A stretch of DNA of 64,000 nucleotides from an uncultured bacterium (GTDB lineage Bacteria > Cyanobacteriota > Vampirovibrionia > Gastranaerophilales > Gastranaerophilaceae). Shown in pieces: positions 1 through 64,000 of the stretch. Under the pieces are notes generated by a model. The model was not told the origin of the DNA and made no database searches. It worked only from the letters and a program-made list of their open reading frames with translations. The DNA lies in contig CASEDF010000006.1 of assembly GCA_949286705.1 (NCBI GenBank), positions 181,809 to 245,808 of the forward strand, read 5' to 3'. Positions within the stretch are counted from its first letter, which is position 1. The number at the start of each line of letters is the position of its first letter. The translations under genes were made by a program, and so were the position numbers.

Positions 1-815
1 GGATTGTTAAAAGAAAAGATCCTCGGAGCAAGTTCTTCAAAACTTAAATTACATTTCGGGCATGCCAGCTTTTCGCTGTAAATAACTTCTTTATCACCGA
101 TAATATCGACAATTGCGATACCGTCGGCTTTTTTTAATGCTATTTGAACACTGTCAGCAATACGCGACTCTGCACTTTCTTTAACAACAATTCTGTCTAC
201 AACCACATGGATTGTATGTTTCTGGGTTTTATTTAATTTAATTTCATCCTCGTCCAGATTATATATTTCACCGTCAACCTTAACTCTTACAAAACCTTCC
301 TGCCTGAGTTCTTCAAATGTTGACTGAAATTCGCCTTTTTTCCCGCGGGCAATCGGCGCCAAGATTTGAATTTTAGTACCTTCCGCAAGTTTCATGATAC
401 TATTTACGATTTCATCAAGCGACTGTGGTTTGATTTCCGCACCGCACACGGGGCAATGCGGAATTCCGACACGCGCATACAAAAGTCTTAAATAATCATA
501 AATTTCAGTGACCGTTCCGACGGTTGATCTGGGGTTGTTGCTTGTTGATTTTTGATCAATTGAAATAGCCGGAGAAAGCCCGTCAATATATTCGACATTG
601 GGTTTGTCCATCTGCCCCAGAAACTGACGTGCATATGTTGAAAGACTTTCAATATATCGTCTTTGACCTTCCGCAAAAATTGTATCAAAAGCCAGTGAGC
701 TTTTGCCGCTTCCTGAAACACCGGTGAACACAACAAGTTCGTTCTTCGGAATTTCCAGAGAAACATCTTTTAAATTATGTTCTTTTGCACCTTTAATTTT
801 TATTGTATCTTGCAT
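1..815 (-). CDS. uvrA: Excinuclease ABC subunit UvrA, N-terminal part (gene runs off the window start)
   Basis: Not in ORF track because there is no stop in the window. Minus-strand translation from ATG 815..813 reads [72 protein letters not shown]...HCPVCG (Walker A plus zinc-finger region of UvrA). Confidence 0.9.
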
Positions 816-855
816 ACCTGTATTATGACATGTAAAACAAGAATTTCAAATCAAA

Positions 856-1686
856 TTAATAACCGTTATATGTAGAGGTTTCATCGTAATAAGAAATTCT
901 TCTGTTATTTACGATATCACCTGTACTTGCCGTAACAGAAACATTTTTTGTATACTGACGGGTATACGCAGGTGTAATTCTGTAACTTTGCACAAGGACT
1001 CTATCAGTTCTGTCATCACCGCCGACATCTACGGCAGTATTTTGACAACCGTTTAAAATATATCTGTCACGATTGTCAGAACCTTCAATAAAAGCATCTG
1101 ACAACCCTTCAAAATTATATCCGTTATTATCTCTGTACACTGCAGCGTAATTTTCTTCTGGTTGCTTAGGATATGTTACATTTGTACCATTGGTTAATAC
1201 AACGTTATAATACTGCACCCCGTCTTCAACAAAAGTATTCTCAGAATTTATATCCAATCTGCTAAATGCCACATTGCCAATAGATATCGGCGAAACAGAA
1301 CCGGAATATACATTACTCATAAGTGCCAAATTTTGCAAATAATTCATCATAATTATAGTCGGAGTAATATAATCATAATGATACGGATTGTAATAAACCG
1401 GCGGCGGCACCGGACGATAATGGTACGGATTAATGCAGCGCGGTCGCGGAGGCGGTGGCTGAGGAACAGGAAATTCTGTATTGGCACTGTTCACAGACGC
1501 AGCCTCTGCCGGTTGAGTAGCAACAGGATCTGCCATCATAGCCAAAATCAATGCTGCTGTCGGAACAGCTTTTCTTACGCCGTTTGAAAAATGTTGTGAT
1601 TTCTGCGCTTCATCTTTTTTGCCTTCAAAATTAATTTTACTTTTGTTATAAGAAAATCCGGATACAGCTAAAACTTTCATACACAT
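856..1686 (-). CDS. Hypothetical exported protein with proline-rich segment
   Basis: 276-aa ORF with a hydrophobic stretch (AALILAMMADP) followed by PQPPPPRPR..PVPPPVYYNPYHY. No recognisable domain. SD AGGAG favours ATG at 1680. Confidence 0.45.
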   Translation of the reverse strand: MCMKVLAVSGFSYNKSKINFEGKKDEAQKSQHFSNGVRKAVPTAALILAMMADPVATQPAEAASVNSANTEFPVPQPPPPRPRCINPYHYRPVPPPVYYNPYHYDYITPTIIMMNYLQNLALMSNVYSGSVSPISIGNVAFSRLDINSENTFVEDGVQYYNVVLTNGTNVTYPKQPEENYAAVYRDNNGYNFEGLSDAFIEGSDNRDRYILNGCQNTAVDVGGDDRTDRVLVQSYRITPAYTRQYTKNVSVTASTGDIVNNRRISYYDETSTYNGY

Positions 1687-1830
1687 ACTCCTATTACATA
1701 AGTATTAAAACATTAAAAAAATATTTTTGCTATATAATTTAAACATAAATTAAGAGGAGTTGCAAAATTTGAGCCTGTACAAGGCTTCGCCTTGTGGGGT
1801 CCTGCGTCCCAATACAATCTGCATACATTA

Positions 1831-1855
1831 TTTATGGTGTCGTAGGCGGGACTTG
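1831..1855 (-). repeat. Exact 25-nt copy of the tRNA-Leu 3' end (T-loop to CCA plus 4 nt of flank)
   Basis: tttatggtgtcgtaggcgggacttg is identical at 1831-1855 and 2027-2051. Confidence 0.9.
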
Positions 1856-1995
1856 TCTTGCTGCGCCTCGCATTAAACGGGTCTACGCTTTTTGCTTTTT
1901 ACGGCATTTATGCCGAAAGCAAAAAGGCTCCGCCCTCTGCTCGGCTTGCGCTGAACCCGCTATAGACGGATTAAAGTCCTCACCATTCTACAAAT

Positions 1996-2030
1996 AAAAA
2001 AGATGATAACTTTTGTTATCATCTTTTTTA
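1996..2030 (-). terminator. Rho-independent terminator after tRNA-Leu (symmetric, could act both ways)
   Basis: Perfect 10-bp stem agatgataac/gttatcatct, tttt loop, flanked by an A-run and a T-run. Confidence 0.7.
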
Positions 2031-2115
2031 TGGTGTCGTAGGCGGGACTTGAACCCGCACGGGTTGCCCCACACGCCCCTCAAACGTGCACGTATACCGA
2101 TTCCGTCACTACGAC
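2031..2115 (-). tRNA. tRNA-Leu, anticodon GAG, class II with long variable arm, CCA encoded
   Basis: Hand fold: acceptor gtcgtag/ctacgac, 3-bp D stem with GG loop, anticodon stem cacgt/gcgtg with loop ttGAGgg, variable stem ggg/ccc, T arm gcggg-ttcaagt-cccgc, discriminator A, CCA. Confidence 0.85.
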
Positions 2116-2194
2116 ATATACTCTTATTCAATTTTCAAACTTTTGCTTGTCTCCGTGACGGATGTATTCACTTGCGTTCATACCCTCTCAAAAA

Positions 2195-2218
2195 ACAATT
2201 ATCAATTGTTTTTTTTTT
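2195..2218 (-). terminator. Hairpin plus T-run following the 5' tRNA fragment
   Basis: acaatt-atc-aattgt stem flanked by A6 and T9-10 runs. Confidence 0.5.
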
Positions 2219-2227
2219 CGGCACAGT

Positions 2228-2241
2228 GTCACTACGACATA
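2228..2241 (-). repeat. Exact 14-nt copy of the tRNA-Leu 5' end (3 nt of flank plus positions 1-11)
   Basis: gtcactacgacata is identical at 2105-2118 and 2228-2241. Confidence 0.85.
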
Positions 2242-2252
2242 AATTAACTTTT

Positions 2253-2285
2253 CAAAAAATGACTATGTTTAGCCACATAGTCATT
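2253..2285 (-). terminator. Rho-independent terminator of flgC
   Basis: 9-bp stem atgactatg/catagtcat, followed on the minus strand by a T-run (A-run 2254-2259 on plus). Confidence 0.65.
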
Positions 2286-2313
2286 TTAATATAATAAATT
2301 TTAATTGTAAAGC

Positions 2314-2757
2314 CTATCTTCCAATTTCAATAGCTTTTAATGCCATGGATTTTGTAATATTTACAAGCGCAAGGTTCGCTTCATATGCCCTTTGCGCCAT
2401 TACGGCATCTGCAATATCAACCATCGCGTTTACGTTTGATGATCTTATATAACCGTTTTCGTCTGCATCGGGGTGTCCGGGTCTGTATATTTTATCGCCG
2501 AGCGTCGGATCTTCAACTACGCCGCTAAAGGTTACTCCGCCTTGCAAATATGATAAAGTTCCAACTCCGAATACATCATTTTTCATGGTATTCATCAAAC
2601 CGTGAAACGAAATATCTTCTGTCGCATTCAATACAGGAATTTTTCTTACGTAATTCGGCGTATCAATATTCGCTACGTTTTTGGCATGGATATCCAGACG
2701 CAGTCCGTGTGCCCTCAGGGCACTTGATCCTATATTAAATGATTCCAATATACTCAT
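2314..2757 (-). CDS. flgC: Flagellar basal-body rod protein FlgC
   Basis: 147 aa. N-terminal rod motif LDIHAKNVANIDTPNYVRK and C-terminal VDIADAVMAQRAYEANL. Directly downstream of flgB. Confidence 0.9.
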   Translation of the reverse strand: MSILESFNIGSSALRAHGLRLDIHAKNVANIDTPNYVRKIPVLNATEDISFHGLMNTMKNDVFGVGTLSYLQGGVTFSGVVEDPTLGDKIYRPGHPDADENGYIRSSNVNAMVDIADAVMAQRAYEANLALVNITKSMALKAIEIGR

Positions 2758-2772
2758 AATTTATCTCTCCCG

Positions 2773-3120
2773 TTATTTACCGACATTTATCACCGTTTTC
2801 ATCTCGGTAATTATGTTAGACATTCTTCTTGTTGCCATTGAATAAAGCATGGAATTTTCCTGCAATGCGATAAGCTCCTGTGCAGGATTAATTTCTTCAT
2901 ACTGTCTTTCTTCTATAACTCCTGAAGGTCCCAGTTTTTGCGAAAGTTTAGTTTCCAAAGGGCTGTTCATCGTTCCGAGATAAGTTGCAAAATCAATATC
3001 ACGTCTTACATAACCCGGTGTATCAACGTTTGCTATGTTGGAACCGATTGCGCGCTGTCTTTGTGATATTAAATCCATCATCAGGGAAACTTTTCCCATA
3101 CTGTCCAAAGATGTGTACAT
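2773..3120 (-). CDS. flgB: Flagellar basal-body rod protein FlgB
   Basis: 115 aa with motif IGSNIANVDTPGYVRRDIDF. Size and position upstream of flgC fit FlgB. Confidence 0.85.
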   Translation of the reverse strand: MYTSLDSMGKVSLMMDLISQRQRAIGSNIANVDTPGYVRRDIDFATYLGTMNSPLETKLSQKLGPSGVIEERQYEEINPAQELIALQENSMLYSMATRRMSNIITEMKTVINVGK

Positions 3121-3136
3121 TATCTAACCTCCCTCA

Positions 3137-3853
3137 TTAACCCTCACGGATATTTATTGCTTTATTATACATATCATCAATGACCTTAAGCATCTGGGTG
3201 CTTGCAAGCATTGACGCGTTAAGCCTTAACATTTCGCTTGTTGAAGTATAAACATTTGTATTTGAAATTTCAATATTATGCTGCTTAAAACATTTGTGAT
3301 CTTTGACAAGAACGGGTTCACCGGCATCTGCAGTTACTGCGAATCTGTTCATGTCAGCCTGCTCAAGACCTTCGGGATTCGCGAATCTTACAAGCGGAAT
3401 ATTTCCTAAATATTTTTCATTTGCCTGTGATGAATCAAATGCCACAACATCACCATTGGGCTTTATTTCAAATTTATAACAGTTTGTCGGAATTTTTATA
3501 CCTTCACCAACAATCCAATCATCATTTGTAACCAGATATCCGTCTTTACCCTGTTTAAAACCGCCGTCACGGGTATATTGAACTTCACCTGACGGGGAGA
3601 CAACAGGAATAAATCCTTGACCGTCAATTGCAACGTCATACGGGTTTGACGTAATTTTTATTGACCCCTGACTGTGATCCGTTCTTATTGCACCTCTTAA
3701 ATACCCGTCTTCATCAAGCATTTGTTCAAAACGTACCGGCTTATAGGCATTTGTATTAATGTTCGCAAGATTATTTGCAACATAACCCAGCCTTTCCCAC
3801 TGGGTAAAGGTGTTATTAATACTTTTTCTTATCATTCCTTGAATTGTATACAT
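3137..3853 (-). CDS. Flagellar basal-body rod protein, FlgF/FlgG family
   Basis: 238 aa. N-terminal VANNLANINTNAYKP and C-terminal SEMLRLNASMLASTQML motifs. FlgF versus FlgG cannot be separated by eye. Confidence 0.75.
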   Translation of the reverse strand: MYTIQGMIRKSINNTFTQWERLGYVANNLANINTNAYKPVRFEQMLDEDGYLRGAIRTDHSQGSIKITSNPYDVAIDGQGFIPVVSPSGEVQYTRDGGFKQGKDGYLVTNDDWIVGEGIKIPTNCYKFEIKPNGDVVAFDSSQANEKYLGNIPLVRFANPEGLEQADMNRFAVTADAGEPVLVKDHKCFKQHNIEISNTNVYTSTSEMLRLNASMLASTQMLKVIDDMYNKAINIREG

Positions 3854-3866
3854 GTATTAACCCTCT

Positions 3867-4565
3867 CTATGAAGCTGAGCCAAGCTGGCTGATTACTTTT
3901 TGTAAATTCTGATTCTGTATCATAAATAATTGTCTGTTTGCATCAAAATTCTTTATAACAGGCATCATACTTATAAATTCTTCCTGCAATGCCACGTTTG
4001 AAAATTCATTATAACCCTGTTTGACTTTCGGCTCCATCACCAGAGCACCATTGGCATCAACAACGCCAAGGTATGCAACGCCTTCAAGCTTATTTGTCTG
4101 AGGGTTGAATACACTTACCAAACCTCTGTCGTTAACCTTTATTTGATTCAAATCATGCGGTACAATGTGTAATTTAATAGGCAAGCCCGTATTTGAAAGC
4201 ACACGGCTATCATCAAGAGTCAAAAGATTTCCCTCTCTGTCTAATTTAAAACGCCCGTCACGGGTTAATTTAATCCCTTCAGCACTTTCCGTCTGAAAAT
4301 AGCCTTTTGCGGCAAGTGCAATATCCAACGGGTTTTCGGATAAGGCAATACGTCCGACTTTATCATCACGTGTGGTAGATAAACCGTGAACGCCTAAGAA
4401 TTCGGTCAATGAAGATACTATTGCATCTTTTCTTTGATAACCAACCTTATCAAATCCTGCAACATTTTCGTTTGAAATGGATATTAATTCACTATCAACA
4501 TGCATCGCCCTTATTGATGCCGTGATACCGTTTTCTACAAATCTTACACCGCCGTTAATTTTCAT
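3867..4565 (-). CDS. Flagellar basal-body rod protein, FlgF/FlgG family
   Basis: 232 aa. SNENVAGFDKVGYQRKD N-terminal motif and conserved C-terminal helix. First gene of the rod cluster. Confidence 0.7.
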   Translation of the reverse strand: MKINGGVRFVENGITASIRAMHVDSELISISNENVAGFDKVGYQRKDAIVSSLTEFLGVHGLSTTRDDKVGRIALSENPLDIALAAKGYFQTESAEGIKLTRDGRFKLDREGNLLTLDDSRVLSNTGLPIKLHIVPHDLNQIKVNDRGLVSVFNPQTNKLEGVAYLGVVDANGALVMEPKVKQGYNEFSNVALQEEFISMMPVIKNFDANRQLFMIQNQNLQKVISQLGSAS

Positions 4566-4674
4566 ACATTTATACCTCTGCTTACATTTTCGGATATTTT
4601 TCAGTATTTACTCAACAAATCCATGAAAAATCATCCGTTTGTATGGGTTTTTAAATGTACTTAATAAAAATTTT

Positions 4675-4923
4675 TTAAAAGTCAATATATTCATATAAAG
4701 AGGAAGCTTCCTGAACGCTTATGTTTGTTTCGGGAACCTTCAAAACTCTTGCCGAAACTTTACGATTAGCATATTCAATCGTAATAATATCACCTGCTTT
4801 TACCTGTTTGGCAGGCTTTGCAGGATTGCCGTTTACAAAAACTCTGCCCGTATCGGACACTTCATTGGCGACGGTTCTTCTTTTTATTAATCTTGATACT
4901 TTTAAAAATTTATCCAATCTCAT
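4675..4923 (-). CDS. S4-domain RNA-binding protein
   Basis: 82 aa. MRLDKFLKVSRLIKRRTVANEV...VFVNG is a classical S4 motif. Confidence 0.75.
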   Translation of the reverse strand: MRLDKFLKVSRLIKRRTVANEVSDTGRVFVNGNPAKPAKQVKAGDIITIEYANRKVSARVLKVPETNISVQEASSLYEYIDF

Positions 4924-4960
4924 GGCTTTATTATATCATATTCATGCTATAATTTGAATT

Positions 4961-5788
4961 ATGAAAAAGGCTGTCTTAACTTTATTTTTTACTTTATTGC
5001 TTCAAACTGCCGCATTAGCGCTTGACAGTGCAATAAAATTTGTTCAGGTAACGGACACTCATTTTAATGCCGAAAATGAATATTCAGTAAAACTTCTTGA
5101 AGAAACAGTAAAAGATATTAACAGATTAAATGATGTTTCTTTTGTTATTTTTACCGGTGACAATCTTAATAAACCGGAACCTGAAGATTTGGATGATTTC
5201 ATAAAAATCCTAAACAGATTAAAAGCACCTTATTATCTTGTAATCGGCAATCACGATGTTTTTAAAAGCCAGAACCTTTCAAAAGAAAGATATAACGAAA
5301 TTGTACGCGAAAACAATCTTTTCTGGTTTAAACGCGAATGGAATTATGTATTCAAGAAAAAAGGATACACATTTATAGTAGTGGATGGAGCCAAAGAAAT
5401 TATACCGGGGCCTGTCGGATATTACAGAGCAGATACCCTTGAATGGCTTGACAAACAGCTTACCAAAAACAAAAAACGTCCGGTAATTATTTTTCAGCAT
5501 TATCCGATAATTGATGCGCCGGAATTTGGTTCTTCCCGTCTTAAAACCCACAGGACCTATCAGCCGGAAAAATATTTTGAAATGCTTGACAAACATAACA
5601 ATGTCCTTGCAATTATATCAGGACATTTCCATGTCAATAGCGAAGTTATGGAAAACGGAGTCTATCACATTTCTTCGCCTACTCTGCTTGACAATCCTCC
5701 GGTTTACAAAATTATTGATATAGTTTCAAAAGACGGCTTATCACCTATTATTTATACACAATTAAAAGAAGTTGAAATTGAAGAGTAG
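4961..5788 (+). CDS. Exported metallophosphoesterase
   Basis: 275 aa with signal peptide. Calcineurin-like motifs VTDTHF, GDNL, GNHD, GHFH. Confidence 0.8.
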   Translation: MKKAVLTLFFTLLLQTAALALDSAIKFVQVTDTHFNAENEYSVKLLEETVKDINRLNDVSFVIFTGDNLNKPEPEDLDDFIKILNRLKAPYYLVIGNHDVFKSQNLSKERYNEIVRENNLFWFKREWNYVFKKKGYTFIVVDGAKEIIPGPVGYYRADTLEWLDKQLTKNKKRPVIIFQHYPIIDAPEFGSSRLKTHRTYQPEKYFEMLDKHNNVLAIISGHFHVNSEVMENGVYHISSPTLLDNPPVYKIIDIVSKDGLSPIIYTQLKEVEIEE

Positions 5789-5852
5789 TTGCATTTTTTT
5801 ATAAATAATATTATAATTGTAACAACAATATTTTGAGGTAAAAAGATACGCA

Positions 5853-7205
5853 ATGGATGAGTCGGGAAATTTAATTTTTAATTTATTCTTAATAGCATTC
5901 CTATTATTTTCAAACGGATTTTTTGTGGCAGCTGAATTTGCCATGGTAAAGGTCAGAAAAACCAGAATAGAGCAGCTTGTAAAAGAAGGCAACTACAGTG
6001 CGCAAATTGCGCTTGAAGCAATAAAAGATCTGGATAAATTTATTGCTGCGGTACAATTAGGTGTAACAATATCCAGTATCGGCTTAGGTTGGGTTGGCGA
6101 AGGGACATTGGCTCGCATAATTGAGCCGGTATTTGTATTTTTACCGGGCGTAAGCCAGACTATTGCAACCCATACGGTATCCGTTTCACTTGCATTTGCA
6201 CTAATCACATTCTTGCATGTTGTCTTAGGTGAACTTATTCCAAAATCTATTGCACTGGAATACACTGAAAAAACCGCACTTATAATTGCACGTCCAATGC
6301 AGGCAATTACATTTGTGTTTAATCCTTTTATCTGGCTCTTAAACGGCTTTGGCAACTGGGTTTTGAAACTAATGCATATTCCTCATTCGCATAAATCGTC
6401 ACTTGTGCATTCATCTGAAGAATTGGATATGCTTGTTGACGCAAGTTATAACGGCGGAGTATTGAATGAAACCGAAAAAGACATGCTTCATAACGTTTTC
6501 AAATTTTCCGACTTGACGGCAAAACAGGTTATGGTTCCGCGAACTGATATGGTTTGCGTGCCGATTGACATGTCTTTGGAAGAATTAAACAATGTTGCCA
6601 CTGAAAATCAATATACGAGATATCCGGTTTATGAAGGAGATATTGACCATATTACAGGACTAATTCACGTAAAAGATTTGTATAAATTATCGCTTGATGA
6701 CACCACATGCCCTATAGAACGCATTCAGCGTGAAATTTTACTGGTGCCTGAGACCATGACTATGGACAATCTGGTTTTGGAATTCAAAAAACGCAAAGGT
6801 CAAATGGCAATTGTAGTTGACGAATTCGGCGGAACATCAGGGCTTATAACACTTGAAGATGTAATTGAAGAAATTTTCGGCGATGTTCAGGATGAATTTG
6901 ACGAAGAAGAAGAACAAGAATGCGACATCAAAGAAATTGCGCCAAATACATATATAGCAAATGCAATGATGCGAACCGATGAAATCGCGGAATACTTCAA
7001 TATTGATGAAGAAGCAATTGATGACGAAGATATCGACACAATCGGCGGACTCGTTGTAAAACTTCTCGGAAGAATTGCTGAAGTCGGCGACACAGTAACC
7101 CATCTGGGATTAACCTTTATTGTAAAAGAAATTGAAGGCGCACGAATTACTAAACTTGAAATTATAAAAGAAGAAACTCCCGTTGCAGAACAGGTGCAGG
7201 AATAA
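5853..7205 (+). CDS. Hemolysin-family / CorC-type transporter-associated protein (DUF21-CBS-CorC_HlyC)
   Basis: 450 aa. N-terminal multi-TM DUF21, tandem CBS region, acidic linker, C-terminal CorC_HlyC-like domain. Confidence 0.85.
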   Translation: MDESGNLIFNLFLIAFLLFSNGFFVAAEFAMVKVRKTRIEQLVKEGNYSAQIALEAIKDLDKFIAAVQLGVTISSIGLGWVGEGTLARIIEPVFVFLPGVSQTIATHTVSVSLAFALITFLHVVLGELIPKSIALEYTEKTALIIARPMQAITFVFNPFIWLLNGFGNWVLKLMHIPHSHKSSLVHSSEELDMLVDASYNGGVLNETEKDMLHNVFKFSDLTAKQVMVPRTDMVCVPIDMSLEELNNVATENQYTRYPVYEGDIDHITGLIHVKDLYKLSLDDTTCPIERIQREILLVPETMTMDNLVLEFKKRKGQMAIVVDEFGGTSGLITLEDVIEEIFGDVQDEFDEEEEQECDIKEIAPNTYIANAMMRTDEIAEYFNIDEEAIDDEDIDTIGGLVVKLLGRIAEVGDTVTHLGLTFIVKEIEGARITKLEIIKEETPVAEQVQE

Positions 7206-7206
7206 T

Positions 7207-8136
7207 TTACTTTTCATTCAAGTATTTATAACTGCAACATGCTCCGGAAAGTTGTCTTCCTGTCAACAAATCGCCTGAGCCTAAAAATCCTTGCGCCTTT
7301 TCTATACCATATTCTTTACCGCATCCACAAGTTTCACCGTTAACATTTTTATTAAATGTTCCGTCTGCCCCGATTGGTCTTATCCAATTTTCATTCAGCA
7401 TAATGGCAAACATATCCCGCCCTACTACATTCGGTCCTTTTTGAAAACCGTTTACATCCACCGCTATTATAGGTGCACCATGCCCGCCAAAATATATTAC
7501 GGAACCGTCTTGCAATAAGATTGCTTTTTTAGATAAATCCCAGCCCGTATATAAACCGTTAAGCTGCGCATTATTACAACTTGATGAGCTCGTCGGTAAA
7601 TTTTTAAACGTACCGGAAATTAAAGATCCGTAAAAGCTGTATGCAGCAGCTCCACCGCAAAGCCCATTCCACTTGTCTAAATAATTATTGCAATATGCAC
7701 TCTCACCATATTGAGGAAATCCGCAGGTATCTATCACTTTGAAATGTTTTACCATAGCATTGACAAATTCCGGTGACATAGTAGTTCTCACTGCATAAAG
7801 CCCGTCATCAGGATATCTGCACTTTGCAGGCACATTATAATCCCCTGAATTGTTTACGCACAAACTATAATTATCAAGCTTTACGGCAGTGTATACCTGA
7901 CTAATTTCCGAAAATTTCTTTTTCCATATTGCTTTATTCTGCATATCACCAATTTTTTGAGATAAAGTAGGAATAGTCATTGCTGCGACAATGCCGATTA
8001 TGCCGAGGGTTATCAGAACTTCTGCCAGAGTAAACGCAGCTTTCTTTTTAAGGTCGTTAAGACGATAAGACTTTTGGACGTTAAGTTCTTTACTGAGGAC
8101 TTCGCTCACGTTTTTACTTTCCGAATTATAATTCAT
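7207..8136 (-). CDS. Type IV pilin-like protein A (prepilin-type N-terminal cleavage/methylation domain)
   Basis: AAFTLAEVLITLGIIGIVAAMTIP class III signal motif (F+1, E+5). C-terminal DVNG..GPN..GRDMF motif shared with paralogs. Start placed at ATG 8136 just after a consensus promoter. The frame stays open upstream to 8442 and beyond (see findings). Confidence 0.75.
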   Translation of the reverse strand: MNYNSESKNVSEVLSKELNVQKSYRLNDLKKKAAFTLAEVLITLGIIGIVAAMTIPTLSQKIGDMQNKAIWKKKFSEISQVYTAVKLDNYSLCVNNSGDYNVPAKCRYPDDGLYAVRTTMSPEFVNAMVKHFKVIDTCGFPQYGESAYCNNYLDKWNGLCGGAAAYSFYGSLISGTFKNLPTSSSSCNNAQLNGLYTGWDLSKKAILLQDGSVIYFGGHGAPIIAVDVNGFQKGPNVVGRDMFAIMLNENWIRPIGADGTFNKNVNGETCGCGKEYGIEKAQGFLGSGDLLTGRQLSGACCSYKYLNEK

Positions 8137-8145
8137 TATATTAGA

Positions 8146-8174
8146 ATTATAATTTGTTTCAGAGGGTGTGTCAA
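8146..8174 (-). promoter_or_regulatory. Perfect sigma-70 consensus promoter, 9 nt upstream of pilin A ATG
   Basis: Minus strand reads TTGACA (8174..8169) - 17 nt - TATAAT (8151..8146). No SD before the ATG. Confidence 0.65.
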
Positions 8175-8455
8175 TTCGTTTTGTAACTTTGTGATTGGGG
8201 TTACTAACCCGACTGTTAATTTTTCTGTCGGCATAGTAATGCCGACCTACATTTCCAAACCACCCCGGGATGACCTGCAAAGTTCCGCAAAAACCTAATA
8301 TGGTGTCGTGCCTCAGGCACTTCAGGATGGCAGACTCCATCCGAACATAACTATGTTGGGCCGTATTACTATGACGAATGTTACTTCTTAGTGCCTTAGT
8401 GCCATAGTATCTTAGTAACTTTTTCCAAACAATACCGCCCAAACCCTTGTTTACT

Positions 8456-8560
8456 TCATGTGCCGTTAAATTTTCTACAACTTCCCGTTGGTCGGGTCCA
8501 ACGGCTACGCTGGCTGGGAGAGTCGCCCCCCCCGAAATTCGAAAATATTTCTTTTCTCAT
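8456..8560 (-). other. SD-led mini-ORF containing a G8 tract (MRKEIFSNFGGG...)
   Basis: AAGGAGA, then 8 nt, then ATG (8560..8558). G8 occupies codons 10-12. Stop TGA at 8458..8456 in the present register. Confidence 0.5.
8526..8533 (-). repeat. Homopolymer G8 (C8 on plus strand)
   Basis: Counted directly: agtcg-cccccccc-gaaattc. Confidence 0.95.
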
Positions 8561-8587
8561 ATGCCATTCTCCTTCTTTTATGATTTT

Positions 8588-8596
8588 ATTATAACA
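8588..8596 (-). promoter_or_regulatory. Distal extended -10 promoter (TGTTATAAT) for the mini-ORF leader
   Basis: Minus strand tgt-tataat lies ~25 nt upstream of the SD. The paralogous position in locus B carries tga-tataat. Confidence 0.35.
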
Positions 8597-8690
8597 TAAA
8601 TCTACACCACATTAATGATATTTTAATTAATTCCTCTTTTAGTTGATCCAGCTGAATTGTATAGAAGATATACAAGAAAACATGCCTTAT

Positions 8691-8779
8691 ACATTTATTG
8701 TTAAAGAAATTGAAGGCGCACGAATTACTAAACTTGAAATTATAAAAAAACTCCCGCTGCAGAACAGGTGCAAGAGTAA
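8691..8779 (+). pseudogene. Duplicated, frameshifted 3' fragment of the corC-like gene
   Basis: 89 nt nearly identical to 7113-7205 (TFIVKEIEGARITKLEIIK). A 4-nt deletion breaks the frame. ORF 8643..8849 is an artefact of this fragment. Confidence 0.85.
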
Positions 8780-8781
8780 CA

Positions 8782-9462
8782 TTAAAAACCAAAGGGGTAA
8801 TCTTCGGGAATTTTCCAATTATTTTTTGCGATTAATGCTGCACATGTAAGATGCCTGTTTCCGACACATTTTTCCATAAGCTGCTCATCTGTAGCGGTAT
8901 CATTATAATGCATTCCATAAGGAACAACCCCGCTATTGAAATTATATGCATGCAAGACAAATACAAATATATTTTTGCCATATTCATCAGATATAGCAAT
9001 ATCTTCAGGATTACCGGATCCCATAGCCGGATAATTTTTATAATACTTTTTTGTGTTGTAAATATAATAGAAATATCTTCCATAGCTAAACACAGCCATA
9101 TCACCTGATTGAAAATATATTCCGACTGTCAGATTTGAATCAACATGTTTGTTATCTGCAGGATTATAATAACCACACTCGTAATCTGTTGTTTTCAGAT
9201 ATGGTGCCAAATATTGCTCATAAAAACCACACGAATCATATCCGTAATCTTTCCAAAATCGTCTTTCGCCATTTTCAATTTCTGACAATTTTATCGCCTG
9301 ATTAATTGTGGAATAAAACCTTGCCATACCGCTTTCAAGCACTTTCTTTTTATAATTCGAAATTAAATTCGGTATTGTCAATGCCGCAACTATACCGATT
9401 ATTGCAAGGGTTATTAATACCTCGGCAAGTGTAAATGCTCTTTTCATACTATAGTTTGCCAT
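8782..9462 (-). CDS. Type IV pilin-like protein B
   Basis: 226 aa starting MANYSMKR-AFTLAEVLITLAIIGIVAALTIP. ATG lies 6 nt after a consensus -10. Confidence 0.8.
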   Translation of the reverse strand: MANYSMKRAFTLAEVLITLAIIGIVAALTIPNLISNYKKKVLESGMARFYSTINQAIKLSEIENGERRFWKDYGYDSCGFYEQYLAPYLKTTDYECGYYNPADNKHVDSNLTVGIYFQSGDMAVFSYGRYFYYIYNTKKYYKNYPAMGSGNPEDIAISDEYGKNIFVFVLHAYNFNSGVVPYGMHYNDTATDEQLMEKCVGNRHLTCAALIAKNNWKIPEDYPFGF

Positions 9463-9468
9463 ATTGAA

Positions 9469-9497
9469 ATTATAGTTTATTCCGACAATACTGTCAA
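9469..9497 (-). promoter_or_regulatory. Perfect sigma-70 consensus promoter, 6 nt upstream of pilin B ATG (leaderless mRNA predicted)
   Basis: Minus strand reads TTGACA (9497..9492) - 17 nt - TATAAT (9474..9469) - ttcaat - ATG (9462). Confidence 0.65.
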
Positions 9498-9515
9498 ATA
9501 GTACTCTATGATTAC

Positions 9516-9563
9516 TTAGAGGAGTCGCCCCCCCCCGAAATTTGAAAATATTTCTTTTCCCAT
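9516..9563 (-). other. SD-led mini-ORF containing a G9 tract (MGKEIFSNFGGGRLL*)
   Basis: AAGGAGA, then 8 nt, then ATG (9563..9561), then G9, then stop TAA at 9518..9516. Confidence 0.5.
9528..9536 (-). repeat. Homopolymer G9 (C9 on plus strand)
   Basis: Counted directly: gagtcg-ccccccccc-gaaattt. Confidence 0.95.
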
Positions 9564-9709
9564 ATGCGATTCTCCTTCTTTTATAAATTTATTATATCAC
9601 AAATCTACATCACTTTAATGATATTTTAATTAATTCCTCTTTTTAGTTGATGTAGCCAAGGCTATATTGTATAGAATAGAAATATATTAAACAATATTTG
9701 GGCGGATTA

Positions 9710-10537
9710 ATGAGTCAAGATTTCGATTTTACATCGTATAATAACATTAAGCGTTTATCGGAAGAAGAACTTACGGCACTTTGGGGGAAATACCTTGCCG
9801 ACAAAAGTGACAAAGCTTCACGAGATGCTTTAATTGTGCAATATATTTATTTAATCCGTTATGTCGTAGGCAGAGTCAGAGTAACGCTGCCCGCAACGAT
9901 TTCCATTGAAGATATAGCAGGCTACGGGGTGGAAGGACTTATAAACGCAATCGAAAGATACTCCCCGCAAAAAAATACCAGATTTGAAACTTATGCACTT
10001 ATCAGAATCAGAGGAGCAATCCTTGACAAAATTCGTTCACAGGATTTTCTTCCCAGAAGCGTAAGACAAAAAATTAAAACCGTTAAAGAAGCTCAGGAAT
10101 CTTTAAAACAGGAACTCGGCCGCATGCCGACCACAACCGAAATTGCAAACAAAATTGACATGGATCCCGAAAAAGTAAATCAACTTTTGTCGGAAGACGT
10201 TACAATTACATCTTTGTATGATAAAAAAGGTAACGCTGAAGACAGTGTGGAAATTATAGACACAATTCAGGATACAAACAAACTTAACCCGCAGGAAAAT
10301 GCCGAAGAAAATAATGTAAAACAGGAATTGGAGAGGGCTTTAATGAGATTACCGGAAAGAGAACGAATTATAATGGTTCTTTACTATCAGGAAAACATGA
10401 CACTTAAAGAGATCGGTGAAACCATCAGTATGTCAGAGTCCCGCGTATGCCAGTTGCATGCTCAAGCAATTATGAAATTAAAAAATATTCTCAGCGAAAA
10501 CCGTTCAAACCGCTTGCGCCAGTCAATTGTTGCTTAA
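9710..10537 (+). CDS. fliA: Flagellar sigma factor FliA/WhiG (sigma-28)
   Basis: Sigma-70 family regions 2-4 (YIYLIRYVVGRV, FETYALIRIRGAILD, LKEIGETISMSESRVCQLHAQA). Size fits the group 3 flagellar sigma. ATG at 9710 is inside ORF 9698..10537. Confidence 0.85.
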   Translation: MSQDFDFTSYNNIKRLSEEELTALWGKYLADKSDKASRDALIVQYIYLIRYVVGRVRVTLPATISIEDIAGYGVEGLINAIERYSPQKNTRFETYALIRIRGAILDKIRSQDFLPRSVRQKIKTVKEAQESLKQELGRMPTTTEIANKIDMDPEKVNQLLSEDVTITSLYDKKGNAEDSVEIIDTIQDTNKLNPQENAEENNVKQELERALMRLPERERIIMVLYYQENMTLKEIGETISMSESRVCQLHAQAIMKLKNILSENRSNRLRQSIVA

Positions 10538-11076
10538 CGCTCAGCCTGATAATCAATTATCACAAAATCAATCCTGTTATTCATCTGTGCATCTTTTGAA
10601 ACGCTGTCAACATACGGCATAAATTCACCATAACCGATACAATAAAGCCTTTCAGGCGAAATTTTCAGATACCGCATTAAATACATAGTAATGCTGTGTG
10701 CACGTGCCAGAGAAAGCTCCCAGTTAGCTTTAAAACTGGAAATCTCCGGATCCGCACTTTCTGTATGACCTTCAATAACACATGATTTATCTGTTTGCGC
10801 AAGAACTGCCCCTATTGAATTCAAAACGCATAACCCGTCGCGCTTAAGCTTTTCCTGCGCTTTATTAAAAAATACATTTTCATCAATGCTGACAATCAAT
10901 CCGCGGGGGACATAAGTAAAGTACATTGCACCATTTGGTTTTACTGTATTTCTAAACAATTCTTCAATCGCTTTCATTTCTGAAATATCGTACACGGCAA
11001 AACACTTTGGCGAATTTAAGCAAAACACACCCGCCACCATACATATAAAAACAATAATTTTGAAGGCATTCATCAA
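10534..11076 (-). CDS. OmpA/MotB-domain protein with signal peptide
   Basis: 180 aa. GHTES...NWELSLARAHSITMYL...GYGEFMP...NNRIDFVI is an OmpA-like peptidoglycan-binding domain. Confidence 0.7.
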   Translation of the reverse strand: MMNAFKIIVFICMVAGVFCLNSPKCFAVYDISEMKAIEELFRNTVKPNGAMYFTYVPRGLIVSIDENVFFNKAQEKLKRDGLCVLNSIGAVLAQTDKSCVIEGHTESADPEISSFKANWELSLARAHSITMYLMRYLKISPERLYCIGYGEFMPYVDSVSKDAQMNNRIDFVIIDYQAER

Positions 11077-11121
11077 AATTATTATTTAGCACCGGCTTGC
11101 TAAAATAATCCCCTGACAAGG

Positions 11122-12339
11122 TTAAGGCTTAATTATAGAAACGACATACCGGTCATTAAAATATTTATTGGCACATTCTTGAATTTGTTCAGGCGTAACT
11201 GCTTTGATTTTTTCTTTTGCTCTTTCATTAAAATCAAAACCAAGCCCGGTAATCGCATAATGCGCGTAAGTTGCCGCCTGCTGGTTATTATCTTCCTGAG
11301 AGAATGCCCATTTGCCTATAAGATTATTTTTAGCATTTTCAAGATCTTCTTCTGATACTAAAATGTTTTTAATTTTATCAATTTCTTCCTGAAAACCTTT
11401 CAAAGAAACTTCAATATTTTTAGGTTCAGTTGCTATATAAATTGAAAAATTAGCGCATAATCTTGCAACGTCATATGAACTTCTGACAACATAGGCAAGC
11501 CCTTTTTTATCTCTTAATTCCAAAAATAATCTTGAAGATAAACCTGACGCACCGAGAATTATATTCATCAAAGCAAGTACCGGATAGTCATTCTGGCTTG
11601 CCGTTTCTACCAGCCAACCTTGAATAATATGAGCCTGATTTGCATCCGGCTTAATTATTTCAACGGTTTTAGCTTCCTTCAAAATAGGAGGCTTAATTGC
11701 GGGCAGTTCATCTATTGATGACGGCAAATCGCCAAAATGTATATTCAGTTTATCTTGCACCTCTTCAAAATCTAAATCGCCTACAAAAGCAATCACTTTT
11801 CGGCTGTTATGCATAAAAGTATTATAACCTTTGAGAACATCATCTCTTGTCACATTCGGCAAATTCTCCGAAATCACGGTATTCGTATAACCATAATGAT
11901 GATTTGTATATAAATTTCTGTAGAAATTATCCACTACTCTGGCTCGGGGAGAATCCAACTGGGCTTGAATTTCACCTGACAGTTTTATTTTTTCCTTTTC
12001 AAAATCTTCAAACGTGGAATTTTTTATAATATCTTCAAAAATTTCAAGCGCCTTATCAAAATCCTCATTCAAACATACAAATTTTAATTTCAAATAATCC
12101 AGTTTTAATTCACTTGAGAATTCAATTGCATATCTGTCAAGTTCTTCAGACAGCTGTTCGGCAGATCTGTTTTTTGTACCCTGCATAAACAATCTTGTCA
12201 TCAAAGTATAATCACCGGGGTTAGGCACCGGATCATTCAATGATAAATTGAAACACAACGCAACTCGCGGGGTATTTTTATTACGTTTATATAAAACCTC
12301 AATGTCATTTTTTAGATTAAAAATTTGCTTATCCATCAC
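11122..12339 (-). CDS. Peptidase M16 (pitrilysin) family protein, probably non-catalytic
   Basis: 405 aa with two-lobed M16 architecture. The HxxEH position reads LMTRL, so no zinc motif. Confidence 0.75.
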   Translation of the reverse strand: MMDKQIFNLKNDIEVLYKRNKNTPRVALCFNLSLNDPVPNPGDYTLMTRLFMQGTKNRSAEQLSEELDRYAIEFSSELKLDYLKLKFVCLNEDFDKALEIFEDIIKNSTFEDFEKEKIKLSGEIQAQLDSPRARVVDNFYRNLYTNHHYGYTNTVISENLPNVTRDDVLKGYNTFMHNSRKVIAFVGDLDFEEVQDKLNIHFGDLPSSIDELPAIKPPILKEAKTVEIIKPDANQAHIIQGWLVETASQNDYPVLALMNIILGASGLSSRLFLELRDKKGLAYVVRSSYDVARLCANFSIYIATEPKNIEVSLKGFQEEIDKIKNILVSEEDLENAKNNLIGKWAFSQEDNNQQAATYAHYAITGLGFDFNERAKEKIKAVTPEQIQECANKYFNDRYVVSIIKP

Positions 12340-12447
12340 TCTCTCCTGGAATTTATAATATCATAAATCATAAACCTTTGCAATTTATATATATATTATG
12401 TAATACAACTTCTTGTAATAAAGTCATTTTTTTAATATAATATAAAT

Positions 12448-13272
12448 ATGGAAATAATAAAAAAACTCAAACTGAAAGATTTTGAAATCGGCGGGGATAA
12501 ATTAACTATCCTTGCAGGTCCCTGCGCTGCCGAAAGCATGGAGATTCTGGACGAAACCGCAAAAGGCTTAAAAGAAATAACAAAAAAATTGGATATTAAT
12601 TTTGTATTCAAATCATCTTTTGACAAGGCAAACCGTTCTTCTATAAATTCATACAGAGGACCCGGCTTAGAAAAAGGGCTTAAAATGCTTCAAACCATTA
12701 AGTCAAAATATGATATACCCATTGTGACTGATATCCACACACCGGATCAGGCGGAGCCTGTCAGTGAAGTTGCCGATATACTTCAAATTCCCGCTTTTTT
12801 ATGCAGACAGACAGATTTACTTATAGCTGCAGCAAAAACGGGTAAAATTGTAAACATTAAAAAGGGACAATTTTTAGCACCCGAGCAGATGGGCCCTCTG
12901 GTCAAAAAAGTTGAAGATTCCGGCAATAACAATATCTTACTTACCGACAGAGGCACCTCTTTCGGCTACAATAATTTAGTTGTAGATTTCAGAGCAATTC
13001 CTATAATGCTTGAATTCGGATACCCGATTGTATTTGACGCAACCCACAGTGTGCAGCTTCCTGGTGCAAACGGCACAAGCTCCGGCGGTGACAGAAGATT
13101 TGTACCTCCGCTTGCGAAAGCTGCTATGGCGGCAGGTGCCAATGCATTATTCTTTGAAGTTCATCCGGATCCTGACAAGGCTCTTTGTGACGGACCGAAT
13201 ATGATTGCATTAAAAGATGCTGAAGAACTTTTTAAACAATGTAAAGATATTTTTGAGATTGTGAGAAAATGA
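12448..13272 (+). CDS. kdsA: 3-deoxy-8-phosphooctulonate (KDO-8-P) synthase
   Basis: 274 aa with motifs LAGPCAAES, KSSFDKANRSS, VFDATHSVQLPG. Confidence 0.9.
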   Translation: MEIIKKLKLKDFEIGGDKLTILAGPCAAESMEILDETAKGLKEITKKLDINFVFKSSFDKANRSSINSYRGPGLEKGLKMLQTIKSKYDIPIVTDIHTPDQAEPVSEVADILQIPAFLCRQTDLLIAAAKTGKIVNIKKGQFLAPEQMGPLVKKVEDSGNNNILLTDRGTSFGYNNLVVDFRAIPIMLEFGYPIVFDATHSVQLPGANGTSSGGDRRFVPPLAKAAMAAGANALFFEVHPDPDKALCDGPNMIALKDAEELFKQCKDIFEIVRK

Positions 13273-13883
13273 TTATTAAAACATTTACGGCAGGTCCTAT
13301 TGATGCCAACAACTACCTTTTAATCGACGGGAATGAAGCTGTCTTAATTGACTGTTCCGAGGTTAAACACGAAATATTAAAAGAACTTGAGGGGAAAAAT
13401 TTAAAATATATTTTGCTCACTCACGGTCATTTTGACCATGTTTTAGGTATAAACGGCATGAAAGAAAAAACAGGGGCAAAAGTGCTTGTAAATAAAAATG
13501 ATGTTGCCAGAATGGAAGAATCCGCAAGTATTATGAAAACATTCGGCGTTCAAGGTGTTGAAACTCCGCATGCCGACGGGTTTATAAATGACGGTGATAT
13601 AATAGAATTCGGCAATACTAAAATCAAAGCATTTGCGACTCCAGGTCATACAGAAGGCGGCATGTGCTACCTTGTTGACGACAAACTTTTTTCGGGAGAT
13701 ACTTTATTTAAAGGTACTGTCGGAAGATGCGACCTTGCCGGCGGGAATTTAAAAAAGCTGTCAGACAGCGTGAATAACAAACTTTTCGCAATGGATGAAA
13801 ATATTACGGTCTATCCGGGACACGGCCCCGAAACAACTATAGCTTATGAAAAACAATATAATGAAATAAGAGGATTAATATGA
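13269..13883 (+). CDS. MBL-fold metallo-hydrolase (glyoxalase II-like)
   Basis: 204 aa with THGHFDH motif and later GHTEG and D..F.G. Confidence 0.8.
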   Translation: MIIKTFTAGPIDANNYLLIDGNEAVLIDCSEVKHEILKELEGKNLKYILLTHGHFDHVLGINGMKEKTGAKVLVNKNDVARMEESASIMKTFGVQGVETPHADGFINDGDIIEFGNTKIKAFATPGHTEGGMCYLVDDKLFSGDTLFKGTVGRCDLAGGNLKKLSDSVNNKLFAMDENITVYPGHGPETTIAYEKQYNEIRGLI

Positions 13884-14914
13884 AAACTCAACTGGAAAAT
13901 ATTTACAAAAATGCCGCACAAGATCTTGAAAAAGCTTCTTCAATCAGCGACATTGAAGAAATAAGAGGTAAATATTTAAGCCGTAAAGGCGAATTTAACG
14001 AAATAAAAAAAGGCTTAAAAGATTTGTCCGACGCGGATAAAAGAATAATCGGGTCTTTGGCAAATGAAATTACCCGAAAGCTTGAAGACGCTTTAAAAAG
14101 TAAATATGATGAGTTTTATAAAAAAGAGCTTAATGAAAAACTTGAAAAGGAAAAACTTGATGTAACTTTGCCGGGCAAATTCACACCCGTCGGGCACACA
14201 CATCCTATTACATCAACAACAAACGAAATTGTATCAATTTTTCAAACTCTTGGATTCTCGGTTGTAAGCGATGAGTTATCTCCAGAGGTGGAAACGGAAT
14301 ATTACAACTTTGATATGCTGAACGTTCCGAAAGACCATCCTGCACGTGATGTTCAAGATACTTTTTACACAAAACTTGCTAAAAATGTTGTGTTAAGAAG
14401 TCAGACGTCAGGCGCGCAAATTCACGCAATGGAAGGCAAAAATCCTCCGATAAGAGTTATTTCACCGGGCAGAGTTTACAGAAACGAAAACATTAATGCA
14501 CGCAAAAACAACTTTTTCCATCAAATTGAAGGCTTATACGTTGATAAAGGCATCACTTTCGGGGACTTAAAGGGTGTTTTAAACGAATTTATCAGAATCT
14601 ACTTCGGTGCAAGCCGTCCGACAAGGTTCAGAAGCAGCTTTTTCCCGTTCACGGAACCTTCTGCCGAAGTTGACGTACAATGTATTATGTGTGAAGGCAA
14701 AGGCTGCAGAACATGCTCCGGCACAGGCTGGCTGGAAATATTAGGCGCAGGCATGGTTGACCCGAATGTTTTACGCGGTGTCGGAATTGATCCGGATGTT
14801 TATTCTGGTTTTGCGTTCGGTATGGGCATTGAAAGACTTGCAATGCTAAAATACGCAATCGACGACATCAGATTATTCTTCAACGATGACGTAAGATTTT
14901 TGGAACAGTTCTAA
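13880..14914 (+). CDS. pheS: Phenylalanine--tRNA ligase alpha subunit
   Basis: 344 aa. HPARDVQDTFY, FRSSFFPFTEPSAEVD, GFAFGMGIERLAM class II motifs. Confidence 0.95.
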   Translation: MKTQLENIYKNAAQDLEKASSISDIEEIRGKYLSRKGEFNEIKKGLKDLSDADKRIIGSLANEITRKLEDALKSKYDEFYKKELNEKLEKEKLDVTLPGKFTPVGHTHPITSTTNEIVSIFQTLGFSVVSDELSPEVETEYYNFDMLNVPKDHPARDVQDTFYTKLAKNVVLRSQTSGAQIHAMEGKNPPIRVISPGRVYRNENINARKNNFFHQIEGLYVDKGITFGDLKGVLNEFIRIYFGASRPTRFRSSFFPFTEPSAEVDVQCIMCEGKGCRTCSGTGWLEILGAGMVDPNVLRGVGIDPDVYSGFAFGMGIERLAMLKYAIDDIRLFFNDDVRFLEQF

Positions 14915-14930
14915 CTATATTAAAATCATA

Positions 14931-15013
14931 ACAAATACCTTATAATTATTTTCTCGACGACGCTACCGCCTCCGGCTCCGCTATTGTCTCAAAAACAATT
15001 ATAAGGTATATGT
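14931..15013. repeat. Hairpin element copy A (conserved 38-nt apex on an 18+ bp stem)
   Basis: Stem ATACCTTATAATTATTTT / AAAACAATTATAAGGTAT. Apex CTCGACGACGCTACCGCCTCCGGCTCCGCTATTGTCTC. Lies between convergent pheS and the SIS gene. Confidence 0.8.
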
Positions 15014-15031
15014 TTATTCGCACAAACTTTA

Positions 15032-16087
15032 TTACTTAACCACTTTATCCAGCCCGTGGGGTTTATCGACGTTTCTGTGGAGTTTCATAGCCACCTCAAG
15101 CGCCAGAAGCTGAATCATTACAGCCACACAAAAATATTTAACAATTTTGCTTTCGCAATCAATGTTTATATTGAATGTTGAATTAATTTTTACGTTTTTA
15201 TTGCCGAGAATACAAATAGGCGGGCGATATTCCTCTTTAATTTTATTCAAATTTTTTGTCGCAATATAGCTTAAATCATCCACCAAAATATAAATAAGCA
15301 AGCCCTTATTATTCAAAACCGCCACATGCCCGTGCATAAATTCACCTAAAATGTGGGAGGTAACATTCAAATAAGATGTTTCTTTAATTTTCAACGCTGC
15401 TTCTTTTGCAAGCGCATAGGATATTCCGTCCGCACACACAACAATGTTTTTATATTTGGAAACAAATCTGCCGAGCGTTTTAATTTTCGGACGTAATTCA
15501 TAGGTTTTATCAATATATTGAGGAATAGATATTACTTCGTTAACGTAATTTTCAACATCAATACCCTTTAATTTTGCAAACTTTAAGGCAAGAAGGGTTA
15601 CGCACATCATCTGAGAAGTCAAGGATTTAGTTGCGGCAATGCTTCTTTCCACACCGGCATGGCAGCAAACCTTGTAGTCAGAAGCATTCCAAATTGTAGA
15701 ATCTTCTTTGTTCGTGATGCATAAGGTTCTGACACCGAATTGTTTTGCTTTAATCAAAGCTTTATTAGTATCCGAGGTTTCGCCTGATTGGGTTATAAAG
15801 ATATAGAGCATATTTTCGGCATGCGGAATAACAGCTTTAAGTAAAAATTCGCTGGAATAAATTGCACGCGCCTCAAGATTAGCAATACTGCCGAAAACAT
15901 CCGCGCCGTACCTTGCGCAATGATAGGAAGAACCGCTTGCGACAAAGACCACCTGTTCAATCCCTTGAGGAACATCTATCAGGATTTCCTCATTATCGCC
16001 GATATACGTATTTACAAGGTGTTCAAGGATTTTTGACTGTTCAAAAATCTCGCGTTCCATGCTGCTTTTTCTTTTTTTAAAAAACAT
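15032..16087 (-). CDS. SIS-domain sugar-phosphate isomerase/aminotransferase-like protein (GlmS isomerase-domain type, no glutaminase domain)
   Basis: 351 aa with two SIS repeats (VFVASGSSYHCA..., ITQSGETSDT, VVCADGISYALAKEAALK). Confidence 0.7.
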   Translation of the reverse strand: MFFKKRKSSMEREIFEQSKILEHLVNTYIGDNEEILIDVPQGIEQVVFVASGSSYHCARYGADVFGSIANLEARAIYSSEFLLKAVIPHAENMLYIFITQSGETSDTNKALIKAKQFGVRTLCITNKEDSTIWNASDYKVCCHAGVERSIAATKSLTSQMMCVTLLALKFAKLKGIDVENYVNEVISIPQYIDKTYELRPKIKTLGRFVSKYKNIVVCADGISYALAKEAALKIKETSYLNVTSHILGEFMHGHVAVLNNKGLLIYILVDDLSYIATKNLNKIKEEYRPPICILGNKNVKINSTFNINIDCESKIVKYFCVAVMIQLLALEVAMKLHRNVDKPHGLDKVVK

Positions 16088-16122
16088 ATTTACCTCGGAA
16101 AATCTTTCGTTGGTGCCTATTA

Positions 16123-17565
16123 TTATCCTAAAATTTCTTTTAACAATTCGTTAACCGCTTTCGGGTTAGCTCTGCCTTTTGTTTCTTTCATAACCTGACC
16201 CACAAAGAAGCCTAAAAGCTGAACTTTACCGTTTCTGTAAGCTGTTACCTGATCAGGATTTGCATCAACAACTTTTTGAGCAATTGCTTTTATTGCTCCT
16301 TCATCACTAATCTGGCTTAAACCTTTTTCTTCAACGATTTGAGAAGCTTTTTTGCCTTCTTTCATCATATCAAAAATAATTTGTTTACCGATATTATTTG
16401 AAATTGTATTTTTTTCGATCAAAGAAATCAACTCGGCAAGATTTTCAGGAGTTAATTTTGTTTCGTTAATCTCAAGTTTTTCTTCTTTTAAATATGCTGC
16501 AATTTCGCCCATCATAAAGTTGACGGCAATTTTCGGAGTTGCACCGAGCTTCAGCACTTCATCAAAGAAAAGTGCAAGCCCCATCTGTTCAACGATAACG
16601 TTTGCATCATACTCACTTAAGCCCAAATCCATATAGCGTTTGCGTTTTGCAGACGGCAATTCGGGCATTTTTGATCTGATTTCTTCAACCCATTCTCTTG
16701 AAATTTCTAACGGCATCAAGTCAGGCTCAGGAAAATATCTATAATCATGTGCATCTTCTTTGCCGCGCATTGAACGGGTTTCGCGTGAATTGTCATCCCA
16801 GAGTCTTGTTTCTTGAACAACTTTTCCGCCTTCTTCGACAATTTCAATTTGTCTGTCTATTTCGTATTCAATAGCTCTTTGAAGTGCCGAAAAACTGTTT
16901 ACGTTCTTAATTTCAGCACGTGTGCCGAATTCTTTTGAACCTTTCGGCATAATAGAGATATTGGCATCGCATCTCATGGAGCCTTCTTCAAGGTTACCGT
17001 CGCATACACCTATATATCTTACGATATTACGCAATTCTTCCATATAAGCTCTTGCCTCATCTGAACTTCTCATATCAGGTTCGGATACGATTTCCAAAAG
17101 AGGAGTTCCTGCACGGTTCAGGTCAACAAGAGAATAGCTGGAACCTGCAAGTCCGTCAGCACCTGCATGAACGAGTTTCCCTGCATCTTCTTCCAAATGC
17201 GCACGGGTAATTCCTATTCTTTTTCCGTTTATATCAATGTGACCGTTTACGCAAATCGGTTCATCGTATTGAGAGATTTGATACCCCTTCGGCAAATCAG
17301 GGTAGAAGTATTGTTTTCTGTCGAATTTGCAGCGGGAAGGAATTTCGCAATTCAAGGCAAGCCCTGTTAAAATTCCCATATTGACGGCTTCTTTATTCAA
17401 AACCGGCAAAACACCCGGCATACCAAGGGTAATCGGACTGATTTCGGTATTTTGTTCTTTACCGAATTCCGTACCGTCCGGTGCAAATATCTTTGATTTG
17501 GTCTTTAACTGCGCGTGAACTTCCAAACCTATAACTACTTCATACTTATCTCTCAAATTTTCCAT
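16123..17565 (-). CDS. gatB: Asp/Glu-tRNA amidotransferase subunit B
   Basis: 480 aa with [19 protein letters not shown] and a C-terminal GatB_Yqey domain. Confidence 0.95.
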
Positions 17566-17613
17566 TATCTTCTCCTTATCGTATGATAATTATAGCATAA
17601 AAAAACATAAAAA

Positions 17614-17686
17614 ATAAAGATATAAGGTTTCGAAACAATAGCGAAGCCGGAGGCGGGAGCGTCGTTGAGAAACTTTATATCTTTAT
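17614..17686. repeat. Hairpin element copy B (inverted orientation); also the terminator of the XRE gene
   Basis: Stem ATAAAGATATAAGGTTTC / GAAACTTTATATCTTTAT around an apex homologous to copy A. On the minus strand it is followed by tttttatgttttttt. Confidence 0.8.
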
Positions 17687-17688
17687 AA

Positions 17689-17919
17689 TCATATCTTATT
17701 TTTCGGGACTGCCTTATAAAGGTCATCCAACGGAATATTCAAAGCAGTTGCTATGTCATATACTATAAAGGCTGAAGGGGTTTGATTTCCTTTTTCTATT
17801 TTTCTGATGGTATTTTCGCTGACATCAATCAACTCGGCAAGTTTATTTTGAGATAAATTTTTTCTTACCCTTTCTGCTCTTATATTACTTGCTAAAATGT
17901 TTAATCTGGTATCTCTCAT
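17689..17919 (-). CDS. XRE-family HTH transcriptional regulator (76 aa)
   Basis: MRDTRLNILASNIRAERVRKNLSQNKLAELIDVSENTIRKIEKGNQTPS is an HTH_3 motif. The upstream part of ORF 17689..18135 has no protein-like features. The ATG has no SD and lies 7 nt after an AATAAT box. Confidence 0.8.
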   Translation of the reverse strand: MRDTRLNILASNIRAERVRKNLSQNKLAELIDVSENTIRKIEKGNQTPSAFIVYDIATALNIPLDDLYKAVPKNKI

Positions 17920-17937
17920 TTGTTTTATTATTGCATA

Positions 17938-17966
17938 TTGACAAAATCTTATCAATACACTATAAT
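17938..17966 (+). promoter_or_regulatory. Perfect sigma-70 consensus promoter, divergent from the XRE gene
   Basis: TTGACA (17938-17943) - 17 nt - TATAAT (17961-17966), pointing at ORF 18023..18208. Confidence 0.6.
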
Positions 17967-18022
17967 ATCGCATATCGATATTATAATAACGCAAAAAGCT
18001 ACAATCAGATAGGAGATGATCT

Positions 18023-18208
18023 GTGTCAAAAGAAGATGTAAACAAAATATTGAATGAAGCATGCGATGTAATGCTTTTGTTTTCTATATTTAAAAAGGCA
18101 CTGGATGCAGATACGGGAGCATACAGTCCGCTCACGGAAATTATTGATAAAAAAATAACGAAATTGTTTAACGATATTGACGAATATGAAACAAAACTCT
18201 ACTTTTAA
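18023..18208 (+). CDS. Small acidic hypothetical protein (61 aa)
   Basis: GTG start 7 nt after AGGAGA. Downstream of the consensus promoter and divergent from the XRE gene. No recognisable motif. Confidence 0.4.
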   Translation: MSKEDVNKILNEACDVMLLFSIFKKALDADTGAYSPLTEIIDKKITKLFNDIDEYETKLYF

Positions 18209-18213
18209 TATAG

Positions 18214-18801
18214 TTATCTTGCATAAATCGCGTTTTTATCTACATTAAGCTCCGACGGCTTATAAGTTTTCAGATATTCAATTACGTCTTGAGGGGTATC
18301 GGCAAGATAATAAAGACTTCTGACGTTTTTGTTTGCGAATTTCTGTTCAATAACTTCTTCAAAAAAGTCGTTCAATTTATTATAAAATCCGTTTGTATTC
18401 AAAATAATAATAGGCTTTTTGTTGTACCCTAATTGTTTTTGGACAATCATCTCTGACAATTCTTCAAGGGTTCCGAAACCACCGGCAAGAGCTACAACAG
18501 CATCCGAAATACTGTCGATTTTGGCTTTTCGCTCTCTCATACCCTCAGTCACAATAAATTCGTCGCAGCCGTCTGTGAATACGCCCATACTTTGAAGTTT
18601 TTCAGGCATAACACCGGTAAGTTTTGCGCCATGAGCTTTTGCAGCGCCGGCACAAGCCCACATCAAGCCTAAATTGCTTCCGCCATAGACCATATCATAA
18701 CCGTTTTCCGCAATCAAACGCCCGAGTTCCGCAGCATCTTTATAATAGAGCGGCTGCAGGAAGTTTGAAGATGATGCAAATACACAAATCCTTTTAATCA
18801 T
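18214..18801 (-). CDS. LOG-family (TIGR00730) nucleotide phosphoribohydrolase
   Basis: ICVFASSS..., GGSNLGLMWA, ALAGGFGTLEELSE motifs. ATG 18801 overlaps the upstream stop (ATGATTAA). Confidence 0.85.
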   Translation of the reverse strand: MIKRICVFASSSNFLQPLYYKDAAELGRLIAENGYDMVYGGSNLGLMWACAGAAKAHGAKLTGVMPEKLQSMGVFTDGCDEFIVTEGMRERKAKIDSISDAVVALAGGFGTLEELSEMIVQKQLGYNKKPIIILNTNGFYNKLNDFFEEVIEQKFANKNVRSLYYLADTPQDVIEYLKTYKPSELNVDKNAIYAR

Positions 18802-19438
18802 TAAACTCACCGCCAATTCTATAGAAATAAGAACAATCAACACCCGTACCGTTTTCGGAACAGTCTTCCGCAAGAGCATCCATGCTCTTTTCATAACCGA
18901 ACGGACGAATTTTTCCTTCATCCAGAATATAAATACCAAAAATATCTTTGCCCCAGGTATTCGGAGGCAGAACACCGTTTATGTCAAACATCATCATAAA
19001 CCACGGCGCGTTATTTTCGTGTTTTACAATATCTTTAATCCCGACAACATGCATTCCGTTATCAGCGAAATAAAATTCATTAAAATAATAATAGTTATCT
19101 TTCGGGACTCTGTCGCCGTTCATAAATTTGGGCCGGTAACGTTTCGGAAACTTGTCGGATTGATGAATTCTGAGATACGGTTTTACAAGCTGGAGAAGTA
19201 ATTTTTCCCTCTGCTCGGGTGTTTTTGCAGCCGCAAAACTTTTTAAAATCTCATCGTCCGTCTGTGCATTAATTACGGTAAACATATATGCAACTTTATT
19301 ATATCTGTCATTCCATTTTGATATCATGCCGGCTTGAAAATAATTTTCAATTTTCAAAGGCACAAAAAGCATAATCAGCCCTAAAATTACAAATAAAGTA
19401 ATAGAATATTCAAGTTGCCAGAATTTTTTCTTTGTCAT
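18794..19438 (-). CDS. Membrane-anchored pilin-like paralog with atypical leader
   Basis: MTKKK-FWQLEYSITLFVILGLIMLFVP (F+1, E+5, no Gly/Ala at -1). C-terminal FDINGVLPPNTWGKDIFGIYI matches the DxNG..PN..GxDxF motif of pilins A and C. Confidence 0.5.
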   Translation of the reverse strand: MTKKKFWQLEYSITLFVILGLIMLFVPLKIENYFQAGMISKWNDRYNKVAYMFTVINAQTDDEILKSFAAAKTPEQREKLLLQLVKPYLRIHQSDKFPKRYRPKFMNGDRVPKDNYYYFNEFYFADNGMHVVGIKDIVKHENNAPWFMMMFDINGVLPPNTWGKDIFGIYILDEGKIRPFGYEKSMDALAEDCSENGTGVDCSYFYRIGGEFND

Positions 19439-19441
19439 AAT

Positions 19442-20296
19442 TTACGCCATATCAATTAATTTTTTTTCTTTCACAAGTTTGTCATAAACCCATTCAGGTA
19501 CGAAATTTTTGCCCAGAATAATCTGTCCGTTCATAATATTCGGGGTATGAAAATCAGACCCGCCTGTTACAATCAGACCTAATTCTTCAGCCATAGATGA
19601 AAAATACTCAACACAGGCAGGAGAATGTTTTCTGTGGTATGCCTCAATTCCCCTTAAGCCGTAATTCATAAGCTCCTTTATCAAGCTTTCCGCGATATCA
19701 ATATCATGCGGATGCGCAATAACAGGAATCCCGCCGGCATCATAGATTATTTCAACGGCATCATGCGGAGAAACAGTTTTTCTTTGGACATAAACCGGCG
19801 AATCATCGTGGATATATTTTGCATACGCGTCCATAACTGTTGTTGTGCCGCCGGCATTTGTAATAGCTTTTGCAATATGCGGACGCCCTATACTTCCGCC
19901 TTCCGCTACCATCTTTTTAACATCATCAAATTTTATTTTGATACCTTCTTTTTTAGCAAGAAGAGCAAGAATTTCTTTTGTCTGCTTAACCCTTGCCAGC
20001 TGCTGTGTTTTTAACATTGCCTGAAAATCACTGTTTTCCGGATTCATAAAATATCCGAGAATGTGTACTTCGTAATTTTTATAAAGTGTATTTACTTCAA
20101 TCCCGCGTATAATTTCAATTTTATCTTCCAGCCCTTTGTCTTTTATATGTTTTTTGGCGACATCATAAGCCAGAACATTATCGTGATCGGTTATAGCTAT
20201 TGCCTGAAGCCCGACATCGACCGCGGTGTCGACAATTTTCTCAGGCGAGAATACACCGTCCGAATAATAGGTATGGATGTGTAAATCTGTCTTCAT
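19442..20296 (-). CDS. PHP-domain phosphoesterase (TrpH/YciV-like)
   Basis: 284 aa with DLHIHTYYSDG, AITDHD and GGSDFH motifs. Confidence 0.85.
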   Translation of the reverse strand: MKTDLHIHTYYSDGVFSPEKIVDTAVDVGLQAIAITDHDNVLAYDVAKKHIKDKGLEDKIEIIRGIEVNTLYKNYEVHILGYFMNPENSDFQAMLKTQQLARVKQTKEILALLAKKEGIKIKFDDVKKMVAEGGSIGRPHIAKAITNAGGTTTVMDAYAKYIHDDSPVYVQRKTVSPHDAVEIIYDAGGIPVIAHPHDIDIAESLIKELMNYGLRGIEAYHRKHSPACVEYFSSMAEELGLIVTGGSDFHTPNIMNGQIILGKNFVPEWVYDKLVKEKKLIDMA

Positions 20297-21105
20297 TCCT
20301 TTATTTCCTCATTTCTACTGCACAAAATTCTATTTATAGCAACAGTATGCCCCGTTGAAGGTTCAATTTCCACTTCAACCGCGTTAACCTGAACGCTCTT
20401 ACCGTCTGCTACCTCATATCGTTCGGGAATACCAGTTACAAAACGTGTCAAAGATGTTTTGTATTCCATACCTATAACCCCGTCCGATGCCCCGCAAAAT
20501 CCGGCATCGGTTATATATCCCATATTATTTATAATGGTTTCATCTGATGTCTGTACATGCGTATGTGTTCCGAAAAACGCACTGACTCCCAATTCCGAAC
20601 AATATTTACCAAAACAAATTTTTTCCGCCGTTGCTTCCGCATGAAAATCTACAACCACAATCGGCGTAATTTCTTTTAACCTTTTAATCTCTTCCGTTAC
20701 CAGATCCCATTGAAAATCTACAACGTTAATAAAAACCTTGCCCAGTATATTTATCACGGCAATTTTATAATCTCCCAAATCAAATACTCTGCTGCCGACA
20801 CCTTTTGTTCCTGACGGATAATTAAACGGACGAATTAATTTGTCGGCATTTTCAATAAAACCGAAAATATCCCGCTTATCCCAGATATGATTTCCGCTTG
20901 TCATACAATTGACGCCGTAGCTTATTAATTCATTATAATTTTTTTCGGTTAACCCGAACCCGTGGGAGGCATTTTCAACATTTGCAATTACAAAATCATA
21001 TTTTTCTCTGTTTTCTGATAAAAAATCACGCACGGCATACCTTCCGGGCTTGCCGACCATATCACCAAAAAATAAAATTTTTATTGTTTTTCCATCACCT
21101 GACAT
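20293..21105 (-). CDS. ymdB: YmdB-type metallophosphoesterase (TIGR00282 family)
   Basis: 270 aa with ILFFGDMVGKPGR, NVENASHGFG, GNHIWD. Conserved synteny directly downstream of rny. Confidence 0.8.
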   Translation of the reverse strand: MSGDGKTIKILFFGDMVGKPGRYAVRDFLSENREKYDFVIANVENASHGFGLTEKNYNELISYGVNCMTSGNHIWDKRDIFGFIENADKLIRPFNYPSGTKGVGSRVFDLGDYKIAVINILGKVFINVVDFQWDLVTEEIKRLKEITPIVVVDFHAEATAEKICFGKYCSELGVSAFFGTHTHVQTSDETIINNMGYITDAGFCGASDGVIGMEYKTSLTRFVTGIPERYEVADGKSVQVNAVEVEIEPSTGHTVAINRILCSRNEEIKE

Positions 21106-21141
21106 TTATATTCCTTGGAAAAGAGCAGGATTAACCTGCTC

Positions 21142-22662
21142 TTATTTTGCTATTTCCGTTGTTCTGAATTCTCTGACTACCGTTACTCTGATTTGACCCG
21201 GATAATCAATTTCATCCTCAATACGTTTTGCTACATCTCTTGCAAGCTTTTGAGATGCCAGATCATCAAACATTTCAGCCTGAACAATAATTCTGACCTC
21301 ACGTCCTGCTTGAACGGCAAATGATTGTTTAATTCCGTCGTAACTGTTTACGATTTCTTCAATTTTTTGCAGACGTTTAATATAAATTTCCAGAGTATCG
21401 CGTCTTGCGCCCGGTCTGCCTGCTGAAATTGCATCGGCAATTTTTACAAGAACAGCCTCAATTGTATTTGCCACAACATCATCATGGTGAGCTTCAATTG
21501 CGTGAATAATTTCGGGCTTTTCACCGTATCTTGCCGCAAGTTCAACCCCGAGCTGAATATGTGTGCCTTCCTGTGTTTGGTCAACGGCTTTTCCTATGTC
21601 ATGCAAAAGTCCTGCACGCTTTGCCACAGCCTCATTTGCTCCGAGTTCCGCAGCGAGCATGCCTGCAATATGTCCGACTTCAAGCGAATGTTTCAAAACA
21701 TTCTGACCGTAGCTTGTTCTGTAATATAAACGTCCGAGAGTTTTGATAAGCTCTTTATTTAAGCCCATAACTCCCATTTCAAACGCTGCATTTTCACCCT
21801 CAGTCCAAATTTTCTTTTCAATTTCTTCTCTGGCTTTTTCAACCATTTCTTCAATTCTGACAGGGTGAATACGCCCGTCAACAATAAGTTTTTCAAGCGC
21901 GAGTTTTGCAATTTCACGTCTTACCGGATCAAAACTTGATAATACAACAGCTTCCGGCGTGTCATCAATAATCAAATCAACGCCTGTCAAAGTTTCCAAG
22001 GCTCTAATATTACGTCCCTCACGACCGATTATACGACCTTTCATTTCATCACTGGGCAATGCCACAACTGAAACCGTTGTTTCCACAACCTGTTCAATCA
22101 TACAGCGCTGCATTACCGTTGATAAAATTTCTTTAGATTTTTCCAGTGAAATTTCTTTTATTTTTGCCTCATTTTCACGGATTAACTGCATTTGTTCCTG
22201 CGCCAGATCGTGTTTTAATTGTTCCAGAAGCATATTTTTAGCTTCATCAGCTGACATGCCGGAAATTCTTTCAAGCTCCGTTGTCTGCTTTTGCACGATT
22301 TCTGCGAGATAATCTTCTTTATCAAGCAATTCATCAAGTTTTCTCTGAACTTGAATATCTTTTTCAGTATATTCCTGAATTTTATCTTCAAGCATATCTT
22401 CACGCTTGGCTAATTTTTGTTCCAGACGGTTAAGCTCTTGCCTGCGTTCTCTTTCTTCTTCGTTAAGTTTTTCTCTGTCGTTTTGAAGTTCTTCAATTGC
22501 TTTAATTTTAGCTTCTTTAAGCAAAAGTTTTTCTTTTTCTTCTAAGTCCAAACGGTCTTGTTGAGTACTCTGGAGTACACTTTTGACCTTGTTTTGCTGA
22601 ATTATCAGCACAGCGATTAAGATTATTACCAAAATAATCGCGGCAACCAGTAAAAAGTCCAT
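21142..22662 (-). CDS. rny: Ribonuclease Y
   Basis: 506 aa. N-terminal TM, coiled coil, KH ([15 protein letters not shown]), HD (LLHDIGK). Confidence 0.95.
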
Positions 22663-22897
22663 AATACCTTATCCTATTCTATTTTTCATATAATACACGC
22701 ATTGCCCGATACATATATCCTATCGAGCTTCTGATTATTTAATTTAATCGAATTTTAATGCATATATTTCCAAAAAATATTAAACTACTACATCTGTAAA
22801 TATTTTAGCATGACATATCAGTTTTGTATATAGGTAATTTATAATTTGATACATTTATATTAATAGTGCTATAATAATTTCGGAAAAGGAGAGAGAA

Positions 22898-24298
22898 ATG
22901 GAAATAAAAGTTTCAAATGATGTCAAAAACCTTTCTGTTGATGTGATTGTAATCAACATGTTTGAAGGTGAAAAAACATCTCAAGATCTGGCAAATACTT
23001 ATGCCATTGACAGGGACAAATTTGAAGGCAAATTGGGACAAACTTATTTGCTTCAAACTTACGGACAAATTCCGGCACAAAAAATTCTTGTAACAGGATG
23101 CGGCAAACGTGATGAATTCGGAGAAAACGAAGTCCGTACTGCCGTTTATAAATCAGTCAAAAAATTACAACAAATGCATGCCAAAACTGCGGCATTTGAT
23201 TTTGAAACAGGATTTGACTACGGAAAATCAGCCGCAATCGGTGCTATGCTTGCGGATTATGCTTTTGACAAATATAAAAGCGAAAAAGCAACCCGAGTTG
23301 ATGAAATCATTTTCGGAAATGTTCTTGAAGACAGCGTAAATGCAGGAAAATCTTTCGGCAATGCAATGAAATTGACCCGTGATTTAGCAAACGAGCCTGC
23401 AGCATTCGCAACCCCTTCAAAATTAGCCGAAATTGCACAAAATCTTGAAGGTATAACAACGGAAATCTATGACAAAGACGAAATTGAACGTATGGGAATG
23501 GGCGCATTTCTTGCAGTTTCAAAGGGAAGCATTCAGCCGCCGAAATTCATTCACATGAAATACACCGGCAAAAATGTTAAAAAGAAAATCGCGATTATCG
23601 GCAAAGGGCTTTGCTTTGATTCAGGCGGAATGGACTTGAAACCGCCCTCATCAATGCTTACAATGCGCGATGATATGTCAGGCGCTGCATGTGTACTGGG
23701 TGTGATGAGTGTTTTGAAAGACTTTAACCCTGATGTTGAAGTTCACGGCATCATTGCGGCATGCGAAAATATGGCAAGCGGAAGCGCATATAAACCCGGC
23801 GATATTCTAACCGCGAAAAACGGTAAAACAATTGAAGTTGATAATACAGATGCGGAAGGCAGATTAACCCTTGCAGACGCACTTGTATATGCGTGCGAAC
23901 TCGGGGTTCATGAAGTTATTGATATTGCGACACTCACAGGTGCCTGCATGGTTGCTCTCGGAACATCAGTTGCCGGAATTATGGGCAACGATGACGAAAT
24001 GATGCACAAAATCATTGAAACAGGCAAAAATCTCGGCGAAAAATTCTGGCAATTACCGATGTATAAAGAATATTTCAACAGCCTGAAATCCGATATTGCC
24101 GATATGAAAAACACAGGTTCCCGTTACGGCGGAGCATCCGCAGCAGGCGTATTCTTGCAAGAATTTGTAAAAGACGTTAAATGGGCACACATTGATATTG
24201 CAGGAACCGCATTTTTAGAAAAACCTGAAAGCGAATTCATTAAAGGTGCAACCGGAGCCGGTGTCAGAACCATTTTAAGTTATATATTGAATTCATAG
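22898..24298 (+). CDS. pepA: Leucyl aminopeptidase (M17)
   Basis: 466 aa with the NTDAEGRLTLADAL signature and GKGLCFDSGG. Confidence 0.9.
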   Translation: MEIKVSNDVKNLSVDVIVINMFEGEKTSQDLANTYAIDRDKFEGKLGQTYLLQTYGQIPAQKILVTGCGKRDEFGENEVRTAVYKSVKKLQQMHAKTAAFDFETGFDYGKSAAIGAMLADYAFDKYKSEKATRVDEIIFGNVLEDSVNAGKSFGNAMKLTRDLANEPAAFATPSKLAEIAQNLEGITTEIYDKDEIERMGMGAFLAVSKGSIQPPKFIHMKYTGKNVKKKIAIIGKGLCFDSGGMDLKPPSSMLTMRDDMSGAACVLGVMSVLKDFNPDVEVHGIIAACENMASGSAYKPGDILTAKNGKTIEVDNTDAEGRLTLADALVYACELGVHEVIDIATLTGACMVALGTSVAGIMGNDDEMMHKIIETGKNLGEKFWQLPMYKEYFNSLKSDIADMKNTGSRYGGASAAGVFLQEFVKDVKWAHIDIAGTAFLEKPESEFIKGATGAGVRTILSYILNS

Positions 24299-24353
24299 CG
24301 AATCAGGCGGTCTTTTTAGACCGCCTGTTCACATAAAGTTACTAAAATGCTTC

Positions 24354-24387
24354 AGCCGGAGGTAGGATTAGGAAATCCTACCTCCGG
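24354..24387. terminator. Perfect 15-bp GC-rich hairpin between convergent pepA and the amidase gene
   Basis: gccggaggtaggatt-agga-aatcctacctccggc. Confidence 0.55.
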
Positions 24388-24401
24388 CAGTATTTACAAA
24401 A

Positions 24402-25772
24402 TCAATTTTTCAAAAAATCTTCAATTCCATCGGCAATAGCTTTGGAACAACGCTTTTGGAAATGTGTATCTATTAACATCGCATTATCCTCAGGATTTAT
24501 AAGATAAGCAACTTCAATTAAAATGCTCAAAGCAGTTGTATTTCTAACAAGCGCAAGACTACCCTGTCTGACATTATCATTTTGGGTGCCTAATTGCTTT
24601 GTCATTTCTGCAAGAACATTCGCGGCTAAAGGCTTTGCCTGATTATAATAGTAATAAATACTTGTACCTCTGTGCTTATGCGGGTCTGCGCTGTCAGGCA
24701 AAGAATTACCATGAATACTTATCAAAAACATTGCGTCATTTTCATTTGCAATATCAACGCGTTCTTTTAATCCGACATTACTGTCATTGGTTCTCGTCAT
24801 AATAACTTTTGCACCGCGTTTTTCCAGTTCATGCCGTAAAAATTTTGAAATCGCAAGCGTAATATCTTTTTCTTTATCGCCGCAACAGCCTATTGCACCG
24901 GCTTCAGAACCTCCATGACCCGCATCAACCGCTATTGTAATATTTTTAAGCGGATGTTTGGTGTCTATAACAGGGAATTTCCTTATTTTAAATACAAAAT
25001 TATTCCCGTCATAGCTGCCGCTGTATCCTGCCAGTCTTGACGTTCCCGTAATTTCTTTGTACGGGAATTCAAAAATGTAAGTATTATCAGGGCAATCTTT
25101 TACATTATAAAATTTAAGAGTAATAGCTTCGCCTTCAACCATTTCATAGGGTGTTTTTTTATCAAGATGAAAAATAAACTTGAAATATTCATCATCATCC
25201 GCCCTGTCATAGCCGTTTACAACAGCGGGCGAATTCAGATATCCGTCAAATATTTTAACATTATTTTTTGAAATCCATGCTTTTTTATCTTCACCTAACA
25301 CGACTCTGTAAAAATTGCTCAATTCGGCATCAATACTTAACGGAATATCTTTTTCAAAATGCGACATTCTGTTTATCCCTGCATCTACCGGCGTTGTTCT
25401 TAGAGGTGAATTATCAACGGATGTCAAAAATTCTTTTCGCTTCTCATATTCAACAAGTTTTGGAGGGGTATAAATACCTGCGGCAGTTTTTTTAGGACGG
25501 TTAATTATATAAGTTTTTAATTTATTACCGCATTGCAATACAAATTTGTTTTCACCTTCTTCAAGCAAAACTACGTGTGCAAAGCCGCCTGACGAATGAA
25601 TTTTTACTTTTACTCCATTGATAAGCAACATGTCTTTGGGATTGGAAGAACCTATAAAAAATGTTGACGGTGAATTTATCGTAACTATGTTTTTGCGCGG
25701 GTATACTACATCAAAAGCGTATACAATCTGCCCGAAAAGTATTACAAAAATAAGCGTAAAAAATTTTTTCAT
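24402..25772 (-). CDS. N-acetylmuramoyl-L-alanine amidase (Amidase_3) with N-terminal extension
   Basis: 456 aa with signal peptide. C-terminal AVDAGHGGSEAGAIG ... ISIHGNS ... IEVAYLINPED. Confidence 0.8.
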   Translation of the reverse strand: MKKFFTLIFVILFGQIVYAFDVVYPRKNIVTINSPSTFFIGSSNPKDMLLINGVKVKIHSSGGFAHVVLLEEGENKFVLQCGNKLKTYIINRPKKTAAGIYTPPKLVEYEKRKEFLTSVDNSPLRTTPVDAGINRMSHFEKDIPLSIDAELSNFYRVVLGEDKKAWISKNNVKIFDGYLNSPAVVNGYDRADDDEYFKFIFHLDKKTPYEMVEGEAITLKFYNVKDCPDNTYIFEFPYKEITGTSRLAGYSGSYDGNNFVFKIRKFPVIDTKHPLKNITIAVDAGHGGSEAGAIGCCGDKEKDITLAISKFLRHELEKRGAKVIMTRTNDSNVGLKERVDIANENDAMFLISIHGNSLPDSADPHKHRGTSIYYYYNQAKPLAANVLAEMTKQLGTQNDNVRQGSLALVRNTTALSILIEVAYLINPEDNAMLIDTHFQKRCSKAIADGIEDFLKN

Positions 25773-25876
25773 AACATTATCTTACTCCATTATTTCCAAA
25801 TAATAAATTTTTGTAATTTTAGTTAATATTTAATTATTTTAAAGTTCCTTATGCTAAAATAATGAGAGGTGGGGAT

Positions 25877-27625
25877 ATGCGAAACAGAAACAGGGAAAAT
25901 GAAAAAGAAAAAAGAATGAAAAGCTTTGACAGAATTCTGGGGCTTTTGCAGGTTTTCTTTATATGTTTTGCAGCTTTTCTTGCGATTTATTTATTTATTG
26001 TTCAGATTATTGACGTGGGCAAATATCGCGCCAAAGCCAGAAATCAGCGAATAAACAGAAGTTTTGTGATGCGCGGTGATATTTATGACAGAAACGGCAT
26101 AAAACTTGCAACCGATAAAGTTTATTCGGATGTTTATGCACACCCTGCAAATTACGATTCATCAGAAGAAGATCTGGCTAAAAAACTTGCACCAATATTA
26201 AAAATGCCGTACGGTGAATTATTGAATATGCTTAAAAAACCTGGGCCTGTTATTACCATTAAAAAGGATATTGATAAAAATACCGCAAAAGAACTTGCCA
26301 AATTGCATTTGAGAGAAATCAGCATGGGTAAGAAAAATACCCGTACATACCCTCAAGGAAACCTTGCGGCGCATGTTTTGGGGTATTATAATTTTGACGC
26401 GGATATTGCAAACGGAGTTGAATATACGGCAAAAGACAAACTTGAACACGTTGAACATGCCGTGAGATATCAAAGAACCCGCGACGGCAAAATTATTTAT
26501 GATTTTACGACAGACCCCGTTGCAACAACCACAAACCCTAAAGGACAGGATATAACTTTAACTATAGATGCCGCAATCCAGCACGTATGCGAAAAAGAAT
26601 TGCAGAAAATGATTGAAGAAAAAGAGGCTCTTAGAGGCACCGTAATTGTTATGAATCCTAAAAACGGTGAAATCCTTGCATATGCGGTTTATCCGACTTA
26701 CGACCCGAATAATTACAAAAAAGCCAGTGAAATTCAGATTAAAAACTGGACTTTAACCGATGTATTCCCGCCCGGATCAACATTTAAAATCATTACAGTT
26801 TCAAGTGCAATGGAACTCGGCAAAATAAACGAACACACCGAAATTCTTGACACCGGTAAAACATCAATCGGCAAATGGGAAATCAAAAACTATGACTATA
26901 ACGTCCATCCGTATCCCGGGATGATATCTCTTGAATATTTGTTTGAACACTCAAGTAACATCGGCTCCATAAATGTAGCCAAAACAATGACTTCTAAAGA
27001 ATTTTATGACATGCTTAAAAAATTCGGCTTTGGACAAAGATCCGGAATAGATTTACCCGGAGAATCCGCAGGACTGCTTCCTGCATGGCATAAATGGGAT
27101 AAAGGTATTCATGCGACAATGGCTTACGGTTACGGGACTTCGGTTTCCGCAATGCAAATGGTGAGTGCCGTATCAGCACTGGCAAATAACGGTGTCAGAG
27201 TAACCCCTCATATCATAAAATACCCTCAAGAAGAATATGATCAAAAAATTCACTACACTCAAGTAGTTTCGCCGGAAACAGCAAAAACAGTTACAAAACT
27301 TCTGGCCGAAAGTGTTAATAACGGAAAATCCGTCATAAAAATGGATAAATATAATGTCGCGGCAAAAACCGGTACTTCAAATAAACCAAAAGAAGGCGGC
27401 TCTGGTTATACAGGTATGTCCTACACCTCAACAATAGGCTATCTTCCGGCAACTGACCCGCAGGTTTTGATTTATGTAATGATTGACAGTGCAAGAGTCG
27501 GTGCAATTTGGGGCAACACGGTTGCAGGACCCGTTTTCCATGAAGTTGCCGAACAAACCGCAAGAATTATGAACCTGAAACCTGATAAACAGCCTAAGAA
27601 AAAGGAGACTACTAATGAAACTTGA
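25877..27625 (+). CDS. Class B penicillin-binding protein (FtsI/PBP2-type transpeptidase)
   Basis: TM anchor, then STFK (PPGSTFKI), SSN (HSSNIG) and KTGT (AAKTGTS). SD GAGGTG favours ATG 25877 inside ORF 25862..27625. Directly upstream of murE. Confidence 0.85.
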   Translation: MRNRNRENEKEKRMKSFDRILGLLQVFFICFAAFLAIYLFIVQIIDVGKYRAKARNQRINRSFVMRGDIYDRNGIKLATDKVYSDVYAHPANYDSSEEDLAKKLAPILKMPYGELLNMLKKPGPVITIKKDIDKNTAKELAKLHLREISMGKKNTRTYPQGNLAAHVLGYYNFDADIANGVEYTAKDKLEHVEHAVRYQRTRDGKIIYDFTTDPVATTTNPKGQDITLTIDAAIQHVCEKELQKMIEEKEALRGTVIVMNPKNGEILAYAVYPTYDPNNYKKASEIQIKNWTLTDVFPPGSTFKIITVSSAMELGKINEHTEILDTGKTSIGKWEIKNYDYNVHPYPGMISLEYLFEHSSNIGSINVAKTMTSKEFYDMLKKFGFGQRSGIDLPGESAGLLPAWHKWDKGIHATMAYGYGTSVSAMQMVSAVSALANNGVRVTPHIIKYPQEEYDQKIHYTQVVSPETAKTVTKLLAESVNNGKSVIKMDKYNVAAKTGTSNKPKEGGSGYTGMSYTSTIGYLPATDPQVLIYVMIDSARVGAIWGNTVAGPVFHEVAEQTARIMNLKPDKQPKKKETTNET

Positions 27626-29087
27626 AGAACTTATTGAATATCTTGATTATAAAGACCTTGTAAATTTCAAAAGCGTTGAAGTCAGCGGAATTTCGTATAA
27701 TTCCCAGACAACAAAAAAAGGCGACATTTTTATATGTCTTGCTGGTGAACATACAGACGGTCACGAATATGCGCAAATGGCAATTGATAACGGTGCCGTT
27801 GCACTTCTTGTCGAAAGACCGCTGGATATCAAAATTCCGCAGGTAGTTGTATCTAATACCCGCCACAAAATTGCGGATATTGCTGACAGGTTCTATTCAA
27901 GACCCTCTTTAGGCTTAAATTTAATCGGTATTACCGGAACAAACGGAAAAACAACCGTAACTCATTTAATCCAGCGTATTTTTGAGGAAAATAATCAAAA
28001 ATGTGCACTTATCGGTACTTTAGGATACAAATTATCCTCAAACGGAGAATACCGTGACGCAAAACACACAACACCTCAGGCACCCGAATTACAGGCCACA
28101 TTGAGAATGATTAAGGATGTTGAAAAAATTGATAATGTTGTGATGGAAGTAAGTTCCCACGCGCTTGAACAAAATAGAGTCGGCGGCTGCAGATTTGACG
28201 GAGCAGTGTTTACAAACCTGACACAGGATCATCTGGATTACCATATTACAATGGAAAATTATTTCAACGCAAAGGCAATTTTATTCAAAAACCTTAAGGA
28301 AGGCTGTTTTGCAGTTATAAACATTGATGACGCATACGGCGAAAGATTTTTAAACGTTGTGCCTGAAGGAGTCAGAAAATACACCTACGGTGTAAAAAAT
28401 ACAGCGGATGTTATGGCAAAGGATATTGAATTTTCTTTAAACGGTGCTGAATTTACACTTGTGACAAAAGACGGTGAATACAAAGTCAGCCTTCACATGA
28501 ACGGTATGTTCAGCGTTTATAACGTACTTGCAGCTATTACAACGGCAATTGCTCAAGGAATTGAGATAAAAACAGCACTTAAAGCGCTGGAAAACGTAAA
28601 AGGAGTTGCCGGAAGGTTTGAAGTTGTGGCTAAAAAGCCGTTGGTAATCGTGGATTATGCACACACGCCCGACGGTTTGGAAAACGTTTTAAATTCAGCA
28701 AGAGAAATTACGCCGAAAGACGGGCATTTAATCTGTTTGTTTGGCTGCGGCGGCGACAGAGATGCCACAAAACGTCCGAAGATGGGTGCAATTGCAGAAA
28801 GAATTGCCGACAAAATAGTGATTACATCAGATAACCCAAGAAGCGAAGACCCGCAGCAAATTATAACCGATATAATCGCGGGTTTAAAATCAACAGATCC
28901 TGAAAAAGTTACGGTAGAACCCGACAGAGGCCGTGCAATCGAATTGTTGAAAACGATTTCAGGTAATAATGATGTTATAGTTATTGCAGGAAAAGGTCAC
29001 GAGGATTATCAAATCTTAAAAGACAGAACAATCCATTTTGATGACCGTGAAGAAGCACGAAAAGTTTTTGAAGGAACAGCAGTTTAA
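27615..29087 (+). CDS. murE: UDP-MurNAc-L-Ala-D-Glu:meso-DAP ligase
   Basis: 490 aa with GITGTNGKTT P-loop and the DNPR motif (ITSDNPRSEDP) typical of DAP-adding MurE. Confidence 0.95.
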   Translation: MKLEELIEYLDYKDLVNFKSVEVSGISYNSQTTKKGDIFICLAGEHTDGHEYAQMAIDNGAVALLVERPLDIKIPQVVVSNTRHKIADIADRFYSRPSLGLNLIGITGTNGKTTVTHLIQRIFEENNQKCALIGTLGYKLSSNGEYRDAKHTTPQAPELQATLRMIKDVEKIDNVVMEVSSHALEQNRVGGCRFDGAVFTNLTQDHLDYHITMENYFNAKAILFKNLKEGCFAVINIDDAYGERFLNVVPEGVRKYTYGVKNTADVMAKDIEFSLNGAEFTLVTKDGEYKVSLHMNGMFSVYNVLAAITTAIAQGIEIKTALKALENVKGVAGRFEVVAKKPLVIVDYAHTPDGLENVLNSAREITPKDGHLICLFGCGGDRDATKRPKMGAIAERIADKIVITSDNPRSEDPQQIITDIIAGLKSTDPEKVTVEPDRGRAIELLKTISGNNDVIVIAGKGHEDYQILKDRTIHFDDREEARKVFEGTAV

Positions 29088-29839
29088 TAATTCATCTTCC
29101 GTTCTTGAAAAATTCTATAAGCACAGCTGTAACCTTTTTTATCGGATTCACAGGTATTTCTTTGATCTATTCCGTTATCAAGGAAAGGTTCATTTGTATA
29201 AGGAAGAATTTTTCCGTGTCCATCTTTTTTCATATACAACCAGAACACATCCCTGCCAATTTGATTAGGTCCGCTTTTGCCGTTTACATCTATAGTAAAC
29301 AATAAATCAGGCTGTCCCCAGAAAACCCCGACATTACTTTCCTTAAAACGCAAGCCTATAACCGCGCCATCAGATAAAATAAATTGATAATTTAGGTGAA
29401 ATAGTCTACAGTTTACATGATCTGTAACACTTGTACCTGTTTCGCCGTTTAGATACTTATAGTCATAAGGATTCACATGACATTCATTTTCAATACTATC
29501 ACTGATAGGTTCACATTCGCCGATAATCTTCAATTTTTTTCTGTATAAATCCACTATACGTTCATTATCAATATTGGTGCCGTCGTTTTGATAGTAGTCA
29601 GTCCAACTCCATTGTGCAGGATCTCCTTCTTCAGCGATTATCATATTTGTAGCATTTTGTAAAACAGAATACGTTTTGAATAATCTTTCTACATATCCTC
29701 TGTTTGAAATATTCGTAACAAGTGTAGGAATGGTTATGGCTGCCACTATGCCGATAATGCCTAAAGTTATTAATACTTCGGCAAGCGTAAAAGCAATTTT
29801 AGAACTATAATTCTTCATATACGAATTATAATTTAACAT
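29084..29839 (-). CDS. Type IV pilin-like protein C
   Basis: ...KI-AFTLAEVLITLGIIGIVAAITIP, C-terminal IDVNGKSGPNQIGRDVFW. The consensus promoter at 29825-29853 implies the in-frame ATG 29818 (MKNYSSKI-AFTLAEV) is the start on the proximal transcript. Confidence 0.8.
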   Translation of the reverse strand: MLNYNSYMKNYSSKIAFTLAEVLITLGIIGIVAAITIPTLVTNISNRGYVERLFKTYSVLQNATNMIIAEEGDPAQWSWTDYYQNDGTNIDNERIVDLYRKKLKIIGECEPISDSIENECHVNPYDYKYLNGETGTSVTDHVNCRLFHLNYQFILSDGAVIGLRFKESNVGVFWGQPDLLFTIDVNGKSGPNQIGRDVFWLYMKKDGHGKILPYTNEPFLDNGIDQRNTCESDKKGYSCAYRIFQERKMNY

Positions 29840-29853
29840 TTTTATCTTGTCAA
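29825..29853 (-). promoter_or_regulatory. Perfect sigma-70 consensus promoter, 6 nt upstream of ATG 29818
   Basis: Minus strand reads TTGACA (29853..29848) - 17 nt - TATAAT (29830..29825) - tcgtat - ATG. Confidence 0.65.
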
Positions 29854-29901
29854 ACTCTCCGCAGGCAAACAGCGCACCCCCAAAAGCCTTACTATATCTA
29901 C

Positions 29902-29949
29902 TTAGAAAGGTCGCCCCCCCCCGTTATTCATATCTTCAACATACGCCAT
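29902..29949 (-). other. SD-led mini-ORF containing a G9 tract (MAYVEDMNNGGGRPF*)
   Basis: GGAGG, then 6 nt, then ATG (29949..29947), then G9, then stop TAA at 29904..29902. Confidence 0.5.
29914..29922 (-). repeat. Homopolymer G9 (C9 on plus strand)
   Basis: Counted directly: aggtcg-ccccccccc-gttattc. Confidence 0.95.
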
Positions 29950-29972
29950 AGCTTTCCTCCGTCTTTTTAAGT

Positions 29973-30001
29973 ATTATAACAGTATTTCAAATTTTTTGCA
30001 A
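29973..30001 (-). promoter_or_regulatory. Distal promoter TTGCAA-N17-TATAAT for the mini-ORF leader
   Basis: Minus strand reads ttgcaa aaaatttgaaatactgt tataat, 12 nt upstream of GGAGG. Confidence 0.5.
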
Positions 30002-30030
30002 CATAATAGTATTTGGAATATAATAGACTT

Positions 30031-30939
30031 ATGAAAACGAAACTAATAATTGAACAGCATTTTCATGGTGCTTTTGGAGTAAATTTTAATGACTGCACGG
30101 TAGACGATATTTTGTATTTATCAAAAGAGATTACAAAATACGGAATTGGCGGGATTTTCCCGACGCTTGCGACTGACACGGTTGAAAACATTAAAAATCA
30201 GATTAATAAAATCAAACAGGCTGCTGAAATACAGACATCAGGAATGGCAAAAATTTTCGGCATTCATCTGGAGGGTATTTTTCTTAACCCCGAAAAAAAA
30301 GGCATACATGACGAAAAATTATTCTTAAAACCCACAATTGAAAACTATAAGCTGATTGAAGATGATTTTATAAAAATTCTCACCTATGCGCCTGAATTTG
30401 ACGAAAATTTTGCACTTGCGAAGTACTTATTGACAAAAGACGTAAAAATTCAAGCCGGACACTGCACCGGCGGTGATTTGTCATACTGCGACGGAGCAAC
30501 ACATCTTTTCAATGCTATGTCGGGAATTGTACAAAGAGGAACGTCAACGGCACTCACGGCTTTAACCGACGACAGCATTTATACGGAAATTATCGCAGAC
30601 GGAGTACATATTTCGGATTCGATTATAAGGCTTATCTTCAAGGCAAAACCTATTGACAAAATTCTTTTAATATCAGACTGCCTGCCGATTACAAAAAGCA
30701 ATTTAAAAGAAATGGAATTTGAGGGTGAAACCATTTATTTTGACGGCGAAAAAGCAACATCAAAAGACGGCACGCTTGCGGGAAGCACAAAACTTTTACC
30801 TGATATAATAAAGCGGCTCGGGCTTATGGGGCTTTTTACCCCGCAATTAATTGAAAATATTTACGCTTATCACAATATAGATTTGACAGGCGGAATTGAA
30901 TGGGACGAACATTTTAATATTGTGAAAGTGAATTTATAA
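30031..30939 (+). CDS. N-acetylglucosamine-6-phosphate deacetylase-like amidohydrolase
   Basis: EQHFHGAFG (HxH), [31 protein letters not shown]. Shorter than a typical NagA. ATG 30031 lies inside ORF 30013..30939. Confidence 0.6.
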
Positions 30940-30947
30940 AGGAATTT

Positions 30948-32600
30948 ATGAGAAGTGACAGTATAAAAAAAGGATTAGCAAGGACACCACACCGCGGGCT
31001 TTTAATGGCAGCGGGCGTGAGCCGGAAAAATATGGATGCTCCGTTTATCGGGATAGCAAGTTCATTTTCGGATTTGGTACCCGGACATATTACAATGCGG
31101 GATCTGGAACGTCAGATTGAAAAAGGAATTCACACAGCAGGCGGACAGGCATTTGTTTTCGGGGTTCCTGCAATTTGCGACGGAATTGCAATGGGGCATA
31201 GCGGAATGAGATATTCGCTTCCTTCAAGGGATTTGATAGCTGACTGTGTGGAAAGTGTCGCGTCAGCGCATCAGCTTGACGGGTTAGTTTTGCTTTCAAA
31301 TTGCGATAAAATCACACCCGGAATGCTTATAGCCGCATTAAGATTAAATATTCCGACAATAGTTGTAACTGCAGGTCCTATGCTGGACGGGACATGCAGA
31401 GGCGAAAATAAACTTACAATGGTTACAGGCTCATTTGAAGCTGTAGGAAGGTTCAGAAAGGGCGAAATTACAAAAGAACATTTGCTTGATATGGAAGAAA
31501 ATTCCTGCCCGTCAGCAGGTGCCTGTCAGGGGATGTATACAGCAAATACAATGGCATGTTTGACGGAAGTTCTTGGAATGAGTCTGCCGTATTGCTCATC
31601 ATCATCCGTTGTATCATCTCAAAAAGCCAGAATAGCTTTTGAAAGCGGGATGCAAATTGTCGAACTTGTAAAAAAAGACATTAAACCCTCTGATATTATT
31701 ACAAAAGAATCAATGACAAACGCAATAATAACGGATTTGGCTCTCGGCGGATCTACAAATACGTTTTTGCATTTGCTTGCAATCGCGAACGCAGGCGGAA
31801 TTGATATAACAATTGATGATTTTGACAGATTAAGCCGTGAAATTCATCAAATTGTAAAAATTAACCCGTCATCAACGCTTACAATGACAGATTTTCATTA
31901 TGCAGGCGGAATTCCTGCGGTTATGAAGGCTTTAAAAGATATTTTAAATAAAAATACCAAAAACGTAAGCTGTTTGAATATTAAAGATATAATCAAAAGT
32001 GCTGATGCCAACACTAATATTATTCCTCCGTATGATAAATCAGGCTATACCCAATCAGGATTAGGTGTTTTGTACGGCAATCTGGCAAAAGACGGATGTG
32101 TTACAAAGATTTCCGGAATTGACCCTGAATGCTACACCTTTGAAGGCACTGCAAAAACCTTTGACAGCGAAGAAGCTGCAATGAAAGCGCTTGAAGATGA
32201 CAAAATTAAGGCGGGCGATGTTATAATAATCCGCTATGAAGGTCCTGTCGGAGGTCCCGGTATGCGGGAAATGCTTGCCCCGACAGCACTTCTTGTCGGA
32301 AAAGGTTTGGGAAAAACCTGCGCGCTTATTACTGACGGAAGATTTTCCGGTGCTACACGCGGGATTTGTATAGGTCATGTCTGCCCTGAGGCTGCAAAAG
32401 GCGGGGTTATTGCGCTTATTCAAGACGGTGACGGGATTAAAATTGACATTCCAAACCGCTCAATTGAGCTTCTGGTCGATGGAAAAACTCTTGACGAGCG
32501 CAGAAAAAATCTTAAACCTTTTGAATTAAAGGTCAAGTCAGGTTACCTTGCAAAATATGCAAAAAATGTCGGAGATGCTTCTCATGGGGCGCTGGTGTAA
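30948..32600 (+). CDS. ilvD: Dihydroxy-acid dehydratase
   Basis: 550 aa with [32 protein letters not shown] motifs. Confidence 0.95.
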
Positions 32601-32613
32601 AAATAATCAATTT

Positions 32614-32688
32614 AAAGCAGGTAATCAGTTTTCAGACGACGCTCTCACCTCCGGCTACGCTATTGTCTTCAAACTAATTACCTGCTTT
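32614..32688. repeat. Hairpin element copy C
   Basis: Stem AAAGCAGGTAATCAGTTT / AAACTAATTACCTGCTTT. Apex TCAGACGACGCTCTCACCTCCGGCTACGCTATTGTCTTC. Immediately after ilvD. Confidence 0.8.
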
Positions 32689-32709
32689 TACAAAAATATA
32701 TAAGGTCAT

Positions 32710-33792
32710 ATGAAAAAACTATCGGATTTCGCAGATGATATAAATAAATGTTCCAAATGCGGCAAATGTCAGGAGGTTTGCCCTGTTTATAAATTAACAG
32801 GCAATGACTGTGCGGTTTCCCGCGGGAAATTTGTTATGCTGCAAGGGGTTTTGAAAGGTGAGCTTAAACTTTCCAAAACCATAGAAAAATACCTTGACTT
32901 ATGCCTAAAGTGCGGCAAGTGCAAGGATTTTTGCCCGTCAGACATTGATGTTTGCGAAATCTTTAACACGGCAAAACATGAATATGTAAAAGATAAATTC
33001 TACGGCAAAATTACGCGTTTTTTGCAGTCACCGAAAGTTTTTGATAAAATATTAAATATTTTTAGGCTTTTGCACAAATTTACAAGATGTGAGATCCTGA
33101 AACCAGTTCAGGATGACGGAAAAGTCAGACTTTTGTATTTCAAAGGCTGTGCAAATGCGCTTAACCCTAAATCCGAAAACGCAATGAAAAAAGTCCTTGC
33201 GCATTATGACGTTGAACTTATTGAAAAAGATTTTGAATGCTGCGGGGTGCCTTTTTTATCAAGCGGAAATCCGGAGCGCTATGAAGAAGTAAAAAAACAT
33301 AACCTCGACCTTTTGAAAGGCGGCTATGACTATGTTATAACCGATTGCGCGAGCTGTGAAAGTGCCTTGAAAAACTATCAATCTGCTGAAAATATTATCA
33401 ATATCTGCCATTTTCTAGCGATTCAAAATAAAAAATTTGTATTTAAAAAACCCTTAAAGGTGACTTTCCACAAACCCTGCCACCTGAAATCCGATGCGTT
33501 TTTGAAACCTTTATTTGCAAAATGCGAAAATATAGAATACATTGAAGCAAAGGATTACGACGAATGCTGCGGATTCGCCGGCGAATTTGCACTTCGTAAC
33601 CCGAAATTGTCTTTTCAAATGACGCGGCAAAAAGCCAAAAACCTTGCCGATACAGGTGCAGATGTAATTTTAACCGCCTGCCCCGCCTGTATAATCGGAA
33701 TTCATCAGGGATTTTTAGGCAAAAAACATCCGAAAATTATGAATTTGATTGAATTTTTAGCGCTTGCGGATGAAATTATTGAGGGTAAATAG
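32710..33792 (+). CDS. (Fe-S)-binding oxidoreductase subunit, GlcF/LutA/HdrD-like (2x[4Fe-4S] plus 2 CCG domains)
   Basis: CSKCGKCQEVCP and CLKCGKCKDFCP motifs, then two cysteine-rich CCG repeats (FECCG, DECCGFAG). Confidence 0.75.
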   Translation: MKKLSDFADDINKCSKCGKCQEVCPVYKLTGNDCAVSRGKFVMLQGVLKGELKLSKTIEKYLDLCLKCGKCKDFCPSDIDVCEIFNTAKHEYVKDKFYGKITRFLQSPKVFDKILNIFRLLHKFTRCEILKPVQDDGKVRLLYFKGCANALNPKSENAMKKVLAHYDVELIEKDFECCGVPFLSSGNPERYEEVKKHNLDLLKGGYDYVITDCASCESALKNYQSAENIINICHFLAIQNKKFVFKKPLKVTFHKPCHLKSDAFLKPLFAKCENIEYIEAKDYDECCGFAGEFALRNPKLSFQMTRQKAKNLADTGADVILTACPACIIGIHQGFLGKKHPKIMNLIEFLALADEIIEGK

Positions 33793-33991
33793 TATTCAAA
33801 TCAATCCCCAGCGCCTTACAAATCCGGATGACAATAACAATAGTCGGATTTGCCTTGCGGTTTTCTATCATATTAAGGTATTTTGTCGAAATATCAACCA
33901 TTTCCGCAAGCTTTTCCTGAGATATTCTGCGCTGTAAACGTGCCATACGTATATTATCGGAGACTTTATCCAAAATAACCTTATCATTCAT
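33776..33991 (-). CDS. XRE-family HTH transcriptional regulator (71 aa)
   Basis: ARLQRRISQEKLAEMVDISTKYLNMIENRKANPTI. Divergent from pilin-like gene D. Confidence 0.8.
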   Translation of the reverse strand: MNDKVILDKVSDNIRMARLQRRISQEKLAEMVDISTKYLNMIENRKANPTIVIVIRICKALGIDLNTIYPQ

Positions 33992-34009
33992 AGGTTAATT
34001 TTACACAGA

Positions 34010-34037
34010 TTGACAAAATAAATATATCTATTATAAT
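34010..34037 (+). promoter_or_regulatory. Near-consensus promoter TTGACA-N16-TATAAT facing pilin-like gene D
   Basis: TTGACA 34010-34015, TATAAT 34032-34037. Confidence 0.5.
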
Positions 34038-34046
34038 TCATATTAT

Positions 34047-34100
34047 AGAATTATATTTTAATAAGAAGAATTATATTTCAATATTAAAGAATTATAATAC
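34047..34100 (+). repeat. Three direct repeats AGAATTATA(T/A)(T/A)T at 20-21 bp phasing
   Basis: Copies start at 34047, 34067 and 34088. Related ATTATAAT/ACTATAA motifs continue at 34030, 34125 and 34146. Confidence 0.6.
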
Positions 34101-34160
34101 ACGTTGTATTTATCCTTAAAATGATTTATAATTCAGATATATTAAACTATAAATGGAGGA

Positions 34161-35222
34161 TTGATAAAGAAAAAGGGTTTTACTTTAGCAGAAGTTTTAA
34201 TTACGCTGGCAATTATCGGTGTTGTTGCGGCTATGACCATTCCGACATTAATTCAAAATTATCAGAAACACGCTTGGAATACAGCCTCTATGGTCTTTCA
34301 ACGAAAACTCGGCGATGCTTTAACAGTTATGAATTCTCAAGGTACTCTTGCAGGATATTCGTCTACTGAAGATTTCGTTGCTGAATTAGCAAAACATATG
34401 AAAATTTCCAAAATCTGCCGGAATAATGACCTTATGTCCTGTTTTTCCGATAAAGTATTCTGGGGTACTGAAAATGAAGAAATTGATATGACTAAAGTTA
34501 AAACCGTTAAAGACTTTGGAAGAGATGATTGGGAAGATACCGACATTATAGGCACTATGTTTGCTGACGGTACTACCGGACTTATTGCATATAACAAAGG
34601 CTGCAGGCAGGATCCTTATAGTAACAGAGTTATTACGACATCAAAAGAGGGTATCGGTACTGATTGTTTAGCTATTCTATATGATACCACAGGGTTTAAA
34701 ACTCCTAATACGCAGCAAGAAGATTTGAGAGGGTTAAATATTAAAAGTCTTGGGGGCAGCAGCTGTGCATTTGAAATTAACGGGATTTGTTTTACGGCGC
34801 CTTTTACGCCTGCTCCAATCACTATAGCCGAGTGCGAAAAACTTAAAGACGAGCTCCAAATACAAGAATGCCACTATGATGATGACTATTGGGCGGGAGC
34901 AGTCAAAACATGTGGAGGGGTAAATAAAATGCCAACTATGGCACAAATAGCTGAAATTGCTAATTATATATTTAACACATCTGATATTGGCGCCTATACA
35001 GATAAAATTAATAATGTAACACTTGATTATAATAAAGCTGCTGATCTGGGATTCACAGTTACACAAAATTCATCCTTTCTCATCTGGTCAAATGAAGAAA
35101 CTACGAATGATCCAGATGGATTAGGCTTAGCTTCTTCACGTGATTTTTATCCAACAGAAACAATGTGGAACAATGGAGCTCGTTTTTTTGACGCTCCGCA
35201 GGCAGTTTGCCTTGGTGATTAA
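34161..35222 (+). CDS. Type IV pilin-like protein D
   Basis: 353 aa starting (TTG)IKKKG-FTLAEVLITLAIIGVVAAMTIP, a classical short basic leader with Gly at -1. The start codon is uncertain (see findings). Confidence 0.75.
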   Translation: MIKKKGFTLAEVLITLAIIGVVAAMTIPTLIQNYQKHAWNTASMVFQRKLGDALTVMNSQGTLAGYSSTEDFVAELAKHMKISKICRNNDLMSCFSDKVFWGTENEEIDMTKVKTVKDFGRDDWEDTDIIGTMFADGTTGLIAYNKGCRQDPYSNRVITTSKEGIGTDCLAILYDTTGFKTPNTQQEDLRGLNIKSLGGSSCAFEINGICFTAPFTPAPITIAECEKLKDELQIQECHYDDDYWAGAVKTCGGVNKMPTMAQIAEIANYIFNTSDIGAYTDKINNVTLDYNKAADLGFTVTQNSSFLIWSNEETTNDPDGLGLASSRDFYPTETMWNNGARFFDAPQAVCLGD

Positions 35223-35239
35223 ATATTCACCAGCCTGAA

Positions 35240-35447
35240 CGTATCTGCTAAAATTTTCTGTCGGATTAGTAAATCGACCTACAGCAACAGATACGGGATG
35301 ACGCGTAAGACAAGCAGGTTGAGCAAGTATGCTCAACAATGATCCGTCATACCGGACTTGTTCCGGTATCTCCTGAAAGCTCCCTCTCCCGAAAGGGTGG
35401 AATTTCTTAACGAACTTGTGAGTTTAGAAATTCGGGTGAGGGTTTTT
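35240..35447 (+). ncRNA. Candidate structured RNA (four hairpin domains ending in a stem plus U-run), function unknown
   Basis: Stems 35240-47/35288-95; 35298-303/35345-50 enclosing 35318-25/35330-37 (AGUA loop); 35349-56/35362-69; 35382-91/35433-42 enclosing 35400-07/35426-33; then T5 at 35443-47. GC well above the surroundings. No credible ORF. Confidence 0.3.
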
Positions 35448-35463
35448 CGGTAATACGTAAAAC

Positions 35464-36270
35464 TTACGCGCCTAATTCGTGGGCTTTTTTGGCGGTTTCA
35501 TCTATTACGTCGTAGAATAATTTATCCGAATTTTCGTTATTCATTACGCTTATGCCGACAAATGTACAGCCCCCTTTGGTTGCTACATTATCGATCAAAT
35601 TCTGCACCGTTAATTCGCCTTTATTGAATACCATTTTAGCAGAGCCTAAGGCTGTTTGGGTTGCAAGAAGCAAAGATTTTTCGTAATCCAAGCCTAATTT
35701 TTCTCCCGCACGCGCCATATCTTCTATAACTTTATAGAAAAATGCAGGACCGGAGCCAGAAATAGCTGTCACAATATCAATTTGTTTTTCGTCAACTTCA
35801 ATACATTTTCCGATATTTGAAAGTAATTTCATTACAAATGCAGCGTCCTCATCACGCGCGAATTCGCCTTTGCAAATTCCGCTCATACCTTCCAGAACTA
35901 AAGCCGGAGTATTTGGCATTACACGGATTACGCGCTTTTGACCTATAATTTTTTCGATTTTGGATGTGCTTACCCCCGCAGCGATTGATACAACCAATTT
36001 TTCAGGCGTAATCTCTCTTTTTATTTCTTCCAAAATCGTCGGAACATAATTAGGTTTTACAGCGAGAAAAATTACGTCGCTATCCATTACAAGCATTCTG
36101 TTATCGGTCAAAACAGGAACTCCAAGCCTCTCTTGAGCGAGTTCCGCAATCTCGCAGTTGATTTCGGATCCTTTAATTTCGTATTTTTCACCGCAGCATG
36201 AGGAGGTAATCCCTTTGATAATAGCGCTTGCCATTTTTCCGCATCCGATAAAACCTATTTTTTTGTTCAT
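35464..36270 (-). CDS. proC: Pyrroline-5-carboxylate reductase
   Basis: 268 aa with IGFIGCGKMASAI Rossmann motif and a P5CR dimerisation domain. Confidence 0.9.
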   Translation of the reverse strand: MNKKIGFIGCGKMASAIIKGITSSCCGEKYEIKGSEINCEIAELAQERLGVPVLTDNRMLVMDSDVIFLAVKPNYVPTILEEIKREITPEKLVVSIAAGVSTSKIEKIIGQKRVIRVMPNTPALVLEGMSGICKGEFARDEDAAFVMKLLSNIGKCIEVDEKQIDIVTAISGSGPAFFYKVIEDMARAGEKLGLDYEKSLLLATQTALGSAKMVFNKGELTVQNLIDNVATKGGCTFVGISVMNNENSDKLFYDVIDETAKKAHELGA

Positions 36271-36366
36271 ATTATTTAACCTCTCCTTTGTTTTTTGTTG
36301 ACTAATAATTTTTTTTCATCTAACATAAAAATCATACGACAAATATAAATAAAAAGGAATTAGAAA

Positions 36367-36519
36367 ATGAGACGTACACTAGAAGGAACGAAAGTAAAAA
36401 GACAGCACGTAAGCGGTTTCAGAGCAAGAATGGCAACCCCGGGCGGCAGAGAAGTTTTGAACAGACGCCGCGCTAAAGGTCGTCACAAATTAGCTATCAC
36501 TGCTAAAGAACGTGCTTAA
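36367..36519 (+). CDS. rpmH: 50S ribosomal protein L34
   Basis: Not in ORF track (50 aa). [50 protein letters not shown]. Upstream of rnpA as usual. Confidence 0.9.
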
Positions 36520-36578
36520 TATTTGAGCATATTGTGCTTTTATATCAAAATTTTTAATAACGAAAGGCGGATTTTTAA

Positions 36579-36932
36579 ATGTTACCTAAACAATACAGAT
36601 TAAAAAACAGATCCGCTTTTAAAGCTACATACAGAGTTAAAAATTCCTTCCATAAGGGAGGAATAAGTTTGTTTATAGGGATTTTAAAAAAAGATGACAG
36701 TCCCACGAAAGTCGGTTTTGTCGTAAGCAAAAAGGTTCATAAGCGCGCAGTTAAAAGGAACCGGCTGAAAAGGCTTATGCGGGAAAGTTACAGGCTTTTA
36801 TTAAAAGAAAATAATCTGGGGAATTCGCAAAAATATTTGTCGTTAATCTTTGTCGGAACGGATAAGGCTCTCGGCAAAAGTTTCAAAGAAATTAACGCAA
36901 GTATAAAAAAACTTGTTCAAGGGGTTCAATAA
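36579..36932 (+). CDS. rnpA: Ribonuclease P protein component
   Basis: 117 aa with VGFVVSKKVHKRAVKRNRLKRLMRE (RNR motif). Confidence 0.85.
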   Translation: MLPKQYRLKNRSAFKATYRVKNSFHKGGISLFIGILKKDDSPTKVGFVVSKKVHKRAVKRNRLKRLMRESYRLLLKENNLGNSQKYLSLIFVGTDKALGKSFKEINASIKKLVQGVQ

Positions 36933-37456
36933 TGCTGGACGGGAATTTTACTCAAAATGTTTTGATGTTTCCCACAGTGCGTCCGTATCCGTTGCATCCT
37001 CAGGAAACCTCGGGTGTTGGTCAAGGTGCGCAGGCTATTTACAGATATTCACTAAAAGATTCGGATTATCCTATTTTGAGCATTGTTGATAAAATTACCG
37101 ATCCCGACGGCAACACAATTTCCCCGGGGCATTATGAACTCGCGCTTTCCGATGAATGGGATTTCTTGATCCTTATGCAGACTAAAAATCCCGTTGCAAT
37201 TATTCCTGTTTTTAAAGTTGAAGAAGATAAAGAAGCTTTCAACAGAGAATTTGACAAAGACTACCAGAAAATAAAGAAAAAACGGGAAGAAGAACGCGCT
37301 AAAACCAATAAACAACGTGCCGAAGTGGGTATGCCGCCTGACGAAGAAAAAATTCATATGCGTGCTACAATAGAATATATAAAAAACGGAAATTATTACC
37401 TGATAAAATATGAACGCGGTACAATCCGCGCCTGGGGAGCAATCAAAAGCTTATAA
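36932..37456 (+). CDS. Hypothetical protein translationally coupled to rnpA
   Basis: 174 aa. Its ATG overlaps the rnpA stop (TAATG). No TM segment, Lys/Glu-rich central helix, no recognisable motif. Confidence 0.5.
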   Translation: MLDGNFTQNVLMFPTVRPYPLHPQETSGVGQGAQAIYRYSLKDSDYPILSIVDKITDPDGNTISPGHYELALSDEWDFLILMQTKNPVAIIPVFKVEEDKEAFNREFDKDYQKIKKKREEERAKTNKQRAEVGMPPDEEKIHMRATIEYIKNGNYYLIKYERGTIRAWGAIKSL

Positions 37457-37465
37457 GGGGAAATT

Positions 37466-38572
37466 ATGCAGCAAACAATCCAAAAACGTGAAATGCTTAA
37501 TTATATAAATGTTTTCAGAGGTCTTGCAATTCTGTTAATAGTTGTCGGACACACCATGCAAATGGGAAATCCTGACAGCTGGATTAACAACATTGCATTT
37601 GAAATATTTACCGGCGGAACTGCTCTTTTCATTTTTATTTCAGGTTTTTTATTCCAGCATTTGTCTGACAGATATGAATACAAAACTTACTTAAAAAAGA
37701 AATGGACAAATGTCATTTTGCCATATATAATCACGGCACTTCCCGGTATAATATTATGCTTTACAATGCCGATAGCTTACGGCAACCCTTTTGACGGGTT
37801 AAACCCGCTTGCGCAAATCGGAATATTCTTGACTACCGGACGCGTCCAAAACGTTCCGACATGGTATATTCCTATGATTTGTATTTTCTTTCTGCTTGCA
37901 GATATATTTTTAATTTTAGAAAAAAAGAAAATACTTTATAAATTTTTACCGCTTTTATTTTTAATAACACTTTTAATCCCGAGAATGACGCTTGAACCGG
38001 AAAATGTCCTCGGATTGAGCTATTCTGCCAAATATTTGGAATATATAAAATATGTTCTGAACGGATTTGTGCATTTTGCATCAATGTATATTCTGGGAAT
38101 GTATTTTTCCGCATATAAAGATAAAATTACTGTATGCTATAACAAACGATGGCTTTTAATTTCATTAATGCTTTTAACTTCAGCAATTGATATTTATCTT
38201 CTGCATAACTTCGGAATATCAAACGGCACGATTTCTAAAATATTTTTGACTCTTATTGTTTTAGGGTATCTAAAACATTACGATGAGCCGATTAAAAACT
38301 GCAAATGGTTTAACTGCAGCATGGATATGATTGCGAAATACAGCTTTTCAATATTTTTTGTTCACTGGTACATATTTTTTGCGTTCAATCAATTATTTAA
38401 TACCCCAAAAGTTTTGCCTGTAAATAGTCCTGAAGAATTCAGTGCCGCGATTTTTATTGCAACAACAAGATTTATTGCGGTTACAGGAATAAGTTTGGGT
38501 ATACTTGTAGGCTTAAAAAAATTGCTTGTCAAATTTCAGGTACAAAATACCAGATCAATCATCGGAGTATAA
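37466..38572 (+). CDS. Acyltransferase-3 family membrane protein (O-acyltransferase)
   Basis: 368 aa with ~10 TM segments and an N-terminal FRGLAILLIVVGH motif. Confidence 0.8.
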   Translation: MQQTIQKREMLNYINVFRGLAILLIVVGHTMQMGNPDSWINNIAFEIFTGGTALFIFISGFLFQHLSDRYEYKTYLKKKWTNVILPYIITALPGIILCFTMPIAYGNPFDGLNPLAQIGIFLTTGRVQNVPTWYIPMICIFFLLADIFLILEKKKILYKFLPLLFLITLLIPRMTLEPENVLGLSYSAKYLEYIKYVLNGFVHFASMYILGMYFSAYKDKITVCYNKRWLLISLMLLTSAIDIYLLHNFGISNGTISKIFLTLIVLGYLKHYDEPIKNCKWFNCSMDMIAKYSFSIFFVHWYIFFAFNQLFNTPKVLPVNSPEEFSAAIFIATTRFIAVTGISLGILVGLKKLLVKFQVQNTRSIIGV

Positions 38573-39208
38573 AAATTGATTTTCAACATCTGTAGGGATA
38601 TCTCTATACCAAGCAATATCTTTTCTGATAATTTTAGCTGGAGTTCCGGCATATATTGCATCTGAAATAGCACAATCTTTATTAACCAAACTTTTAGACG
38701 CAATTACAACATTATCTGCTATATGAACACCTTTATATACATTAACATCTTTTGCAAGCCAAACATGATTACCAATTTTTATACTCTTGCCTAAATTTAC
38801 GACCCCGCCCGTATGTTTATCAATTATCGCATGCGAATCCGTTGTTCTGATCTGAACTCTATTTGCAGTCATCACATCTTCACCTATGTCAATTGATAGA
38901 TTTGGTTCTTTAGATAACAATAAAATAACACCTACACATGAAAAATTTTTTCCGATGCATAATTTACTATTATCAGCCTGAGCTTCAATTCTTAAACCAC
39001 TCAGCTTATATGTTGAACTTTGAATTTCAATATTACAATTTGAACCTATTATCATTTTTGAACGTCTGAACTTTAAAGGCTGATGCAAAATAACAGTAGA
39101 ATTTTTCCCCAGGAATTTAATTCGACATCCTTTTATTCCTCTCAAACTGAATACTCTTTTCTTTTTACCTTTTTGATTTATTATATATATTTTATTTCCT
39201 TTAAACAT
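38555..39208 (-). CDS. Hexapeptide-repeat (left-handed beta-helix) acetyltransferase
   Basis: 217 aa with IGNHVWLAKDVNVYKGVHIADNVVIASKSLV hexapeptide repeats. Confidence 0.75.
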   Translation of the reverse strand: MFKGNKIYIINQKGKKKRVFSLRGIKGCRIKFLGKNSTVILHQPLKFRRSKMIIGSNCNIEIQSSTYKLSGLRIEAQADNSKLCIGKNFSCVGVILLLSKEPNLSIDIGEDVMTANRVQIRTTDSHAIIDKHTGGVVNLGKSIKIGNHVWLAKDVNVYKGVHIADNVVIASKSLVNKDCAISDAIYAGTPAKIIRKDIAWYRDIPTDVENQFLYSDD

Positions 39209-40445
39209 TTATAATCTTCTCCAATAAATCAACAACTTTTTCCGATGCATGACCATTTTCAATACATCTTTTATTTTCTAAAAATTCTTCAACTTTATCT
39301 TTATATTCTTTCTCGTCAAAATTCAAAATATTTTTATTTAACGTATCATTATCAACAGCTATAGGAAATGGTGTTGACTCAAGAGGATAATAAAATCCCG
39401 GATTGATCTCGTACTCTTTTAAATCCTTTGCAAAAATAAAACATGGTTTTCTTGACAGCATAAAATCAAACATACAGCTTGAATAATCACTTATCATAAA
39501 ATCGCTTACCAGCATTAATTCTTGTATATCACCATATTTTGTAACATCGACTATGTTGCGGGATTTAGGTATATGCAAATTTGTCATTTCATGATGTAAT
39601 CGGGTAAATATAACAAATTTACAATTATATTTTCTTTCAAAAGTATTCAAAATATTAAGATAATCAATATCATAACAATCATTATTTTTTAAGCTACTTC
39701 TAAAAGTCGGAGCAAATAAAATTATTTTTGCACCCGGTTCTACGTTATACAATTTGAAAATTTTATTTTTAATCTCTGCTATTTGCTCGTTTGATTTAAA
39801 AAACACATCATTGCGGGGATGACCAATATGTAAAATATTTCGATTCGGGAGTCTGTGTTCAAATACCATATCATCAACATCAGAATTCGATAATAAATAA
39901 TCCACAAAAGATACATCTTTTTGTGTCAAATCAATATATTGATTTGATATATCAACAGCGCTATCCAGACCTATCTTTTTGATTCCCAAAGAGCCATGCC
40001 ATGTTTGAATATAAATCTGGTCTTTTTTCTTACACAAACCTTTTTTAACATGATAAAGCTTTGCCTGATTATCAACCCATACTTTTGCTGTTGCCAGCTC
40101 TTTTAGTGCCTTTTTACTTTTATAATCAACCAATCTTACTTGCGGAGGAAATTCAGAAAAATCAATTTCACGTGAATTCTTATCAACTAACCATACAAGC
40201 TCAAAAGAATTTCCCCCCCTGTTTAACATCTCCTCGGCGATATATTTAGGATTACATCCGTACCCGCGTTTGCCTTTGGCATTACAGAAAACAATTTTGT
40301 TATTTTGAACAGGTAAATTTTTGTAATGTTCAAAATTTTTTGTCATATCATAACAAAAATTCAACCCTAATATTGTAAAGCTTTTCTTTGTTCCTTCATT
40401 TTTTACAGAAAAAATCCAATTCAAAAAATGTTTATTTTTCATCAT
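39201..40445 (-). CDS. CDP-glycerol/ribitol glycerophosphotransferase family protein (TagB/TagF type)
   Basis: 414 aa. The layout LFAPTFR...YSSCMFDFMLSRKPCIFFAKD is typical of the Glyphos_transf domain. Confidence 0.75.
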   Translation of the reverse strand: MMKNKHFLNWIFSVKNEGTKKSFTILGLNFCYDMTKNFEHYKNLPVQNNKIVFCNAKGKRGYGCNPKYIAEEMLNRGGNSFELVWLVDKNSREIDFSEFPPQVRLVDYKSKKALKELATAKVWVDNQAKLYHVKKGLCKKKDQIYIQTWHGSLGIKKIGLDSAVDISNQYIDLTQKDVSFVDYLLSNSDVDDMVFEHRLPNRNILHIGHPRNDVFFKSNEQIAEIKNKIFKLYNVEPGAKIILFAPTFRSSLKNNDCYDIDYLNILNTFERKYNCKFVIFTRLHHEMTNLHIPKSRNIVDVTKYGDIQELMLVSDFMISDYSSCMFDFMLSRKPCFIFAKDLKEYEINPGFYYPLESTPFPIAVDNDTLNKNILNFDEKEYKDKVEEFLENKRCIENGHASEKVVDLLEKIINV

Positions 40446-41473
40446 TGCATCCTTTCTATAAGACGGTCATACATCTCAATTAAGCCTATTTTTGCTTTCC
40501 AGCCTAAAGAGGTAATTTTTGAAACATCTAAAGATAATTTAAAACGGGGAAGATAGAACTTATTATTTAATTCTATTTTAATATTTGAATCGGAGTATTT
40601 TTCACACAGCATCTCTGCCATCTGTCTTATTGAACAATTTGTTTCAGGATTTGCAAGATTGTAGATTTCGCCGTTATCGCCTTTTTCTAGCAAAACAAAA
40701 ATACCTGATATTGCATCTGTTACATAACAATAATCTCTTACGCTTTCACCTGTTGTATGCAATATTATATCCTCTTTTTTTACAATACTTCTGGCAAACT
40801 GTGCAAATACACGGTTATCATCAAACGGTACGCCGGAACCTATTACCTGACATAATCTTGCGACTTTTACAGGAATATCGTATTCTTGAGAATAACAATA
40901 ACACATATTTTCAGCTAAACGTTTGCCCTCTGGATATGAACTTCTTAGACTTTGCAAATTTATATAACCATAATCAGTTTCCTTTAACGGCTCAGCCTTA
41001 TCAATCGTTCCGTATACTTCTATTGATGACAAATAAACTACACTTCTAACCTTAACTGTCTTTGCATACTCCAATATATTTTTTGTACCTGAAACAATTG
41101 AATTTATAGTTTCTGCCGGTTGTTCAACAAAACTTCTTGAAGATGTACCGTTTGCGGTATGAATTATATAATCAGCCTTATCGGATATTTCCAAAGGTTC
41201 TGTGATATCCTGAACAACAAATTTCAATTTGCTGCTTTTAATATCTTTAAATTTTTTCTCGGCTTTTTCTTTATTTCTTATAAGCGCCAATATATTAATA
41301 TTAGTGTTAAATTTTTCATTAGCCAGCAAAATTGCCGTCACGATTTGATAACCGATAAGACCTGTGGCACCTGTAACTAAGATTGTCGAATTTTTAAAAT
41401 ATTCCCAATTAATAAATTCGGAAAAGACAATTTCTTCTGTATCCAATTCTTCTATTTTGTCATGAAATTTCAC
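40442..41473 (-). CDS. NAD-dependent epimerase/dehydratase-family SDR
   Basis: 343 aa with VTGATGLIGYQI and YPEGK (YxxxK). Overlaps the neighbouring genes by 4 nt on both sides. Confidence 0.8.
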   Translation of the reverse strand: MKFHDKIEELDTEEIVFSEFINWEYFKNSTILVTGATGLIGYQIVTAILLANEKFNTNINILALIRNKEKAEKKFKDIKSSKLKFVVQDITEPLEISDKADYIIHTANGTSSRSFVEQPAETINSIVSGTKNILEYAKTVKVRSVVYLSSIEVYGTIDKAEPLKETDYGYINLQSLRSSYPEGKRLAENMCYCYSQEYDIPVKVARLCQVIGSGVPFDDNRVFAQFARSIVKKEDIILHTTGESVRDYCYVTDAISGIFVLLEKGDNGEIYNLANPETNCSIRQMAEMLCEKYSDSNIKIELNNKFYLPRFKLSLDVSKITSLGWKAKIGLIEMYDRLIERMQ

Positions 41474-42237
41474 TGTTGCCCTCCGTCAATCTTATCCAGA
41501 CCAAAAGCTTCTATATCTTCTTTGTATCTGATAAGCGCACGCAAAATATACAAATCTTCAATTGTTGTAATTTTTATATTACCTCTGTTACCACTTATCA
41601 TAGATGGTGATAGTCCTTGCTTTTTCATTAAAGTACAAGAATCAATAATATCAATATAATCAGGATTATCAATCCGCTCTTTTTCATGAGCCTCAAGAAT
41701 ATCCTTTAATACAAAAGTTTGCGGAGCCTGAGCCGTATAAGTTTCACTTCTATACGGAACACTTGTAGGAGTATCACCTGATTTGCTTATCAAAATAGTT
41801 TCATAACAAGGGGTACAGGTTATGGAAGATCCATGAATTCCGGCATTTTCTATATTTTTATTAATAACCTCCTGCGTGATATTAGGTCTTACGCCGTCAT
41901 GAATTAACACAAGAGATTCTGCCGAATTCTCCGCCAGCGCCAACTTTAATGCTTTATAAATCGAATCCTGTCCGGTCGCCCCGCCTTCAATTATACCAGC
42001 GACTTTTGACAGATGATAATATTTAACAAGTTCTTTCATATATTCTAAATGCGTGGGAACTATTGCAATATAAATTTTATCAATATTTTCATTGCGCTGA
42101 AACAATTCTAATGTATGAATAATTATAGGCTTATCATTAACCTTTAGAAATTGCTTTGGTGTTGAATCACTCCCGTTTAATCGTTTTCCGACACCGCCTG
42201 CGAATATTATTGCAATATTTTTCGATTCTTTATTCAT
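41470..42237 (-). CDS. IspD/TarI-family cytidylyltransferase (CDP-polyol synthesis)
   Basis: 255 aa with IIFAGGVGKRL and VLIHDGVRP motifs. Confidence 0.8.
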   Translation of the reverse strand: MNKESKNIAIIFAGGVGKRLNGSDSTPKQFLKVNDKPIIIHTLELFQRNENIDKIYIAIVPTHLEYMKELVKYYHLSKVAGIIEGGATGQDSIYKALKLALAENSAESLVLIHDGVRPNITQEVINKNIENAGIHGSSITCTPCYETILISKSGDTPTSVPYRSETYTAQAPQTFVLKDILEAHEKERIDNPDYIDIIDSCTLMKKQGLSPSMISGNRGNIKITTIEDLYILRALIRYKEDIEAFGLDKIDGGQQ

Positions 42238-44083
42238 TTAAACCTGCCTTTAATTGTTCAATTAGAAACTTTTCTTCATCCGTCAATTCAATATACATAC
42301 TATGCCCGAATCCGATTTTTTTAGGATAAGCCATATAATCACCATACACTCTTTTTAAAAATGCATCAGCATTGTTCATACAGGAAAATTCAGATCCCTC
42401 GAATGTTATTGTTTTTAACGGGAATATTACATTGTAATTTGTAAACCAATTATCCCATCTGTGGTGGTAATCTATTCCCCATACCAGATCACAGTCCTCA
42501 GGATTTTCAGAAATAACATTAGTTAAAATTTCTTTAACACGTATATTATCAATTATTTCTTTTAATTCACTGTCAGGGCAATCAAAAGATATCGTATTTT
42601 TTAATCTGTTTATAATTCCTTTAATATACAAAGATTTCTCAAGCTGCTCATTCACAGACATTGCCTTACCCCAAAAATCAAAGGGAAAAATATCCACAAA
42701 CAAAAACGGCAGTTTTTTGTGCTGAACCTTAATCATATATTGAGCGGGATTTTTGGCATCTCTTACATAACCTGCAAATATATCGGGATTTCTTGAAAAC
42801 TTTTTAAAAGCCTCTATAACTTTTTCATAATCACATCTCAACATTGCGGTATCTATATCATCATCCCACGGGATGAATCCTTTATGCCTTATGGCTCCGA
42901 TAGCCGTTCCTGCATCCAACCAGTATTTCAATCCGCTTTGCTTACATACATAATCAAGCTCTTTCAAAAGAGTCAGATTTGCCAGCTGTATATCTCTTAT
43001 TTGACCCGTTGCAGGAGGGAGGGTTGTTATATCAATATTGTTCTTTTTATAATAGTAATATGCATTTTCACTTCTCAGTTTCGCAAATTTTCTTTTCGGA
43101 TATTTTATTTTTATGCCGAAAATTTTTACAATACGATGAGTTTCGCCATAATCTTCCATTGAAAATATATTTTTTAAATTAGGTTGTAAATATGTATACC
43201 ACAATGCTTTATAAAACATCGGACGCAGCAAAAAAAGCGGTCTGTATTTAAAATATGCTATTAAAGATGCAATTTGGTTATCTTTTGTCCAATGTTTTAA
43301 TTCTTCGGGAGAAAGTTTCCAGGGTGTCATTTGCAAATATTTGAAATATAAATTTCTGTGATAACTAAAAGACGCATAATGCCAAGGCTTTAATTTTGCC
43401 GTAAAATGAATTATTTTAGGATTATTTGTATAGCTTGAACGATTTGTAAAGTTACTGGATTGAACATTCCATTCATCTTCTACCACCAGAATATTGCCCC
43501 TGCACACTTCATTAATAATTTCCTGATCACCGGTTCTAATGTTATTAGTATGCGATTTCGCCCATTCTAAAAACTTTTCTTCAATATTTTGCTTACGCAT
43601 ATTATCCAAATCCATTACGAGCATGCCTGCATTAACATAAGTAGGATTATTTTTAACCATTTTCTTTTTAATATCAGAAACGCCGGCTAATGGCTTTTCG
43701 CCGAGTTTTTTATTAAATAAACCGGATAACGAGGTCGTGACAATCATATCACAATCCAGATAAATAATTCTTGATACATCCGGTAAAAGAGACGGTAATT
43801 TTAACCTGTAATAACTCGCGAGCGTGATATACTTGTGAGATTTTACCTGCTTGTAATCTTCAAATAATCTTTCATCTATATCAATAAATTTGATATCACA
43901 GGGTTTAATTGATTTAAGAGAAAGAATTTCGGACTTTCTGGTTTCGCTTATCCCGCCGTCCAGTATGTAAAAAGTTAAATCATCATCAGATTTTGCATTT
44001 GCCAAAACAGATGCTATAACAACTCCGGCATATTTTGAATAATTATCATCACACGCTAAACATACATTAATACTATCTGACAT
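42230..44083 (-). CDS. Fusion protein: N-terminal family-8 glycosyltransferase plus C-terminal LicD-family phosphotransferase
   Basis: 617 aa. GT8 part has NVCLACDDNYSKYAGV, YLDCDMIV, DQEIIN. LicD part has YWLDAGTAIGAIRHKGFIPWDDDIDTAM. Confidence 0.75.
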   Translation of the reverse strand: MSDSINVCLACDDNYSKYAGVVIASVLANAKSDDDLTFYILDGGISETRKSEILSLKSIKPCDIKFIDIDERLFEDYKQVKSHKYITLASYYRLKLPSLLPDVSRIIYLDCDMIVTTSLSGLFNKKLGEKPLAGVSDIKKKMVKNNPTYVNAGMLVMDLDNMRKQNIEEKFLEWAKSHTNNIRTGDQEIINEVCRGNILVVEDEWNVQSSNFTNRSSYTNNPKIIHFTAKLKPWHYASFSYHRNLYFKYLQMTPWKLSPEELKHWTKDNQIASLIAYFKYRPLFLLRPMFYKALWYTYLQPNLKNIFSMEDYGETHRIVKIFGIKIKYPKRKFAKLRSENAYYYYKKNNIDITTLPPATGQIRDIQLANLTLLKELDYVCKQSGLKYWLDAGTAIGAIRHKGFIPWDDDIDTAMLRCDYEKVIEAFKKFSRNPDIFAGYVRDAKNPAQYMIKVQHKKLPFLFVDIFPFDFWGKAMSVNEQLEKSLYIKGIINRLKNTISFDCPDSELKEIIDNIRVKEILTNVISENPEDCDLVWGIDYHHRWDNWFTNYNVIFPLKTITFEGSEFSCMNNADAFLKRVYGDYMAYPKKIGFGHSMYIELTDEEKFLIEQLKAGLNE

Positions 44084-44181
44084 CCTAATCCCTTGATATA
44101 CACTTTAAAAGCTCTTGAATTAATTATGTTCCACTTTTATTACAATGTCAAGCATATATTAAGCTGCAAAATTAAGCATAC

Positions 44182-44211
44182 TTGACAATAAGTTTTTATG
44201 GCACATAATAT
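44182..44211 (+). promoter_or_regulatory. Candidate promoter of tRNA-fMet
   Basis: TTGACA 44182-44187, then 18 nt, then TAATAT 44206-44211, ~17 nt before the tRNA. Confidence 0.4.
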
Positions 44212-44227
44212 AAATATAAATAACTAA

Positions 44228-44304
<77 letters not shown>

Positions 44305-44307
44305 TTT

Positions 44308-44345
44308 AAAGAGGTTTTAGACAAATGTCTGAAACCTCTTTGTAT
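44308..44345 (+). terminator. Hairpin terminator after tRNA-fMet
   Basis: aaagaggttt ... aaacctcttt 10-bp stem with an inner agaca/tgtct stem. Confidence 0.6.
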
Positions 44346-44471
44346 TAAACAACTTTTTAAAAATATTATACCTTCCAAGCATATTTTGACATACAATATA
44401 GGTATTTGCTATTCTTCAACAAATAATACATAATGATTATATAGACAATTTGCAAAGTACAGGAGACAATT

Positions 44472-45494
44472 ATGTTGAAAAAACTTTTGATTTCCGTAAT
44501 GACGCTAATTATAGGAGGTACAATGAGTATGGCAAGCGATTGGGATAAAACCTTCCCGCAAAGTGACAAGGTTGAGGTTAAAAAAGTAAGTTTTAAAAAC
44601 AGATACGGTATTACGCTCGTTGGAGATTTATATATACCAAAAAATAAATCGACTGAAAAAATGGCTGCAATAGCAGTTGCAGGACCTTTTGGCGCAGTAA
44701 AAGAACAGGCATCCGGCTTATACGCACAAAAAATGGCGGAAAGGGGATTTATAACTTTAGCATTTGACCCGTCATATACCGGCGAAAGCAGCGGAGAGCC
44801 GAGGCACGTTTCTTCGCCCGAAATTAACACGGAAGATTTTAGTGCGGCAGTTGACTTTTTAGTTAACCAACCCGATGTAGATCCACAAAAAATAGGTATA
44901 ATCGGAATTTGCGGATTCGGCGGTTTCGGTTTGAATGCAGCGGCTATTGATACAAGGATTAAAGCAACAGTACCTGTTACTATGTATGACATGACACGTG
45001 TTACCGCAAACGGCTACTTTGATTCAATGGATGCAGATGCCCGTTATGCACTTAAAGAAACTCTAAATAAGCAGCGAACAGAAGATTTTAAAAATAAAAC
45101 TTATGCAAAAGCTTCCGGATTGCCGGAAAAACTTACAGGCGAAGAACCCCAATTCGTTAAGGATTACTACGGATATTATAAGACACCGCGGGGATTTCAC
45201 AAACGTTCAATTAATTCCAACGGCAACTGGAATACTACGGCATCACTGGCATTAATTAATATGCCGATTTTAGCTTACAGTGATGAAATCAGAAATGCCG
45301 TATTAATGATTCATGGCGAAAAAGCTCACAGCAGATATTTTTCGGAAGATGCTTTTAAAAAATTAAAAGGCGATAATAAAGAATTGTATATTGTTGAAGG
45401 TGCAAACCATGTAGATTTATACGACAATCTTGACAAAATCCCGTTTGATAAAATTGAAAGTTTCTTTAGAACATACTTAAAGGAGAGTAAATAA
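44472..45494 (+). CDS. Exported alpha/beta-fold hydrolase
   Basis: 340 aa with signal peptide and nucleophile-elbow-like IGICGFGG. The antisense ORF 44366..44992 is rejected. Confidence 0.75.
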   Translation: MLKKLLISVMTLIIGGTMSMASDWDKTFPQSDKVEVKKVSFKNRYGITLVGDLYIPKNKSTEKMAAIAVAGPFGAVKEQASGLYAQKMAERGFITLAFDPSYTGESSGEPRHVSSPEINTEDFSAAVDFLVNQPDVDPQKIGIIGICGFGGFGLNAAAIDTRIKATVPVTMYDMTRVTANGYFDSMDADARYALKETLNKQRTEDFKNKTYAKASGLPEKLTGEEPQFVKDYYGYYKTPRGFHKRSINSNGNWNTTASLALINMPILAYSDEIRNAVLMIHGEKAHSRYFSEDAFKKLKGDNKELYIVEGANHVDLYDNLDKIPFDKIESFFRTYLKESK

Positions 45495-45946
45495 TGAAAA
45501 AAATATTATTGGTATCAATGGCAATAATATTAACAGGAGGTATAACTATGGCAACAGAATTAAATCAACCGTTTGCAAAAGGAGAACTTAATCCTTACAG
45601 CCAATTTTTTACAGGTACAACACATCTGAAAATGCTTGTTGAAAAAGATACTATCTGGAACTCTTCTATCGGTAACGTAACATTTGATAAAGGCGCAAGA
45701 ACCAACTGGCACAAACATTCCGGCGGGCAGCTTCTTCTTGTAACGGCAGGAGAAGGAAGATATCAGGCAAAAGGTAAAGAAATCCAAATTTTAAAAGCCG
45801 GCGATGTCGTAAAAATTCCTCCGGAAGTTGAGCACTGGCACGGTGCAGCTCCAGACAGTGACTTCGCTCATATTTCAATTGAGCCGAATCTTCCAAACAA
45901 TCAAACAATCTGGCTTGATGCTGTCACCGATGAAGAATATAAGTAG
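45494..45946 (+). CDS. Cupin-domain protein
   Basis: 150 aa with NWHKHSGGQLLLVTAGEG ... HWHGA cupin motifs. Confidence 0.8.
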   Translation: MKKILLVSMAIILTGGITMATELNQPFAKGELNPYSQFFTGTTHLKMLVEKDTIWNSSIGNVTFDKGARTNWHKHSGGQLLLVTAGEGRYQAKGKEIQILKAGDVVKIPPEVEHWHGAAPDSDFAHISIEPNLPNNQTIWLDAVTDEEYK

Positions 45947-45953
45947 GTGGTTT

Positions 45954-46793
45954 ATGTTAAAAAAAGTACTGACATTATTTTTAGTTGTATTGGTTTCGCA
46001 AAATTTCATATTTGCAACCGCGATACAAAATGAGGATAAAAATATGACAAGAACAGATATTTGTAAAAAAAATTATAAAATTCTTTTCCAAGGCGAAGCC
46101 TTGTCACCAACCGGCGATGATCCCGAAATGATGGCAATCTTACAAAAATATATTTTTGGAGAAATCTTTACTGTCGGAGAACTTGATATTAAAACCAGAG
46201 AACTTATAACGGTAACCTCTTTAGCTGTTCAGCAAACTTTGCCGCAATTAAAGGCACATATTAATGCAACTTTAAAAGTCGGGGTTACCCCGATTGAACT
46301 TCGAGAAGCAATTTATCAGCTTGCACCTTTTATCGGCTTTCCAAAAACTTTAAATGCTTTAAGTGTATTAAATGAAGTGCTTAAAGAAAGGGGAATTGAA
46401 ACACCGCTAAAATCGACTGCCGCCATAAACGAAGAAGAACGTTTTATAAAAGGTCTGGCAATTCAAAATCCTCTTTACGGCGATGAAATAAAACAAGCAA
46501 TGAAAGATCTGCCCGATGATATGGGTGCTGATGTTGCAAGATTTTTAACAGAAGTATGTTTCGGTGATTTTTATACAAGAGAAGGTCTTGACATTAAAAC
46601 ACGCGAATTACTTTTTGTCGCCGCTCTTGTAACAACAGGGAACAATACGACCTTGAAAAGTCACCTTAAAGGTTCCTTAAAAGCGGGAAATTCTAAAGAA
46701 ATTTTGACGGCTGCGATTATTCAATGCCTGCCTTATGTTGGTTTTCCTAACACTATAGCGGCGCTTAAATTATTAAAAGATACATTGAAATAA
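45954..46793 (+). CDS. Carboxymuconolactone decarboxylase (AhpD-like) family protein, two repeats
   Basis: Two CMD repeats (LDIKTRELITV..., LDIKTRELLFV...). ATG 45954 follows SD AGGTGG inside ORF 45828..46793. Confidence 0.8.
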   Translation: MLKKVLTLFLVVLVSQNFIFATAIQNEDKNMTRTDICKKNYKILFQGEALSPTGDDPEMMAILQKYIFGEIFTVGELDIKTRELITVTSLAVQQTLPQLKAHINATLKVGVTPIELREAIYQLAPFIGFPKTLNALSVLNEVLKERGIETPLKSTAAINEEERFIKGLAIQNPLYGDEIKQAMKDLPDDMGADVARFLTEVCFGDFYTREGLDIKTRELLFVAALVTTGNNTTLKSHLKGSLKAGNSKEILTAAIIQCLPYVGFPNTIAALKLLKDTLK

Positions 46794-46832
46794 TTATAAT
46801 CTAAAGTGTTATCAATACAAAAGCAAAAAACG

Positions 46833-46862
46833 TAAGCAGTCCGAAAGCTGCTTATGTTTTTT
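46833..46862 (+). terminator. Rho-independent terminator of the hydrolase/cupin/CMD operon
   Basis: taagcag-tccgaaag-ctgctta stem followed by tgtttttt. Confidence 0.65.
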
Positions 46863-46986
46863 GAGCATTATCATACAACAATCCGCATAAATTTACTTAA
46901 TTGTATATTTTTATAACTTACCCTGTTGTCTATATTTCTTTTTTTTATTTTTATGATAATATCAAATTGAATACCGAGGTGATATT

Positions 46987-48345
46987 TTGAAATTAATCTC
47001 AAGATCTATAGCAATCATGTTTCTGGTTGACATGTGCGTACTAATCATATCAACTACGGCATGGTATACATGTTTTAATTTGCCCGAAAACTTTTTGGAT
47101 ATAACTGTTTTAATAACAGTTTTAACAGGTTTATGTGTTTTATTTTTAAAAGATAATTATAAAATCAGAGAATTCAATGTCACCTTAAAAAATTTTTATT
47201 TGCTTTTTGAAGGAGTTGTATTTTCTCAAATTCCTGCAGCCATTTTACTTTTGACTCTGGCTCAAAGTCCTGATATTTTTGAATATCTTCTTGCAAATTT
47301 ATTGACCGTTTTTGTAGTTTTAAGATTATATCGAATCGGTTTTCATTACTACCTTTTTAATATTAAAAGACCCAAAAATGTTTTAATCCTCGGAACAGGT
47401 GAAAATGCTCAAATTATTGCAAATGAAATTCAGAATAAAAAAGCTTTAAAAATGAATATTGCAGGATTTATCGCTGATGCAGACGATTCAAATACCGATT
47501 CAAACATAAAAGTTCTTGCAAAGCCTAAAAATTTAAAAGAAGTTATAAAAAAGACCCGGACGGATATTTTAATTGTAGCAATCGAAAGACGTATGGAAGA
47601 AGAACTGTTGACAGAAATGGTTCAAAGTATTCCAAGATCCGTAAAGGTTTATAAAATGCCTGAATTTTATGAAATGGTTACGGGTAAATATTTTATTGAT
47701 AAAATGTCCGTAAACTGGCTGTTTTATGATTTTATGAATAAACGTTCAAGAATTTATGACATTTGTAAAAGAATTTACGATATAGTTGCGGCGTCAATTA
47801 TTTTAACTGTTACTTTTCCGATACTTTTATATATCGGAATAAGGGTTAAAAAAACTGACGGAGGAGATGCAGTTTATACTCAAAACAGAGTCGGCAAAAA
47901 CGGCAAAGTGTTTAAGGTATATAAACTGAGGACAATGTATGTGAATGATTATGTTCCGGATGCGGAAAATATTGAACATACCGAACCTCAAGACTCTGAC
48001 AACAGAGTAATTCCGTTTTGTAAGTTCGTAAGAAAAGCAAGATTTGACGAAATTCCTCAAATGATAAATATTTTAAAAGGTGAAATGTCGATTGTGGGTC
48101 CACGTGCTGAATGGGATGATCTTGTAAAAGTATATAATGAAATTCCGTATTACCCGTGTCGTCAGTGGGTTAAAACAGGCTGGACCGGCTGGGCTCAAAT
48201 TAATCAAGGACATTGTTTTTCCAGCGATAACGAATTGGAAAAACTGCAATATGATTTGTATTATCTAAAACACAAAAATATTTTATGGGAAATCGGAATT
48301 TTAGTGAAAGCAGTATTTTTGGCTCTCGGAGGACGTCATGGTTGA
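46987..48345 (+). CDS. Polyprenyl-phosphate glycosyl-1-phosphate transferase (WbaP/PssY-type initiating sugar transferase)
   Basis: 452 aa. N-terminal TMs, central nucleotide-binding-like domain, C-terminal KVYKLRTM...IPQMINILKGEMSIVGPR motif. TTG start. Confidence 0.85.
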   Translation: MKLISRSIAIMFLVDMCVLIISTTAWYTCFNLPENFLDITVLITVLTGLCVLFLKDNYKIREFNVTLKNFYLLFEGVVFSQIPAAILLLTLAQSPDIFEYLLANLLTVFVVLRLYRIGFHYYLFNIKRPKNVLILGTGENAQIIANEIQNKKALKMNIAGFIADADDSNTDSNIKVLAKPKNLKEVIKKTRTDILIVAIERRMEEELLTEMVQSIPRSVKVYKMPEFYEMVTGKYFIDKMSVNWLFYDFMNKRSRIYDICKRIYDIVAASIILTVTFPILLYIGIRVKKTDGGDAVYTQNRVGKNGKVFKVYKLRTMYVNDYVPDAENIEHTEPQDSDNRVIPFCKFVRKARFDEIPQMINILKGEMSIVGPRAEWDDLVKVYNEIPYYPCRQWVKTGWTGWAQINQGHCFSSDNELEKLQYDLYYLKHKNILWEIGILVKAVFLALGGRHG

Positions 48346-49246
48346 AAAGAATGTTTTAGTGACAGGCGGTGCGGGATTTATTGGCAAACACACCATTAAA
48401 GAACTTTTAAATAATAATTTTAATGTTATTGTTGCTGATTTAAAAGAACAACCTGCGGATTTTGACTGTAAATATTACAGGATTGACGTTGCATCAGAAG
48501 ATTTGTATAAAATTTTTGAAGAAAATAAAATTGATTACATAATCCATCTTGCGGCATTGCCGTCAGTTGCCGAATCAATTAAGAAGCCTTTACTGGATTG
48601 CAGATGTAATTATCAAGCGACAGTGAATGTGTGTACCGCAGCGAAAAAGTTCAATGTCGAAAAAATTGTTTTTTCTTCAACGGCAGCTGTTTATGCAAAT
48701 CCTCAATATTTGCCGGTGGATGAAAAACATCCAGCATCATTTTTGTCACCTTATGCTATTACCAAAAATGCTTCCGAGCAATTCATTAAATATTCCGGTA
48801 TCAATTATATAATTTTCAGATATGCAAATGTTTACGGAATAGGTCAGGATTCCACAGGAGAAGCAGGTGTTGTTGCAAAATTCTTTGATGCTATGAAGGA
48901 GAATTTGCCGGTCAAAATTCATGGCAGCGGCGAACAGTACAGAGATTTTGTAAATGTAAAAGACGTTGCAAAAATAAATGTACTGGCGCTAGAATCGGAA
49001 GTTAAAAATGAAATTATAAATGTTTCAACCAATACAAAAACTTCTATAAATATGTTATTTCAAATTTTGAAAGAAGAATTCGGGTATAAACTAAATCCGG
49101 AATATACCATGTCCCGTGAGGGAGATATTGAAAAATCAGTTCTGTCAAATGAAAAATTAACATCGCTTTTGCATTATATTCCGTCAGTTGATTTAAAATC
49201 CGGAATTCATGAGATGGTTGAGCATTCAAAAGCAGCATGCGTTTAG
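48338..49246 (+). CDS. NAD-dependent nucleotide-sugar epimerase (GalE-like)
   Basis: 302 aa with VTGGAGFIGKH and YAITK (YxxxK). Confidence 0.8.
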   Translation: MVEKNVLVTGGAGFIGKHTIKELLNNNFNVIVADLKEQPADFDCKYYRIDVASEDLYKIFEENKIDYIIHLAALPSVAESIKKPLLDCRCNYQATVNVCTAAKKFNVEKIVFSSTAAVYANPQYLPVDEKHPASFLSPYAITKNASEQFIKYSGINYIIFRYANVYGIGQDSTGEAGVVAKFFDAMKENLPVKIHGSGEQYRDFVNVKDVAKINVLALESEVKNEIINVSTNTKTSINMLFQILKEEFGYKLNPEYTMSREGDIEKSVLSNEKLTSLLHYIPSVDLKSGIHEMVEHSKAACV

Positions 49247-49258
49247 GAATTATACAAA

Positions 49259-49486
49259 GTGGAAGATAAGATAAAGATTCTATATATTTTAACAAAATCT
49301 GATTTAGGCGGGGTGCAAAAGTATTTATTGGAAATTATAACTCATTTGTCCGAAAATATTGAGCCTTATTTTGTTATGTCTTTTCCAAAATATTTTTCTG
49401 AAGTATCAAAAAAATCCCAATATAATTTATTTTTTAATGAGAATAGATTCATTTACCCGGGGAGGCAACTATGGATAAAAAGTTAA
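49259..49486 (+). pseudogene. N-terminal fragment of a GT4-type glycosyltransferase
   Basis: KILYILTKSDLGGVQKYLLEI resembles the start of GT4 enzymes. It stops after 75 codons and overlaps the next gene. Confidence 0.5.
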
Positions 49487-50304
49487 ACTTCAGTGTGTTA
49501 ATGTCCATTTATTATAAAGAAAATCCACAGTTCTTTAGAACAGCTTTAGATAGTGTAATTAATCAAACATTACAGCCTGATGAAATTGTTATTGTGGAAG
49601 ACGGGGAATTAACAGACGAGCTTTATAAAGTTATAGAAACATACAAGAATAAATATCCGCAGGTATTTAAAATAGTTCAATTGGAAACAAACCAAGGATT
49701 AGGGAAAGCCTTACAAATCGGAGTTGGGAATTGTTCATACGATTTAATTGCAAGAATGGATTCCGATGATATTGCACTGCCCGAAAGATTTGAAAAACAA
49801 ATTAATTTTATGAGAGAGCATCCGGATATTGATGTGTTAGGTAGTTCAATATCAGAATTTGAAGGGAATCCTGAAAATATAACTTCATATAGGAAATTAC
49901 CGACGGAGCATAAAGATATTTACAAATTCGGACAATTCAGATGTCCTGTGAACCATATGACTATTATGTATAAGAAAAAAGCTGTCTTGGAAGCTGGAAA
50001 TTATCAAACATTTAAAAATATTGAAGATTACTGGCTATGGGGAAGAATGCTCAAAAAAGGTTATAAATTTGCAAATCTGCCGGAGTGTCTTGTGAACGTT
50101 AGAGCAGGAAATGCAATGCTTAAAAGACGTGCGAATTTAACATACTTTTTTAACAGCGAACTCCCGTTACACACAAAATTGTATCAAATAGGTTTCATTT
50201 CATTCGAGCAATATTTGAGGAATATTAGTTCTAAATTTCTGTTGAGAGCGGTACCGTTTGGTATGATGAGCTGGATTTATAAAAAATACTTGAGGAAAGC
50301 ATAA
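49471..50304 (+). CDS. Family-2 glycosyltransferase
   Basis: 277 aa with FSVLMSIYYKENP and ARMDSDD (DxD). Confidence 0.85.
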   Translation: MDKKLNFSVLMSIYYKENPQFFRTALDSVINQTLQPDEIVIVEDGELTDELYKVIETYKNKYPQVFKIVQLETNQGLGKALQIGVGNCSYDLIARMDSDDIALPERFEKQINFMREHPDIDVLGSSISEFEGNPENITSYRKLPTEHKDIYKFGQFRCPVNHMTIMYKKKAVLEAGNYQTFKNIEDYWLWGRMLKKGYKFANLPECLVNVRAGNAMLKRRANLTYFFNSELPLHTKLYQIGFISFEQYLRNISSKFLLRAVPFGMMSWIYKKYLRKA

Positions 50305-50306
50305 AA

Positions 50307-51434
50307 ATGAAAAATATTTTATACATAATTTCCACGTTAAAAAAAACAGCACCTGTAAATGTGCTATACAACATCATCAAAAATCTTGATCGTACTGAAT
50401 ATAATCCAATAATTTTAACTTTGTCCAAAGAAAAAAAGAATTCAGTAATAAAAGATTTTGAAGCCTTAAATATTACGATAAAATCTTTAGATTTAAATAA
50501 TTACTTTGGATATTTTGAAGCTGGGATAAAAATAACAAAAGCAGTTAAACAGATTAATCCTGATATTATACATACACATTGTTTTCGCTCAACTTTATTT
50601 AGTGCGCTATTTTTACGAAAATTTAAAAGAATAGCTACAATTCATTGTGATTATGATATCGATTTCGTATTGACCTATGGAAAAATACTCGGGTTTATTA
50701 TGGCAAAATTAATGGATTATTCGCTAAAAAAAACAGATAGAAGAATTGCTTGTTCCGAATATTTGAAAAATATAATAAACGAAAAGAAAAATTTTACCGT
50801 AGAAGCAATTAATAATGGAATTGATACTAAAATATTTCATCCGGTAACAGATAAAAAAGTTTTAAGAGAAAAGTTAAGTTTGCCATTGGATAAAACATTA
50901 TGGATATGGGTCGGAGTTTTAACGCCAGGGAAATCACCGCTAACTTTGATAAATGGTATCAAAAATTCAGATTCAAATACTAATTATTTTATTTTTTGCG
51001 GCGATGGTGTGTTAAAAGAAAAAATAGTTGAAGAAACAAAAAATATGGGAAATATATTGTTAACAGGTTATATTGACAATATTCAAGAATATTTACAGGC
51101 ATCTGATTATTATATTTCCACATCTTTATCAGAAGGCTTACCGCTATCAGTATTAGAAGGCATGGCTTGCGGATTGCCGGTAATTTTGTCTGATATCCCA
51201 CAGCATGAATTTCTTTTTAAATCTAATATTGGTTTATTATATCCGGTAAATGATTCTGAACAGTTAAAAGGATGTATTTCAAAAATTTTGTTATCGGAAA
51301 CAGATAAATTAAAAGCTAATGCCATAAATACTGTAAAAAATTATTTTGATTCATCTTTAATGAGTCAGGAATATCAGAATTTATATAAAATTTCAGGAAT
51401 AAATAAGTGCAAGTTGGAGAATTATGATAAATAA
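50307..51434 (+). CDS. Family-4 (GT-B) glycosyltransferase
   Basis: 375 aa with the C-terminal SEGLPLSVLEGMACGLPVILSDI motif. Confidence 0.85.
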   Translation: MKNILYIISTLKKTAPVNVLYNIIKNLDRTEYNPIILTLSKEKKNSVIKDFEALNITIKSLDLNNYFGYFEAGIKITKAVKQINPDIIHTHCFRSTLFSALFLRKFKRIATIHCDYDIDFVLTYGKILGFIMAKLMDYSLKKTDRRIACSEYLKNIINEKKNFTVEAINNGIDTKIFHPVTDKKVLREKLSLPLDKTLWIWVGVLTPGKSPLTLINGIKNSDSNTNYFIFCGDGVLKEKIVEETKNMGNILLTGYIDNIQEYLQASDYYISTSLSEGLPLSVLEGMACGLPVILSDIPQHEFLFKSNIGLLYPVNDSEQLKGCISKILLSETDKLKANAINTVKNYFDSSLMSQEYQNLYKISGINKCKLENYDK

Positions 51435-52635
51435 TCTGATTGTAAAAACAAAAATAAAATTTCCTATTAGGATTAACCTGGAATATCTGGGAGCCTTTTT
51501 ACTTATTGTATTCTGCAATTTCTGGGTATATAAAGCCAGACCGTTTATCCCTTTATATTATTTTTATTTAGTATCTTTATTCTTATTATTTTTAAGTATT
51601 TTTATAAAACAAAAAATAAATTTATCAAAATGTGAAGTATTATCAATTGTTTGTTCTTTATATACATTTTTAACATTACTTATAACAAATACAGAATGGC
51701 AATATACTGTACATATGGCGACAGCTATATCCTGTTTTGTCATCACTACACTATTATGTAAATTTTTAAAGAAAAAACAGGTGTTATCGATAACTAATTT
51801 TATGCTATTATTGAATTTTTTATATATAGCTACTGAAACATATTGGAGAATAACTCACCCGATGTTGGGTAGAGATAAGGATATTATTTCCGAAAATACT
51901 ACTTTTTATATATTTAAAACAAATTCATTTATTATTTCTGATTCTAATTCCATTGGATTAATGACAATTATTTTTGTTTTTTTAAGTATTTATCTGTATA
52001 ATTATGTTAATAAAAGTAAAATATATATTTTTTACATAATTGCATTTACCATATTAACTATTCTTAGTTTTTCAAGAGCTGCTTGGATTGCGGTCTTTTT
52101 TACTGGATTGATTATATTCTCAATTGATTTTTTAAAAAAACATCTTTTTATATATCTTAAGCAAAATAAAATTACCCTAAAATTTTTAATATTTATATTG
52201 ATAGTACCTGCCTTTGCAATATTTTCATTAATTACCATATTTTGTTTATTGTTCCATGATAGTAGTTTTTTGACAAAAATAGATTTAGCCAGAAATATTT
52301 TCGATTTTTTCTCAAGCTCATCTATATATCAAATAATATTTGGAATTGGCTCTTCATTAGATGCTTCTGATAAAATTTATCAAAGGTATCCGCATAATAT
52401 TATTCTAACATATTTAACTTGGGTTGGTTTATTGGGGACCAGTGTTGTTTATTATTTTTGGTGGAGTATTTATAAAACAACAAATAAAAGGTCCTGGCAA
52501 ATATTTATTCCTCAAATATTCGCCGGCATAAGTTATACTATGCCTGGATTACATTTATTTTATGTGAGTTTAGCCATCATCACATATTTTGAGTATATCT
52601 TACCTAAACAAAAAAAGGAGATTAAATGCCGCTAG
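51424..52635 (+). CDS. O-antigen polymerase/ligase-family membrane protein (Wzy-like)
   Basis: 403 aa, ~10 TM, with FSRAAWIAVFFTGLI in the Wzy_C-type loop region. Confidence 0.7.
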   Translation: MINNLIVKTKIKFPIRINLEYLGAFLLIVFCNFWVYKARPFIPLYYFYLVSLFLLFLSIFIKQKINLSKCEVLSIVCSLYTFLTLLITNTEWQYTVHMATAISCFVITTLLCKFLKKKQVLSITNFMLLLNFLYIATETYWRITHPMLGRDKDIISENTTFYIFKTNSFIISDSNSIGLMTIIFVFLSIYLYNYVNKSKIYIFYIIAFTILTILSFSRAAWIAVFFTGLIIFSIDFLKKHLFIYLKQNKITLKFLIFILIVPAFAIFSLITIFCLLFHDSSFLTKIDLARNIFDFFSSSSIYQIIFGIGSSLDASDKIYQRYPHNIILTYLTWVGLLGTSVVYYFWWSIYKTTNKRSWQIFIPQIFAGISYTMPGLHLFYVSLAIITYFEYILPKQKKEIKCR

Positions 52636-52961
52636 TATCAATAATAGTCCCAATTTATTACGTTGAACGATATATTAAAGAATGTTTAGACAGTATTATT
52701 AATCAAACTTTGAAAGATATAGAAATTATCATTGCTAATGATGGTTCTCCAGACAATGGTCCTAAGATTTGTGATGAATATGCACAAAAGGCTTCAATAA
52801 TAAAGGTTATTCACCAAGAAAATGGTGGTTTAGGCAATGCAAGAAATGTAGGTATGTCTTATGCAACAGGCGAGTATATTGGCTTTTTATCATACAAACT
52901 TTACAGATGCAGAAGTTTGGCTGGTATATGCATTAATGGCGGCATTCATAAATTACGTTAA
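52626..52961 (+). pseudogene. Truncated family-2 glycosyltransferase (N-terminal ~90 residues only)
   Basis: VSIIVPIYYVERYIKECLDSIINQT...NDGSPD...GEYIGFL. The sequence then loses similarity where DSDD is expected and stops. Confidence 0.6.
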
Positions 52962-52978
52962 AAAAGGAAAGGTTATAT

Positions 52979-54130
52979 ATGAAAAAAATAATTTGTACAG
53001 GTGATTTTATTTACAATTCAAGAGAAAAATATTTAAAATTTCATAGTTGGATTTTTAAATTATTTATCCCTATAATAAAAGAATCTCTTAATACCGGTGT
53101 AGACATCACATTTGATATTAAAGATAATATAGGGGAATATTTTTCAAGAGAATATTTCTATAATCTAGCCAATCAAACAAATATAAAAGATTGTCATAAC
53201 ATTTATAATATAGATAACTTTACAGATGAACAAATTGATTATTTAAAAAAGTTTTTTACTCCGGAAACAATAATTTTAGGAATGGAAATCTATAAACCCT
53301 TATGCGATTTGCTTACATCTTTTGGTTGTCAAATTATAGACATGGCATTTAATTCGTATAAGTTGTTTGATGACTTATCTCTTTGTTTTTACACTAATAA
53401 TAAAGAAATTTATAATAAACTCGTTAAATATCAAATACCGCAAGATAAGTATTATTTTTACGCAAACTATTGGAAAGTTTTTATGGAAAATAATAATATG
53501 ATTCAAGATAATGATATTGAAGAAAATTCTGTATTATTCATCGGACAAACTCTTCTTGACAAATCTGTTGAAAAAAATGGTAAATTTTTAAATGTTATTG
53601 ATTTTGAAGAAAAACTTAAAGAACTATCACAAAACTATTCTAAAATTTATTATTTACCACATCCATATTTAGGTAAAAAAAGAAAATTGATTTATGACTG
53701 GGTAAAAAATTCTCCATATATCGAACTTTTAACAAATCGTTCCACTTATGGTTTGCTGGCATCGGATAAAATAAAAAAAGTTGTAGGAATTTCTACTTCT
53801 GTACTTTATGAAGCACAATATTTTGACAAAGAAATAGAATATTTGTATAAACCGTTGTTTAATATTGATGCTTCCTTTGAAGAACATTCATACGTTAGTT
53901 TACTGTATGATTATTTTAATCCTAAATTTTGGGCAGATATTTTATCTCCAATTTGCGAGATTAGAAAAGGAATAAAAGATGTTAATTATTTCGAAAATGC
54001 ACACAATAAAATGAGAAATGTTCACAATGATTATTGGGGCTACGCACAACTTGACCCAATAAAAAGAATTCCAAATACTTATGATAGTATAAGACAGTTT
54101 TGGATAAGATATATAGCACCATTATTTTAG
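52979..54130 (+). CDS. Hypothetical protein, possibly capsule-synthesis (KpsS/KpsC-like) fold
   Basis: 383 aa. VLFIGQTLLDKSV ... IYYLPHPY ... VVGISTSVLYEAQYF loosely matches the Capsule_synth pattern. Weak call. Confidence 0.35.
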   Translation: MKKIICTGDFIYNSREKYLKFHSWIFKLFIPIIKESLNTGVDITFDIKDNIGEYFSREYFYNLANQTNIKDCHNIYNIDNFTDEQIDYLKKFFTPETIILGMEIYKPLCDLLTSFGCQIIDMAFNSYKLFDDLSLCFYTNNKEIYNKLVKYQIPQDKYYFYANYWKVFMENNNMIQDNDIEENSVLFIGQTLLDKSVEKNGKFLNVIDFEEKLKELSQNYSKIYYLPHPYLGKKRKLIYDWVKNSPYIELLTNRSTYGLLASDKIKKVVGISTSVLYEAQYFDKEIEYLYKPLFNIDASFEEHSYVSLLYDYFNPKFWADILSPICEIRKGIKDVNYFENAHNKMRNVHNDYWGYAQLDPIKRIPNTYDSIRQFWIRYIAPLF

Positions 54131-54140
54131 GAGATTTTAA

Positions 54141-55208
54141 GTGGAAAATACTAATAAAAATATAGCTTGGATTGATACTGCAAAATTTATTGGAATCTTT
54201 CTGGTTATACTTACTCATACAATAGGCAATCTTGGATTGTTAAAAACCGGAATATTTGAGTTAATAAATAATTTTTGTAATCTTTTTTATATGCCATTAT
54301 TTTTTGTATTAGCAGGCTATTTATACAAACAAAAAAATAGGTCACAAAATTATAACAAAATACTTTGGAGTTTATTGATTCCCTATTTAATATATCAGTT
54401 CCTCTATTTACCATTTGTAATTGGGAATAAAGTATTATATCATCATCTACCAATCTTTGATGTTACTAAAAAATGTTTAATAGGCATTCTCTTAGGGGAT
54501 GTAAATTCTGATGTTGATTGGTATCAAGGAGTTTGTTTCCCTTGTTGGTTTATTATGGTTATTATGCAGCTTAGGCTATTATTTGCAAACATAAATATCA
54601 CAACCCAAAAACTGATTGGGTTAAGTTTACTATCAATTATAATAATCAAAATTTTAACTGTTAATCACATAGATTTATTTGGATGTTTAGATAATACTCT
54701 GATGGCGATTCCTTATTTTTCTCTAGGATATTTATTAAAAAACAAATTTAAACTAGAAAATTATATAGAAACTTTTTCAAAATTTAAAACATGTATTTAT
54801 ATTGCACCTCTGGTCATTATCTTATTGCTAATTTTAAAGTTTAATGGTTTTATCATTTATGCTAGGGTAACATATAATATTCAAGCTAACCAATCATTAT
54901 TATTAATATTTTTAGCAGGTATTGTCGGGTCATTAATGGTTATACTATTTTCCAGTTTATTTAGTACAAGTTCTTCATTTATTAAAACAATTGGTAAAAA
55001 TACTTTATTTATTATATATTTCCACTTCCAATTAATATTCTTCATGTCCTGGATGAGGTTCAAAACATATATATATTCAGCGAATAAAGCAAGTTTTTTA
55101 TTTTTTGTTTTGTTCCTTTCTTTAGTAAATTTAGTAATTTGCTATTTTGCGATAAAATTTTTAAAAAGATACTGTCCTATAGTTTTGGGAAAAGGTTTAA
55201 CTAAATGA
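54141..55208 (+). CDS. Acyltransferase-3 family membrane protein
   Basis: 355 aa, multi-TM, with an AKFIGIFLVILTH N-terminal motif. GTG start. Confidence 0.8.
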   Translation: MENTNKNIAWIDTAKFIGIFLVILTHTIGNLGLLKTGIFELINNFCNLFYMPLFFVLAGYLYKQKNRSQNYNKILWSLLIPYLIYQFLYLPFVIGNKVLYHHLPIFDVTKKCLIGILLGDVNSDVDWYQGVCFPCWFIMVIMQLRLLFANINITTQKLIGLSLLSIIIIKILTVNHIDLFGCLDNTLMAIPYFSLGYLLKNKFKLENYIETFSKFKTCIYIAPLVIILLLILKFNGFIIYARVTYNIQANQSLLLIFLAGIVGSLMVILFSSLFSTSSSFIKTIGKNTLFIIYFHFQLIFFMSWMRFKTYIYSANKASFLFFVLFLSLVNLVICYFAIKFLKRYCPIVLGKGLTK

Positions 55209-56482
55209 TTGTATTAAAACAAAAAATAAAACAAGCTTCTCCTGAGAAGAAAAAAATATTTGAAAATTTCACCGCTATGGGAATTATTCAAATTCTTAAT
55301 TATGTTTTACCGTTTATTACATTGCCATATCTTGCAAGAGTTCTTGATGTTGAGAAATTCGGATTAATATTCTTTGCCCAAGCAACCATAGACTATTTTT
55401 CAAGATTTGTTGATTTCGGATTCAATCAATCTGCTGTTAGAGAACTGGCAATTCAAAGAGATAATATTGAAAAACGAAATGAGATTTATAATTCGGTTTT
55501 AGCAGCAAAAACCGGTTTAATGATAATTGCTTTTATCTTTTTATCCGTTATTATCTTCTCTTTTAGTAAGTTCCGTGCAAACTGGTTAATTTTTTATTTC
55601 ACTTTTTTATTTATACCGGGAAATATTCTGCTTTCACCATGGTTCTATCAGGGAATGGAAAAAATGAAATATATTACCATATATAATATAATCACAAGAA
55701 GCATCTCTCTAATTTGTATTTTTATATTCATAAAACAATCTAATGATTATATCTGGGTACCATTATTTAATTCATTAGGAATATTACTGGCAGGTATTAT
55801 CAGTTTTGGCATTATCATTCAAAAATTCAATATAAACCTTTGTATTCCGGAGGTTAAACAAATATATTCAAAGTTAAAAGAAAGCAGCGAATATTTCTTA
55901 AGCAGTATCTCAATTGCATTATACCAGAGTACAAATGCTTTTTTTCTGGGGTTATGCGTTTCTACAAATATGGTAGCTTATTATGTTTCGGCTCAAAAAA
56001 TATATCTGGCGATTTATTTTATGTATTACCCGTTCTATAATGCTTTCTTCCCTTATATGTCAAAGAATAAAGACATTAAGTTTTTTAAAAAAGTCTTTAA
56101 GGTTCTCTTATGCTTTAGCGTATTTTTGCTTGTATTTCTGTTATTATTTGCAAAACCTATTGTCAGAATATTTTATGGAGAACAATTGATTGAAAGTTAT
56201 CATATTTTACAAATATTTGCAATTATTATCCCTTTCCATATATTAGCTGATATAATGTCCTTTCCGCTCTTAGGTGCTTTTGGATATACAAAAGAAACAA
56301 ATCAATGCTGGATTTATGCAGGATTATTTCATCTGTTTGGAATCATTGGTCTTTATATATTCAACTATTTAAATATATATTCTGTTTCGGTTTTATTTAT
56401 GATTACATATATATTAATGTTCTTGCACAGAGTATATTATGTAAAGAAATACAACTTATTTAATAAAAAAACATTTAGTTAA
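55205..56482 (+). CDS. Oligosaccharide flippase (Wzx / polysaccharide biosynthesis protein family)
   Basis: 425 aa, ~12 TM, with an N-terminal LPFITLPYLARVL motif. Confidence 0.8.
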   Translation: MIVLKQKIKQASPEKKKIFENFTAMGIIQILNYVLPFITLPYLARVLDVEKFGLIFFAQATIDYFSRFVDFGFNQSAVRELAIQRDNIEKRNEIYNSVLAAKTGLMIIAFIFLSVIIFSFSKFRANWLIFYFTFLFIPGNILLSPWFYQGMEKMKYITIYNIITRSISLICIFIFIKQSNDYIWVPLFNSLGILLAGIISFGIIIQKFNINLCIPEVKQIYSKLKESSEYFLSSISIALYQSTNAFFLGLCVSTNMVAYYVSAQKIYLAIYFMYYPFYNAFFPYMSKNKDIKFFKKVFKVLLCFSVFLLVFLLLFAKPIVRIFYGEQLIESYHILQIFAIIIPFHILADIMSFPLLGAFGYTKETNQCWIYAGLFHLFGIIGLYIFNYLNIYSVSVLFMITYILMFLHRVYYVKKYNLFNKKTFS

Positions 56483-56533
56483 ACATCTAAAAAGCTTTTA
56501 TAGGTTTTCTTCTCCCAATCATAAGCAGTTTGG

Positions 56534-56794
56534 ATGCTTTTGATTTTGACTATAGGAAATATTTGTGTAGGAGAGGCGGCTGTCTACGGTGCATACATAA
56601 CGGCAAACGGCAATCAAAAAAGAAAAATACCTATGCAGCTAGAAGCGACAATAATTACTTTTATTGTCGTATTTTTGCTGCATAAATACGGAATATATGG
56701 AGCATCTATGTCATTTTTATTAGCTGCTATATATATTTCATACAGATATACAAGTTTTACATTAAAAATATTAAATAAAAGTGGTAATGCTTGA
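56534..56794 (+). pseudogene. Possible C-terminal remnant of a second flippase-type membrane protein
   Basis: 86 aa with two TM helices and no SD or start context. Sits just after the intact flippase. Confidence 0.3.
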
Positions 56795-56850
56795 TTTAAT
56801 ATTGATATCTTTTGATATTTGTAATAATATAATTATAACAAGGAGATTTT

Positions 56851-58212
56851 ATGCAGCAGACAGTTTATATCCCGCGAGAAGAAATTGATGAAGAATTAAC
56901 GATTGATTTTAAGAAAATATTTTTTACTTTAGGGAATAGAAAATTCTTAATTTTTAAGGTTTTTACTTTAGTTCTTTTATTTTTTATTGTGATAACATTT
57001 GTATCTGTTAAAAAATATAGAGTATCAGCGGATTTATACATAAACAAAGCGAACAGTTCCAATATGATGGAAATTAACCCATACGCAATAGAAGAACTCG
57101 GTGCCACAGGCGGTATGGCAGCTTTAATGTCTGCCAGCGGCGGTGCTTTACTAAATGAGTTAGAGCTTATACAATCGCCTCTTGTGATTGACAAAGTTAT
57201 TAGAGAAAACAATTTAAGGTATAAAAAATTGTTTGGGATTATAACAACCAGAAAGACCGGTGAATTTTTATCTGCAGAAAAATTTGTAAAGAAGGGTATT
57301 TCTTTTGAGAACAAAAAAGGCACAAATGTTTTATCCATTGAATATAAAAATAAAGATCCGGAGTTAGCTTATAACGTCGTTAATTCAGTTATAAACAATT
57401 ACATTGAACTTCACAAACAATTAAACAGCGATAAAGCTAAATCTGACCAAAAGATTTTAGAAGCTGAATATAATAGAGCTAAGCAGACATTAAATCAAAA
57501 AGTTAATACGATGAACGGATTACCCGAACAGTCTATGATGTCTACCGGAAATCTTGCTGCTATGAGTGCTTTTTCGAATAGTGCTCAGCGCGCATTATCG
57601 ACAATTAAAGGTCAGGTTATTTCTGGTGAAAGATCGAGAATTGATGTAACTGAAGAAGCTGCAAAAGTTGCAAATTTATCCTCAAAACTTGAATGGGCAA
57701 AAATGGTTGACAAAATGTCTGATTCCTCTAAAGTACTTGTAATCAAGGAGCCGCAAAAACTCAGAGATTTTGAATATTCTTCACCCAAGCTTCTTATAAA
57801 CATTCTTCTGGGTATAGTTTTTGGTTTTATTGCGTCATTATTTGCAGTAATTTTTGTTGAAATAACAGATAAAAAGCTTACATATTCAATGCTCGGAGAA
57901 AATATTATTTACGATTTAGAAAATGATTTTTCGGATTTGAAGTTATTATTGCTGGCAAATCAGGACAAAAATATTTCTCTTGTTTGTTTTGAGAATATCC
58001 CTGAAAATATTATTCCGCAATTACAAAGCTTTAGAAATATTCATCTAATAAAGGCGGATATCTCCGGTGAATTTGTTGAAAGCGTTAAAAATTCGGCTGA
58101 AGTTATAATATTTGCAACAGTCGGCAAAACAAATTCCAAACTTTATAAACAAATAAAAACAATGCTTATGGAAATGAACAAAAAAGTTGCTCAGGAAGTT
58201 TTGATTAAATAA
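56851..58212 (+). CDS. Polysaccharide co-polymerase (Wzz/chain-length determinant family) with a degenerate C-terminal domain
   Basis: 453 aa. N-terminal Wzz motif and TM, coiled periplasmic region, second TM (LINILLGIVFGFIASLFAVIFV). The C-terminal ~110 aa lack a Walker A. Confidence 0.7.
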   Translation: MQQTVYIPREEIDEELTIDFKKIFFTLGNRKFLIFKVFTLVLLFFIVITFVSVKKYRVSADLYINKANSSNMMEINPYAIEELGATGGMAALMSASGGALLNELELIQSPLVIDKVIRENNLRYKKLFGIITTRKTGEFLSAEKFVKKGISFENKKGTNVLSIEYKNKDPELAYNVVNSVINNYIELHKQLNSDKAKSDQKILEAEYNRAKQTLNQKVNTMNGLPEQSMMSTGNLAAMSAFSNSAQRALSTIKGQVISGERSRIDVTEEAAKVANLSSKLEWAKMVDKMSDSSKVLVIKEPQKLRDFEYSSPKLLINILLGIVFGFIASLFAVIFVEITDKKLTYSMLGENIIYDLENDFSDLKLLLLANQDKNISLVCFENIPENIIPQLQSFRNIHLIKADISGEFVESVKNSAEVIIFATVGKTNSKLYKQIKTMLMEMNKKVAQEVLIK

Positions 58213-58826
58213 TTTCTCAAATCCAAAAAGCAGATCAATAGAACTATTCCCAAAAGATACGCGCCCAAAACGTCTGTGGGGTTATGGACACCTGTCATAA
58301 CTCTGCTTAAGCCTACAAATAAAATCCATAAAACAGAAATACTAATCCCAATAAAACGCCACAATTTATTATTGCAATATTTATACAAATACCATATAAC
58401 CATTCCCCAGAGGCAAAACGTTACAAGACTGTGCGTTGATACATAGCTGTAACTATCCGGATGAATCCCTGCGATTTGCAATTCGAAAGGCGGTCTTGGA
58501 CGGCATATGATGTGTTTTAGTATGTAATTTAAAATATATGTCACTAAAGGCACTGAGCATAAAAAAACAGCGTCTTTGTATAACTTTTTAGTTACAAAAT
58601 ACACCCCGAACCCTACAAGCGGCAGTGCTATCATTATGAAATACAGAATACAATCAGGCAGTTTGAAAATTTGTATTGGCAAAAATCCGAGCTTATCCTG
58701 CAAAAATATTATAACACTTCTGTCCCATTGGGTTACAACAGGACAGAAGACTATTAACGATGTAAATATCAAAAATACTGCCGTAAAAACAATTATTTTA
58801 CGCAGCATGCGCATTTTCCTTCGCAT
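58191..58826 (-). CDS. PAP2-family lipid phosphatase
   Basis: 211 aa with KHIICRPRPPF, VSTHS, SRVMTGVHNPTD. The exact start among M1/M5/M7 is uncertain. Confidence 0.8.
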   Translation of the reverse strand: MRRKMRMLRKIIVFTAVFLIFTSLIVFCPVVTQWDRSVIIFLQDKLGFLPIQIFKLPDCILYFIMIALPLVGFGVYFVTKKLYKDAVFLCSVPLVTYILNYILKHIICRPRPPFELQIAGIHPDSYSYVSTHSLVTFCLWGMVIWYLYKYCNNKLWRFIGISISVLWILFVGLSRVMTGVHNPTDVLGAYLLGIVLLICFLDLRNYLIKTS

Positions 58827-60310
58827 TTAACGGCAGACGGCTTTTCTTTTGAACAGAAATGATCTCTGTCGATATAATATTCGCCTTCAAGCGGGAATAT
58901 TGTCATCCAGAGGTTTTCACGCCAATCTTTATCCAAAATTTCTTTAACATCTTTTGAATACTGGTCAATTTTAGATGTAATTTCAGGATTGGTCAAATAT
59001 GCAGCCGCATTTTCGTGAGTTTCATAAGGCTTGAATTTTTCATAATAGCTTCTCAAAACCTCAGGTCTATCAACAATCATACACGGTCTTAGCATATTGC
59101 CGTCTTCATAAGGAATACCATCCCTTATTGCACGCATAAAGGGTGATGCAAGCGCTTCTGTAAGCGTGCAATCTTTCAGGTTGTGTGTTGCAAGGTGAAC
59201 AAAAGTACATGGTTCGACATCTCCTCTCGGGTTAACATGAATATACTGTCTGCCGCCAGCAATACATCCCATCATTTCAGGGCCGTCACCCCAAAAATCA
59301 ACTGTCATCATAGGCAGAGTGTTTCTGGCATTATATACAGCTTTTAAAATCTGCTGACGCTGCTGAGCATTAGGAACCATACTAACGTCAGGGCTGTCAC
59401 CTACAGGTACATAATGGAAGAACCATGCCCAAAGACACCCTTTGTCGGATAACATTTTCATAAATTCATCCGATGTAACCTCATCACAATTTTGGCTTGT
59501 AGCGGTTATGCTGGCACCGAAAAATATTCCGGCTTTTTTCAACATGTCCATTTTTTCCATAACCATATCAAAGCAGCCTTCGCCTCTTACGGCATCTGTA
59601 TTTTCTTTCATTCCGCCGATTGAAAACATAGGCTGAACATTTCCGAGTTTTTTCAATTTTTCAACTGTCTTTTCGGTAATTAATGAACCATTTGTAAATG
59701 TTATGAACACGCAGTCATTAAATTCTTCAGCCAGCTCTAAAAATTCTTTTCTGGCAAACGGTTCGCCTCCAACAACAGGGATTATGTGAATACCCATAAC
59801 ATCACGGGCTTCCGTAAAGATTTCTCTCCATTTTTCTTTTGATAAATCTTCTTTTACGTCATATTCATGCGCCCAGCAGCCTTTACAGTTGAAGTTGCAG
59901 CGTTTTGTAATACTTGCAAGCAGAACTGTCGGCGGGAAAAATCCGTTTTTCTCGTTGAATTTCGTCCGTTTTCTCAAATTGTCGCCGTAGTATCCGTTTA
60001 CAAAGAAGTTTTTTATCCATTTGTTGCGGCAATTTGGATGTAATTCGGTTAAAATCTTTTTCCACCAATAAAGGTGCGGATGTTCGGATTTAAAAAGCCA
60101 TTGCATTCTTCGTGCGTGATTTATTCCGCCTTTGGAGCCGGAAATTTTTTCGAATATTTTTGCAAGGTTAATTAATTTTTCTTTGCTGAAATTATGTCCT
60201 AAATAATTTAACAACATATCAATTGCAAAGTCGTTAAATTTTAGTTTTAATCTGTCAAATCTGCCCATTGAATTCGGCTGCCAGACTGTGGATTGTTTTT
60301 CTACTCTCAT
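58793..60310 (-). CDS. Large radical SAM enzyme with C-terminal auxiliary-cluster (SPASM/twitch-like) region
   Basis: CNFNCKGCWA (CxxxCxxC) and GCIAGGRQYIHVNPRGDVEPCTF. SD AGGAG favours ATG 60310 inside ORF 58793..60346. Confidence 0.75.
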   Translation of the reverse strand: MRVEKQSTVWQPNSMGRFDRLKLKFNDFAIDMLLNYLGHNFSKEKLINLAKIFEKISGSKGGINHARRMQWLFKSEHPHLYWWKKILTELHPNCRNKWIKNFFVNGYYGDNLRKRTKFNEKNGFFPPTVLLASITKRCNFNCKGCWAHEYDVKEDLSKEKWREIFTEARDVMGIHIIPVVGGEPFARKEFLELAEEFNDCVFITFTNGSLITEKTVEKLKKLGNVQPMFSIGGMKENTDAVRGEGCFDMVMEKMDMLKKAGIFFGASITATSQNCDEVTSDEFMKMLSDKGCLWAWFFHYVPVGDSPDVSMVPNAQQRQQILKAVYNARNTLPMMTVDFWGDGPEMMGCIAGGRQYIHVNPRGDVEPCTFVHLATHNLKDCTLTEALASPFMRAIRDGIPYEDGNMLRPCMIVDRPEVLRSYYEKFKPYETHENAAAYLTNPEITSKIDQYSKDVKEILDKDWRENLWMTIFPLEGEYYIDRDHFCSKEKPSAVKCEGKCACCVK

Positions 60311-60410
60311 TTTATACTCCTTATCAATATAATTATTATAGCGCAAACAAAAGAGATATTATTAAAAATAATTCTGTTGCTAACTTTTATTAAGTGTGTA
60401 TAATTAGGTT

Positions 60411-61268
60411 ATGAAAAATGTATTAGTCGTAGAAAATGCTAATGCCGGAAGAAAAAAATCAGTATTGTATAAGAAAAATGTTATTCGTTTTTTATTTGAC
60501 CGCGGCGTAAAATTTAAAAGTATTTCATTAGAGAATCTGCATCTGATAAATATTGAAGATTTTGATACGGTTATTGCAATAGGCGGCGATGGAACGGTAA
60601 ATAAAATCGTTCCGTTGATTATAAATACCGATAAAGCACTCGGTATAATTCCTTGCGGCACGGCGAATTTGCTTGCTGCAAAACTCGGGATCCCGGTTAA
60701 TATTAAAAAGGCACTTGAGATTATTGACAGACAAAATTTTGTTGAAGCTGATGTATTTAAAGTTGCGGATAAATATTCAATATTGCGTGCGGGATTAGGC
60801 TATGATGCCGATATAATTTGTAAAACTCCGCAGTCTTTGAAAAACAAATTCGGTTATTTTGCGTATTTTATCGCCGGAATTCTGTTTGCACTCAGACTTA
60901 AACAAAAAAAGTATTATATTACATTTGCAGGCAAAAAGTTATCTGTTCTTGCAACGTGTATAATAGTCGCAAATGCCGGTAATATGTATAAGAATTTATT
61001 CTCTATTTCTAAAAATTGCCAAATTGATGACGGAATTATGGATGTATTTATTTTAAAAGTTAAAAATCCGTTTTTGTTTTTTGCTGAATTTTTGCAGATA
61101 ATTTTTAACAAAAAAAGTTCAAATTCAAAGGCAATGTATTTCCAGACAACAAATTTAACAATAAAAAATGACATCTCAACAGGCCACATTGACGGAGAAA
61201 AAGTAAAATTTAAAGGCGATATAGTAATTAATATCGCCCCAAAATCAATTAAATTAATTAAATCATAA
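60411..61268 (+). CDS. Diacylglycerol-kinase-family lipid kinase (YegS/DagK)
   Basis: 285 aa with the AIGGDGTVNK motif. Confidence 0.85.
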   Translation: MKNVLVVENANAGRKKSVLYKKNVIRFLFDRGVKFKSISLENLHLINIEDFDTVIAIGGDGTVNKIVPLIINTDKALGIIPCGTANLLAAKLGIPVNIKKALEIIDRQNFVEADVFKVADKYSILRAGLGYDADIICKTPQSLKNKFGYFAYFIAGILFALRLKQKKYYITFAGKKLSVLATCIIVANAGNMYKNLFSISKNCQIDDGIMDVFILKVKNPFLFFAEFLQIIFNKKSSNSKAMYFQTTNLTIKNDISTGHIDGEKVKFKGDIVINIAPKSIKLIKS

Positions 61269-61269
61269 A

Positions 61270-63738
61270 TTACCATCTGTTAATAGCAAAGGCCATAACA
61301 ATGATTGATGCAATGCCTTTTAACGTATCACAAACAGGTGTAATCCAGTCATTGCCGGCAATTCTTCTCGGAACAACAATTGTGTCTCCCGGTTCAATAC
61401 TGCTGCCGTTGCCTATTTTTTCGGCACGTCCGTTTACACTGACTTTATACAGCCTGAATTTGTTTGCGTTAGGGGTGTAACCGCCGACTTCTTTAATATA
61501 ATATTTTGCATTTGCACCTTTTTTGTAAACAAAAGACTGTTCATTATAGACTTCGCCGATAACGCTTACGTGGTTTGAAAGCCGCGGAATATAAATATCA
61601 TCGCCGTCTTGTAATTCAATATTATCAAGGTCTTTAATTTTATCCAAATCATTATTTTTAATATTTAAGGCAATTTGACCGTTATATTTGTCCGTAAGTG
61701 TTTGGTCATCTGCCTTTAACATTGTAAGCATATCCATTTTGGATTTTTGATCACCTTCGGAGGGTTTATAAGCGCTTGCCATACGACCTTCTATAAGTTT
61801 TATGTCACGTTCATTATTTTTATGAGCGAGTTCTACCTGTTTGCCCTGAAGATTTGTACGTTTAAATACAATCCCTCTTAAATCGGCTTCTTTTGTCAGA
61901 CCGCCGGCCAAATTTATTACATCGATAAGTCTTTTACCTTCAACAAATGTGTAAACACCCGGAGTTTTGACAAAACCGGAAATTTTTACGGTTTTCATAA
62001 CTTCATTCCCTCTAAGGGTGCGGAAAAATATTTTGTCATCGGGATTTATCACAATTGATTTAATTCTATCGGAATTAATCATTATGTCATAGAGATAATA
62101 TACCTGAGTGACATTTTGTGCATTAGTTATTTCAACTGCAACCTGTTCTGTAGGAATAAGTTTATTTGAATTTGATGTGCTTGATTTTAACTGGACGTTG
62201 TTTTCTTCAACAGCGCCTTTGTAGGAAACTTCAGTTTCATTATTTTCTTTATCCGTAGTATTATCTGCTAAATTGGTCACATCTGATTCAATGAATTGTA
62301 TATCTGCCATTACGTCATTTAGCGTCATGTTCTGGGTATATGTAAGATGCTTAGGTGTGTTTATACAGCCGTATACATCAACAAACAATGAATTTGTATT
62401 TTTATAAATGTTGATAATATCTCTGGGCTGCAGCACCGGATCATTCATACCTGCAAAAAATTCGCTTAAAAATACCGGAATTGTTTCAATAGTATTATCT
62501 TTTCCCGAAATACGTCTTATAACCGCCTGATTAATAAAAGTTTCTTCCAAAAGTTCATCTTCGCTTTTTAAAATATCGGAAAGCCTCATGCCTTCTTTAT
62601 AAGCATAAGTTGCCGGATGTTTTACATTACCCTGCAGTATTACGATATTTTCAGCGGTATTATATAACTCTCTAAATTGAATGGTATCACCGCTATTCAA
62701 TGTTTTTTTACGTGCTTTATCCCATTGAACGTTTTCTGCAGTTCTTTCCTGCGTGGCGGTATTATAGCCCGTCAAAGTTATTTCAGTTTGCTGGGTTGTA
62801 GGAAGTAATCCTCCCGCAAATTTTACCACATTATCAATATTTTCGCCTTGTTTTATTTCATAAATACCGGGAACGGTTACTCCGTTTCTCAAAGCAACAA
62901 CATCACCGATTTTGTCAACAAAAATTTTGTCATTTGGTCTTAAAATCACACCATCGTCGTTGCCTTCAAATAAAGCTTTATAAAGGTCAATATTTTTTGT
63001 TTTGGAATTGGAGGTGTAGGAAATATTTCTCAGAGTACCTGTTTTTTTAACTCCGCCTGCAGCATTCAAGGCATCAAGAACGGATGAATTGTTGCCTACA
63101 AGAATTTTTCCGGGTTTGTTTACCTGCCCGTATACAAATACTGAAAATTCCTGACCTGCAGCAACGGTTAATCTTAATTTCATATTTTTATATTTCTGTG
63201 CCGCAAGTCTGTTTGCTTCGACTTCTACGTCGCTCAAGGCTCTGTTTTCTGCTTTTATTAATCCTATACCGGGGATGAAAATATTGCCTTTTGAATCAAC
63301 TTCCACGGTAGATGAAGGACTTACAAGACTGGCGCCGGAAAGTGCCATTACATCAACTGAATCACCGTATGAATATACATTTACTTTCTCGCCTATGTTT
63401 AATTTATACGAGTTGTCAAATTTACCTGTAGTACCGGCTCCGACATTGCCTGCCGTAAATAAATCATATCCGACCTGCAATAAGGCATTACCTGATGCAG
63501 TTGTTTCTTTATCGTTAAATAACTGTTCAACAGGGCTCAGCTCAACCGTCGGAGTTGTCTGTTCTACTGATTCCTGATAATTATTGTTAAATGCATCAAT
63601 ATTTACGGGTTCTTCATTGCTTTGAATACTCTTAACCCGAGTCGCAGACGCAGATGAATAATCTGCTGCCGCTGCTGCAAATGCTGCGGGTTCAATTGTA
63701 AATACCAGTAATAAAAAAAGTGTAAGTATTTTTTTCAT
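61270..63738 (-). CDS. Outer-membrane polysaccharide export protein (Wza-like, multiple SLBB repeats)
   Basis: 822 aa with signal peptide and repeated PGxY..xxGxxLxDxIxxAGG SLBB-type units. Confidence 0.8.
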   Translation of the reverse strand: MKKILTLFLLLVFTIEPAAFAAAAADYSSASATRVKSIQSNEEPVNIDAFNNNYQESVEQTTPTVELSPVEQLFNDKETTASGNALLQVGYDLFTAGNVGAGTTGKFDNSYKLNIGEKVNVYSYGDSVDVMALSGASLVSPSSTVEVDSKGNIFIPGIGLIKAENRALSDVEVEANRLAAQKYKNMKLRLTVAAGQEFSVFVYGQVNKPGKILVGNNSSVLDALNAAGGVKKTGTLRNISYTSNSKTKNIDLYKALFEGNDDGVILRPNDKIFVDKIGDVVALRNGVTVPGIYEIKQGENIDNVVKFAGGLLPTTQQTEITLTGYNTATQERTAENVQWDKARKKTLNSGDTIQFRELYNTAENIVILQGNVKHPATYAYKEGMRLSDILKSEDELLEETFINQAVIRRISGKDNTIETIPVFLSEFFAGMNDPVLQPRDIINIYKNTNSLFVDVYGCINTPKHLTYTQNMTLNDVMADIQFIESDVTNLADNTTDKENNETEVSYKGAVEENNVQLKSSTSNSNKLIPTEQVAVEITNAQNVTQVYYLYDIMINSDRIKSIVINPDDKIFFRTLRGNEVMKTVKISGFVKTPGVYTFVEGKRLIDVINLAGGLTKEADLRGIVFKRTNLQGKQVELAHKNNERDIKLIEGRMASAYKPSEGDQKSKMDMLTMLKADDQTLTDKYNGQIALNIKNNDLDKIKDLDNIELQDGDDIYIPRLSNHVSVIGEVYNEQSFVYKKGANAKYYIKEVGGYTPNANKFRLYKVSVNGRAEKIGNGSSIEPGDTIVVPRRIAGNDWITPVCDTLKGIASIIVMAFAINRW

Positions 63739-63750
63739 AATTTCCCTTTA

Positions 63751-64000
63751 TTAAGTTATAGCAATTTCCATCAATGATTTAATAGCCGGCCATTCAAGTC
63801 GCCATAAACCTGACGCATCCAGCGCATAGTTGCCAACGCAGGCAAGTTTGCAATCCTTGCATTTGTTTACGGTTTCAATAAACAAAGGATCTTTTATTAC
63901 GTCTTTTAAGGGTCTGTTTCTGACGCTTATAAAAGGTTTTCTGTCATAGCATCTCAGCATATCACCGTTAGAATAAATTACGGTTGCGATTCTCGGCCAG
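63751..64000 (-). CDS. C-terminal part of a Cys-rich (SPASM-like) protein; gene runs off the window end
   Basis: The frame of ORF 63751..63960 stays open to position 64000 (…WPRIATVIYSNGDMLRCYDRKPF…CKDCKLACVG…). Confidence 0.4.
   Translation of the reverse strand, partial: WPRIATVIYSNGDMLRCYDRKPFISVRNRPLKDVIKDPLFIETVNKCKDCKLACVGNYALDASGLWRLEWPAIKSLMEIAIT

Follow-up and report, generated by a model that had tools for sequence, protein, structure and literature searches.

A poly-G tract upstream of a type IV prepilin gene

The locus described here raises the question of whether the length of a short homopolymeric G tract decides if a type IV prepilin gene is translated from an upstream, Shine-Dalgarno (SD)-led start codon. 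It lies on the minus strand of a 64-kb window (the whole stretch of 64,000 nucleotides that was analysed) from the Gastranaerophilales (Melainabacteria/Vampirovibrionia), an uncultured group of gut bacteria of humans and animals that is related to cyanobacteria and does not photosynthesise. To our knowledge, almost nothing is known of how these bacteria deal with their host. A preliminary description of this DNA had placed an SD 8 nt before an ATG at 8560 and, behind that ATG, a mini-ORF running through G8 (8533..8526) to a stop at 8456. Direct reading of the minus strand confirmed both statements: the SD AAGGAG at 8574..8569 is separated from ATG 8560 by an 8-nt spacer, and the mini-ORF begins MRKEIFSNFGGG..., crosses the G8 tract and ends at 8456. 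The features of this region, hereafter locus A, are as follows.

8588..8596, minus strand: distal promoter P1, an extended -10 element (TGtTATAAT), from direct reading
8569..8574, minus strand: Shine-Dalgarno sequence AAGGAG, from direct reading
8565..8567, minus strand: second ATG, 1 nt 3' of the SD, in the pilin frame at G6, G9 or G12; start of the 453-aa gene called in two other assemblies (L001, L002)
8456..8560, minus strand: mini-ORF starting at the SD-led ATG 8560, which at G8 reads MRKEIFSNFGGGDSPSQRSRWTRPTGSCRKFNGT (34 codons plus stop)
8526..8533, minus strand: homopolymeric G8 tract, the candidate switch, from direct reading
8526..8640, minus strand: 115-nt putative switch module (P1, SD, mini-ORF head and tract), with a copy at 9529..9643 (92% identity)
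8137..8525, minus strand: linker of 130 stop-free codons in the pilin frame (counting tract base 8526), containing P2
8146..8174, minus strand: proximal promoter P2, a perfect TTGACA-17-TATAAT; the long form reads it as the codons xTT GAC Axx and TAT AAT
7207..8136, minus strand: prepilin gene with the proximal ATG 8136 as its start, which has no SD and follows the -10 by 9 nt; it matches PF07963 (N_methyl) and TIGR02532

From the tract onward, the pilin frame of locus A stays open as an ORF of 411+ codons, which carries KKKA^AFTLAEVLITLGIIGIVAA (^ marks the cleavage point); the prepilin has a 33-aa leader, with the cleavage motif A^FTLAEV at 8037. As the preliminary description had it, a tract of G7 or G10 joins ATG 8560 to the prepilin, in a product of 450 or 451 aa. 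Registers that make this junction are referred to as ON and the others as OFF. Its stop-free linker is also there, open from the tract into the pilin, but measures 130 codons as far as ATG 8136, the proximal start of the pilin, or 162 codons up to AFTLAEV, rather than about 140. In registers other than G7 and G10, the peptide from ATG 8560 is 17-34 aa long, with the stop falling 6 codons (G9) or 22 codons (G8) after the tract. At G9 the second ATG, at 8567, shares the pilin frame, which leaves G8 as the sole register that is OFF for both ATGs; any use of ATG 8567 is probably weak given its poor SD spacing. At G8, locus A in the window is thus OFF for both possible upstream ATGs, neither of which is in the pilin frame, and the OFF state assigned to it earlier stands.

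Each long G tract of the window precedes a pilin gene

Two further loci of the window, B and C, have the same order of elements as locus A: P1, a strong SD, an ATG followed by 7-9 codons, the G tract, a linker, P2 and an SD-less pilin ATG, the last lying 6 nt after P2 at B and C and 9 nt after it at A.

9516..9563, minus strand: mini-ORF of locus B, which at G9 reads MGKEIFSNFGGGRLL followed by a stop; SD at 9577..9572 and extended -10 at 9599..9591
9528..9536, minus strand: G9 tract of locus B, OFF, with ON at G7 or G10, from direct reading
9469..9497, minus strand: P2 of locus B, a perfect TTGACA-17-TATAAT, 6 nt before ATG 9462
8782..9462, minus strand: prepilin gene of locus B, 226 aa, matching N_methyl and DUF6613
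30001..29973, minus strand: P1 of locus C, TTGCAA-17-TATAAT
29902..29949, minus strand: mini-ORF of locus C, which at G9 reads MAYVEDMNNGGGRPF followed by a stop; SD GGAGG at 29960..29956
29914..29922, minus strand: G9 tract of locus C, OFF, with ON at G7 or G10, from direct reading
29825..29853, minus strand: P2 of locus C, a perfect TTGACA-17-TATAAT, 6 nt before ATG 29818
29084..29818, minus strand: prepilin gene of locus C, 244 aa from the leaderless ATG

Both loci follow the rule already proposed for them, namely that the mini-ORF and pilin frames join when the tract length is 1 mod 3, and both are at G9. In addition to the 115-nt module, the 3' tail of a neighbouring corC-type gene, with a terminator-like hairpin, is duplicated downstream of pilins A and B, so that the two loci resemble a pair of cassettes with shared flanks.

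Long G/C runs are far more frequent in the window than its base composition would predict. In this 35% GC sequence, six G/C runs are 5 nt long, no run has 6 nt, single runs have 7 and 8 nt, and two have 9 nt, so that three runs of at least 8 were observed vs 0.12 per window in shuffles. All three are on the same strand, each upstream of a pilin. Perfect consensus promoters show a similar association, with four of the five in the 64-kb window preceding its four pilin-like genes. Since the pilin ATG stands at position 7 after the P2 -10, a leaderless mRNA is expected from P2. This type of start looks normal for the organism, as the same arrangement (TATAAT-6/7-ATG) is also found at non-pilin genes of the window (12448, 30031, 60411 and 4961).

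The pilins of the window share the prepilin motif (K/R)A^FTLAEVLITLGIIGIVAA. All three of pilins A, B and C score above the TIGR02532 cut-off; for PF07963 (N_methyl), A and B are above the cut-off and C is below it. Membership of the PilC/PilY1 family was considered and rejected, as the pilin products match N_methyl or DUF6613 models only. The ORFs scanned in the 64-kb window included no PilB/C/D-type genes.

The architecture recurs in a family of loci in related MAGs

Genomes were scanned with a generic DNA pattern consisting of G8+, a 30-60 nt gap and a perfect promoter, which required no SD, mini-ORF, CGAC or pilin. The scan returned at least 117 matches, at least 23 of which are pilin-linked. 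Among the matches listed, all of the pilin-linked loci fall in six MAGs (with 8, 6, 3, 3, 2 and 1 loci), five of them labelled Candidatus Gastranaerophilales, and the remaining matches are scattered over phyla without a pilin. These non-pilin matches include Monoglobus and Lachnospira, where variable G tracts stand at a similar distance from perfect promoters. In the JGI metagenomes, a pattern for the A/B module gave no matches and an architecture pattern gave four chance matches, without pilins.

The 23 pilin-linked loci among the matches listed and loci A, B and C of the window were combined into a family set of 26 loci. A mini-ORF start with GGAG or GGAGG 5-8 nt upstream is present in 26/26, the choice of start having favoured SD-preceded ones, and most family loci, like A, B and C, have a P1-type element 5' of the SD. 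The frame from the tract to the pilin motif is open in all 26 as well, a count that does not represent independent trials because the loci are homologous. The continuity of frame between tract and pilin on which the preliminary description depended thus holds in orthologs, including those of B (L031) and C (L042). Following the tract there is a conserved C-R-N-CTYCTYTAAGTAG, and both other frames stop within 3-4 codons in most of the listed loci. The peptides of OFF loci in the listed family share a conserved end, ...GGG[RQH]L[LS]-stop. From the tract to the -35 of P2, the distance is 29-30 or 60 nt in most listed loci and 352 nt at locus A.

Tract lengths in the 26 loci (the 23 among the matches listed and the window's three) are G8 in one, G9 in 16, G10 in eight and G11 in one. 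The ON register of the listed family loci varies with the head of the mini-ORF, being 7/10/13, 6/9/12 or 8/11. When each tract is read against its own head, six of these 26 loci are ON and 20 are OFF, and both states can occur together, one genome having three ON and five OFF loci among the matches listed. The influence of the head is clearest for L042 and L087, which are identical over the 367 nt downstream of the tract; because their mini-ORF heads differ, the same G9 is OFF in one and ON in the other. Among the loci listed, 18 of the 20 that are OFF are exactly one G short of ON. Either an equilibrium of mutation at G9-G10 together with selection favouring OFF, or slippage at the RNA level through which G9 would be leaky, would fit this excess.

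ON and OFF alleles of the same loci

The preliminary description had called for tract length to be compared across strains, and it is not invariant: three loci are polymorphic between near-identical assemblies, namely locus A (G8/G9) and the pairs L029/L132 and L019/L150. Over 3,728 nt, the OFF allele L029 (G9) and the ON allele L132 (G10) share 99.76% identity, and no indel other than that in the tract separates them. On the L132 contig, the fused form of the L029 locus is present as the called protein P0056 (283 aa, MTYLRKHNGGGATPLSRYSKQLDTILHKNYNSYMRKYSFKKGFTLAEV...). Likewise, L019 (G9, OFF) and L150 (G10, ON) are 99.1% identical over 443 nt and differ in length at the tract only, and P0177 is the fused form of L019. 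We had also considered L038 as an allele of L019, but the two are paralogs that have only the module and the 5' end of the pilin in common, L150 being the true allele.

Fused ON-form prepilins are found among called proteins (P0002, P0056, P0058, P0127, P0177 and others). In a regex screen of the 226 motif-bearing homolog cluster representatives from all three protein searches, eight carried the full ON signature. A leader-only protein query for ON forms retrieved just ten short pilin fragments, P0056 not being among them. In L133-135, the proximal ATG has been lost (ACG) and the tract is G10 ON in 3/3 assemblies; with ACG in place of the proximal ATG, the pilin could be made only via the SD-led long form. 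From L133-135 and the fused representatives, the long form appears to be functional.

Tract length within the species and the linker of locus A

Other assemblies of the same species were obtained by exact-protein look-ups of neighbouring genes, and the tract lengths given for them are those of the assembly consensus. At locus A, G8 occurs in the window only, and L001, L002, L009, L010 and L011 have G9. In a 2.6-kb alignment, the tract is the sole indel in or upstream of locus A; the other indel of the alignment is in a T run at 8750. The lone G8 could be an assembly error or miscall of G9. Locus B is G9 in 9/9 assemblies and locus C is G9 in 11/11, the latter look-up being biased toward OFF because the short product was the query. 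Of the 26 observations in the species of the window, 25 therefore have G9 as the consensus (A 5/6, B 9/9, C 11/11), and this length persists despite substitutions nearby. No fused forms of B or C are on record. Exact-protein look-ups gave no match for pilin C as 251 aa or for the NagA-like neighbour, and that for MurE gave one contig, which ends before locus C.

The openness of the linker at locus A had been called unusual, and shuffling bears this out: the probability of an open frame after shuffling is 2e-4 for the linker of A, as against 0.16 for B and 0.07 for C. The linker of locus A has 44% GC, above the 35% of the window. Compared with it, the L009 allele has 31 substitutions, distributed equally among the codon positions, together with a 54-nt indel that preserves the frame, and dN/dS against this allele is about 1.4 in the linker vs 0.35 in the mature pilin. 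Judging from these comparisons, the frame of the locus A linker is kept open and its peptide is not conserved. With P2 being read as codons in the long form, the frame stays open. A structured RNA or riboswitch in the 390-nt linker was considered and dropped (no Rfam match at gathering score or E<=1; fold z = -0.89), as was a conserved protein domain (no Pfam/NCBIfam match, in addition to the dN/dS of about 1.4).

A proposed translational switch and its alternatives

We propose, at a probability of roughly three in four, that locus A, together with B and C, is a contingency switch in which the length of the poly-G tract gates SD-led read-through into a type IV prepilin gene. The features known from SSR contingency loci are present at the level of sequence: an over-represented tract long enough to be hypermutable (7-8 units or more), a translated position and length polymorphism at the same locus. 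In the ON register (G7 or G10 for ATG 8560), translation would proceed from the mini-ORF via the stop-free linker, including the gene's own P2 read as codons, into the prepilin. The 35-160 added residues would merely extend the leader, which prepilin peptidase presumably removes at (A or G)^FTLAEV to leave the same mature pilin. In the other two registers, ribosomes would halt shortly after the tract (3-4 codons in canonical loci), and the internal, SD-less pilin ATG on the P1 transcript would then probably go unused.

Slipped-strand mispairing at replication would alter the tract by +/-1 G, so that the state should be both heritable and reversible, as the allele pairs and established knowledge of poly-G tracts suggest; reversal may occur at high frequency. 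With many pilin paralogs per genome, each having its own switch, a population would display combinations of pilins. A second route to the pilin would be the leaderless mRNA from P2, whose expression is probably independent of the tract. Given a perfect P2 and a leaderless ATG, the OFF state may be low or basal rather than silent, in which case the tract would toggle between low and high rather than between off and on. We suggest, more tentatively and at somewhat less than even odds, a wider scheme in which the 115-nt unit (P1, SD, mini-ORF head, poly-G and double stop trap) is a portable cassette that recombines among pilin paralogs and gives strongly transcribed, leaderless pilin genes two levels of output, a low basal one from the leaderless mRNA and a high, stochastically switched one from the SD-led fusion; at least eight independently switched pilins per genome would provide a combinatorial pilus/adhesin repertoire in the host, and RNA slippage at G9 may add a leaky third level.

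Non-heritable recoding offers a different reading of the same tracts, and one that we judge improbable. G9 would be the working state, RNA polymerase would add a G or ribosomes would slip -1 on G_GGG_GGG, the ratio of long to short product would be fixed and low, and changes of length in the DNA would be incidental. Such a mechanism would account for the 18 of 20 listed OFF loci that are one G short of ON and for the G9 consensus (25/26) in this species despite nearby substitutions; the tract also fits X_XXY_YYZ formally, and a 0-frame stop 3-4 codons past the slippery run is typical of frameshift sites. However, G10 ON alleles exist in DNA at the same loci and six of the 26 listed loci are ON, which means that the DNA state does change and is tolerated. 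Furthermore, at 5-9 nt past the tract there is no conserved structure (z-scores are mostly -0.1 to -1.6), the sole recurrent hairpin being one that pairs the tract itself with the pyrimidine run after it, and we know of no efficient -1 slippery codon with GGG in the A site. Recoding and DNA switching are compatible, and slippage could make the OFF state leaky. It is very unlikely, in our estimation, that the variation is transcriptional, with the tract serving as a variable spacer or upstream element that tunes P2 or the interplay of P1 and P2 and with the open frame irrelevant. Poly-C/G tracts near promoters do control Bordetella fim and several Neisseria genes, most listed loci have a perfect promoter whose -35 follows the tract at 29-30 or 60 nt, and the non-pilin matches in Monoglobus and Lachnospira have variable G tracts at a similar promoter distance. 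At locus A, however, 352 nt separate the tract from the -35, and the tract is not between promoter elements but downstream of P1 and its SD and ATG. A spacer would also leave unexplained the conserved SD and ATG, the open frames in 26/26 listed loci, the double stop trap and the ON registers set by the mini-ORF head, as well as the opposite states of L042 and L087, identical 3' of the tract, and the finding that L133-135, which have no proximal ATG, are all ON.

The contingency switch that we favour also has to be set against two readings that assign the mini-ORF another role or none. As a regulatory uORF, it could act by attenuation, its tract-set length controlling transcriptional read-through as in the design of S. 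gallolyticus pil1, or it could sense Gly-tRNA via rare GGG codons. The idea of an SSR within a short ORF upstream of a pilus gene has a precedent (PMC3894217), and the conserved end of the OFF peptides, ...GGG[RQH]L[LS]-stop, also speaks for it. We nevertheless give this reading very little credence: neither A nor B has an intrinsic terminator on the minus strand in the stretch from the mini-ORF to the pilin, the gap between tract and P2 is only 30 nt in B-type loci, and attenuation needs no open frame into the pilin, yet all 26 listed loci have one. Rho-dependent polarity in the OFF state is possible as an addition to the proposed switch. That the upstream pieces are functionless, either remnants of a longer gene in decay or homopolymer errors of assembly, could draw on the linker of locus A being neutral at the amino-acid level and on the G8 of the window being a singleton. 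It is nonetheless scarcely credible given an architecture kept in at least six genomes and 26 listed loci, with strong SDs, P1 promoters and stop traps, and fused ON alleles that encode full-length pilins.

Relation to known phase-variable loci

The preliminary description likened locus A to Neisseria pilC. The parallel is sound for the proposed mechanism, a poly-G translational switch, and fails for the gene family, as the gene here is a pilin. Phase variation of pilC in N. gonorrhoeae and N. meningitidis through a poly-G tract in the signal-peptide coding region was reportedly described by Jonsson et al. in 1991. In both cases, a type IV pilus gene has a G tract in its N-terminal region, where the leader is encoded, and +/-1 G decides between a full-length and a truncated product; in Neisseria, stochastic piliation and adhesion phenotypes result. 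PilC, however, is a tip adhesin and assembly factor (PilC/PilY1) with the tract in its own signal peptide, whereas the tract in Gastranaerophilales belongs to a separate, apparently portable mini-ORF module whose fusion to the prepilin leader would span an embedded promoter. The Gastranaerophilales pilin, moreover, still has a leaderless start of its own, and each genome would contain many switched paralogs.

Campylobacter jejuni, another AT-rich and gut-associated genome, has many G8-G11 tracts at genes for surface structures, with G9 and G10 as the modal lengths, and its combinations of ON and OFF likewise differ between strains. C. jejuni belongs to another phylum, its tracts are mostly inside the ordinary coding sequences of glycosylation, capsule and LOS genes, and it is not known to have a dedicated cassette of SD, mini-ORF, tract and stop trap before pilins. 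In the LOS genes lic1A and lic2A of Haemophilus influenzae, tetranucleotide repeats are downstream of several ATGs in different frames. Locus A recalls this 'volume control' logic, as its ATGs 8567 and 8560 are in two frames and two of the three tract registers can consequently reach the pilin, probably with unequal efficiency; here, though, the second ATG is found at locus A only and has poor SD spacing. Homopolymer length also controls fimbrial or surface genes in Bordetella pertussis (fim2/fim3) and Neisseria (porA/opc), where poly-C/G tracts act as spacers within promoters, but the tract described here lies within an ORF that is translated and precedes the -35 of P2 by 29-352 nt.

In S. 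gallolyticus pil1, GCAGA repeats alter the length of a leader and ribosomes destabilise a terminator, controlling sortase-dependent pili (PMC3894217). The likeness is that the distance covered by ribosomes, and with it pilus expression, depends on an SSR within a short leader ORF upstream, giving a heterogeneous population (PMC3894217). The Gastranaerophilales loci differ in having no terminator in A or B and in a leader ORF that fuses directly to a type IV prepilin. The literature searched yielded no account of pilins switched by a homopolymer in Melainabacteria/Gastranaerophilales. The proposed system is thus of a known kind, an SSR contingency switch, and what is new is the portable upstream module, fused across an embedded promoter to leaderless pilins, in many paralogs of a little-known gut lineage.

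If this reading is true, Gastranaerophilales share bet-hedging surface variation with Neisseria, Campylobacter and Helicobacter. A consensus promoter and a leaderless start embedded as codons in a switchable leader would also make these loci naturally suited to a comparison of SD-led with leaderless translation of one protein. On the practical side, gene callers give these pilins two different N-termini, depending on the tract, and assemblies often break at poly-G pilin loci.

Duplicated sequence and possible recombination at the pilin switch loci

Judged from their sequence, loci A and B, two of the three window pilin genes with an SD-led mini-ORF and a poly-G tract upstream, look like a pair of cassettes with identical flanks, because the 3′ tail of a corC-type gene and the 115-nt switch module (P1, SD, mini-ORF head and tract) are both duplicated. 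A second copy of the corC-type tail lies downstream of pilin B (7113..7205 versus 8691..8779; 95% and 89% identity), and the switch module is found at 8526..8640 and again at 9529..9643, with 92% identity. These repeats are the break points of several public assemblies. The tail copies contain terminator-like hairpins:

7194..7179, pilin strand, terminator-like hairpin
8768..8753, pilin strand, terminator-like hairpin

Two paralogous loci of a single Gastranaerophilales MAG (BRZ_LT__bin40), L042 and L087, share 367 nt of 100% identical sequence running from the tract into the pilin. Both carry G9, and as their mini-ORF heads are unlike each other, the same tract is OFF (mini-ORF and prepilin frames not joined) in one and ON (joined) in the other, a pattern suggesting that switch loci have recently recombined or undergone gene conversion with one another.

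At the locus of P0058, a prepilin called in the fused ON form, ACG stands in place of the proximal pilin ATG (L133, L134 and L135, from E08__bin114 and two other samples), so that the pilin there would be makeable only as the long SD-led form. The tract is G10 and ON in 3/3 assemblies, and the perfect P2 promoter (TTGACA-17-TATAAT) is kept despite the ACG.

In predicted RNA folds of loci A, B and C and of the family loci (pilin-linked tract loci in related MAGs), the G tract pairs with a conserved pyrimidine run directly 3′ of it, forming a hairpin capped with a GCAA or GCGA (GNRA-like) loop. This pairing may play a part in slippage or in ribosome pausing, or have no effect. In the window, these predicted hairpins are:

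9518..9536, minus strand, tract-pyrimidine hairpin
29904..29922, minus strand, tract-pyrimidine hairpin
8516..8533, minus strand, tract-pyrimidine hairpin

Related elements without a pilin or without a tract

A fourth pilin-like gene has a perfect TTGACA-16-TATAAT promoter without a G tract, followed by a leader of ~120 nt in which GAATTATA(A)T motifs recur. The TTG start is putative, since GGAGG ends just 1 nt before it.

34010..35222, plus strand, fourth pilin-like gene, 353 aa, KKKG|FTLAEV

In this organism, leaderless mRNAs seem to be frequent, to judge from four non-pilin genes (12448, 30031, 60411 and 4961 (+)) at which a perfect TATAAT lies 6-7 nt ahead of the ATG, leaving no room for an SD; at 12448 and 4961, this ATG agrees with the public gene call.

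A genome search for G8 or longer, a gap and a perfect promoter, with no pilin required, returned recurrent non-pilin matches, among those listed, in Monoglobus (L018, L032, L086, L095) and Lachnospira (L024, L039) MAGs. In a conserved context, a G9 or G10 tract precedes a perfect TTGACA-17-TATAAT by ~50-56 nt, and tract length varies from species to species; one possibility is that these are unrelated clostridial promoters under homopolymer control.

Besides the tracts of A, B and C, the sole long G/C run in the 64-kb window is a G7 at 40213..40219 (minus strand), in frame inside ORF 39201..40445(-). Its product is a TagF-type CDP-glycerol glycerophosphotransferase (PF04464), and the gene may be one more contingency locus, at present ON. 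It belongs to a surface-glycopolymer cluster (39.2-44.1 kb) together with genes for an epimerase, an IspD-like cytidylyltransferase and a GT8-LicD protein.

What the first reader, a model, noticed from the sequence alone, without database searches (positions are those of the whole stretch)
9516..9563. Locus B: G9 tract mini-ORF, one G short of an in-frame fusion to the pilin
AAGGAGA, 8 nt, then ATG 9563 gives MGKEIFSNF-GGG-RLL-stop with G9 (9536..9528). With G10 the reading continues without a stop: GGG-ATPLSNHRVLFDSIVGINYNFN-MANYSMKRAFTLAEV. This adds a 34-residue extension to the prepilin. The mini-ORF and its flanks are near-identical to locus A, yet the tract lengths differ (8 versus 9). 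That difference is expected if the tract slips.
Basis: partly seen in the sequence, partly recalled or inferred. Interest (0 to 1): 0.75.

Follow-up and report, generated by a model that had tools for sequence, protein, structure and literature searches.

The report
Slippery G-run switch on pilin gene
A run of nine G's sits in the true 5' end of a type IV pilin gene of an uncultured human-gut bacterium (Gastranaerophilales), one G short of the reading frame that makes the protein; dozens of sister genes carry the same switch cassette, so this looks like an undescribed family of on/off surface-variation loci, built on a well-known mechanism.

Summary
On the minus strand, SD AAGGAGA is followed after 7 nt (not 8) by ATG 9563. 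Nine codons later comes G9 (9536-9528), and the frame stops at TAA 9518-9516. G10 would fuse this ORF in frame to pilin 9462-8782. The "mini-ORF" is really the 5' end of a frame-gated long-leader prepilin. The same cassette precedes pilin genes at about 65 loci in Candidatus Gastranaerophilales MAGs, up to about 28 per genome. It reads SD-ATG, 6-10 variable codons, Gn, then C(G/A)AC-YYY-TYT-AAG-TAG. The ATG-to-tract distance is 0 mod 3 in 61 of 65 loci, so the ON length is 3n+1. The ON frame stays open to the FTLAEV motif, even through 163-172-codon leaders. Both OFF frames stop within 3-7 codons. Some loci have no other start codon. G10 in-frame alleles exist, and the same locus can be G9 in one sample and G10 in another. 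Locus B orthologs are G9 in 18 of 22 assemblies (G8 x2, G11 x2) and are never ON. It sits 6 nt before the pilin ATG and predicts a leaderless mRNA, so G9 may not mean "off". Best reading: slipped-strand phase variation, a known mechanism in a new lineage and architecture.

The parts
9591..9599 (-). P1: extended -10 promoter element TGaTATAAT of the cassette.
   Evidence: Read from the sequence. A TGnTAnAAT element lies within 100 nt upstream of the tract in 34 of 68 related loci, and a plain -10 in 18 more. Promoter activity is inferred.
9571..9577 (-). Shine-Dalgarno sequence AAGGAGA, 7 nt before ATG 9563.
   Evidence: About 60% of the window's genes have a GGAG-type SD, whereas the pilin's own ATG has none.
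9537..9563 (-). Start codon plus 8 pre-tract codons (MGKEIFSNF). This is the true 5' end of the long-leader prepilin reading frame.
   Evidence: The start-to-tract distance is 0 mod 3 in 61 of 65 related loci. This segment is hypervariable between loci, with mean pairwise identity 0.37.
9528..9536 (-). G9 homopolymer, the proposed slipped-strand switch. The ON length would be G10 (or G7 or G13).
   Evidence: Orthologs are G9 x18, G8 x2 and G11 x2.
9512..9527 (-). Conserved post-tract module CGACTCCTCTAAGTAA. In the ON frame it reads A-T-P-L-S-N. It carries TAA (9518-9516) in the G9 frame and TAA (9514-9512) in the G8/G11 frame.
   Evidence: The OFF frames stop 3 codons after the tract (67 of 68 loci) and 5-7 codons after it (68 of 68).
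9463..9511 (-). Remainder of the ON-frame extension (...HRVLFDSIVGINYNFN), stop-free in the ON frame only. It contains promoter P2.
   Evidence: Across the 36 type-2 loci there are 0 stops in 551 ON-frame codons, against 32 and 124 in the other frames.
9469..9497 (-). P2: perfect sigma-70 consensus TTGACA-17 nt-TATAAT. Six nt later comes the pilin ATG, which predicts a leaderless mRNA.
   Evidence: 12 of 12 matches. The same layout, TTGAC[A/C]-17-TATAAT-6-ATG, is found in 36 of 69 related loci. Leaderless-type starts are enriched in this window.
8782..9462 (-). Type IV pilin-like gene B (226 aa from the internal ATG). The leader is MANYSMKRA|FTLAEV and the head domain is DUF6613.
   Evidence: PF07963 scores 27.1 bits (cut-off 21.2) and PF20318 scores 51.6 bits. 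TIGR02532 scores 27.0 bits. The AlphaFold2 model has pLDDT 88, with a 53-residue N-terminal helix and a beta head.
8753..8768 (-). Terminator-like hairpin after pilin B. It lies inside a copied fragment of the 3' end of the neighbouring CNNM gene.
7207..8596 (-). Locus A, the sister unit. It has an extended -10 (8596-8588), SD (8574-8568), ATG 8560 and G8 (8533-8526). A 170-codon stop-free ON-frame leader follows, then P2 (8174-8146), ATG 8136 and the pilin, ending at 7207. The ON length is G7 or G10.
29084..29960 (-). Locus C, the sister unit. It has SD GGAGG (29960-29956), ATG 29949 and G9 (29922-29914). Then come the module CGACCTTTCTAAGTAG, P2 (TTGACA 29853-29848, TATAAT 29830-29825) and ATG 29818, with the pilin ending at 29084.
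   Evidence: The tract is G9 in 10 of 10 other assemblies.
8691..8779 (+). Duplicated 3' end of the CNNM gene (original at 7113-7205). It marks the tandem insertion that created locus A.
   Evidence: Relatives L003, L075 and L079 carry only pilin B between the sigma-factor gene and the CNNM gene.

Best explanation
Locus B is one copy of a portable switch cassette that heads many type IV pilin-like (DUF6613) genes in Candidatus Gastranaerophilales. The cassette supplies a promoter (P1), a strong SD, an ATG and a few variable codons. These run into a poly-G tract that lies inside the coding region of the prepilin leader peptide.

Tract length sets the reading frame. At 3n+1 (G10), ribosomes that start at ATG 9563 read GGG-ATPLS... 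straight into the pilin. The product is a prepilin with a 43-residue leader that prepilin peptidase would cut at KRA|FTLAEV. At G9, as assembled, they stop at TAA three codons after the tract. At G8 or G11 they stop five codons after it.

Tract length changes by slipped-strand mispairing during replication. Each of the roughly 25-30 loci per genome can therefore flip independently. G9, one step short of ON, is the common resting length.

At locus B, as at A, C and about half of the family, a second route exists. A perfect sigma-70 promoter (P2) lies inside the extension and ends 6 nt before the pilin's own SD-less ATG. It should produce a leaderless pilin mRNA regardless of the tract.

What is shown: the anatomy, the frame logic, conservation of the ON frame, the existence of ON alleles, and length differences between samples. 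What is inferred: slippage as the cause, switching within one population, activity of P1 and P2, leaderless translation, and leader cleavage.
For: 1. Anatomy and in-silico fusion.
2. A genome-collection scan for the tract plus module gave 62 distinct loci. Nearly all are in Gastranaerophilales MAGs, with up to about 28 in one MAG. Lengths were G7 x1-2, G8 x3, G9 x49, G10 x7 and G11 x1.
3. The start-to-tract distance is 0 mod 3 in 61 of 65 loci. The ON frame is open to the FTLAEV motif in 58 of 65, and most of the rest are truncated.
4. Type-1 loci have no alternative start codon between the tract and KG|FTLAEV.
5. There are 0 stops in 551 ON-frame codons, against 32 and 124 in the other frames.
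6. The 163-172-codon leaders of A, L050 and L062 have 0 stops in the ON frame and 12-19 in each other frame. This holds although A is only 60-62% identical to L050 and L062 (which are 87% identical to each other), with many indels.
7. Full-length ON proteins exist, and G10 is seen in their DNA.
8. 90%-identity clusters mix long (ON) and short (OFF) calls of the same pilin.
9. The same locus is G10 in one sample and G9 in another with identical flanks. Locus B orthologs are G8, G9 or G11. Another locus is G10, G12 or G13.
10. Both OFF frames stop at once.
11. Pilin identity is supported.
12. Known precedents: a modal G9 with length-dependent insertion/deletion bias in C. jejuni (PMC3401435), a G tract in the signal-peptide region of gonococcal pilC (PMC5354566), and a G tract in a gut commensal's pilus genes (PMC9187656).
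13. P2 evidence.
Against: - Locus B was never seen in the ON length. It was G9 in 18 of 22 assemblies, and locus C was G9 in 11 of 11. However, the look-ups used the short gene call, which biases against ON alleles.
- Two of the four deviating B assemblies have low coverage (2.6x and 5.4x), so homopolymer error is possible for those.
- No reads were available, so heterogeneity within a sample is untested.
- P2 with a leaderless ATG means the pilin may be made at G9 anyway. The phenotypic effect of the switch at B is therefore uncertain.
- A leader peptide of 43 residues here, and up to about 180 at sister loci, is unusually long for a prepilin. Its processing is assumed.
- Many of the loci are paralogs or orthologs, so the counts are not independent.
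Confidence: 0.68

Rival explanations
1. At locus B the upstream cassette is a resting or decaying relic. Pilin B is expressed only from P2 as a leaderless mRNA, and G9 is simply a fixed sequence with no role today.
For: P2 is a perfect 12-of-12 consensus placed 6 nt before the ATG. Leaderless-type starts are used by housekeeping genes in this window. G9 was found in 18 of 22 B assemblies and 11 of 11 C assemblies, with no ON allele.
Against: The SD, the ATG, the 0-mod-3 spacing and a stop-free ON frame are all intact in every B allele, despite several substitutions in the pre-tract codons and the extension. Across the family the ON frame has 0 stops in 551 codons. Sister type-2 loci (L007, L008, L039, L053) are ON at G10.
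Confidence: 0.12
2. G9 is the functional state and is decoded by recoding. Either -1 ribosomal frameshifting on G GGG GGG or RNA-polymerase slippage on the run gives a steady low yield of fusion protein from every locus. DNA length changes are then incidental.
For: G9 is strikingly dominant, in 49 of 62 loci. A -1 slip on the run lands exactly in the ON frame and gives the same protein as G10 (derived from the sequence). A stop codon follows closely in the zero frame.
Against: No conserved stimulatory structure was found. The 151-nt leader folds with a z-score of only -1.29. The upstream codons are hypervariable, so there is no conserved internal SD-like stimulator. G10, interrupted in-frame ("locked") and G7 alleles exist as population consensus. 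Transcriptional slippage is established for A/T runs rather than G runs (own knowledge). A modal G9 is also explained by mutational bias (PMC3401435).
Confidence: 0.08
3. The tract tunes transcription from P2 by changing the spacing or phasing of an upstream element or activator site. This is how promoter-located tracts work in Bordetella fim or Neisseria porA/opc. The short ORF would be incidental.
For: The tract ends 30 nt upstream of the P2 -35 hexamer, about -66 to -75 relative to the predicted start. This is a position where activators or UP elements act.
Against: The tract is not between the -35 and -10 of either promoter. Type-1, CCNLK-type and long-leader loci carry the tract with no P2 or no internal ATG. 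A purely transcriptional role does not explain the SD-ATG at 0 mod 3 in 61 of 65 loci, or the stop-free ON frame.
Confidence: 0.06
4. The short ORF is a regulatory leader peptide: three rare GGG codons followed by a stop. It would control the downstream pilin by attenuation, stalling or reinitiation and would never be fused to it.
For: In the common G9 state every locus encodes M-x(6-10)-GGG-(R/Q)-x-x-stop, ending at a conserved TAA.
Against: Apart from GGG the peptide is not conserved. Loci without any internal start cannot express the pilin this way. ON-frame conservation over up to 172 codons is left unexplained. No terminator or anti-terminator structure was found. Rfam found nothing.
Confidence: 0.04
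5. The tract-length differences (A versus B, and between samples) are homopolymer sequencing or assembly errors.
For: Long G runs are error-prone. Two deviating contigs have low coverage.
Against: More than 30 independent assemblies from different pipelines agree on G9 at B and C. ON-length alleles recur on several long contigs and in several protein clusters.
Confidence: 0.02

Closest known systems
Neisseria gonorrhoeae/meningitidis pilC phase variation (G tract in the signal-peptide coding region; Jonsson et al. 1991, as summarised in PMC5354566)
   Same: A poly-G run lies in the 5' coding region for the leader of a pilus protein. Frameshifts by slippage turn full-length translation on and off.
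   Different: pilC has one or two copies and encodes a tip or assembly protein with a Sec-type signal peptide. Here the tract is in the class III (prepilin) leader of the pilin-like subunits themselves, on a shared cassette at about 25-30 loci per genome. Many loci also carry a nested second promoter.
Campylobacter jejuni polyG/C contingency genes (PMC3401435)
   Same: An AT-rich gut organism carries tens of intragenic G tracts in surface-structure genes, with a modal length of nine. G8 tends to gain and G11 tends to lose repeats, which would explain a G9 resting state.
   Different: In C. jejuni the tracts sit in unrelated genes, each with its own ON length. Here one conserved cassette gives the same ON rule (3n+1) to a whole paralogous pilin family. 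Mutation rates here are unmeasured.
Bifidobacterium breve sortase-dependent pilus G-tract switch (PMC9187656)
   Same: In a human-gut commensal, an intragenic G tract keeps pilus genes mostly OFF in the reference sequence. Replication slippage creates an ON subpopulation that is enriched in vivo.
   Different: That case involves sortase pili of a Gram-positive organism, with two loci and the tract inside the body of the gene. There is no shared cassette and no nested promoter.
Promoter-located homopolymer switches (Bordetella pertussis fim C-stretch; Neisseria porA/opc; own knowledge)
   Same: A homopolymer next to pilus or surface-protein genes varies in length.
   Different: Those tracts lie within the promoter and change transcription. 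Here the tract lies in a translated frame, downstream of P1 and 30 nt upstream of P2.
Multigene surface-variation families (Neisseria opa, Mycoplasma vlp/vsa; own knowledge)
   Same: Many paralogous surface-protein genes each carry an independent repeat switch. This gives combinatorial expression.
   Different: The repeat type and position differ: CTCTT in the opa leader, and poly-A in the vlp promoter. No type IV pilin family with per-gene homopolymer switches was found in the searched literature.

Membership tests
Simple-sequence-repeat contingency locus (translational phase variation) | A mutable homopolymer of 7 or more bases inside the translated 5' part of a gene. | tested here: met
   G9 lies 27 nt after an SD-led ATG. 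The same layout is seen in about 65 loci.
Simple-sequence-repeat contingency locus (translational phase variation) | A change in repeat number toggles between a full-length and a truncated product. | tested here: met
   In silico, G10 or G7 gives a 260-aa fusion, while G9 and G8 stop after 3 and 5 codons. Natural G10 alleles are called full-length.
Simple-sequence-repeat contingency locus (translational phase variation) | Repeat number differs between otherwise identical genomes or populations. | tested here: met
   L008 has G10 and L010 has G9 with identical flanks. Locus B orthologs are G8, G9 or G11. Another locus is G10, G12 or G13. At B itself G9 dominates, in 18 of 22 assemblies.
Simple-sequence-repeat contingency locus (translational phase variation) | High-frequency, reversible switching within a clonal population. 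| not testable with these tools
   This needs read-level or culture data.
Type IV pilin / pseudopilin (class III signal peptide) | An N-terminal (G/A)|F-T-L-x-E cleavage/methylation motif followed by a hydrophobic helix. | tested here: met
   PF07963 scores 27.1 bits against a cut-off of 21.2. TIGR02532 scores 27.0 against 16.3. The model has a helix spanning residues 12-64.
Type IV pilin / pseudopilin (class III signal peptide) | A globular alpha-beta head resembling solved pilins. | tested here: inconclusive
   The AlphaFold2 model (pLDDT 88) has a beta-sheet head. Foldseek against the PDB gave no hit with E below 0.001. The head domain is DUF6613.
Type IV pilin / pseudopilin (class III signal peptide) | Prepilin peptidase and assembly machinery present in the same genome. 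| not tested
   None were found in this 64-kb window. pilB, pilC, pilD and pilT are reported for Ca. Gastranaerophilus termiticola (PMC5877343).
Leaderless gene (mRNA starting at the AUG) | A -10 hexamer ending 6-7 nt before an ATG that lacks an SD. | tested here: met
   TTGACA-17-TATAAT-6-ATG lies at 9497..9460. The layout recurs in 36 of 69 loci. It is also found at the KdsA, S4 and DAGK genes and others in this window.
Leaderless gene (mRNA starting at the AUG) | A mapped transcription start at the A of the ATG. | not testable with these tools
   This needs 5'-end RNA mapping.
Programmed -1 ribosomal frameshift site | A slippery X XXY YYZ heptamer plus a conserved stimulator (downstream structure or upstream SD-like element). 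| tested here: not met
   G GGG GGG is formally slippery. However, the fold z-score is -1.29 and the upstream codons are not conserved.
Promoter-spacer homopolymer switch | The tract lies between the -35 and -10 hexamers, or between an activator site and the core promoter. | tested here: not met
   The tract is downstream of P1 and 30 nt upstream of the P2 -35 hexamer. Many loci with the tract have no P2.
Known structured RNA (riboswitch or leader) | A match to an Rfam covariance model. | tested here: not met
   Only tRNA passed the gathering threshold in the window. Nothing meaningful appeared at E up to 10 in 7900-9750.

The most novel reading that the evidence does not exclude
The cassette is a portable two-route expression switch that has not been described. 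One route is a G-tract-gated, SD-dependent reading frame from P1. The other is a consensus promoter (P2) embedded inside that gated frame, which makes a leaderless mRNA for the same pilin. About 25-30 pilin variants per genome would be held one G short of ON as a silent reserve. Cells would then combine condition-dependent (leaderless) and stochastic (slippage) expression, or read the G9 state by -1 frameshifting. The cassette also appears to act as a recombination joint that shuffles promoters and pilin bodies. It tolerates in-frame MITE insertions that create leader peptides of about 170 residues.
Probability: 0.2. Interest if true: 0.75.

Novelty: new variant of a known kind. Interest (0 to 1): 0.6.

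Why it matters
Gastranaerophilales are uncultured, non-photosynthetic relatives of cyanobacteria that live in the human gut. Almost nothing is known about how they deal with the host, with phages or with neighbouring cells.

A family of about 25-30 independently switchable pilin genes per genome would give them a large combinatorial surface repertoire. That would place a commensal lineage alongside Neisseria and Campylobacter as a heavy user of contingency loci.

There are also practical consequences.
- Gene callers start these genes at the wrong codon. Database entries of 226, 248 and 260 aa all describe the same gene.
- MAG consensus sequences hide the ON/OFF state.
- The conserved 24-nt tract-plus-module string marks these loci and can be counted directly in metagenomic reads.

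The nested leaderless promoter, if active, is an unusual arrangement worth testing.

Tried and rejected
- Structured RNA or riboswitch. An Rfam gathering scan of the whole window found only tRNA. A permissive scan of 7900-9750 found nothing credible. The leader fold is not unusual, with z = -1.29. I first suspected that locus A's 400-nt G+C-richer spacer was a ribozyme or intron. It turned out to be a stop-free, in-frame leader built from repeat modules.
- JGI metagenome scan. The tract pattern gave only 6 hits, which was not useful.
- Foldseek of the pilin B model against the PDB. There were no significant matches, so no finer pilin class could be assigned.
- Exact-protein look-ups. Locus A (309 aa) is not on record. 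Two start choices for locus C (251 aa from ATG 29839, and a mis-set 29815 start) were not in the collection; the 244-aa form starting at 29818 worked.
- Conserved extension motifs. I considered that LDT and NYNS reflect a functional peptide. They coincide exactly with the -35 and -10 hexamers of P2, whose spacer is constant in length but variable in sequence, so I read them as a promoter.
- SD sequestration. I considered pairing of the SD with the downstream CUCCUC. The minimum-free-energy fold does not pair them.
- Literature. Searches for Gastranaerophilales or Melainabacteria with pilin, phase variation, homopolymer or DUF6613 found no prior description.

Full report
**1. Observation**

On the minus strand the sequence reads AAGGAGA (9577-9571), a 7-nt spacer, then ATG (9563). 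The ORF is ATG GGA AAA GAA ATA TTT TCA AAT TTC, then G9 (9536-9528), then CGA CTC CTC TAA (stop at 9518-9516). Adding one G gives a stop-free 260-aa product that runs into ORF 9462..8782, 34 residues longer than the 226-aa ORF.

The tract is an outlier. The window is 35% G+C and has only four G/C runs of 6 or more (G8, G9, G9, G7), with no run of 6. All four are G on the minus strand, and three lie at the 5' ends of pilin genes. Loci A and B share 115 nt at 92% identity, running upstream from the tract.

**2. The gene**

ORF 9462..8782 carries the prepilin N-terminal cleavage/methylation motif (PF07963 and TIGR02532, both above their cut-offs) and a DUF6613 head domain. An AlphaFold2 model has pLDDT 88. 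It shows a 53-residue N-terminal helix followed by a beta-sheet head, the general pilin layout. Foldseek found no significant PDB match.

The window is ordinary chromosome. It holds flagellar rod genes, a FliA-like sigma factor, housekeeping genes and a surface-polysaccharide cluster, with no pilus machinery genes. The four pilin genes are scattered singletons. The fourth (34161..35222) has a short MIKKKG|FTLAEV leader, its own GGAGG and no tract.

**3. Organism and spread**

I scanned one genome per GTDB species for G7 or longer, followed by C(G/A)AC-YYY-TYT-AAGTA. This returned 60 stretches holding 62 distinct loci.
- Almost all are in Candidatus Gastranaerophilales MAGs.
- One MAG has about 28 loci, and several others have 7-9.
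- The exceptions are one chance hit in Pedobacter and two contigs of a MAG labelled Muribaculaceae.
- Tract lengths were G9 x49, G10 x7, G8 x3, G11 x1 and G7 x1. One further G7 is cut by the locus edge.

The architecture is constant: a TATAAT-type -10 (often TGnTATAAT), AGGAGG, a start codon (ATG in nearly all), 6-10 variable codons, the tract, then the conserved module.

**4. Evidence that the fusion frame is the real gene**

- The start-to-tract distance is 0 mod 3 in 61 of 65 loci, so a single rule (ON = 3n+1) applies to the family.
- In "type 1" loci (L014, L016, L017, L030, L041, L044, L055, L058) the module runs directly into ...KG|FTLAEV. There is no other start codon, so the upstream ATG is the only way to make the pilin.
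- In loci with an intervening segment, the ON frame has 0 stops in 551 codons. The other two frames have 32 and 124.
- Locus A, L050 and L062 have leaders of 163-172 codons built from repeat/MITE-like modules. Each has 0 stops in the ON frame and 12-19 in each other frame. A is only 60-62% identical to L050 and L062 (which are 87% identical to each other), with many indels.
- The module CTAAGTAG(A) encodes L-S-R in the ON frame. It places TAA in the G9 frame and TAG in the G8/G11 frame, so OFF-frame ribosomes stop after 3 and 5-7 codons in essentially all 68 loci.
- A protein search with the in-silico G10 product found database proteins called straight through the tract. Examples are P0002, P0056, P0058, P0053, P0005, P0006 and P0018. 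Their DNA has G10 (L007, L008).

The "mini-ORF" is therefore the truncated 5' end of a long-leader prepilin.

**5. Evidence that the tract length changes**

- L008 and L010 come from two samples. They are identical over 400 nt upstream and differ at 8 of 3000 positions downstream, yet carry G10 and G9.
- 90%-identity protein clusters hold both long and short calls of the same pilin. Examples are 283 aa versus 250 aa, and 243/247/268/272 aa versus 221 aa.
- One of these loci is G12 in five assemblies and G13 in another. Its protein calls also imply G10 alleles.
- In-frame interrupted ("locked") alleles also occur, for example PGRGH versus PGGGH.

For locus B itself, 22 assemblies of the ortholog gave the following.
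- G9 in 18. In four of these the C after the run is changed to T, which puts TGA in the zero frame.
- G8 in 2.
- G11 in 2.
- G10 in none.

Locus C was G9 in all 11. These look-ups used the short gene call and so are biased against ON alleles. Two deviating contigs have low coverage.

A modal G9, with insertions favoured at G8 and deletions at G11, is documented for C. jejuni (PMC3401435). This offers a mutational explanation for a G9 resting state.

**6.

The promoter scan found a perfect TTGACA-17-TATAAT at 9497-9469, inside the extension. It ends 6 nt before the pilin ATG 9462, which has no SD. Loci A (8174-8146) and C have the same element. So do 36 of 69 related loci, all with spacing 17 and 6 and with the ATG in the ON frame.

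The "conserved peptide" motifs of the extension, LDT/FDS and NYNS, are these two hexamers. The spacer between them is constant in length but variable in sequence, as expected for a promoter.

The predicted transcription start is the A of the ATG, which makes a leaderless mRNA. In this window TATAAT-N6-ATG opens ORFs of 80 aa or more in 9 of 17 cases, against 19% for all ATGs. These include the KdsA, S4 and DAGK genes, so leaderless genes appear normal in this organism.

Tract-less family members (P0012, P0063 and the window's fourth pilin) use ordinary SD-led starts. P2 was seen only together with the cassette.

At locus B the pilin may therefore be made at G9 through P2. The tract would then gate an additional SD-driven route rather than act as the sole switch. 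Why both routes coexist is unexplained.

**7. Mechanism and rivals**

The best-supported reading is slipped-strand phase variation of a frame-gated prepilin leader, repeated across a pilin multigene family, with a nested leaderless promoter at about half the loci (confidence about 0.68). The rivals are:
- a resting or relic cassette at B, with expression only from P2 (0.12);
- recoding of G9 by -1 frameshifting or transcript slippage (0.08);
- a transcriptional effect on P2 (0.06);
- a leader-peptide attenuator (0.04);
- sequencing artefact (0.02).

No Rfam family and no unusual RNA fold were found.

**8. Comparison with known systems and novelty**

The mechanism matches gonococcal pilC, which has a G tract in its signal-peptide region (PMC5354566). 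It also matches the C. jejuni polyG genes (PMC3401435) and the Bifidobacterium breve pilus G tract (PMC9187656).

It differs in four ways.
- It sits in the class III leader of the pilin subunits themselves.
- It is carried on one conserved cassette at about 25-30 loci per genome, with stops built into both OFF frames.
- It tolerates very long in-frame leaders.
- It often encloses a consensus leaderless promoter.

Full-text searches found no prior description for Gastranaerophilales or DUF6613. I rate it a new variant of a known kind, of moderate to good interest.

Noticed in passing
window 40213-40219 (minus strand), inside ORF 39201..40445: A fourth long run, G7, lies in frame inside a 414-aa TagF-like CDP-glycerol glycerophosphotransferase gene (PF04464). 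The gene sits in a surface-polysaccharide cluster with LicD/GT8, an IspD-like gene and an epimerase. It is a candidate second class of phase-variable gene.
   Followed up: no
window 12448, 4961, 30031, 60411 (+) and 4923 (-): Housekeeping genes (KdsA, a metallophosphoesterase, a 302-aa ORF, a DAG kinase and an S4-domain protein) have TATAAT 6-7 nt before an SD-less ATG. TATAAT-N5-8-ATG opens long ORFs in 9 of 17 cases against a 19% background. Leaderless mRNAs may be common in this lineage.
   Followed up: partly
window 7113-7205 vs 8691-8779, and 8526-8640 vs 9529-9643: Locus A arose by a tandem insertion or duplication that copied the 3' end and terminator of the CNNM gene together with the promoter and pre-tract module. 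Related strains (L003, L075, L079) have only pilin B between the sigma-factor gene and the CNNM gene.
   Followed up: partly
window 8130-8525 (locus A leader); L035, L036, L049, L050, L062; L022/L065: Repeat or MITE-like modules are inserted between the cassette and the pilin and are kept in frame. They include a hairpin ccagcgtagccgytggacccg, the string gatactaagatactatggcactaag, and an element with terminal inverted repeats GGAATGTGTCTTT...AAAGACACATTCC. Their translations resemble the HAELVSAS / LKQVQGDK strings seen at the N-termini of many database pilins (P0024, P0028, P0102).
   Followed up: partly
All cassette loci (e.g. L016 vs L044; proteins P0005/P0153/P0154; window A vs B): The tract marks a recombination boundary. 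The same pilin body occurs with unrelated pre-tract codons and promoters, and near-identical promoter and pre-tract segments precede unrelated pilins. Mean pairwise identity is 0.37 before the tract and 0.56-0.76 after it.
   Followed up: partly
L075-L078 (ortholog of locus B): In this allele the C after the G9 run is a T (G9-TGACTCC). This puts TGA directly after the run in the zero frame and GTG in the ON frame. Gene callers then start the gene at that GTG (248-aa product P0126).
   Followed up: yes
L027, L049, L058 (second site), L064: A few loci break the 0-mod-3 rule. L027 has 22 nt before the tract and is ON at G9. L058b has 31 nt and is OFF at G10. L049 extends the run by a substitution. 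L064 has a stop before the tract, next to a T9 run.
   Followed up: partly
L023 and L051 (CAYYAG01, MAG labelled uncultured Muribaculaceae): Two contigs of a MAG labelled Muribaculaceae carry the cassette (one G10, ON) ahead of an FTLAEM pilin. This may reflect mis-binning or a second host lineage.
   Followed up: no
L035 (CALUTI010000001.1): This cassette has G9 and an intact module, but the ON frame closes after 53 codons and no pilin follows. It may be a solo or decayed cassette.
   Followed up: no
window 34161-35222 (+): A fourth pilin-like gene (353 aa, N_methyl motif) has a conventional short leader and a GGAGG, and carries neither a tract nor P2.
   Followed up: partly

Follow-up and report, generated by a model that had tools for sequence, protein, structure and literature searches.

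A dispersed hairpin repeat family with a conserved loop and copy-specific paired arms in Candidatus Gastranaerophilales

Three hairpins among housekeeping genes

The stretch of DNA analysed here, referred to as the window, is 64,000 nucleotides long and corresponds to C6:181809-245808 of a 1.85-Mb genome in 41 contigs (G000); its source group, Candidatus Gastranaerophilales, is represented by metagenome-assembled genomes (MAGs) from the gut. Three copies of a hairpin, termed A, B and C (Table 1), lie among housekeeping genes of the window, their neighbours being pheS, a SIS-domain gene, gatB, an XRE regulator, ilvD and the gene for an Fe-S protein. Copy A occupies the spacer between the convergent pheS (stop at 14914) and SIS-domain gene (stop at 15032). 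The start of copy B coincides with the stop codon of an XRE-type HTH gene (17689-18135, minus strand), gatB lies 45 nt downstream of the copy, and a T-run follows the hairpin on the minus strand. Copy C starts 10 nt past the ilvD stop, and 19 nt separate its end from the following gene, which encodes an Fe-S/CCG-domain protein. A composite transposon built from the inverted copies A and B was considered and rejected, the intervening genes being the SIS-domain gene and gatB.

The pattern GACGACGCT-N4-CCTCCGGCT-N-CGCTATTGT matches the window at 14956-14987 (+), 17635-17666 (-) and 32635-32666 (+), with 0, 1 and 0 mismatches, respectively. These are its only matches in the whole window when up to one mismatch is allowed, and 100 shuffles yielded none, which bears out the three copies that an earlier, sequence-only reading of this DNA had placed here. 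The 31-nt apex likewise occurs three times in the window, where 0 occurrences are expected by chance.

The arms of copy B are TAAAGATATAAAGTTT / AAACCTTATATCTTTA and those of copy C AAAGCAGGTAATCAGTTT / AAACTAATTACCTGCTTT. Direct reading agrees with the earlier description of window arms that are specific to each copy and carry one A/C mismatch each, and gives these arms a length of 16-18 bp. All six strands of copies A-C fold far better than shuffles (z -5.3 to -8.0), and the strand complementary to the ACGACGCT form, on which the mismatch becomes G.U, folds better by 10-12 kcal/mol; copy A, for example, reaches -23.8 kcal/mol on the plus strand and -36.2 on the minus strand.

Table 1. Coordinates of the hairpin copies and their parts within the window.
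Feature	Position	Strand	Basis or remark
Copy A, whole hairpin element	14931..15013	+	covariance model, G000:C6:196739-196821, 86 bits
Copy A, left arm ATACCTTATAATTATTTT	14935..14952	+	pairs with 14992-15009, 17/18, one A/C mismatch
Copy A, apex core, 31 nt, ACGACGCTACCGCCTCCGGCTCCGCTATTGT	14957..14987	+	flanks CTCG (14953-14956), CTCA (14988-14991)
Copy A, right arm AAAACAATTATAAGGTAT	14992..15009	+	direct reading
Copy B, whole hairpin element	17609..17691	-	covariance model, G000:C6:199417-199499 (-), 86.4 bits
Copy B, apex core ACGACGCTCCCGCCTCCGGCTTCGCTATTGT	17635..17665	-	pattern match
Copy C, whole hairpin element	32610..32692	+	covariance model, G000:C6:214418-214500, 80.5 bits
Copy C, apex core ACGACGCTCTCACCTCCGGCTACGCTATTGT	32636..32666	+	pattern match

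Anatomy of the hairpin and covariation of its stem

The element is a hairpin of about 80 nt. Sequence conservation covers its apex and the inner ~12 bp of stem; in the outer ~10 bp only the pairing is conserved. Its consensus is about AATTATTTT-CTCG-[31 nt]-CTCG-AAAAYAATT, and an alignment of 61 distinct copies from the genus, anchored on the core, is free of gaps. The window had first been described as showing a conserved apex on a copy-specific stem; the shared apex stands, but in the consensus alignment conservation runs on into the inner stem.

The YTCR motifs on the two sides of the core form a conserved 2x2 pyrimidine internal loop (C/T, T/C) with one covarying closing pair, and this pair, next to the core, is G-C in 39 and A-T in 18 of the 61 copies. 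Beyond the internal loop come about 20 further pairs, of which the first ~9 are near-constant (TTTTC / GAAAA, then ATT / AAT) and the outer ones are free to vary in sequence while pairing is kept. Stem lengths cluster at 18-24 bp and are not the uniform 18 bp once ascribed to every copy. The A/C mismatch is present in all three window copies, but in only 17 of the 61 genus copies and 22 of 48 copies from other genera, the site being A-T or G-C in the remainder. Its position is fixed, the ninth from the 31-nt core.

Pairing of the stem is supported by covariation. Within genus g1 both sides change in 20 of the 21 stem pairs, paired cells make up 90.6% of the total, and covariation scores 0.574 as against 0.158 in shuffles (0/500 reach the observed value) and 0.13-0.14 in slid controls. 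An independent set of copies from other genera is 92.6% paired and scores 0.827 against 0.201 in shuffles, again with 0/500 attaining the observed value; over both sets the slid controls range from 0.13 to 0.21. The suggestion of the sequence-only reading, a structured motif under selection for pairing, holds as far as pairing is concerned; either selection or arm-to-arm gene conversion may be what keeps it.

The base pairs that RNAfold places inside the apex show no covariation, and half of the copies have one of these pairs broken, which makes a sequence-conserved 31-nt loop the best description of the apex. Outside the fixed mismatch site, A.C:G.T counts are only 15:12 and 20:12, and wobble asymmetry was discarded as a strand indicator.

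Variants of the apex are lineage-specific. That of genus g1 reads ACGACGCT-CYCR-CCTCCGGCT-C-CGCTATWGT and that of genera g20 and g25 A(A)CACGCTCCCGC(C)-(T)CTGCTC-C-CGCTATCGT. All genera keep ACGCT...CGCTAT.GT, with the pyrimidine-rich form on the same strand, and the apex includes a tandem octamer, GCTCCCGC-N3/4-GCTCC(C)GC. Subfamilies of copies have stems in common.

Copy number and distribution

The source genome contains about 8-9 matches to the apex, and 8 intact and 2 decayed copies of the element. The sequence pattern finds 1-24 copies in 10 of 22 congeners, 0 in the other congeners, and none in 19 other genomes of the family and order. Across the order, a covariance model derived from 28 distinct copies detects the element in 16 of 151 genomes, which belong to 5 of 44 genera and to a single Gastranaerophilales family, and copies per genome run from 0 to 30 or more. 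Among 185,579 species genomes the exact pattern is confined to Gastranaerophilales. In all, the copies number well over 100, which removes the earlier concern that only the three window copies might exist.

Viral contigs and phage and plasmid collections gave no match to the element, and a scan of JGI metagenomes with a looser pattern produced nine chance matches in GC-rich or unrelated contigs, none with hairpin flanks. Rfam 15, applied to the window at gathering threshold, returned no match except one tRNA; at E<=1, five loci gave only chance-level matches, away from the hairpins. A search of the literature on Gastranaerophilales pilins or repeats found nothing relevant.

All of the genomes compared are MAGs, in which palindromes and repeats are prone to assembly error, yet the same structures recur across independent assemblies. 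Orthology was judged by BLAST of the flanks, and copy counts include related copies. One 81-nt copy is identical, together with at least 45 nt on each side, in L161 (G010, genus g1) and L167 (G111, genus g20), an identity across assigned genera that could reflect either bin contamination or recent transfer.

The whole hairpin behaves as one unit

Comparison of orthologous sites shows that the unit is the whole hairpin of about 80 nt, present or absent as one piece. The hairpin at the copy A site is also found in G014 and G013, and G002 has the same stem with its loop reverse-complemented. Seven congeners have no apex at this site: G012 and G011 carry an unrelated long hairpin, G005 and G021 a GC-rich terminator, and G004, G010 and G006 a spacer of 0-18 nt. 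A stem without an apex was found at the orthologous copy A site in no genome compared. The unrelated hairpin in G012 and G011 (TAAGACGTTAAGTGATTAAGAC...GTCTTAACGTCTTA type; L075, L077) fills exactly the spacer taken by copy A, and spacers between convergent genes seem to swap palindromes.

Other sites extend the comparison. At C2:~145489 the source genome has 15 unrelated nt, and a full hairpin stands there in G014, the flanks of which are ~99% identical, and in G013. Two comparisons of pilin leaders show the whole hairpin absent together with neighbouring sequence, indicating replacement of a patch and not simple insertion. All of these filled and empty pairs are replacements of larger patches, with no clean single insertion among them, and whole hairpins have been gained, lost or replaced between close relatives. 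The copy at C2:113-191 of G000 and its orthologue in G012 (96% identical flanks) share the same inner stem, but their outer stems differ and their loops are opposite.

The stems of the element are unlike the native terminators of G000, which consist of an A-tract, a GC-rich stem and a T-tract. In a decayed copy at C6:56618-56699 the stem is kept and the apex has eroded in place, and in the copy at C1:~26060-26185 a different, multi-copy element of 68 nt is nested in the apex. This ~68-nt element (..GCTGAAGGGCTTTGCGCAGGCAAAGACCGTAACGCCGTTTCATGCGAG..), at C1:26076-26150, occurs elsewhere at C6:165255, C6:139650, C6:66412, C1:121178 and C3:66508; the hairpin at the orthologous site in G011 is uninterrupted.

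Inversion of the loop

Orthologous hairpins frequently differ in the orientation of the loop. At C1:173349, G000 and G014 are related by a clean loop inversion with identical stems and ~99% identical flanks. At site A the loop is inverted between G000 and G002 and the A/C mismatch moves with it. The C18 and C2 sites, the C1:26144 site and the pilin site at C5:79341 have loop inversions too, and conserved flanks in genus g20 enclose copies of either orientation. All told, a flip was found at about 6 of 9 orthologous sites and at none of the three co-directional sites having orthologues (copies B, C and L012/13).

The arms record related events. At the C18 site the left arm of G000 and the right arm of G013 carry the same stem variant, with loop orientation equal, a pattern that implies two nested flips with different crossover points between these genomes. 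Sibling copies in G153 and G146 differ by doubly compensated changes (GG/CC, AA/TT, TA/TA) and are otherwise identical. One copy, L199 (G146:C56:13545-13746), has arms of ~45 bp, its left flank being an inverted copy of its right flank; its sister copies have that flank on one side only.

A separate difference was noted about 60 nt to the right of the flipped hairpin at C1:173349. There, at C1:~173440-173490, a stretch of ~45 nt bounded by TAGGGAA...TTCCCTA is almost wholly different between G000 and G014, in surroundings that are ~99% identical.

Constraint on the core

Where flanking coding DNA is 79-86% identical, orthologous apexes agree at 29-30 of 31 positions, inner stems at 21-24 of 24 and outer stems at 15-22 of 24; over all 15 orthologous pairs the ranges are 27-31/31, 21-24/24 and 11-24/24. 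Orthologues also have site-specific apex variants in common, such as a T in GGCTTCGC at copy B and CCTACGG at C1:173349, and inheritance is therefore mainly vertical. A core of ~55 nt, made up of the 31-nt pyrimidine-rich loop and the inner ~12 bp of stem, that is held more tightly than the neighbouring genes is not what selfish decay would give, and concerted evolution within genomes is insufficient on its own, since a related consensus is kept in all genera. Old copies with an intact core are unusual for selfish repeats and point to a function at the level of the host.

Genomic placement and the prepilin leaders

Intergenic copies start 0-21 nt past a stop codon, and at convergent sites the spacer is filled on both sides. 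The sense strand carries the pyrimidine-rich form at all five independent co-directional sites, which comprise 10 genome instances, a bias (p ~0.06) that is no more than suggestive.

Other copies are found in genes. These leader copies lie in the 5' part of prepilin-type paralogs (..AFTLAEVLITLGIIG..), pointing either way and leaving the reading frame open, and are read as ..FLDDALTSGSAMVSE.. or ..FRDHSGAGGESVVEK.. according to orientation. They are many in G002, G007, G012 and a further MAG from the group, BRZ_E__bin153, and there is one in G000 (C5:79341). The source genome encodes ~76 prepilin-type paralogs (AFTLAEVLITLGIIG[IV]VAAMTIPTL). Read back from FTLAE, the pilin frame is free of stops over a median of 64.5 codons, compared with 6 and 4 for the two alternative frames. 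An SD-ATG mini-ORF carrying a poly-G tract marks the limit of this open stretch; its ATG is in frame at G10 (~10 genes) and out of frame at G9 (~40 genes). A second type of leader carries a poly-C tract (..SDSRPPP..).

The pilin leaders are mosaics of several small palindromic repeat families, GTAG-type REPs included, which occur in frame in both orientations. Examples are found at C1:250345, C4:205350 and C5:18315, and the repeats include VILNLFQDL / EILKRVQDDK, the GTAG-REP 'VGRHYYADRK' and CFARQRAQNDKN. The hairpin family is one tenant of this refuge for in-frame repeats, in a leader that would be cleaved off. Some pilin genes have a duplicated AFTLAE block around an insert (..AAFTLAEGATHVDMSDNIRRVAFTLAEVL..); KGF/AFTLAE duplications in the leaders were rejected as target-site duplications, unequal recombination between paralogs explaining them equally well.

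Two further hairpin repeat families were noticed in G000. One, GTTCACTYTTTCTTTTTR-[catcgcwa or its reverse complement]-..., numbers 10 copies, among which the loop is found either way round, and the other, CAGCGTTTTCTTTCTCTTTT-cctcgccaa-..., numbers 5; at two loci they lie ~250 nt apart. Sites of the two families include C1:121378/121630, C4:45777/46020, C3:498, C3:11656, C4:88317, C5:103413 and C6:18434.

Models for the origin and maintenance of the family

The reading we favour, with a probability of about one half, is that the family is a REP-like dispersed palindromic repeat whose core is under selection and whose arms are kept complementary by recombination between them. The two arms of each copy would recombine as inverted repeats, a crossover flipping the loop, and gene conversion or heteroduplex repair would copy a change from one arm to the other. 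We infer such arm-to-arm conversion from the flips and the compensated differences. It would account for arms that are complementary within a copy and diverge between copies, and also for a fixed A.C site that has become A-T in part of the family and G-C in another part. For the loop there is no matching segment from which it could be converted, and its conservation would therefore need selection. Most likely the loop serves as a single-stranded recognition site for a trans-acting factor, which might be a host RNA- or DNA-binding protein or a putative enzyme that spreads the element. Transcribed after stop codons, the hairpin would probably act as a 3' barrier or terminator-like structure, by analogy with REPs. 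Weighing against this reading are a copy number well under that of classical REPs, the intact core of individual old copies, a Y1 gene whose presence does not follow that of the family, and the absence of any transposase, target duplication, conserved end or clean single insertion among the sites compared.

The strong constraint on the core also fits a host cis-regulatory RNA that is not actively mobile, a 3'-UTR or intercistronic hairpin in which a C/U-rich loop on a ~22-bp stem is read by a protein or RNA. The reader might be Rho or a different factor that binds C-rich sequence, the stem might be a substrate of RNase III, or CCUCC might pair in the manner of an anti-SD, with an effect on termination, mRNA stability or translation of neighbouring genes. 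Purifying selection on the core at orthologous sites, the tight position 0-21 nt past stops, a loop that is pyrimidine-rich on one strand across genera, a constant stem length of about two helical turns and the T-run after copy B all speak for such a role, as does the sense-strand placement of the pyrimidine-rich form at the 5/5 co-directional sites, with no flips where orthologues exist. That said, the 5/5 bias reaches only p ~0.06, and orientation is scrambled at about 6 of 9 orthologous sites, including sites between divergent genes, which are not 3' UTRs. The mismatch on the sense strand is a destabilising A.C, whereas the antisense strand, with G.U, folds 10-12 kcal/mol better. Moreover, most copies are without a U-tract, many sit in translated leaders in either orientation, species of the same genus lack the family, and Rfam has no match to it. 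On balance, we consider a purely cis-regulatory RNA unlikely, while giving it appreciable weight as the foremost rival of the REP-like reading.

The behaviour of the arms can also be read as hairpin templating, in which a structure-specific nuclease or recombinase recognises the loop, once a hairpin or cruciform has been extruded, and nicks the stem a fixed distance away; one arm would then be rebuilt from the other by resolution or fold-back synthesis, as at the flip/flop hairpin ends of parvoviruses and poxviruses. Such rebuilding would explain loop inversion, compensated arm changes and copy-specific outer arms together. It would suit the frequent flip/flop with variable crossover points, the doubly compensated sibling differences in G153/G146 and the different outer stems at one site in G000 and G012, and the conserved mismatch, at its fixed distance, could set the choice of strand. 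Ordinary RecA-type or template-switch recombination between 20-bp inverted repeats, however, explains both flips and conversion with no need of a dedicated system, and the extension of the L199 arms to ~45 bp, which would fit templating, can also be explained by recombination between two oppositely oriented copies. No candidate enzyme was found, and the single-stranded or hairpin intermediate is hypothetical. An element rebuilt from its own hairpin in this way is, in our judgement, improbable.

A bolder form of the same idea is a putative structure-specific system that would read the loop together with the fixed A.C/G.T mismatch and cut or exchange the stem strands, with flips, templating of the arms and dispersal without conserved ends as the outcome, and possibly with shuffling of the 5' cassettes of the ~76 prepilin paralogs. 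This is a long shot. If true, it would amount to a mobile or recombining DNA element defined by its loop and not by its termini.

The sequence-only reading had itself offered a small element targeting the loops of existing hairpins, and a ~31-39-nt insertion into pre-existing hairpins such as terminators, attractive for the common apex on differing stems, the terminator-type positions and a YTCR flanking the core on either side as if a tetraloop had been duplicated over 4 bp, is by now largely refuted and very improbable: orthologous comparisons of three kinds turned up no stem-only site, conservation takes in the inner 12 bp of stem, native terminators look different, the decayed copy keeps its stem as the apex erodes in place, and YTCR, being near-uniform over the copies and often unequal between the two sides (it is complementary, AGAA/TTCT, in two copies), is part of the element and not a duplication.

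If the REP-like reading with recombining arms is right, stems or ends need not be what defines an interspersed palindrome in bacteria; the conserved loop would presumably be the recognised part, with arms that co-evolve within each copy. In a compact natural setting, the family displays loops that flip recurrently between inverted repeats of 20 bp, and because the flip-flop occurs on the time scale of strain divergence, gut metagenomes could serve to measure it directly. Such flips could also mislead genome assembly and the typing of strains. The leaders cleaved from a hyper-expanded, phase-variable family of pilins emerge as a refuge for in-frame repeats. Only the existence of an enzyme dedicated to reading the loop would make this a new kind of biology, and practical importance is modest since the organism is uncultured.

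Comparison with known systems

REPs are defined as palindromes of 20-40 bp with a conserved stem of 8-9 bp or more, a loop of 4-5 nt and an unpaired GTAG/CGTC tag; they lie between convergent genes, <20 bp from both ORF ends, beside the upstream ORF of unidirectional pairs, or within genes at N-termini (PMC3733652). The hairpin family resembles REPs and BIMEs in being made up of dispersed short palindromes, found <20 nt past the 3' ends of genes in convergent or co-directional arrangement and in some ORF 5' ends, with a lineage-specific consensus, variable copy number and, likely, transcription as 3' hairpins; its placement 0-21 nt past stops and in leader ORFs is that of REPs. It departs from them in architecture, with ~80 nt, a variable, AT-rich stem of 18-24 bp without sequence conservation and a conserved loop of 31 nt, and in number, with 1-30 copies per genome, far fewer than classical REPs. 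Nor does it have a conserved unpaired GTAG/CGTC tag at one end, since the outer ends of the copies vary. The motif CGTCG is found inside the genus-g1 apex (reverse strand) and is lost in g20 and g25, where the motif is ACACGCT; membership among CGTC-tagged REPs was rejected, since the motif is not kept across genera and the architecture is wrong.

A link to a RAYT/IS200-type transposase was also rejected: one Y1 gene adjoins a copy, but it has other cognate REPs and there is no co-occurrence. Y1_Tnp is present in 10 of 22 congeners and uncorrelated with the hairpin family, G002 having 24 copies and no Y1 gene. The RAYT-like Y1 gene of G000 (C2:200-850, outside the window) is flanked by GTAG-GTCGGCTTTACCAAGCCGAC repeats and not by the hairpin family. 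A similar hairpin lies inside the coding sequence of this gene (..NVGLVKPTY..). In the RAYT version of G013 and G014 (L137, L138), GTTGGGCATACTTGCCCAAC is found in the flank as well as within the gene, so that the repeat outside and the hairpin inside covary, and G012 has the same site without the RAYT gene.

Insertion elements and terminators provide other points of reference. MITEs have conserved terminal inverted repeats that match an IS, and target-site duplications; termini of the hairpin family vary and no direct repeats were seen at its junctions. Intergenic junctions yielded no convincing target-site duplication, and neither a conserved terminus nor an associated transposase was found. 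Intrinsic terminators, with a GC-rich stem, short loop and 3' U-tract, are a poor match as well, stems here being AT-rich, loops 31 nt long and a T-run confined to a minority of copies such as copy B and G000 C2, and a scan for the terminator consensus called none of the three window copies. Like Rickettsia palindromic elements (RPEs) and in-frame intragenic MITEs, these palindromes survive in ORFs because the frame is kept and stops are absent (PMC10969869). RPEs are ~100-150 bp long, conserved in sequence throughout, and reside in unrelated housekeeping genes of Rickettsia (PMC10969869), whereas the ORF copies of the hairpin family are confined to prepilin leaders and share them with several other repeat families.

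The flipping of the loop has parallels of its own, the shared feature being a loop between short inverted repeats that inverts recurrently, independently of phylogeny, with the stem unchanged. Small hairpin-loop inversions between short inverted repeats have reportedly been catalogued in chloroplast non-coding DNA; these plastid inversions concern one-off neutral hairpins, whereas the hairpin family is multi-copy with a conserved loop. The ITR hairpins of parvoviruses flip and flop as well, the viral cases lying at the ends of linear DNA and needing a known nickase. Structure-based recognition is a feature of integron attC sites and of the subterminal hairpins of IS200/IS605, and as in these a conserved helix imperfection could mark the strand. 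In attC sites the base of the stem is conserved and the middle variable; the pattern of conservation in the hairpin family is the reverse, and no integrase, TnpA or cassette context was found around it. Taken together, the family is of a known kind, that of REP-like interspersed palindromes, and what is unusual about it is the conservation of the loop and not the stem, the rapid flip-flop of that loop and its in-frame residence in prepilin leaders.

Follow-up and report, generated by a model that had tools for sequence, protein, structure and literature searches.

Locus C is located on the minus strand of the window, by which we mean the whole stretch of 64,000 nucleotides that was analysed, and is formed by a prepilin-type gene (29818..29084) preceded by a short leader whose run of nine G residues (G9) lies 95 nt 5' of the gene. 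The elements that a sequence-only reading of this DNA had placed there, namely a distal promoter TTGCAA-N17-TATAAT (30001..29973), a GGAGG followed after 6 nt by ATG 29949, and the G9 run, were all present. The features of the locus and of the other pilin-like loci of the window are collected in Table 1.

Table 1. Features of locus C and of the remaining pilin-like loci of the window.
Feature	Position	Strand	Basis or remark
Locus C, distal promoter P1, -35 hexamer TTGCAA	29996..30001	-	consensus scan; putative function
Locus C, distal promoter P1, extended -10 TGT TATAAT	29973..29981	-	sequence, consensus scan
Locus C, Shine-Dalgarno GGAGG, 6 nt 5' of leader ATG 29949	29956..29960	-	sequence
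Locus C, leader mini-ORF at G9, MAYVEDMNNGGGRPF then stop	29902..29949	-	translation
Locus C, G9 homopolymer, proposed slippage-prone switch	29914..29922	-	pattern search, translation
Locus C, spacer free of stops in the pilin frame (ATFLSRYSKAFGGALFACGEFDKIKMLNYNSY), translated solely with the run in phase	29819..29913	-	translation
Locus C, proximal promoter P2 TTGACA-N17-TATAAT, within the read-through frame	29825..29853	-	consensus scan 12/12
Locus C, proximal ATG, 6 nt past the -10 hexamer, without SD; leaderless-type start (MKNYSSKIA↓FTLAEV)	29816..29818	-	
Locus C, prepilin-type (type IV pilin-like) gene, 244 aa	29084..29818	-	profile scores, homologs
Locus C, prepilin cleavage/methylation motif A↓FTLAEV	29774..29794	-	motif and profile match
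Locus A, leader mini-ORF MGKEIFSNFGGGRLL then stop	9516..9563	-	G9 at 9528-9536; translation
Locus A, pilin-like gene	8782..9462		fused to leader by G10 or G7
Locus B, leader start ATG 8560 and G8 run (8526-8533)	8526..8560	-	sequence, translation
Locus B, about 130 stop-free leader codons (8134-8525), then pilin-like gene (7207-8133)	7207..8525	-	
Fourth pilin-like gene, without G/C run	34161..35222	+	comparison

The mini-ORF led by the Shine-Dalgarno (SD) sequence is 15 codons long. After the leader ATG there are eight sense codons, then the G9 run, which occupies codons 10-12 as three consecutive GGG, and finally CGA CCT TTC TAA. By in silico translation, G9 gives a peptide of 15 aa and G10 a prepilin of 288 aa, and the earlier proposal that the G10 reading passes without a stop through the proximal promoter and into the pilin was thereby confirmed. 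Only G10 or G7, that is, one G more or two fewer, brings the leader ATG and the pilin into one frame; this frame is MAYVEDMNNGGGATFLSRYSKAFGGALFACGEFDKIKMLNYNSYMKNYSSKIAFTLAEV..., which enters the ORF 29084..29839 free of stops, and the joined leader-pilin reading at G10 is MAYVEDMNNGGGATFLSRYSKAFGGALFACGEFDKIKMLNYNSY-MKNYSS.... In the G9 state there is a TAA in the pilin frame directly 5' of the run, so that no in-frame distal start is hidden at this length.

In the consensus scan the putative promoter P1 matched 10 of the 12 consensus positions, with a TG extension and a 17-nt spacer, and P2 matched 12 of 12. The -35 hexamer of P1 was kept in 19 further contigs of the species and in a sister species, and the form TGnTATAAT was seen again 5' of leaders in related genomes. 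The G+C content of the genome is 36%.

The N-terminus encoded at locus C, MKNYSSKIA↓FTLAEVLITLGIIGIVAA (the arrow marks the cleavage site), carries the [G/A]-F-T-L-x-E motif followed by a hydrophobic helix, with Ala at position -1 of the cleavage site where the canonical residue is Gly. Against TIGR02532 (cutoff 16.3) the proteins of loci C, A and B and of the fourth gene scored 16.4, 27.0, 19.4 and 30.2, respectively; against Pfam N_methyl the locus C protein scored 18.6, below the cutoff of 21.2, and the other three were above it. Counted from the proximal start the leader peptide is short and basic, 9 aa long (MKNYSSKIA), and in the G10 long form it reaches 53 aa, which is unusually long; in-frame relatives of the short type have leaders of 17-25 aa. 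More than 7600 homologs of the locus C pilin were found, and those that carry a name belong to Candidatus Gastranaerophilaceae. Several longer database relatives start with M-x(5-20)-GGG and run into the pilin (P0007, P0018, P0026, P0027, P0038, P0039 and P0055), and thus the in-frame forms are called as single genes. None of the window ORFs scanned was recognised as pilus machinery.

Considering that a short SD-led ORF ends just 5' of the gene, and that it holds three consecutive GGG codons, the mini-ORF could be thought of as a regulatory uORF or attenuator, in which its translation, its peptide or stalling at GGG would control the downstream gene whatever the length of the run. An SD-complementary sequence found 3' of the run in many relatives would suit such a role. 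However, the terminator scan gave no terminator-like site in 29000-30100, the RNA fold of the C leader was not better than that of its shuffles (z = -1.29), and the mini-ORF peptides are unconserved beyond the Gly run. Rfam at the gathering threshold recovered only a tRNA in the whole window, and an E-value scan of 7900-9750 gave no match. As neither a terminator nor a significant fold nor an Rfam family was present, the attenuator or riboswitch reading of the C leader was dropped; control by a uORF would also give no reason for the absence of stops between run and pilin in the pilin frame, and we consider it very improbable.

The window contains three G/C runs of at least 8, all on the minus strand and all in a leader 5' of a pilin-like gene. 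The next longest is C7 at 40213-40219, which bears out the earlier statement that there is no other run of 8 or more. It had also been claimed that these runs are non-random in AT-rich sequence, and this held: the pattern of G8 or longer gave 5 matches (3 tracts), against a mean of 0.42 in 100 dinucleotide-preserving shuffles, none of which reached 5. Two other statements had to be abandoned. Not all of the tracts are G9, as the one at locus B is G8, and locus C is not independent of loci A and B, because the three share the start context ATGGCnTATG, the run with CGAC directly after it, TCTAAGTA and the promoter layout. Judging from these shared elements, the locus C leader is a diverged paralogous cassette of those of A and B. 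The common feature that had been described as GGG followed by AT in the fused frame does exist, and amounts to no more than the run and the CGAC after it, which the loci have in common. From their well-spaced start codons, loci A, B and C are all in frame at G10 or G7. The stop-free leader of locus B has about 130 codons from the run to the proximal ATG and 190 to the cleavage site. A 390-nt insertion in it was considered as a structured RNA or a protein domain; it had no Rfam match and proved to be a mosaic of modules with 80-87% nucleotide identity to leaders in related genomes.

Run lengths in other samples and in a sister species

The proposal that the run length decides the fusion of the mini-ORF to the pilin could be compared with natural alleles. 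One protein that clusters with the C pilin at 90% identity, P0123 (288 aa), has precisely the sequence expected of the fusion at G10, and in its contig, L092 (ENA ERZ16268192), the run of locus C is indeed G10. The alignment of this contig with the window covers 1969 bp at 99.1% identity and has no indel other than that in the run. It is a single short contig found via its own gene call, and its G10 could in principle be an assembly error. G9 was present in 18 other contigs, representing two leader alleles, and with the window in 19 of 20 sequences, a proportion drawn from a biased sampling in which G10 can be reached only via the long protein and G9 or G8 only via the short one. Sampling through the neighbouring genes added no alleles: the 302-aa neighbour had no record and one MurE contig stops before the pilin. 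The exact DNA pattern of the C leader gave 0 matches in JGI metagenomes.

In the spacer, the three substitutions between the window and the commonest allele are all synonymous in the fused frame (3/3), with 0 and 1 synonymous in the other two frames; across both locus C alleles the count is 4 of 7, which is only suggestive.

Heterogeneity of tract length, proposed earlier as a check, was found at two of the window loci, G9/G10 at locus C and G8/G9 at locus B. Contigs L107 and L108, from other samples, have G9 at locus B, called there as one ORF of 453 aa, in place of the G8 of the window. Besides the run, the 7.3-kb alignment of locus B has one indel in an intergenic stretch of A residues and two 1-nt gaps at 7587/7590 that compensate each other. 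Locus A, on the other hand, was G9 in 8 of 8 sequences (the window, L090, L091, L103-L106 and L107). A divergent allele of locus A has many amino-acid changes in the read-through frame and no stop, and its P2 hexamers are identical to those of the other allele while the bases between the hexamers vary. Differences of one G within the same leader or between recent paralogs were also seen elsewhere, as in L204 (G10) and L220 (G9), and within one genome L045 has an in-frame G10 and L021 has G11. In-frame alleles are on record in P0123, L045, L035, L202 and L115.

Taking into account that long G runs are error-prone and that several related contigs end exactly at such runs, the true sequence of locus C could be G10, an ordinary ORF of 288 aa, with G9 as a homopolymer miscall. 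Against this, G9 was recovered in 19 independent assemblies from several projects and the sister species likewise has G9; no large housekeeping ORF is broken near the locus or among those sampled across the window; and across the family the out-of-frame state goes in both directions. A sequencing artefact seems to us extremely improbable.

The ortholog in the sister species is 76% identical in its pilin and lies in the same synteny, between MurE and the 302-aa neighbour. There the layout is distal promoter, AAAGGAGGG, ATG, MKNPRRNN, G9 and then CGACTCTCCTAG; the pilin frame is open past the run and one more G is needed to enter it, the same offset as in locus C. Apart from this, the leader peptides of the two species are unrelated. 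That G9 and a stop-free, AT-rich frame have outlasted this divergence argues for selection on the run and on the read-through, and not on the peptide. Selection on the leader as a peptide was considered and rejected, given that most of its residues differ between alleles and in the sister species while hexamers, run and frame are kept; between the run and the pilin the leader shows little amino-acid conservation.

Leaders with G/C runs across the family

Two samples were surveyed. Sample 1 comprised 80 loci in 1.29 Mb of Gastranaerophilales DNA, scanned at one genome per species, with labels that were almost all Gastranaerophilales, Melainabacteria or mis-labelled metagenome-assembled genomes. 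Sample 2 comprised 120 metagenome contigs chosen only by the presence of G8 or longer 15-45 nt before FTLAEV. The counts are uncorrected for the shared ancestry of paralogs.

In sample 1, G/C runs of 7, 8, 9, 10, 11 and 12 occurred 5, 3, 16, 43, 9 and 6 times, respectively, a non-monotonic spectrum, whereas A/T runs of lengths 7-12 fall steeply and monotonically. A G run of at least 7 was found within 900 nt upstream, on the coding strand, of 60 of 144 prepilin motifs. Conversely, 61 of the 78 G/C runs of at least 8, a count that includes coding-strand poly-C (Pro-Pro-Pro), lie in an SD-ATG leader from which the pilin frame is open to the run; poly-C runs are used in leaders like poly-G. The remaining runs of this length, outside leaders, mostly touch contig ends. 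Where at least 60 nt separate the run from the cleavage site, 35 of 43 pilin frames had no stop codon as far back as the run, and the control frames were free of stops in 1/43 and 0/43 cases (3453 codons). A set of such leaders with frame continuity, as had been anticipated, therefore exists beyond the window.

Two layouts could be distinguished. The short one, found in 19 genes, has 17-50 nt between run and cleavage site and no other ATG; of the 41 genes with the long one, 21 have no second ATG. Thus 40 of the 60 tract-bearing genes have no other ATG between run and cleavage site, so that the run lies inside an ordinary prepilin leader of 17-25 aa and a change of one G restores the leader; in spot checks in sample 2 such a change restored canonical leaders such as MKRFINFGGGGNLKAPA↓FTLAEV. 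The architecture expected from locus C was in this way found to be general as regards leader and run, but not as regards the proximal promoter, which is absent from most of the genes.

The offset between run and pilin frame was then expressed as the number of G residues needed to enter the frame. Of the 61 leaders of sample 1, 39 need one more G, 13 need one fewer and 9 are in frame; for the 139 leaders of sample 2, all on low-G+C contigs, these numbers are 93, 39 and 7. The in-frame length in the latter is 11 in 99 leaders, 10 in 21 and takes other values in the rest. The earlier rule of 1 modulo 3, by which G10 is in frame, is consequently local to the clade of the window; the general rule, as it can be read from these leaders, is frame continuity and not a particular run length. 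Among leaders with an in-frame length of 11 there were 87 with G10, 4 with G11 and 8 with G12, and among those with an in-frame length of 10 there were 2 with G9, 1 with G10 and 18 with G11. The assembly consensus is nearly always out of frame, and the favoured length is G10 or G11, whichever is not the in-frame one.

This bias bears on a second explanation, programmed recoding, in which the run would stay one G short and either stuttering of the RNA polymerase or a -1 frameshift on GGG would yield a constant low amount of the long-leader prepilin. The preponderance of leaders with the pilin in the -1 frame and the rarity of in-frame leaders in both samples speak for it, as does G9 in nearly all sequences of locus C. 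The length of the RNA:DNA hybrid also matches run lengths of 9-11, GGG is likely to be a rare codon at the G+C content of this genome, and a conserved SD-complementary motif, present in many leaders 10-14 nt past the run, could serve as the stimulator. This motif, however, is not significant at locus C, and we know of efficient transcriptional slippage in bacteria for A/T runs, not for G runs. Furthermore, the frame relation is not fixed, given the leaders that need one G fewer; run length differs between strains; and in-frame alleles exist. A fixed rule of being one G short, taken as evidence of frameshifting, is weakened by the leaders that are in frame at 10, which usually have G11 and not G9, as fits an attractor at G10-11. 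Programmed recoding is in our opinion unlikely. The out-of-frame pattern fits a mutational attractor at G10-11 together with a majority of switched-off genes at many paralogs, and is fitted worse by a fixed -1 recoding. It is also true that a skew away from the in-frame state is unlike what a freely switching neutral locus would give, and the reading as a switch needs the assumption of an off majority or of on minorities hidden by the consensus.

The proximal start and the proposed switch

A key aspect of the window loci is the second, proximal start. The layout TATAAT-N6/7-ATG opens 5 other, unrelated genes in the window, and leaderless starts look like a normal feature of this genome. Of the 41 tract genes with the long layout, 13 have a -10 hexamer 5' of an in-frame ATG, mostly at exactly 6 nt; among 66 pilin genes without a run the leaderless-type layout was seen in 3 and a normal SD-ATG start in 43. 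At loci A, B and C the second start is thus suggested as a source of pilin that would be independent of the run, because of the internal consensus promoter, the ATG spacing, the conservation between alleles and the enrichment at long-leader loci. If active, it would make the switch dispensable for expression at these three loci.

Taken to its extreme, this leads to a third explanation, in which the distal start and the run are the decaying remains of an old gene start and pilin is made only from the proximal leaderless promoter. It would agree with the perfect 12/12 promoter 6 nt 5' of the proximal ATG, with the frequency of leaderless starts in the genome, with the out-of-frame state of locus C in 19 of 20 sequences and with the poor conservation of the leader peptide. 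On the contrary, a neutral G9 would be expected to erode, and the sister species has kept the run, the SD, the ATG, the distal promoter and the stop-free frame. The same elements are kept in loci A and B, in B across the whole of its long stop-free leader, and the control frames are closed in 42/43 and 43/43 cases. Such a relic is, in our estimation, quite improbable.

We consider it likely that locus C is a contingency locus, in which SD-driven translation of the pilin is switched by slipped-strand mispairing of the poly-G run at DNA replication. The locus displays three of the features of phase variation: a 5' tract, a frame switch by one unit and a length polymorphism between strains. Its run is most likely a slippage-prone on/off switch as in Neisseria and Campylobacter. 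According to this proposal, transcripts from the distal promoter would carry the strong SD and the ATG, and ribosomes would reach the run after nine codons. At G9 they would halt three codons past the run, and at G10 reading would continue for 32 more codons across the sequence of the proximal promoter and into the prepilin. Prepilin peptidase would then remove the cytoplasmic leader, with the run and everything else 5' of A↓FTLAEV. By what is known of this peptidase, the mature pilin left after cleavage would not depend on which of the two precursors, long or short, had been made. Since the run lies inside the leader that would be removed, the extension would cost nothing.

At loci A, B and C the consensus promoter would start transcription at the proximal ATG and give a leaderless mRNA. 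This route could allow expression independent of the run, probably lower or separately regulated, and at these loci the run would behave as a volume switch and not as a strict on/off switch. Switching within a clone and its rate, the activity of the promoters, the cleavage of the leader and the nature of the selective agent are points that we infer; host immunity and pilus-specific phage would be candidates for the last. A combined scheme, in which the run is also a recoding site, was considered as well. Most leaders would be one G short, polymerase stuttering or -1 slippage would make the pilin, the SD-pairing sequence would tune it, the DNA length would set three output levels, and the leaderless start would provide a floor at the window loci. 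We hold this scheme to be doubtful, with little chance of being right.

Comparison with known systems

Slipped-strand translational phase variation is a textbook mechanism. A close parallel is found in Neisseria gonorrhoeae, whose pilC1 and pilC2 have a poly-G run near the 5' end (Jonsson et al. 1991, as cited in PMC5320596). Which frame of pilC is read depends on the number of G residues, and this number varies from strain to strain (PMC5320596, Table 2). Locus C is alike in both respects. However, pilC encodes an adhesin and assembly factor with a Sec-type signal peptide and is present in one or two copies, whereas the runs of Gastranaerophilales sit in the leaders of prepilin-type subunits, on many paralogs, and the window loci have in addition a long spacer and a second, leaderless-type start past the run.

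At a given moment the majority of the opa genes of Neisseria are switched off, and their tract is in the region of the cleaved signal peptide, so that the mature protein is unaffected. These genes are listed with CTTCT repeats in PMC5320596. They resemble the present case in being a paralog family of surface proteins whose members have a repeat tract apiece and switch independently of one another, and they differ in having pentamer repeats instead of a homopolymer, in encoding outer-membrane proteins instead of pilins and in belonging to a different phylum.

In Campylobacter jejuni the G/C runs are held in a narrow band of lengths, short runs being biased to insertion and long runs to deletion, with the attractor at G9-G10 (PMC8355987). 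Campylobacter also lacks mismatch repair. The likeness is in the many poly-G/C loci per genome and the association with the gut, and the spectrum in Gastranaerophilales peaks at G10. The targets in Campylobacter, unlike those described here, are mainly genes of glycosylation, capsule, flagellar modification and restriction, and here nearly all long runs belong to one family (61/78).

By comparison with the -1 frameshifting and slippage of dnaX and of IS transposases, the majority of leaders have a similar configuration, with the downstream ORF in the -1 frame and a homopolymer at the joint. The known bacterial cases of slippage and frameshifting have A/T-rich slippery sites and a fixed frame relation, whereas here the frame relation differs between loci and the run length varies in the DNA. 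With leaderless mRNAs the window loci share the -10 hexamer 6-7 nt before an ATG without SD; unlike in plain leaderless mRNAs, the promoter is inside a longer potential reading frame that the run opens. We know of no earlier description of a single cleavable leader that holds both a phase-variable SD-led start and a leaderless one. Our search of the literature for phase variation or homopolymer switches in pilins of Melainabacteria or Gastranaerophilales found no report. What appears to be new is the lineage, the near-exclusive association of long G/C runs with a single family of pilin-like genes, the presence of a leaderless start inside long read-through leaders, and the extreme bias of the assemblies to the out-of-frame state.

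Gastranaerophilales are uncultured, non-photosynthetic relatives of Cyanobacteria from human and animal guts, and we are aware of almost nothing on how they deal with their host. The proportion of prepilin motifs with an upstream run in sample 1 (60/144) suggests that a large share of their pilin-like genes carries a homopolymer switch. If true, type IV filament subunits would be at the centre of a phasome, and the surface fibres would probably be under strong, fluctuating selection, for which immunity, phage and attachment are candidate agents. With the run placed in a cleavable leader, and at some loci 5' of a leaderless start, expression would change and the product would not, which would be a tidy design. 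For the annotation of metagenome-assembled genomes, it follows that the pilin repertoires are mis-annotated, as gene callers split or truncate these genes. Contigs also tend to break at the runs.

Start codons of locus B and possible recombination of its leader

The leader of locus B begins at an overlapping pair of ATG codons lying in different frames. With a run of nine G, the first ATG is in frame, at only 1 nt from the Shine-Dalgarno sequence (SD), and in the two contigs from other samples that carry this length (L107 and L108) the gene callers give a protein of 453 aa. When the run is extended to ten G, it is the second, well-spaced ATG that comes into frame. Considering that each ATG is in frame at one run length, a product could be obtained from two of the three phases of the run, at different levels.

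Locus B (7207-8780) is missing in another strain, where locus A directly adjoins the CNNM gene (contig L103). Loci A and B share ~90% identity across the promoter, the SD and the mini-ORF, and the 390-nt insert in the leader of B is a mosaic whose modules are also found in the leaders of the related loci L083, L084, L036, and L032. The absence of B, its likeness to A, and the mosaic insert suggest that leaders duplicate and recombine as cassettes. The long leaders of the homologous proteins P0021, P0026, P0046, P0107, and P0110 translate to strings of the small-repeat-element type (…HPEGRARRISK…, …QNDK…, and …SPQPSPxLGEGA…), and judging by these translations the repeats appear to have been inserted with the frame kept open.

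Complementarity between the SD and the sequence downstream of the run

It was also possible to see that the 25 nt downstream of the run are complementary to the SD region of the same leader, as a family-wide trend (leaders L010-L231). In 168 leaders the mean duplex energy was -8.35 kcal/mol, in comparison with -5.62 for shuffled sequence, -5.72 for reversed sequence, and -7.55 kcal/mol for permuted partners. Downstream of the run, 77 of 126 leaders contain CTCC or CCTC, versus 3 of 126 in the codons upstream of it; the motif lies mostly 10-14 nt past the run and in a reading frame that differs among leaders, and GGAG[C] in the leader tends to co-occur with [G]CTCC after the run. Locus A has this pairing; at loci B and C it was tested and was not significant.

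Leaderless-type starts and the proximal palindrome

Five unrelated genes of the window start with TATAAT-N6/7-ATG without SD, an arrangement that points to leaderless mRNAs being common in this organism. At the proximal start of locus C, the palindrome over the -10 hexamer holds the ATG in its loop, and in other clades (related loci L049, L067, L069, L076, and L078) GTGAT-N7-ATCAC lies over the leaderless ATG. The palindrome around the proximal -10 and ATG may serve as an operator, or else form a weak hairpin in the RNA.

Features located in the window
Feature	Position	Strand	Context
ATG pair aATGgcatATG	8551-8567	-	locus B start
SD-complementary pairing	9517-9527 with 9566-9580		locus A
TATAAT-N6/7-ATG	4961	+	no SD
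TATAAT-N6/7-ATG	12448	+	no SD
TATAAT-N6/7-ATG	30031	+	no SD
TATAAT-N6/7-ATG	60411	+	no SD
TATAAT-N6/7-ATG	4923	-	no SD
A/T-only palindrome TATAATTC-N9-GAATTATA	29806-29830	-	over proximal -10 hexamer, locus C
G7	40213-40219	-	within CDP-glycerol glycerophosphotransferase gene (39201..40445)
T10	2209-2218		intergenic

Poly-C runs and contig ends

Contigs L068, L085, L026, L019, L033, and L055 terminate exactly at a G or C run, one of them with 16 C's, as would be expected if a sample contained mixed run lengths or if the run was poorly read through. At 13 loci (among them L074, L077, L078, L080, L027, L031, L037, L040, L052, and L054) the leader position of the poly-G is occupied by a run of 9-12 C on the coding strand, encoding Pro-Pro-Pro.
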